Shown piece after piece: positions 1-17,021 of a DNA stretch of 17,021 nt. The position numbers and the translations under genes were made by a program. Each line of letters starts with the position of its first letter. Within the stretch, counting starts at the first letter, position 1. The stretch lies in assembly GCA_019058275.1 (NCBI GenBank), contig JAHLVW010000041.1, positions 1-17,021 of the forward strand, written 5' to 3'. Under the pieces are notes generated by a model that worked only from the letters and a program-made list of their open reading frames with translations, was not told where the DNA came from and ran no database searches. Source of the DNA: Candidatus Heimdallarchaeota archaeon. Its GTDB lineage: Archaea; Asgardarchaeota; Heimdallarchaeia; JABLTI01.

Positions 1-287
1 CATTAAGACAAAGTTACCCAAGCTACTTCTGGAATAAATCCTTCAAAATGCTCTGCTTCCCTCTCGAGATAGTCTTCTGGGATAAATAAGGGGAAGTAAG
101 CGTTTTTATGACCAGTAGCTTTCAATTCATTATCCAGCTTATCAACAATAGATTCCCAAATGGAGTAACCATAAGGCATGATTACATTTGAACCTTTTAC
201 AGGGGATCTTTTATCAACTATGTTAGCATATTCAACGACAGCTGTATACCATTGCAAAAATTCTTTCTCTTTATCCGGAAGTTTCAT
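1..287 (-). CDS. proS: Proline--tRNA ligase, archaeal/eukaryotic type (N-terminal part, runs off window)
   Basis: KEFLQWY...PVKG..VIMPYGYSIWE...GHKNAYFPLFIP..L.REAEHFEGF.PEVAWVT is the N-terminus and motif 1 region of archaeal/eukaryotic-type ProRS. Confidence 0.95.
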
Positions 288-319
288 CTGTTACAACCAA
301 CTGCATTCTAATTAGGGAT

Positions 320-340
320 TAAATTAAATCTTTTCGTTTA
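320..340 (-). promoter_or_regulatory. Putative BRE/TATA promoter of proS
   Basis: The minus strand reads AAACGAAAAG-ATTTAATTT (purine-rich BRE plus AT box) about 35-50 nt upstream of the proS ATG. A similar AAACGAAAG-TTTAATAA lies upstream of rps19e. Confidence 0.35.
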
Positions 341-383
341 TTTTAATGATAAATTTGATTAGTTTCAACTTATTTCCTTAAAG

Positions 384-1184
384 CTATTCTTGATTTTCAC
401 TCGAAAAAAGTCCTTTTCTCCCAACTATTATGAATGCTGTAAATCCTATCATTCGAGTAACTGGTCTAATAGCTCCTATTCGTGTTGTTAAATCTCTCCT
501 AATAATCTCAAAAGCTTCAATTTGATAGAAGTTACTATTGACCATCTTCTCAATTGTTTTGTCTACCTGAACATAAGTGGGTACAAAAACCAATAAAATA
601 CCTCCACCCATTAAGGCTTCCTTAGCAGAATCAATAACATCCCAAGGGTTGGGTAAATCCAGAATTACTGAATCAATTTCCTTCTCATCAAAACCTGTCG
701 TTGCATCTCTGATTTTAAATTTAACAAATTCTGACAATCCTAGTTTTTCAATATTTTTTCTAGCTACGGATTGGTGTTCTTCCTTAAAATCATACGAAAA
801 AACCTTGCCATCAGGTTTGACATACCTAGCCATTGCTGATGTCAATCCTCCGCTACCAGTACCTGCCTCAATAACCTTAGAACCACTACATATACCAGCA
901 GAAAAAATAATCTGAGCAATATCAGTTTGATAAATAACTTGTGTAGAATGAGTTACAGCGTCGAGAAAATCATATGGGATTGGTTTCCAAAGAAAGAAAT
1001 TAGACCCTTTAGCATTTGTTATACCGGAACCAAATTCTAATCCTATAATGTCATTATGAGGTATAGTTCCTTTGTGAGTGTGAAATTCTTTATCCTTCAC
1101 TACTTTTACCATCCATTTCTTAGTTGCTGAAGCTGAGATTAATACATAATCTCCTTCTTTAATCTTCATTGTGATTTTCTCCAA
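384..1184 (-). CDS. trmI: tRNA (adenine(57/58)-N1)-methyltransferase, TrmI/Gcd14 family
   Basis: FHTHKG.I.H..IIG N-terminal domain, TQVIY, SAM motif VIEAGTGSGGLT, LDLPNPW, and C-terminal RP..RMIGFTAF. The start may be ATG at 1169 rather than TTG at 1184. Confidence 0.93.
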   Translation of the reverse strand: MEKITMKIKEGDYVLISASATKKWMVKVVKDKEFHTHKGTIPHNDIIGLEFGSGITNAKGSNFFLWKPIPYDFLDAVTHSTQVIYQTDIAQIIFSAGICSGSKVIEAGTGSGGLTSAMARYVKPDGKVFSYDFKEEHQSVARKNIEKLGLSEFVKFKIRDATTGFDEKEIDSVILDLPNPWDVIDSAKEALMGGGILLVFVPTYVQVDKTIEKMVNSNFYQIEAFEIIRRDLTTRIGAIRPVTRMIGFTAFIIVGRKGLFSSENQE

Positions 1185-1294
1185 TTCTTGTATCTGTGTA
1201 ACAACACAACTATTTAGTGTTTTAAACCGTTACTATCCATTTCAAAGTAAACCATGCAAAAAATGTTTTCATGAAAACAAGTGAGTTTTAGAGG

Positions 1295-2146
1295 TTACTC
1301 TGTAATTAATCGAACATATTCATCAGCCATAATTGCCCTGATGATTTTTGTGTCTAGGTCACCAACAATAGTTTTAGAACCAATTATCGTTGTTGGCAAA
1401 GATTGAATACCATACTCTTTTGCTAATTTCTCATCTGTATTGATATTAACAACTCTAATGGTAAGTGGAAATTCATTTGATAGACTACTGATATTATCAA
1501 GTGCAGGTTTACACCAAGTACAGTCATCACTAAAGAAGAAAACAATGGGTAATTGTGCATCTGCTAATGCACCATTGAAATTAATTTTTTGCTTTTGTGG
1601 AACACCAAAGGATTCGTTCCAACCAGTAAGCATTTTTGCTATCATTGAAAAAATATCTATTACATTTTTACCTGTCTTAGCACTGGCAAAAACAATTCCA
1701 TTGAACATTCTACGGATATCTAACTGATTAAGTCGATCAGAGATCTCATCTACATTATGTTCTAAATCTATTTTATTGAATAAAATAATCTTAGGTATTT
1801 TTCTATTGGAAATTTGGTCAAGTCTTTCATTCCACACACTTAAATCATCAATAGATTCAGGACGAGAAACATCTGCCACAAAAATTGCTGCATCAGCTTC
1901 TACCAGATATCTAAAAGCAAACTTCTTGAAAGCTTCCTGTCCACCAACATCCCAAATAGATAAACCTACTTTCTTTTCTCCAATGGTAATATATCTTGTA
2001 TAAATATTAAAACCTAATGTTGCAGAATAACTTCCCTTAAATTGATTATGAACATACCTTTGAATGACACTTGTCTTTCCTACACTTGGATTGCCAAGAA
2101 CAACAATTTTTCGACAATCAACTGAACTAAGCATGTTACATACCAA
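1295..2146 (-). CDS. Rab-like small GTPase fused to a C-terminal thioredoxin/glutaredoxin-fold (CxxC) domain
   Basis: G1 GNPSVGKTS, G2 YSATLG, G3 WDVGGQ, G4 NKID, G5 SAK. These are followed by VFFFSDDCTWCKP...LAKEYGIQSLPTTII (CxxC plus cis-Pro loop). The likely start is ATG 2134. Confidence 0.88.
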   Translation of the reverse strand: MVCNMLSSVDCRKIVVLGNPSVGKTSVIQRYVHNQFKGSYSATLGFNIYTRYITIGEKKVGLSIWDVGGQEAFKKFAFRYLVEADAAIFVADVSRPESIDDLSVWNERLDQISNRKIPKIILFNKIDLEHNVDEISDRLNQLDIRRMFNGIVFASAKTGKNVIDIFSMIAKMLTGWNESFGVPQKQKINFNGALADAQLPIVFFFSDDCTWCKPALDNISSLSNEFPLTIRVVNINTDEKLAKEYGIQSLPTTIIGSKTIVGDLDTKIIRAIMADEYVRLITE

Positions 2147-2261
2147 ACTAAAATATTTTTACAGATAAATTTAGTTTCATTTGATTAAGTAAGAGAATAT
2201 CTGAATTTAATCTTAAGTAACTTTGCCTTGGTGCAGTTCATCACTTTAAAAAAAGTCGCAT

Positions 2262-2597
2262 TCAATTCTTCTGTATAATTTTTTTCTTTTTACCTTCTTT
2301 ACAAATTTCACAGTAGTAAATAACAGAAGATTGTTTCCCTGATTTGATACGAACGTGAGCATTTATTCCTGGACGAATGAATCTTTTGCAATTATTACAG
2401 AATCTTATTCTCCAACGTTTTGGTAACCGGATTCTTGCTTTCATAGCTATTTTCCTTGCTAATTCACCATACCTTAATGCTAAATCAGGTTCTTCAGGAT
2501 AAATTTCATCTGCTCTTGTTAAAAGTAAATCAATTCGCTCAATTGCTATTTGGTTGGTTTCGTTTTTTTCCCGTCTCGCTTTCATTATACTTAACAC
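2262..2597 (-). CDS. rnp4: Ribonuclease P protein component 4 (Rpp21)
   Basis: IAIERIDLL...LALRYGELARKIAMKARIRLP...RFCNNC...PG.NA.VRI...CEIC, the Rpr2/Rpp21 Zn-ribbon signature. Alternative ATG at 2585. Confidence 0.93.
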   Translation of the reverse strand: MLSIMKARREKNETNQIAIERIDLLLTRADEIYPEEPDLALRYGELARKIAMKARIRLPKRWRIRFCNNCKRFIRPGINAHVRIKSGKQSSVIYYCEICKEGKKKKIIQKN

Positions 2598-2740
2598 TCA
2601 ACTATTCTTACTACTAGCTTTATGTTAATACCATCTTACAATTAAAAGTTCTGAAAAAATAGAAAAACTATTAAGAAAGAATTTAAATAGAAGGTAAATT
2701 TGCAATTTTATTCAAAAATAAAACCTTGATAAGCGATACA

Positions 2741-2756
2741 AACGAAAGTTTAATAA
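2741..2756 (+). promoter_or_regulatory. Putative BRE/TATA promoter of the rps19e operon
   Basis: AACGAAAG followed by TTTAATAA in the divergent rnp4/rps19e intergenic region; resembles the element upstream of proS. Confidence 0.3.
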
Positions 2757-2865
2757 TCTTGAACTTTATGAACGAAAATCATTCTAAGAGGAAAATAACT
2801 TTAAGAGATAAGAAATTCTATCTCTAACCTCGATGAATAAGAATTCATAAGTAGTGTTAATTAAT

Positions 2866-3306
2866 ATGCCAACGGTTTACGATGTTCCCGCAGAAGCTTT
2901 AATCAAAGCAGTTGCTCTTGAGATTAAGAAATTAAACAAGATTACTACTCCAGAATGGGCAAACTATGTAAAAACAGCTTCCTTTAAACAACACGCTCCA
3001 CGAGACCAAGATTGGTGGTACGTCCGTTGTGCATCTTTGTTGAGAAAAGTATACATAAAAGGTCCAATAGGCACATCCCATCTAAGAAAAGAATATGGTG
3101 GGTTGAGAAGAGGTAGTAATCGTCCAGAAAAATCCACTAAAGCAAGTGGATCAATCATCAGAAAAGCTCTCAAACAGTTAGAAGGAGAGGGACTAATATC
3201 TTCATCCAGAAAAGGACGAATCATTTCTGCAAAAGGACGATCATTACTTGATAAAATCTCAACAAAAGTAATAAAAGAACAATTTCCTGAACTCAAAAAA
3301 TATTAG
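2866..3306 (+). CDS. rps19e: 30S ribosomal protein S19e (eS19)
   Basis: MPTVYDVPA...PEWA.YVKT...P...DWWYVRCAS.LRKVY..GP.G...L...YGG...GSIIRKALKQLE..G...GR. ATG at 2866. Confidence 0.97.
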   Translation: MPTVYDVPAEALIKAVALEIKKLNKITTPEWANYVKTASFKQHAPRDQDWWYVRCASLLRKVYIKGPIGTSHLRKEYGGLRRGSNRPEKSTKASGSIIRKALKQLEGEGLISSSRKGRIISAKGRSLLDKISTKVIKEQFPELKKY

Positions 3307-3337
3307 TTGAATAATCAATTGTTATAATGTGGTTATA

Positions 3338-3676
3338 ATGTCTGAGGATCGAGAATTAGAAGCATTGCGAAAAAAACGTGAAGCAGAATTACAGTCACAA
3401 GTAGGAGCACAAACAGAAGCTGCTGCACAAAAAGCTGAAATAGATGCTCAAAAAGCAATGATCTTAAGGCAAATATTGACCACTAAAGCAAGAGATCGAT
3501 TGACTAACATTAAAATAGCAAGACCAGATTTTGCTGAAAGTTTGGAAAATCAATTAATTACCCTTGCATCAAGGAGTAATTTACAAGGTCCAGTTACTGA
3601 AGAGCAACTAATAGATATCTTGAAAAAACTTCAATCTGGAAAAAGAGAAAGTACAATTGAATTCAAAAGAAAATAA
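3338..3676 (+). CDS. PDCD5-family DNA-binding protein
   Basis: [12 protein letters not shown]...[28 protein letters not shown]...I.FKRK. Canonical position downstream of rps19e. Confidence 0.92.
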
Positions 3677-3692
3677 AAAGAAGGAATTCAAG

Positions 3693-3848
3693 ATGGCAAG
3701 AAATAAACCACTTGGTAAAAAACTGAGAATGGCTAGTGCTGCTAGAAGAACAAGAGGAGTTCCTACTTGGGTTGTTATGAAAACTGGTGGAAAAGTTAGA
3801 AACCATCCTAAAAAAAGGCACTGGCAAAGAAACAACTTGAAAGTATAA
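3693..3848 (+). CDS. rpl39e: 50S ribosomal protein L39e (eL39)
   Basis: [16 protein letters not shown]....VP.WV..KT...VR.HPKKRHW.R..L, 51 aa from ATG 3693. Confidence 0.97.
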
Positions 3849-3874
3849 TCTAGTAAATAAGAGGTTGTAATGCA

Positions 3875-4252
3875 ATGAGTGTAGAAGACGAAGTCGTTGA
3901 AGAAAGAATCTATACAATCCCCTTCTACCCGAAGTTAAAATTATCCACTCGTAATAAAAGAGTCCCAAGGGCAATTAGGATTATGAAGGAGTTCATTTAC
4001 AGACATATGAAAGCTGACGATATTATTATCGACAACGAGTTAAATGAATACATCTGGGCTAGGGGCATTCAAAAACCTCCAAGGAAAGTACGTGTAAGAG
4101 CAATTAAAGATGAAGAAGGTATTGTTGAACTTTATCTTGTCGAAAAGAAAGTTGCTACAGAAGCACGCGTTCCTGAGGTCAGAAGAAGACCAGGTCGTGG
4201 CGAATTACGTCCACCTGAAGAAGACGATATCGAAGAAGAAGAGGATGAGTAA
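3875..4252 (+). CDS. rpl31e: 50S ribosomal protein L31e (eL31) with Arg/Pro then acidic C-terminal extension
   Basis: EERIYTIP...KRVPRAIR..KEF..RHMK...ID.ELNEYIWARGIQKPPRKVRVR, then an extension ending EEDDIEEEEDE. Confidence 0.96.
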   Translation: MSVEDEVVEERIYTIPFYPKLKLSTRNKRVPRAIRIMKEFIYRHMKADDIIIDNELNEYIWARGIQKPPRKVRVRAIKDEEGIVELYLVEKKVATEARVPEVRRRPGRGELRPPEEDDIEEEEDE

Positions 4253-4290
4253 ATTCCCCTTCTATTCTTTCCATTTTTTTTTATTTTTGA
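4253..4290 (+). terminator. Oligo-T/pyrimidine tract, probable archaeal terminator of the ribosomal protein operon
   Basis: TTCCCCTTCTATTCTTTCCATTTTTTTTTATTTTT directly after the rpl31e stop. Confidence 0.5.
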
Positions 4291-4433
4291 TAATAAACAA
4301 AATTATTTTGAGAATTAATTTGTTTAATCAATCTTAGAGATACTTACTCAAATGCGAGTAATTGAATAATTATTATTTATATTCATCACTAGAATTTGAT
4401 TACGAATATTGTTCTGATTAGCAGATAAAAAGG

Positions 4434-5255
4434 GTGACTTTAGTGGGCAAACCAATTCCCAATAATTTAGATTATGTTTCAGTAACAGAAAATGAAACTT
4501 CACTTGTTAATGAAAATAAAACTGAACAAACTACAAATGATAACAATGAAATGTCAGAAATACCTGAATTAAGAGAATATAAAGGCAGAACTTATACCAT
4601 TGAAATTGCTGCAGGTGCTATACTTGGTGGTTTAAGTGTTTTAATAGGCTTCTTATGGGATGCTTATGTTGAAGGAATACTAGGTGGACCTCAATTTGCA
4701 CCAGGAATGACTTGGTTGGATTTACTCGCTATTCCAATTTTAGTTGCTTTCTTCGTTTTTGGCATAAGAAGTGGTTTAATCGCATGTGTCATAGGTTGTG
4801 GAGCTATTGCAGGTTATCTTTCTGAAGGAGGATTTGGCTGGTTAGCAATGCTGCCTAAATTTGTTGCAACAATAACAATGTTTCTTGTTCCATGGACTAT
4901 CCTTAAGATCAATAACAATAGAAAAGCGAAAAATAAATTTAGAATTCTAAAAACATTAGATTATTCTTCTGAAACTTTTAATTCAGTAGGTAATTATGCC
5001 TTTTTGATGGGAAATGCAATACTCTTTCGTATGATTTTTACTTTCATCTTCAATCTATTCGTTGTAATTCCACTTTATTTTTACTTAGTATATGGTGGAG
5101 AAACTTTCGAGACAGTTTTCACTGAACCAATATTATTTTTGACCTTTGTGGGAGGATATACTGCTTGGAATATCGTTCAAGGAGTATCTGATTCAATAAT
5201 CTCTTATCTAATCGCCTATCCAACACATTTATACAAGGTATTTTCTACATGGTAA
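4434..5255 (+). CDS. Integral membrane protein, ECF transporter S-component-like
   Basis: About 6 hydrophobic segments. IAAGAILGGLSVLI and LDLLAIPILVAFFVFGIRSGLIACVIG match the S-component pattern. Substrate unknown. The start could be ATG 4551. Confidence 0.6.
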   Translation: MTLVGKPIPNNLDYVSVTENETSLVNENKTEQTTNDNNEMSEIPELREYKGRTYTIEIAAGAILGGLSVLIGFLWDAYVEGILGGPQFAPGMTWLDLLAIPILVAFFVFGIRSGLIACVIGCGAIAGYLSEGGFGWLAMLPKFVATITMFLVPWTILKINNNRKAKNKFRILKTLDYSSETFNSVGNYAFLMGNAILFRMIFTFIFNLFVVIPLYFYLVYGGETFETVFTEPILFLTFVGGYTAWNIVQGVSDSIISYLIAYPTHLYKVFSTW

Positions 5256-5564
5256 GTCATTTTACAGCTAGAAAACTACTTATTTCATCTTCTTATTTGT
5301 ATGAAGAACTTGCACCAATCAAAAGTATATAATAAAGATAAAATTGTTACCTTCACTAAATTACGGAAAGAACTGAAAAATTCTTATACTTGAATACATA
5401 ACACTTTTTAGATAGATGAGATTATCTATACAAACCTAATAATTATCTAAAGGCGCACAAGAAAACCTGAGATTTAAATTACAGCTCAAAACAAAAAATA
5501 ATCCCTAGGTTATCAAGTATTTTGCACTTGAAGATAAATTGAAAATGCATGTGAGGTCACGTAA

Positions 5565-5960
5565 TTGATAGCCATTATCAAAGAGTTCAAACAAATGCTC
5601 CAAGAAATGTTCAAATCACGTGGAGTTACAGAAATACTTGCGAATGACCTAGTGGAAATTCTAGCTGTTAGCTTCAAAGAACTCGAGATGATGTTAAAGG
5701 AAGAAAATCTGAGCAAGGAATTTAAACTTGTGACAGCCAAAGATGGAACCATTTACGTAAAGCGTTATATGCAACCATTATTGGATGGGGAATCCATGAC
5801 AATTGCCTTTAAAATTCAATGGGATAATATCGGTGGATGTCCATGCTTTACTTGTTACGAATTAGAAAAGTGTGATGTAGGAAATCCGATTTCCTCCGTT
5901 GATTGTCCTCTGTTTTCAAAATGGTTATTCTCAGATTCGGACGAAGAAAAGAAGAAATGA
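5565..5960 (+). CDS. TFE-beta / RNA polymerase III Rpc34-like protein (putative winged helix plus C-terminal Fe-S domain)
   Basis: C-terminal CPCFTC-x5-C-x10-C-PLFSKWL resembles the [4Fe-4S] domain of archaeal TFE-beta and eukaryotic C34/RPC39. The N-terminus has a helix-helix-helix-hairpin pattern. GTGAGGT SD-like element precedes TTG 5565. Confidence 0.65.
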   Translation: MIAIIKEFKQMLQEMFKSRGVTEILANDLVEILAVSFKELEMMLKEENLSKEFKLVTAKDGTIYVKRYMQPLLDGESMTIAFKIQWDNIGGCPCFTCYELEKCDVGNPISSVDCPLFSKWLFSDSDEEKKK

Positions 5961-6107
5961 TAATAACTCTTATAGAAAAACTGATGAAATTCGTTTTCTA
6001 ATTAATCTTTAAAGGTACAAAATTAGTAGAAATAGAGCAAAATAAGCAAAAAAAACTCTATTCTTTTATCTATCAATTGTTTATACCTAATACAAGAGGA
6101 CGTACTA

Positions 6108-6761
6108 ATGACTCATCGACGAAAGACAAGAAAAAGAGAATTCTATTACCGAGAAGCGATTAGGGAGGGATATCGTTCACGTGCCTCTTACAAATTGAAA
6201 CAGTTACATGAAAAATTCGATATTTTCAAGGTCGGAAATCTTGTTCTTGATATTGGTGCAGCCCCTGGTGGATGGTCTCAAGTAGCAAGTACGTATGTTC
6301 AACCAGTAGGTAGGGTGTATGCTGTAGATTTAGAATATTTAGATCCAATAGATAATGTTATAGCTATCCAAGGGGATATGTCTGATCCTGAAACCCATAA
6401 ACGGTTAAAAACTATCATAGGGAAACCGATAGATGTAGTTATTTCTGATATTAGCCCAAACATAACTGGAAATTGGAGTACAGATCACGCTAGGCAAATC
6501 TACCTAACTGAACAAGCTCTAAGGTTATGTGTTTCAGGACTATTGAAACAAGGTGGTAAATTTGTTTGTAAGCTGTTTATGGGAGATCTGCATGAGGATT
6601 TTATTAAGAATTTAAAGAAGCTATTCACAGTTGTTTATACATATAAACCCAAAGCCTCAAGAAAAGGCAGTGCTGAGTTTTATGTAGTTGCTAAAGGATT
6701 GAAAAAAGGACCAATAAAATGGAAAAAGAAACCAGAACAAGCAGGGGAAAAAAGTGATTGA
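6108..6761 (+). CDS. rlmE: 23S rRNA 2'-O-methyltransferase RlmE/FtsJ
   Basis: GYRSRASYKL, VLDIGAAPGGWSQ, and the K-D-K-E tetrad (YKL, SDISP, VCKLF, SAEFY). Confidence 0.95.
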   Translation: MTHRRKTRKREFYYREAIREGYRSRASYKLKQLHEKFDIFKVGNLVLDIGAAPGGWSQVASTYVQPVGRVYAVDLEYLDPIDNVIAIQGDMSDPETHKRLKTIIGKPIDVVISDISPNITGNWSTDHARQIYLTEQALRLCVSGLLKQGGKFVCKLFMGDLHEDFIKNLKKLFTVVYTYKPKASRKGSAEFYVVAKGLKKGPIKWKKKPEQAGEKSD

Positions 6762-7983
6762 GTATCCTTTAGTAACAGTGATAGAAGGGAAAACAAAGAT
6801 TCATGTCCCTGATGTTGAATCATTCAAAAAATCTCCAGCAAGCTATCCACCATCAGATGCGCCGGTTTTTTACAATAAGGTGATGGAATTAAATAGAGAC
6901 TTTGCTTTAGCAGCATTACGTGTGTATCAAAAGAAGTATGCTTCAAGGGAACAATTACACTATTGTGAACCAATGGCTGGCAGTGGTATTCGTTCTGTAA
7001 GAGTTGCTAATGAAATAGAAAACATTGCTGTTATAATTAATGATAGAAACCCTCAAGCAGTTGAATTAATCAATGAAAACGTAAAACAATTACAGTTGGA
7101 AAAGAAAACGCAAGTTTATACTGATGATGCCAATGAATTAATGCTTAGATTTGGCGCAGTTGGTAAAAAATTCGATATTCTTGATATTGATCCTTTTGGT
7201 TCTCCTTCAGCTTATATTGATTCTGCTGCACAAGTAGTAAGCGATAATAGTTTATTAGCCGTAACATCAACAGATATGGCAACAATGTGTGGGGTCTACT
7301 CAAAAGCTTGTATAAGGAAATATGCTTCAAAACCCATCCATACTTGGATTAGTCATGAACTTACAGTTCGAATGTTACTTGGTTTTATTGCAACGGCAAT
7401 AGCTAGACATGGAAAAATGATAAGACCAGTATTTGCACATAGTACAGAACATTACATTAGAGTTTATGTCATAGTTGAGAAAGGAATCACAAAAGCAAAA
7501 GCAGCAATGGAAAAACTTGGTTTTATATCACATTGCAGGAATTGTTATTCAATTGATTATTCTTTTGGGTTAATTAACACATTAACTAGAGAATGTCCTC
7601 ACTGTAAAGAAAAACGACAAATCGGTGGACCCTTTTGGCTAGAGAATATCTACGAGAAGGCATTTGTTGATGAACTAGTATTAGAGTTGCAACAGCTTGA
7701 GGATCTTTATGGAAAACAAAGACAAATGAGTAAAATTCTAGCATTAATAACAGAAGAACTTAAAGCAGCAGATTCACAGAAAGCCTCAATTTGCTACTAT
7801 GATTTACATCAAATTTCTGATAAACTAAACAGTCCTTCACCTGCATTAGATGCAACTATCCAAGAGTTAATCAAAAAAGGATACATTGCAACAAGAACAC
7901 ATTTTCGGACAAATTCAATAAAAACAGATGCGTCAATTGATGAAATTATTAAAGCAATGAAGAAAGTTCTCAAGAAGAAATAA
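6754..7983 (+). CDS. trm1: tRNA (guanine(26)-N2)-dimethyltransferase Trm1
   Basis: APVFYN..MELNRD, MAGSGIRSVR, DIDPFGSP, TSTD, HYIRV, CRNC...CPHC Zn finger, RTHF....IKTDA. The GTG start overlaps the rlmE stop. Confidence 0.96.
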   Translation: MIEYPLVTVIEGKTKIHVPDVESFKKSPASYPPSDAPVFYNKVMELNRDFALAALRVYQKKYASREQLHYCEPMAGSGIRSVRVANEIENIAVIINDRNPQAVELINENVKQLQLEKKTQVYTDDANELMLRFGAVGKKFDILDIDPFGSPSAYIDSAAQVVSDNSLLAVTSTDMATMCGVYSKACIRKYASKPIHTWISHELTVRMLLGFIATAIARHGKMIRPVFAHSTEHYIRVYVIVEKGITKAKAAMEKLGFISHCRNCYSIDYSFGLINTLTRECPHCKEKRQIGGPFWLENIYEKAFVDELVLELQQLEDLYGKQRQMSKILALITEELKAADSQKASICYYDLHQISDKLNSPSPALDATIQELIKKGYIATRTHFRTNSIKTDASIDEIIKAMKKVLKKK

Positions 7984-8034
7984 TAATGTAAGAAAAGATT
8001 TTTGTGTTACGTTGCTGGTTTTTACATGAAATAA

Positions 8035-8715
8035 ATGTATGTTGCTGGTATAGATGAAGCAGGACGTGGTCCTGTCCTTGGTCCCTTGGTCATTGCAGGT
8101 GTAGTTTTGTTAAAGGATGATATTGATCAATTAGTTGAGGATGGGTTGAAAGATTCAAAACTACTGTCAAAAACAAAAAGAGAGCAACTCTATAAACAAA
8201 TATTGGTTGTAACCCCTGATTACCAAGTAACAATAATCAAAGCTTCTAAAATAGATGAACAGCGTGCAAATGGTATAAATTTGAATAAAATAGAAATAGC
8301 TGCTATTATTGAGCTTCTAAATTTAATGAAAAACTGGGATAAAGCATATGTAGATGCATGTGATACAAACGCTGAAAAATTCGAATTAATGCTCAGAAAT
8401 ACTGTTAAAAAAGACATTATAGCAGAACACTATGCTGATTTAACTTATCCTGTTGTATCAGCAGCTTCTGTTATAGCAAAAGTGATAAGAGATTCGCAAA
8501 TAGAAAAAGCTCAAAGGAAATTTGAAGTTGATTTTGGGAGTGGTTACCCAAGTGATCCGAAAACAATACAATTTCTAAAAGACTATTACATGGAACATAA
8601 ACAATTTCCAGGAATTGCTAGAAAAAGCTGGGAAACGATTAAAAACATAATTCGTGAACAAGAACAATCGAATTTGGATGAATTCTTTTCCAACTCTAAA
8701 AATAAAAAAAGCTAG
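8035..8715 (+). CDS. rnhB: Ribonuclease HII with C-terminal PIP box
   Basis: GIDEAGRGPVLGP, DSKLL, YVDA, VSAASVIAKVIRD, GSGYPSDPKT, R.SW.T; C-terminal QSNLDEFF PCNA-interacting motif. Confidence 0.97.
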   Translation: MYVAGIDEAGRGPVLGPLVIAGVVLLKDDIDQLVEDGLKDSKLLSKTKREQLYKQILVVTPDYQVTIIKASKIDEQRANGINLNKIEIAAIIELLNLMKNWDKAYVDACDTNAEKFELMLRNTVKKDIIAEHYADLTYPVVSAASVIAKVIRDSQIEKAQRKFEVDFGSGYPSDPKTIQFLKDYYMEHKQFPGIARKSWETIKNIIREQEQSNLDEFFSNSKNKKS

Positions 8716-9692
8716 TTTTCAGATTTCTTATCTTTCTTCTTTTTAATTAGTTCGTCAATTGACATTATTGGAACACCATCAATGTTTGTTTTTGGTGTTT
8801 CACTACCAACAATAATTAAAGGATCTGCTTCAGCTACTCTTGAGACGCTGTAAGTTATCTGGATTTTTTTTGCTATATCATCTTTAGAGGATTCTTCAGC
8901 TATTCCAGTGATAGTTGTAGGAATTTTATCCTTTTCATGTTGAGTGATAAGTGTTTTTGCTAGAACTCTTATTGGCAATTTTTTAGTCCATAATTGATCC
9001 TTTAAGCCGATAGCGTCAAAGTGTTTCTTAACCTCACGCTCAATATCGCTTTTAGGAACACTACTAAAAGAACTAGGAGTAGTAACAGAGCCAATTCGTT
9101 TCATTCCTTCAAAAAGATTAATAGCTAAAGTTAATGGTTCATCAAGTAATTCTTCAATTCTCATAGCAGTCTCTAAAGAGACATCAACTGTACTTCGCTC
9201 GTATTCGTAAATTGCTCTTTTTGAGATTCCAACCTCTCGAGCAAAATCACCCATGCTGTAATTCTTCTCAAGTCTTTTCTCTTTAAGCAAATGACCATCG
9301 AATTTTACTTTAAACCCACCACGGTGTGCATAAATGAGAGGGGGAAGGTGATTAACTAGCAAATTGTATAGAGTCTCTAATGAAACAGCAGGAATTTGAT
9401 ACCGGGTGTAAACAATACTATTTTCAATATCGGTTGTACTTCTAATCCTTTTACCAATAATAAGTGGAAAACCATCAAGCATTGATGCGAGTTTGCGAAG
9501 CTCAAAGGCTTGTTCCTCTCTAAAACTATCAATATTAGTAACTAATTTGAGGAGAAGTAGAATAGTTTGTTTTTTAGCAACTAAATCAAAACAACCACCA
9601 CAACCAAGTAGGGGAGTAGATAAATCGAAATGAGATTTTTCAAGGATTTGAGCAACTCCTCGGTAAAATTGCTGGTATTCGTCTGCTATCAT
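8712..9692 (-). CDS. Archaeal putative HTH transcriptional regulator (COG1395-like, Cro/C1-type HTH)
   Basis: CFDLVAKK...LLLKLVTNIDS...VYTRY.IP...PPLIYAHRGGFKVKFDG..LKEKR....SMGDFAREVGISKRAIYEYE. GGAGGAG SD precedes ATG 9692 (the ORF track starts at 9707). The stop overlaps rnhB. Confidence 0.85.
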   Translation of the reverse strand: MIADEYQQFYRGVAQILEKSHFDLSTPLLGCGGCFDLVAKKQTILLLLKLVTNIDSFREEQAFELRKLASMLDGFPLIIGKRIRSTTDIENSIVYTRYQIPAVSLETLYNLLVNHLPPLIYAHRGGFKVKFDGHLLKEKRLEKNYSMGDFAREVGISKRAIYEYERSTVDVSLETAMRIEELLDEPLTLAINLFEGMKRIGSVTTPSSFSSVPKSDIEREVKKHFDAIGLKDQLWTKKLPIRVLAKTLITQHEKDKIPTTITGIAEESSKDDIAKKIQITYSVSRVAEADPLIIVGSETPKTNIDGVPIMSIDELIKKKKDKKSEN

Positions 9693-9820
9693 TAGCTCCT
9701 CCACCAATGGGTTGTGATTAGTTCTAAGCTATATATATGCTAAACTAACTGAAAAAGTCATTGACAACTTTAATAGTGTTACCATTCTTACGTAGCATAA
9801 AATGTTATCTAAAAAGAAGA

Positions 9821-10813
9821 TTAGTCCTTGTGCTTCTGAATGATTAATTTTAATGGTTTAGCTAAACGATCATCCATAACGAAGAGTTTACTGCCATCTT
9901 TCAAGTTCTTCTTACTAATAACCATAGCACTATCGAGAATAATTCCTTTTAGCATAATTTTAGGTTCAGCTAAGCCAAAGGCATAAGCGATTCTTGTTAG
10001 AAGTTCAGCAACAGTTTCGCCATCTTCGACTGTTAAAGTAGCTTCATCTAAATCATAGTAACCGCCACATACTGGACAATTGAATTTTCTTTCGAGGTGA
10101 AGAACAGTGGTTGTGTTTGTCATACCATCATAGAAAAGGTAATTGTTTAGAGGAACACCTAAGTTCATAATATGCTTCAAAGCTTCTTGGCTTAAAATAG
10201 CACCAATAATCATAGAAATGGTGGCAACAGCAGGCATAGGTGCTTCCTTCTTCTTAGGAATGTGTTTTCGTTTTTCACCAATAGGACTACAAGCTTGACT
10301 TAATTTTTCTTGGGGAATTAATGGTTGACATTCAAAACAAGGTGTTTCATAAGGAATGATTCTTTGAACATGTCCCATTAGTCCATACATGCCACCTGAA
10401 AACAAAGGTTTTTTGAGATCAACTGCAAGAGAATTCAACCAACGGCGAGCATCAAAAGAGTCAAGACCAGCTATAATAACATCAGCCTTTTCATAATGCG
10501 AACGTTTAACATTCTCAAGTTTCATTGGAAGCGAAACAACATCAATATCAGGATTTATTCGACGTAATTTTTTAGCAGCAACTTCAGACTTGTATTTTCG
10601 AACTTCTCTTTTATGGAAAAGGAGCTGACGGTTTAAGTTAGAGACTTCAATAGTATCCATATCACAGAGAATCAAATTTCCAATACCGCTTAGAGCAAGA
10701 TTTGTGCTAATGAATGATCCAAGGGCTCCTATACCAGCAATGAATGCTGTTGCATCTTGTAGCTTTTCTTGATCCCAACCATCGATTCTTATTTGGCGGT
10801 CGTATCTGGACAA
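9821..10813 (-). CDS. Ubiquitin-activating E1-like enzyme (ThiF/MoeB fold, Uba3-like) with C-terminal ubiquitin-fold-like domain
   Basis: RYDRQ, GIGALG, DMDTIEVSNLNRQLLF, GLDSFDARRWLN, CFEC, candidate catalytic Cys in QACS, CPVC, and a ~75 aa C-terminal beta-grasp-like segment. TTG start preceded by GGAG. Confidence 0.9.
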   Translation of the reverse strand: MSRYDRQIRIDGWDQEKLQDATAFIAGIGALGSFISTNLALSGIGNLILCDMDTIEVSNLNRQLLFHKREVRKYKSEVAAKKLRRINPDIDVVSLPMKLENVKRSHYEKADVIIAGLDSFDARRWLNSLAVDLKKPLFSGGMYGLMGHVQRIIPYETPCFECQPLIPQEKLSQACSPIGEKRKHIPKKKEAPMPAVATISMIIGAILSQEALKHIMNLGVPLNNYLFYDGMTNTTTVLHLERKFNCPVCGGYYDLDEATLTVEDGETVAELLTRIAYAFGLAEPKIMLKGIILDSAMVISKKNLKDGSKLFVMDDRLAKPLKLIIQKHKD

Positions 10814-10963
10814 GTCTCTCCACGCTCATAGTCATAGTACTAATGCTGTTTTACAGTTAAAGCAAATAACTTTTTCGATATAGCTAATGAGTCTTCCAAA
10901 TTTCAAAAAGTTATTTCCCAAAGCAATAATTTTTATACTCAATTGATTTGCAATAACACAGAC

Positions 10964-10997
10964 TTACCATTTATGGTAAAAAATTACATGTAATTTT
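10964..10997. promoter_or_regulatory. Two adjacent inverted repeats (putative operator sites) between the divergent E1 and SPFH genes
   Basis: TTACCAT-TT-ATGGTAA (10964-10979) immediately followed by the perfect 18-bp palindrome AAAATTACATGTAATTTT (10980-10997), about 25 nt downstream of a TTTTTATA box at 10930-10937. Confidence 0.45.
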
Positions 10998-11019
10998 ACA
11001 GAAAATAGGTGCATAATTT

Positions 11020-11997
11020 ATGCCAGAAGTTTATGAATGGATGGGCGCAAGGCCCGGAGACATAGTTTATCGACACCCAGATGATCGTATTCAATGGGGG
11101 TCACAAATCATCGTAAAGCAAAATCAAGCAGCAATCCTCTTCAAGGAAGGCAAAGCTTTCGATGTACTTACACCAGGAAGACACTTTATTAAAACAAAGA
11201 ATCTTCCATTAATTACTAAATTCCTTTCAAGGATTGTAGGTTACGATCGTGAACCTTTCAATGCTGAAGTTATTTTTGTAAGCACAAGTGATTTCAAAGG
11301 AAAATTTGGTGGAAGAAGCCAAACACAAGATCTTGCTCCATTACAATTCCACGGTGAATATTATTGGGAAGTCAAAGATCCCAGTGCTTTTGTCCTGGAA
11401 ATTGTTGGAAATCAAACAATTTACAATTCAACTGCTGCAATGGATTATCTAAGATCATTCTTCATTCAAACATCAATTTCCAATCTCGCGGGATTCAAAC
11501 TAATCCAAGTCATGCAGCAATTAGATGTTGTTAGTGAAGAAATCGAGAAAGTAATCTTCCCACAATTGACCCGATGGGGAATCAATCTCATTGACCTCAA
11601 GTACATGGGTGTAGATACTACACAAGAATATCGTGACCGATTATTCTGGATGCAATCAGGTGTTTCTGCAGACAAGTTACTTACCTTAAAGACTGTAGAA
11701 AAATCATCAGAACATCTTGGCAAATCATCTGGTGCAGGATTCGGTGCTGGTATGGTCCTTTTGCCTGAGCTTATGAGACAAGCCGAAAAAGCAAAGTCTT
11801 CAGGAAAAGCAGATGAAAAAGCTATTGTTACCTGTCCAAAATGTGGTGGACACACTTCACCTGCAGCAAAATTCTGTCCAAAATGTGGAACTCAAATGGG
11901 TGTAAAAGCAAAGAAAGCCTTACAGTTCTGCACTAATTGTGGAGACAAAATCGATCCTGGAGAGAAATTCTGTTCTGCTTGTGGACAAAAATTTTAA
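11020..11997 (+). CDS. SPFH (Band 7, YdjI-like) domain protein with C-terminal double zinc ribbon
   Basis: I.WGSQIIVKQNQAAILFKEGKAFDVL.PGRH.IKT.NLP...PF.AEVIFV...GKFG..., a GAGFGAGM linker, and four CxxC (CPKC, CPKC, CTNC, CSAC). Confidence 0.88.
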   Translation: MPEVYEWMGARPGDIVYRHPDDRIQWGSQIIVKQNQAAILFKEGKAFDVLTPGRHFIKTKNLPLITKFLSRIVGYDREPFNAEVIFVSTSDFKGKFGGRSQTQDLAPLQFHGEYYWEVKDPSAFVLEIVGNQTIYNSTAAMDYLRSFFIQTSISNLAGFKLIQVMQQLDVVSEEIEKVIFPQLTRWGINLIDLKYMGVDTTQEYRDRLFWMQSGVSADKLLTLKTVEKSSEHLGKSSGAGFGAGMVLLPELMRQAEKAKSSGKADEKAIVTCPKCGGHTSPAAKFCPKCGTQMGVKAKKALQFCTNCGDKIDPGEKFCSACGQKF

Positions 11998-12006
11998 TTG
12001 AATTTT

Positions 12007-12040
12007 TTCCTCTTTGAGGAATTTCTTTCTTTTTTTATTA
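12007..12040 (+). terminator. Hairpin plus T-tract between the convergent SPFH and PrsW genes
   Basis: TTCCTC-TTT-GAGGAA (12007-12021) followed by TTTCTTTCTTTTTTT. Confidence 0.45.
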
Positions 12041-12811
12041 TCAATTAGATGATTTGATATCGTTTTGTATCTCTGGAAAATGCTTCCGGTCATATTTTAT
12101 CAATGAAGAGCTTATTACGGACATCAGTAACAAGTAGATAACCAAAAATGCAAAATTAGCTCCATAAAAATTCAAACCTATAAAGTAGTAATGGAATAAA
12201 TAAGTGACAATGCTCCAAATAGTATGAAGGAGAATAGCAGTGATAACTCCAGGTGTGATTTTCTTTTCCATAAATTTATGCCTTGTAAAATAAACACCAA
12301 CAAGACCTGTAAATAAAGCATGAGTCCCTGGAATTCTTATGGTTCGTATTAAGGCTATCTCAAAACCTTGTAACCAAGTAGTACTTAAGATTGCATAAGC
12401 AATAGCATCTACAACACCGGCACCAGTACCAATAGTTGCGCCATAAAAGAACCCATCAAATAATCCATCAATTTCCTCCATAGTTATAAAACATCTGCGC
12501 CATAACATTAGTCCCTTAATAGTTTCTTCAAAAATGGCTTGAATAAAAACGATAGCAAGCATAAAAAGAATAATTGACCAGTCAGAAGTCATGTTATCAG
12601 TAACTCTTTTAGCACCCATGAACAGAGGGATTGAAAAACCAATTAAAAATAAGCCTGTAAAAAACCCCCACAAAAAGGTTTTGGCAACTAAAATCCAGGG
12701 TTCTCTTTCCATAACATCTTTAATATAGAACATAATAACAGTAAATGCTCCGCCAAACAATGGCACAATGATAGTTAAGATAGCCAAAGTAATATCAATT
12801 GCAGAACCCAA
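12041..12811 (-). CDS. PrsW-family intramembrane protease (motifs partly divergent)
   Basis: Multi-TM protein with D..EREP, EETIKG, DGFFYGATIGTG, R....HALFTG, LHTIW. GGTGA SD precedes TTG 12811. Confidence 0.85.
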   Translation of the reverse strand: MGSAIDITLAILTIIVPLFGGAFTVIMFYIKDVMEREPWILVAKTFLWGFFTGLFLIGFSIPLFMGAKRVTDNMTSDWSIILFMLAIVFIQAIFEETIKGLMLWRRCFITMEEIDGLFDGFFYGATIGTGAGVVDAIAYAILSTTWLQGFEIALIRTIRIPGTHALFTGLVGVYFTRHKFMEKKITPGVITAILLHTIWSIVTYLFHYYFIGLNFYGANFAFLVIYLLLMSVISSSLIKYDRKHFPEIQNDIKSSN

Positions 12812-12976
12812 TTGAAGCTCACCTAATCCATATCAAAGAATCATGCACTTACCATAATTAGTTTTACGTTATGTGCTTTAAGATAAAATATAATAGAAAA
12901 TGTTTTTCATCTGCTGAAAAAAGTAAATATCTTTTTAATTTCTTGAATTACTTATACATCTAAATCAAAAACATCA

Positions 12977-14209
12977 ATGTTAGTGAAAAATATGAGTGAA
13001 TCAAAAATACCTCGAGAACTACATCTAAAGATTGCTAAAGAGAAACATGAGCAATTACTAACAATTATGAAGGAACTGGATATTGATTGTTGGATTATTT
13101 TTGCGAGATCAACAATGTCAATACCTGATCCTATAATGGAATTAGTAGTTGTAGGTGATATTGTATGGAAATCAGCATTTATCTTTACATTAAAAGATAG
13201 CAAACTTACGAAAACAGCTTTAGTGGGTAATTATGATGTAATAAACGAAGAAGGGAAAGCGATATGGGATAAAGTCATAGGCTACAAGGAAGGAATAACA
13301 GAGCCATTCAAGAAATACATTGATGAGATAAATCCAAAGAAAATAGCCTTGAATTACTCAACAGATGATGTAACATCTGATGGATTAACTTATGGAATGT
13401 TTATGATAATTTCTGAAATCCTATCAGATCACAAAAAGAAATTTACCAGTGCAGAAAAGATAATCCAAAAATTAAGAGGGAGAAAATCAAAAGTAGAAAT
13501 AGCACTGGTAACAAAGGCTTGCGAATTAACAAAGGAAATCTATGCAAATATAGGTTCACAAATAAAGGTAGGGATGACTGAAACAGAAATACAAAGAATG
13601 TTTCATGATGAAATGGATAAATTGAGAGTTGTGGAGTCATGGCAGAGAAATTCTTGCCCAACAGTAGATGCAGGACCAGATAAGGAAATTGGACACGCAG
13701 GACCTCGACCAGATGGTAAGGTCCAAAAAGGACACACACTCCATTATGATTTCGGAGTAAAATTACATGGTTATTGTTCAGATATTCAAAGAATGTTCTT
13801 TTTCGGTAAGGAGGAAGAGATTCCAGAGGAATTAATACATGCTTTTGAAACAGTGCATGGAGCAATAACAATAGCGGCAGAATTCATCAAACCAGGAGTA
13901 AAAGGATACGAGGTAGATAAAATCGCTCGAGATTATGTTCTAGAAAGAGGATACGAAGAATATGGTCATGCACTAGGACACCAAGTTGGAACAAAAGCAC
14001 ATGATGGAGGAGCACTGCTTGGACCACTCTGGGAAAAATACAGGGATATACCAAAAGGATTGGTAGAAGAGAACATGATCTTCACACTCGAGTTAAACGT
14101 CAAAACAAAAAACTACGGATATGTATCACTAGAAGAGGACATAGTTGTAACAAAAGAAGGATGCAAATTTCTCATACCAAGACAAGAAAAATTCATAACA
14201 ATAGAATAA
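12977..14209 (+). CDS. M24 family Xaa-Pro aminopeptidase/prolidase-like metallopeptidase
   Basis: Metal ligands D (YDFG), D (CSDIQR), H (GHALGHQVG..AHD), E (FTLE), E (LEEDIVVT..G). The start may be ATG 12992. Confidence 0.92.
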   Translation: MLVKNMSESKIPRELHLKIAKEKHEQLLTIMKELDIDCWIIFARSTMSIPDPIMELVVVGDIVWKSAFIFTLKDSKLTKTALVGNYDVINEEGKAIWDKVIGYKEGITEPFKKYIDEINPKKIALNYSTDDVTSDGLTYGMFMIISEILSDHKKKFTSAEKIIQKLRGRKSKVEIALVTKACELTKEIYANIGSQIKVGMTETEIQRMFHDEMDKLRVVESWQRNSCPTVDAGPDKEIGHAGPRPDGKVQKGHTLHYDFGVKLHGYCSDIQRMFFFGKEEEIPEELIHAFETVHGAITIAAEFIKPGVKGYEVDKIARDYVLERGYEEYGHALGHQVGTKAHDGGALLGPLWEKYRDIPKGLVEENMIFTLELNVKTKNYGYVSLEEDIVVTKEGCKFLIPRQEKFITIE

Positions 14210-14221
14210 AAAATGAGAAAG

Positions 14222-14240
14222 AATCCCTAAAAAGGGATTT
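14222..14240. terminator. Putative bidirectional hairpin terminator
   Basis: AATCCCT-AAAA-AGGGATT perfect 7-bp stem between convergent stops, flanked by T-rich tracts on both strands. Confidence 0.55.
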
Positions 14241-17021
14241 TTATTTTCTGAATCTTCGAGTAATAACTGCAATAGTTAAACCAACAACAACGGTTCCTAC
14301 AGTAACACCAATTAAAATGCCACCTTCAACAGTAACAGTCTGGTTTTGGAAGAGAGTTTGATTTTGGGTAAATGTTTCAGGGGGAAGGGTAATAGTTTCA
14401 GGTGGAGGGGTAACAGTAATCTCTGGAGTATCACCATCATCAAGAGGGTCAGAACCAAGAGAAACCTCAACAAAATCACTGTAGGTGTCATCATCTGTGT
14501 CTGAGTCATTAGGATCAGTGCCATAATAAGCTTCATCTGCATCATTAAGTAAGTCATCATCCGAGTCTACATCCCAAGGATCAGTGATATAGGAATCAGT
14601 ACCATCAGTTAACTCCTCAAGATCATCTAAACCATCATTATCAGAATCATCATCAGTTGGATCAGTTAAACTAGTACTTATTTCATAAGCATCAGTCAAA
14701 CCATCTGAATCTGTGTCAGCATTGTTAGGATCAGTGACATACCCATCTACTCCAGCGATTACTTCTTCCCCATCTAGGATGGTATCGCCATCGCTATCGT
14801 TGTCATTTGGATTAGTTCCATGTAAATACTCCTCACCATCTAATAAACCATCATTATCTGAGTCAGAATCATTTGGAACAGTTATATAACCATCGACACC
14901 AGCAATCAACTCTTCTTGGTCGTCCAAACCATCATTATCAGAATCATCGTCATTAGGATCAGTTAAGCTAGTAAGTATTTCATAATCATCAGTTAACCCA
15001 TCCGCATCTGAATCATTATTATTAGGATCGGTGATGTAACCGTCTGCTCCTGCTACAACTTCTTCCCCGTCAAGAATATTATCATTATCTGAATCAGTGT
15101 CATTAGGATTAGTATTGTAAACAGCCTCTTCACCATCCAAAAGTCCATCATCATCAGAATCGGAATCATTGGGGTCTGTAATATAACCATCTGAACCCAA
15201 AACTACTTCTTCTTGATCATTCAAACCATCTCTATCAGTATCATTATCATTTGGATTAGTACCATTAGCTATTTCATAATCATCAGTCAAACCATCTGAA
15301 TCTGTGTCATTATTAAGTGGATCAGTAACATACCCATCAACTCCTGCGATTACTTCTTCTCCATCAAGAATAGTATCATTATCACTATCGTCGTCATTTG
15401 GATCAGTACTATGTAGCACTTCCTCACTATCTGAAAGCCCATCATGATCTGAATCTGTATCATTAGGGTCAGTGATATAGCTATCAGAACCAAAAGTGAC
15501 TTCTTCTTGGTCGTCCAAACCATCGCCATCCGTGTCATCGTCAGTTGGATCAGTTAAACTAGTACCAATTTCATAATCGTCAGTTAAACCATCCGCATCT
15601 GAATCAGCATTATTGGGATCGGTGACATAGCCATCTACTCCTGCGATTACTTCTTCTCCATCTAAGATAGTATCGTCATCGCTATCCGTATCATTAGGAT
15701 TAGTATTGTAAACAGCCTCTTCTCCATCTAGAAGTCCATCATCATCTGAATCGGAATCATTAGGGTTAGTAATATAATTATCACTTCCAAGGGTAACCTC
15801 TTCTTGATCATCTAAACCATCATGATCAGTATCGTTATCATTTGGATTAGTACCATTAGTCACTTCATAATCATCAGTCAAGCCATCTGAATCTGTATCA
15901 TCATTATTGGGATCAGTAACATACCCATCTACTCCTGCAATTACTTCTTCTCCATCTAGAATAGTATCATTATCACTATCGTCGTCATTTGGATCAGTTC
16001 CATGTAAATACTCTTCACCATCTGATAGACCATCATCATCTGAATCAGAGTCATTTGGATTAGTTATATAACCATCATTGCCAGCTATGCTCTCTTCCTG
16101 ATCATCTAAACCATCACCATCCGAGTCATCTGAGTTAGGATTAGTTCCAGCAGCAATTTCCTCATCATCATCTATTCCATCATTATCGCTATCTGCATCC
16201 AATGGATCAGTTCCATGTGTGAAAACCTCATCACCATCTTGAAGATTGTCATTATCACTATCATCATCCAATATTCCTGTTCCTAATGTTAATTCATCTC
16301 CATCCAATAACCCGTCACTATCTGTATCTGTGTCAGTTGGATCGGATGAATATGTTCCGATTTCTACATTGTCGTTTATACCATCCCCGTCTGTGTCAGC
16401 ATTGAGAGGATCTGTTATAAAACCATCAACGCCAGATGATACTTCTTCAGTGTCTAATATAGTATCACCATCACCATCATCACTATTAGGATCAGAGACA
16501 TACCCATCGGACCCTATGGTTAATTCCTCGAGGTCATCTATTCCATCTGAATCTGAGTCTGTTAACAATGGATCTGTATTGTAAGTTAGTACTTCTGCTC
16601 CATCAGACAACCCATCATTATCTGTATCAGGATCATTTGGATCAGTAGTATTTTGATACTCACCTAGATTTGTTAGAGTGTCTGCGTCTGCATCATTTCC
16701 ACTATCATCTACTAAAGGATTCAATGAATAGAGGATTTCCCAACCATCTGGCATAATATCATTATCAGTATCACTATCAGTGGGATCAGTAAGATGATAA
16801 TAGATTTCATCCCAATCTTCCAGATTATCTGTATCTGAATCTACATTATCAGTAAGTGTGCCATAATAATCTTCCATTTCATCATCTATGTAATCACTAT
16901 CGCTATCCATATTTCCATTATTAAAAACAGATCCTCGATATGAAGACCATGGGATTTCGCCATAACTAGTAACACCAGTTACTGTTAGACAATGTAACTT
17001 GGTATCAAAGGAACCAACTAC
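14241..17021 (-). CDS. Very large acidic cell-surface protein with ~34 DxDxDG (TSP3-like, putative Ca-binding) repeats, Pro/Thr linker and C-terminal TM anchor; 5' end outside the window
   Basis: The frame stays open from 16910 to the window edge (VVGSFDTKLHCL...PWSSYRGSVFNNGN-M). Repeats D[ST]DxDG[LI]xDxEE...T[DN]P, then TPPPETITLPPET, a hydrophobic helix and an RRFRK tail. Confidence 0.88.
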   Translation of the reverse strand, partial: VVGSFDTKLHCLTVTGVTSYGEIPWSSYRGSVFNNGNMDSDSDYIDDEMEDYYGTLTDNVDSDTDNLEDWDEIYYHLTDPTDSDTDNDIMPDGWEILYSLNPLVDDSGNDADADTLTNLGEYQNTTDPNDPDTDNDGLSDGAEVLTYNTDPLLTDSDSDGIDDLEELTIGSDGYVSDPNSDDGDGDTILDTEEVSSGVDGFITDPLNADTDGDGINDNVEIGTYSSDPTDTDTDSDGLLDGDELTLGTGILDDDSDNDNLQDGDEVFTHGTDPLDADSDNDGIDDDEEIAAGTNPNSDDSDGDGLDDQEESIAGNDGYITNPNDSDSDDDGLSDGEEYLHGTDPNDDDSDNDTILDGEEVIAGVDGYVTDPNNDDTDSDGLTDDYEVTNGTNPNDNDTDHDGLDDQEEVTLGSDNYITNPNDSDSDDDGLLDGEEAVYNTNPNDTDSDDDTILDGEEVIAGVDGYVTDPNNADSDADGLTDDYEIGTSLTDPTDDDTDGDGLDDQEEVTFGSDSYITDPNDTDSDHDGLSDSEEVLHSTDPNDDDSDNDTILDGEEVIAGVDGYVTDPLNNDTDSDGLTDDYEIANGTNPNDNDTDRDGLNDQEEVVLGSDGYITDPNDSDSDDDGLLDGEEAVYNTNPNDTDSDNDNILDGEEVVAGADGYITDPNNNDSDADGLTDDYEILTSLTDPNDDDSDNDGLDDQEELIAGVDGYITVPNDSDSDNDGLLDGEEYLHGTNPNDNDSDGDTILDGEEVIAGVDGYVTDPNNADTDSDGLTDAYEISTSLTDPTDDDSDNDGLDDLEELTDGTDSYITDPWDVDSDDDLLNDADEAYYGTDPNDSDTDDDTYSDFVEVSLGSDPLDDGDTPEITVTPPPETITLPPETFTQNQTLFQNQTVTVEGGILIGVTVGTVVVGLTIAVITRRFRK
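14649..16127 (-). repeat. Intragenic tandem repeat: five 294/297-nt (98/99 aa) units with a 591-nt super-period
   Basis: Each unit has 27+22+27+22/23 aa subrepeats. CATTAGGATTAGTATTGTAAACAGCCTCTTC recurs at 15101 and 15692 (offset 591). Confidence 0.9.

Follow-up and report, generated by a model that had tools for sequence, protein, structure and literature searches.

Research on Asgard small GTPases treats them as forerunners of the eukaryotic membrane and signalling switches, and what they sense or control is barely understood. A survey of their architectures recorded fusions to roadblock, longin, and unnamed "?" domains (PMC10933270). By occurrence counts, the word "thioredoxin" was absent from that survey and from the Asgard Arf papers compared with it, and full-text literature searches returned no description of a GTPase-thioredoxin fusion, in agreement with the initial annotation of the DNA studied here, which had recognised no characterised Rab-thioredoxin fusion. 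Two eukaryotic arrangements offer precedents for the parts. In RJL/DNAJC27, a Rab-like GTPase ends in a DnaJ domain, a folded helper domain in the place of the lipid tail, and phosducin-like proteins carry a Cys-less thioredoxin fold that binds G-beta-gamma as a non-redox G-protein-binding module. Both are built from other domains or serve other partners, and no homology to the protein described below is implied.

The window analysed opens contig C28 and spans its first 17,021 bases; the genome (G000), 4.1 Mb in size and 93% complete, is assigned to a GTDB family of Heimdall-group Asgard archaea with two genera (f1, hereafter the host family; its sister family is f3). One gene of this window encodes a Ras-superfamily G domain followed in the same frame by a CxxC thioredoxin fold (GTPase-Trx). 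Both halves belong to known kinds, and their combination is apparently undescribed; database entries name the proteins merely "GTP-binding protein". We refer to the CxxC fusion as family A and to a Cys-less fused copy as paralog B. The initial annotation had placed the open reading frame at 1295–2146 on the reverse strand. The uninterrupted frame was present as listed, with neither a stop nor a frameshift at the domain junction, but its start needed revision: the TTG at 2146 chosen by the ORF finder adds four residues, and the coding sequence likely starts at the ATG at 2134, because all orthologues begin at the position of this codon (as TTG or GTG in some). An A/T-rich tract lies 10–35 nt 5' of this ATG, and gaps of 110–130 nt separate the gene from its neighbours on either side, which would leave space for a promoter of its own. 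The features are collected in Table 1.

Table 1. Features of the GTPase-thioredoxin gene and its neighbours (window positions).
Feature	Position	Strand	Remarks
GTPase-thioredoxin CDS	1295..2134	-	279 aa, stop at 1295-1297; motifs checked by script
Cys7, directly before beta-1	2114..2116	-	Cys in 40/48 clusters, N/T/S in 8
Ras-superfamily (Rab-like) G domain	1619..2113	-	Residues 8-172; Pfam, TIGR00231, PDB, Foldseek
G1 / P-loop GNPSVGKT	2072..2095	-	G14, P16, V18, G19, K20, T21 invariant in 49 clusters
G2, switch I Thr39 inside invariant TLGFNI	2018..2020	-	Script and alignment
G3 DVGGQ, catalytic Gln66	1937..1951	-	Script and alignment
G4 NKID	1766..1777	-	N120, K121, D123 invariant
G5 SAK	1676..1684	-	S151, A152, K153 invariant
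Interdomain linker, motif E-x-F-G-V/I-P-x-K	1556..1618	-	Residues 173-193; 21 residues
Minimal thioredoxin fold (beta-alpha-beta-alpha-beta-beta-alpha)	1298..1555	-	Residues 194-279; HMM, profile, model
CTWC, N-terminus of thioredoxin helix 1	1511..1522	-	Script; Cys205 and Cys208
SLPT, putative cis-Pro loop	1391..1402	-	P247, T248 invariant
RNase P subunit Rpr2/Rpp21, upstream co-directional	2262..2597	-	Pfam Rpr2 E 1.8e-16; position conserved
tRNA m1A methyltransferase TrmI/GCD14, downstream co-directional	384..1184	-	Pfam GCD14 E 3e-42; position conserved
Prolyl-tRNA synthetase, 5' part	3..287	-	Cut by contig start

A search of 5.8 billion proteins recovered approximately 48 full-length clusters (90% identity level) of 278–291 aa with 57–97% identity, which stem from NCBI, JGI, ENA, and Logan assemblies of independent metagenomes; below these two-domain matches, scores fell steeply to GTPase-only matches at E 1e-23. 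The initial annotation had suggested that the fusion be sought in relatives, and the same single frame was found in these independent clusters and in all 12 host-family genomes. Across 400 genomes of this phylum, those 12 alone carried the fusion at full length; it occurred in none of the approximately 388 others, which cover 32 families. Estimates of dN/dS (Nei-Gojobori, unsaturated pairs) were 0.04–0.11 for the G domain and 0.10–0.24 for the thioredoxin domain, and approximately 0–0.2 for the linker in close pairs. The fusion is thus a real gene under purifying selection, restricted to the host family. No eukaryotic counterpart was detected. A word search of "longer proteins" for the thioredoxin domain returned family A alone, and the GTPase fusions among the best 150 matches of the thioredoxin profile in 1.84 billion representatives were representatives of family A and paralog B only; each of these results is weak evidence of absence elsewhere.

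The initial annotation had described a complete G1–G5 GTPase domain with its catalytic Gln, and this description held: all motifs were located by script, and in the alignment of 49 sequences their residues, including Gln66, were invariant or nearly so. The Pfam Ras model (PF00071) matched residues 13–172 (E 1.1e-31; 110 bits against a cut-off of 21.6), and the NCBIfam small_GTP model TIGR00231 scored 83.7 bits against a cut-off of 42.5. The best sequence matches in the PDB were Rab7/Ypt7 (E 1e-23 to 1e-21 over residues 8–170). AlphaFold2, run on the 49-sequence alignment, predicted a Ras-like G domain within a whole-protein model of mean pLDDT 75.7 and pTM 0.76, and Foldseek matched the G domain of this model to Rab6, Rab43, and Rab8 (TM by target 0.72–0.80; probability 1.00). 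Judged by its motifs, the G domain is a competent-looking GTP switch of the Ras superfamily. One orthologue, P0049 (255 aa; "ADP-ribosylation factor-like protein" at NCBI), lacks approximately 24 residues across G3 and switch II (WDV------DV), which is either a real switch-disabling deletion or an assembly error.

The label "Rab-like" given by the initial annotation stands as far as the best structural and sequence matches go, but not as a strict class assignment. With Rab7/Ypt7 and other Rabs (5ldd_C, 1ky2, and 1vg1), GTPase-Trx shares the fold, the catalytic Gln, and all G motifs at approximately 30–38% identity; it differs in reading LGFNI for IGxDF, GLSIW for KLQIW, and YLVEA for YYRGA, and its G3 motif is the Arf/G-alpha-like WDVGGQ in place of WDTAGQ. 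Aligned with Rab7, the RabF segments matched partially (LGFNI/IGADF, GLSIW/TMQLW, AFKKFA/RFQSLG, YLVEA/FYRGA, and FVADVS/LVFDVN), with RabF1–RabF5 defined from general knowledge and PMC10933270. The C-terminus (...VRLITE) bears no CC, CxC, or CAAX motif, as the initial annotation had read it, and Cys208 is the last Cys of the protein; across the orthologues, Cys residues downstream of the CxxC motif were sporadic. A strict Rab was therefore rejected because the prenylation site is absent and the RabF motifs match only in part, and a folded thioredoxin domain occupies the place of the hypervariable tail and prenylation site of Rabs. Assignment to Arf was likewise rejected: Pfam Arf scored 69 bits, below the 110 bits of Ras, and the Arf-like strings were only LGFN and WDVGGQ. 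The protein has seven residues before beta-1 and L, R, I, or K at residue 2, in place of the Arf N-terminal helix and the Gly2 used for myristoylation. The Asgard Rab-like GTPases Thor-Rab and MKD1 (PMC10933270) are alike in their Ras-superfamily G domain, overall similarity to Rabs, lack of C-terminal prenylation Cys, and tendency to carry extra domains, but their partners are roadblock, longin, or "?" domains and here the partner is a CxxC thioredoxin fold.

The second half of the protein matched Pfam Thioredoxin (PF00085) over residues 185–256 with an E-value of 1.5e-8 and 35 bits, the gathering score being 23.5, so that both domains proposed by the initial annotation exceeded their Pfam cut-offs; its coordinates for the CTWC motif were reproduced by script, which also located SLPT. 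The CxxC pair was conserved in 47 of 49 clusters: Cys208 was found in all 49 and Cys205 in 47, the exceptions reading ASNC and SDLC. This conservation and the presence of the fusion in relatives contradict two of the conditions under which the initial annotation would have given up its reading. Pro247, Thr248, Gly258, Asp271, and Glu272 were invariant. The domain retains three elements that form the substrate groove in thioredoxins: the CxxC pair, a putative cis-Pro loop, and the V-G loop. Within the whole-protein model its pLDDT was 82–90, with a predicted helix (208–220) that starts at the second Cys, and modelled alone it reached 85–89; Foldseek matched the isolated model to archaeal and bacterial thioredoxins, including 3hhv and 4xhm (TM ~0.7). 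In a profile search of the PDB, true thioredoxins appeared from E 3e-10, including the 85-aa archaeal proteins 1fo5 (MJ0307) and 1nho (Mt0807).

The fold, CxxC motif, and cis-Pro are accordingly shared with minimal archaeal thioredoxins (1fo5, 1nho, Sulfolobus TrxA2 3hhv, and Archaeoglobus Trx3 4xhm; profile E 3e-8 to 6e-7, TM ~0.7), but these are free-standing with a fixed motif, whereas the domain described here is attached to a GTPase and has a variable C-x-[W/F/L]-C. Across the whole of family A the active-site motif was C-x-[W/F/L/S/N]-C, with no conserved Trp preceding it, and 12 dipeptides occurred between the two Cys residues (TW, DW, SL, LW, SW, EF, DF, EW, RS, AS, TN, and FW). The equivalog models were not reached, with 32.1 bits against 96.8 for thioredoxin (TIGR01068) and 30.1 bits against 92.75 for the MJ0307 family (TIGR00411); with scores far under these cut-offs and a variable active site, we rejected classification as a canonical or MJ0307-type thioredoxin equivalog.

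The linker that joins the two domains is conserved at five positions (E174, F176, G177, P179, and K181, each at least 90%), and was modelled with low confidence (pLDDT <50 for residues 174–190). A complex prediction of the G domain (residues 1–173) with the thioredoxin domain gave a median score of 0.31, against a mark of 0.32 and 0.00 for controls, and we give this score no weight on either side of the question of docking. Whole-protein searches of the PDB by Foldseek and of the ESM Atlas matched the G domain only and returned no two-domain look-alike. The initial annotation had also named Cys7 as a candidate intramolecular target of the CxxC motif. This idea was weakened: although the residue is Cys in most clusters, it is missing in 8 of 48 without a matching change in the CxxC motif, and these eight keep an intact CxxC, which rules out Cys7 as an obligatory partner in general. 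The equivalent position in paralog B is Gln.

Every one of the 12 host-family genomes contained a second match over both domains, with 32–35% identity to family A. In G000 this paralog B (271 aa; 260–278 aa among the 12 sequences) lies at L002:1486-2301, equal to C67:34890-35705, with the match at 34905–35663. An M24 (methionine-aminopeptidase-like) gene precedes it at a distance of 84 nt, and convergently downstream of it are genes for a 257-aa protein without a family assignment and a further small GTPase. Its G motifs are GDPGVGKT (G1), WDIAGQ (G3), TKLD (G4), and TSAK (G5), and D-[A/S/E]-W-S stands at the position of the family A CxxC (D-A-W-S in the G000 copy), with the [A/T]-x-P-T and L-V-G loops retained. 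Pfam recognised Ras (E 3e-40) and, below threshold, Thioredoxin; the thioredoxin domains of A and B were homologous by BLASTP (E 5e-14). There is selection on both Cys residues in family A and on their absence in paralog B.

In the G-domain tree, families A and B were each monophyletic (SH-aLRT 94 and 100). A free quick tree left them unjoined, and a tree in which they were constrained to join was 30.8 lnL units better than that free tree (p-AU 0.92). Because the thioredoxin domains are homologous, the constrained tree is better, and both families are confined to the host family, we favour one ancestral fusion followed by duplication as the most economical history, with the caveat that long branches leave either tree result soft.

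The thioredoxin module has free-standing relatives in the sister family. Among the best matches of its profile in 400 Asgard genomes, the long ORFs were families A and B only, and the nearest other matches were free-standing ORFs of 85–135 aa. The closest of these was an 85–91-aa thioredoxin of f3 with the pattern FF-T-S-x-x-C-S-W-C (E ~1e-15 with the domain profile; for example, L087:191-451 on the reverse strand, 86 aa), which was free-standing in 28 of 31 f3 genomes. It shares with the fused domain the patterns FF-[ST]-S-x-x-C-[ST]-W-C and P-T-x-I-x-x-x-x-x-I-I-G, but is unfused. With this protein as query, no stand-alone CSWC thioredoxin was found in any of the 12 host-family genomes; its matches there were confined to family A, in the fused domain, at 29–37% identity, and at E <=1e-6 the matches comprised 9 of the 11 genomes besides G000, with none in G000, G081, and G082. 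The complementary pattern in the two families suggests that a GTPase captured a CSWC-type thioredoxin gene. Apparent in-frame TAG and TGA codons in the small f3 thioredoxins lay 5' of the start codon, and selenocysteine was rejected. Two longer proteins were also considered as similar fusions and dismissed. A 302-aa ORF (L086:221-1129, reverse strand; G309, f29) has an N-terminal C-P-F-C thioredoxin resembling the fused domain, followed by approximately 170 residues, but no GTPase. A 521-aa protein matched past its G domain (L035:72-1637; G252, f20) has approximately 165 N-terminal residues, Ras at 169–333, and approximately 190 C-terminal residues without a Pfam match, and gave no thioredoxin match; it is a further Asgard GTPase with several domains.

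Gene order around GTPase-Trx was fixed in the host-family loci long enough to show it, with all genes co-directional: Rpr2, GTPase-Trx, TrmI, prolyl-tRNA synthetase, a roadblock/LC7 protein, and a 424-aa protein. In G000, a contig break divides this array: contig C105 opens with the remaining part of the prolyl-tRNA synthetase gene, and the roadblock and 424-aa genes come next (L037:1064-2769). Divergently upstream in the host family are genes for S19e, a PDCD5-like protein, L39e, L31e, FtsJ, Trm1, and RNase HII. None of the host-family neighbours was found within 1.5 kb of TrmI in f3. We give this synteny little functional weight because it is confined to close relatives and absent in the sister family, and the order may reflect shared ancestry alone. 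The roadblock/LC7 protein (137 aa) and then the 424-aa protein follow prolyl-tRNA synthetase in every host-family locus (for example, L010:9330-11048). The latter has only weak Pfam winged-helix matches, and six other G000 proteins (162–735 aa) contain parts similar to its first ~150 residues. The two may form a GTPase-regulator pair, and by analogy with MglA/MglB, the neighbouring roadblock protein is a reasonable candidate for a regulator of GTPase-Trx. The window also contains a 131-aa ORF without a Pfam match (5565–5960, forward strand), and every related locus compared has a gene for 131–136 aa at the same place, flanked by the genes for FtsJ and an ECF-like membrane protein.

From these data we propose that the thioredoxin module would serve the GTP switch as its output or its sensor, that its groove would bind a partner peptide in a role common to A and B, and that the dithiol/disulfide would be functional in family A; we assign this joint proposal a probability of about 0.42. 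The module would probably derive from a free-standing ~86-aa C-S/T-W-C thioredoxin of the type still present in f3. Two modes of action are conceivable in family A: a specific client may undergo thiol-disulfide exchange in one nucleotide state only, or the module and linker may shift against the G domain when the Cys pair is oxidised and so change signalling. Paralog B would be the redox-blind counterpart. We infer redox coupling itself, in the form of a Ras-superfamily switch covalently coupled to a redox-active thioredoxin, where GTP/GDP gates client exchange or redox state feeds the GTPase signal and paralog B serves as a redox-blind control, as a tentative reading that is less likely than not. 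A reducing system is available in G000, given one canonical thioredoxin (98.5 bits) and two TrxR-like genes that score just below the equivalog cut-off of 343 (330 and 328 bits). The TrxR-like genes lie at C61:128271-129164 and C117:40853-41734. A role as a dedicated reductase is disfavoured by the varying dipeptide, the two clusters without Cys205, the low equivalog scores, and the existence of a Cys-less paralog. In characterised oxidoreductases of the thioredoxin fold, redox potential is set by this dipeptide, and dedicated reductases keep it fixed (CGPC or CPYC), but here it varies freely within a family of at least 57% identity; the two clusters that lack the first, normally nucleophilic, Cys keep the second.

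The same observations bear on the alternatives. Since paralog B exists, the architecture works without redox chemistry, and the thioredoxin fold might be a redox-independent binding, adaptor, or auto-regulatory module throughout, with a CxxC that is inherited, stabilising, or ancillary. Cys-less thioredoxin folds have precedents in the b/b' domains of PDI and in the phosducin-like proteins. Paralog B keeps the architecture, the cis-Pro and V-G loops, and the Trp of xxW in 12 genomes without any Cys, family A tolerates changes in the dipeptide and the loss of Cys205 in two clusters, and the conserved linker motif suggests packing or binding. Nevertheless, the near-universal retention of Cys205 and the invariance of Cys208 down to 57% identity would be difficult to account for if the pair itself were not under selection, and the retention of both Cys in A with the loss of both in B looks like subfunctionalisation rather than neutrality; we regard a purely redox-independent module as somewhat unlikely. 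That a captured housekeeping thioredoxin remained a general cytoplasmic thioredoxin, with a G domain that is independent or sets its location or dosage, would suit the prevalence of free CSWC thioredoxins in f3 as the closest relatives, the absence of a stand-alone form from the 12 host-family genomes, and the presence of TrxR-like genes in G000. This simple tether is improbable, however, when identity to the free-standing form is only 29–37%, the active-site dipeptide is not constant, the linker is conserved rather than a floppy spacer, and G000 already has a canonical thioredoxin; nor would a general reductase role explain a retained Cys-less fused copy. That the fusion arose in assembly or gene calling, or is a pseudogene in decay, can be excluded for practical purposes, because one stop-free frame recurs in approximately 48 clusters from four sequence sources and in every host-family genome, with dN/dS far under 1 across the two domains and the linker.

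The proposal of a switch whose output or sensor end is a thioredoxin module is open to direct experiment: because the partner dithiol sits in the same polypeptide, standard GTPase and thiol assays can test for coupling in vitro, and the paralogs with and without Cys provide a natural matched pair for redox tests. The reach of the finding is limited by the confinement of the fusion to one family of the Heimdall group. If there is no coupling, GTPase-Trx would still be a lineage-specific domain invention in which a thioredoxin fold was recruited as a GTPase appendage. Effects of cysteine oxidation are known for Ras and Rho, and if the coupling is true, GTPase-Trx would be a direct redox link to a Ras-type switch that is built differently. 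It would then represent a new type of small-GTPase input or output, and one that arose among the closest archaeal relatives of eukaryotes.
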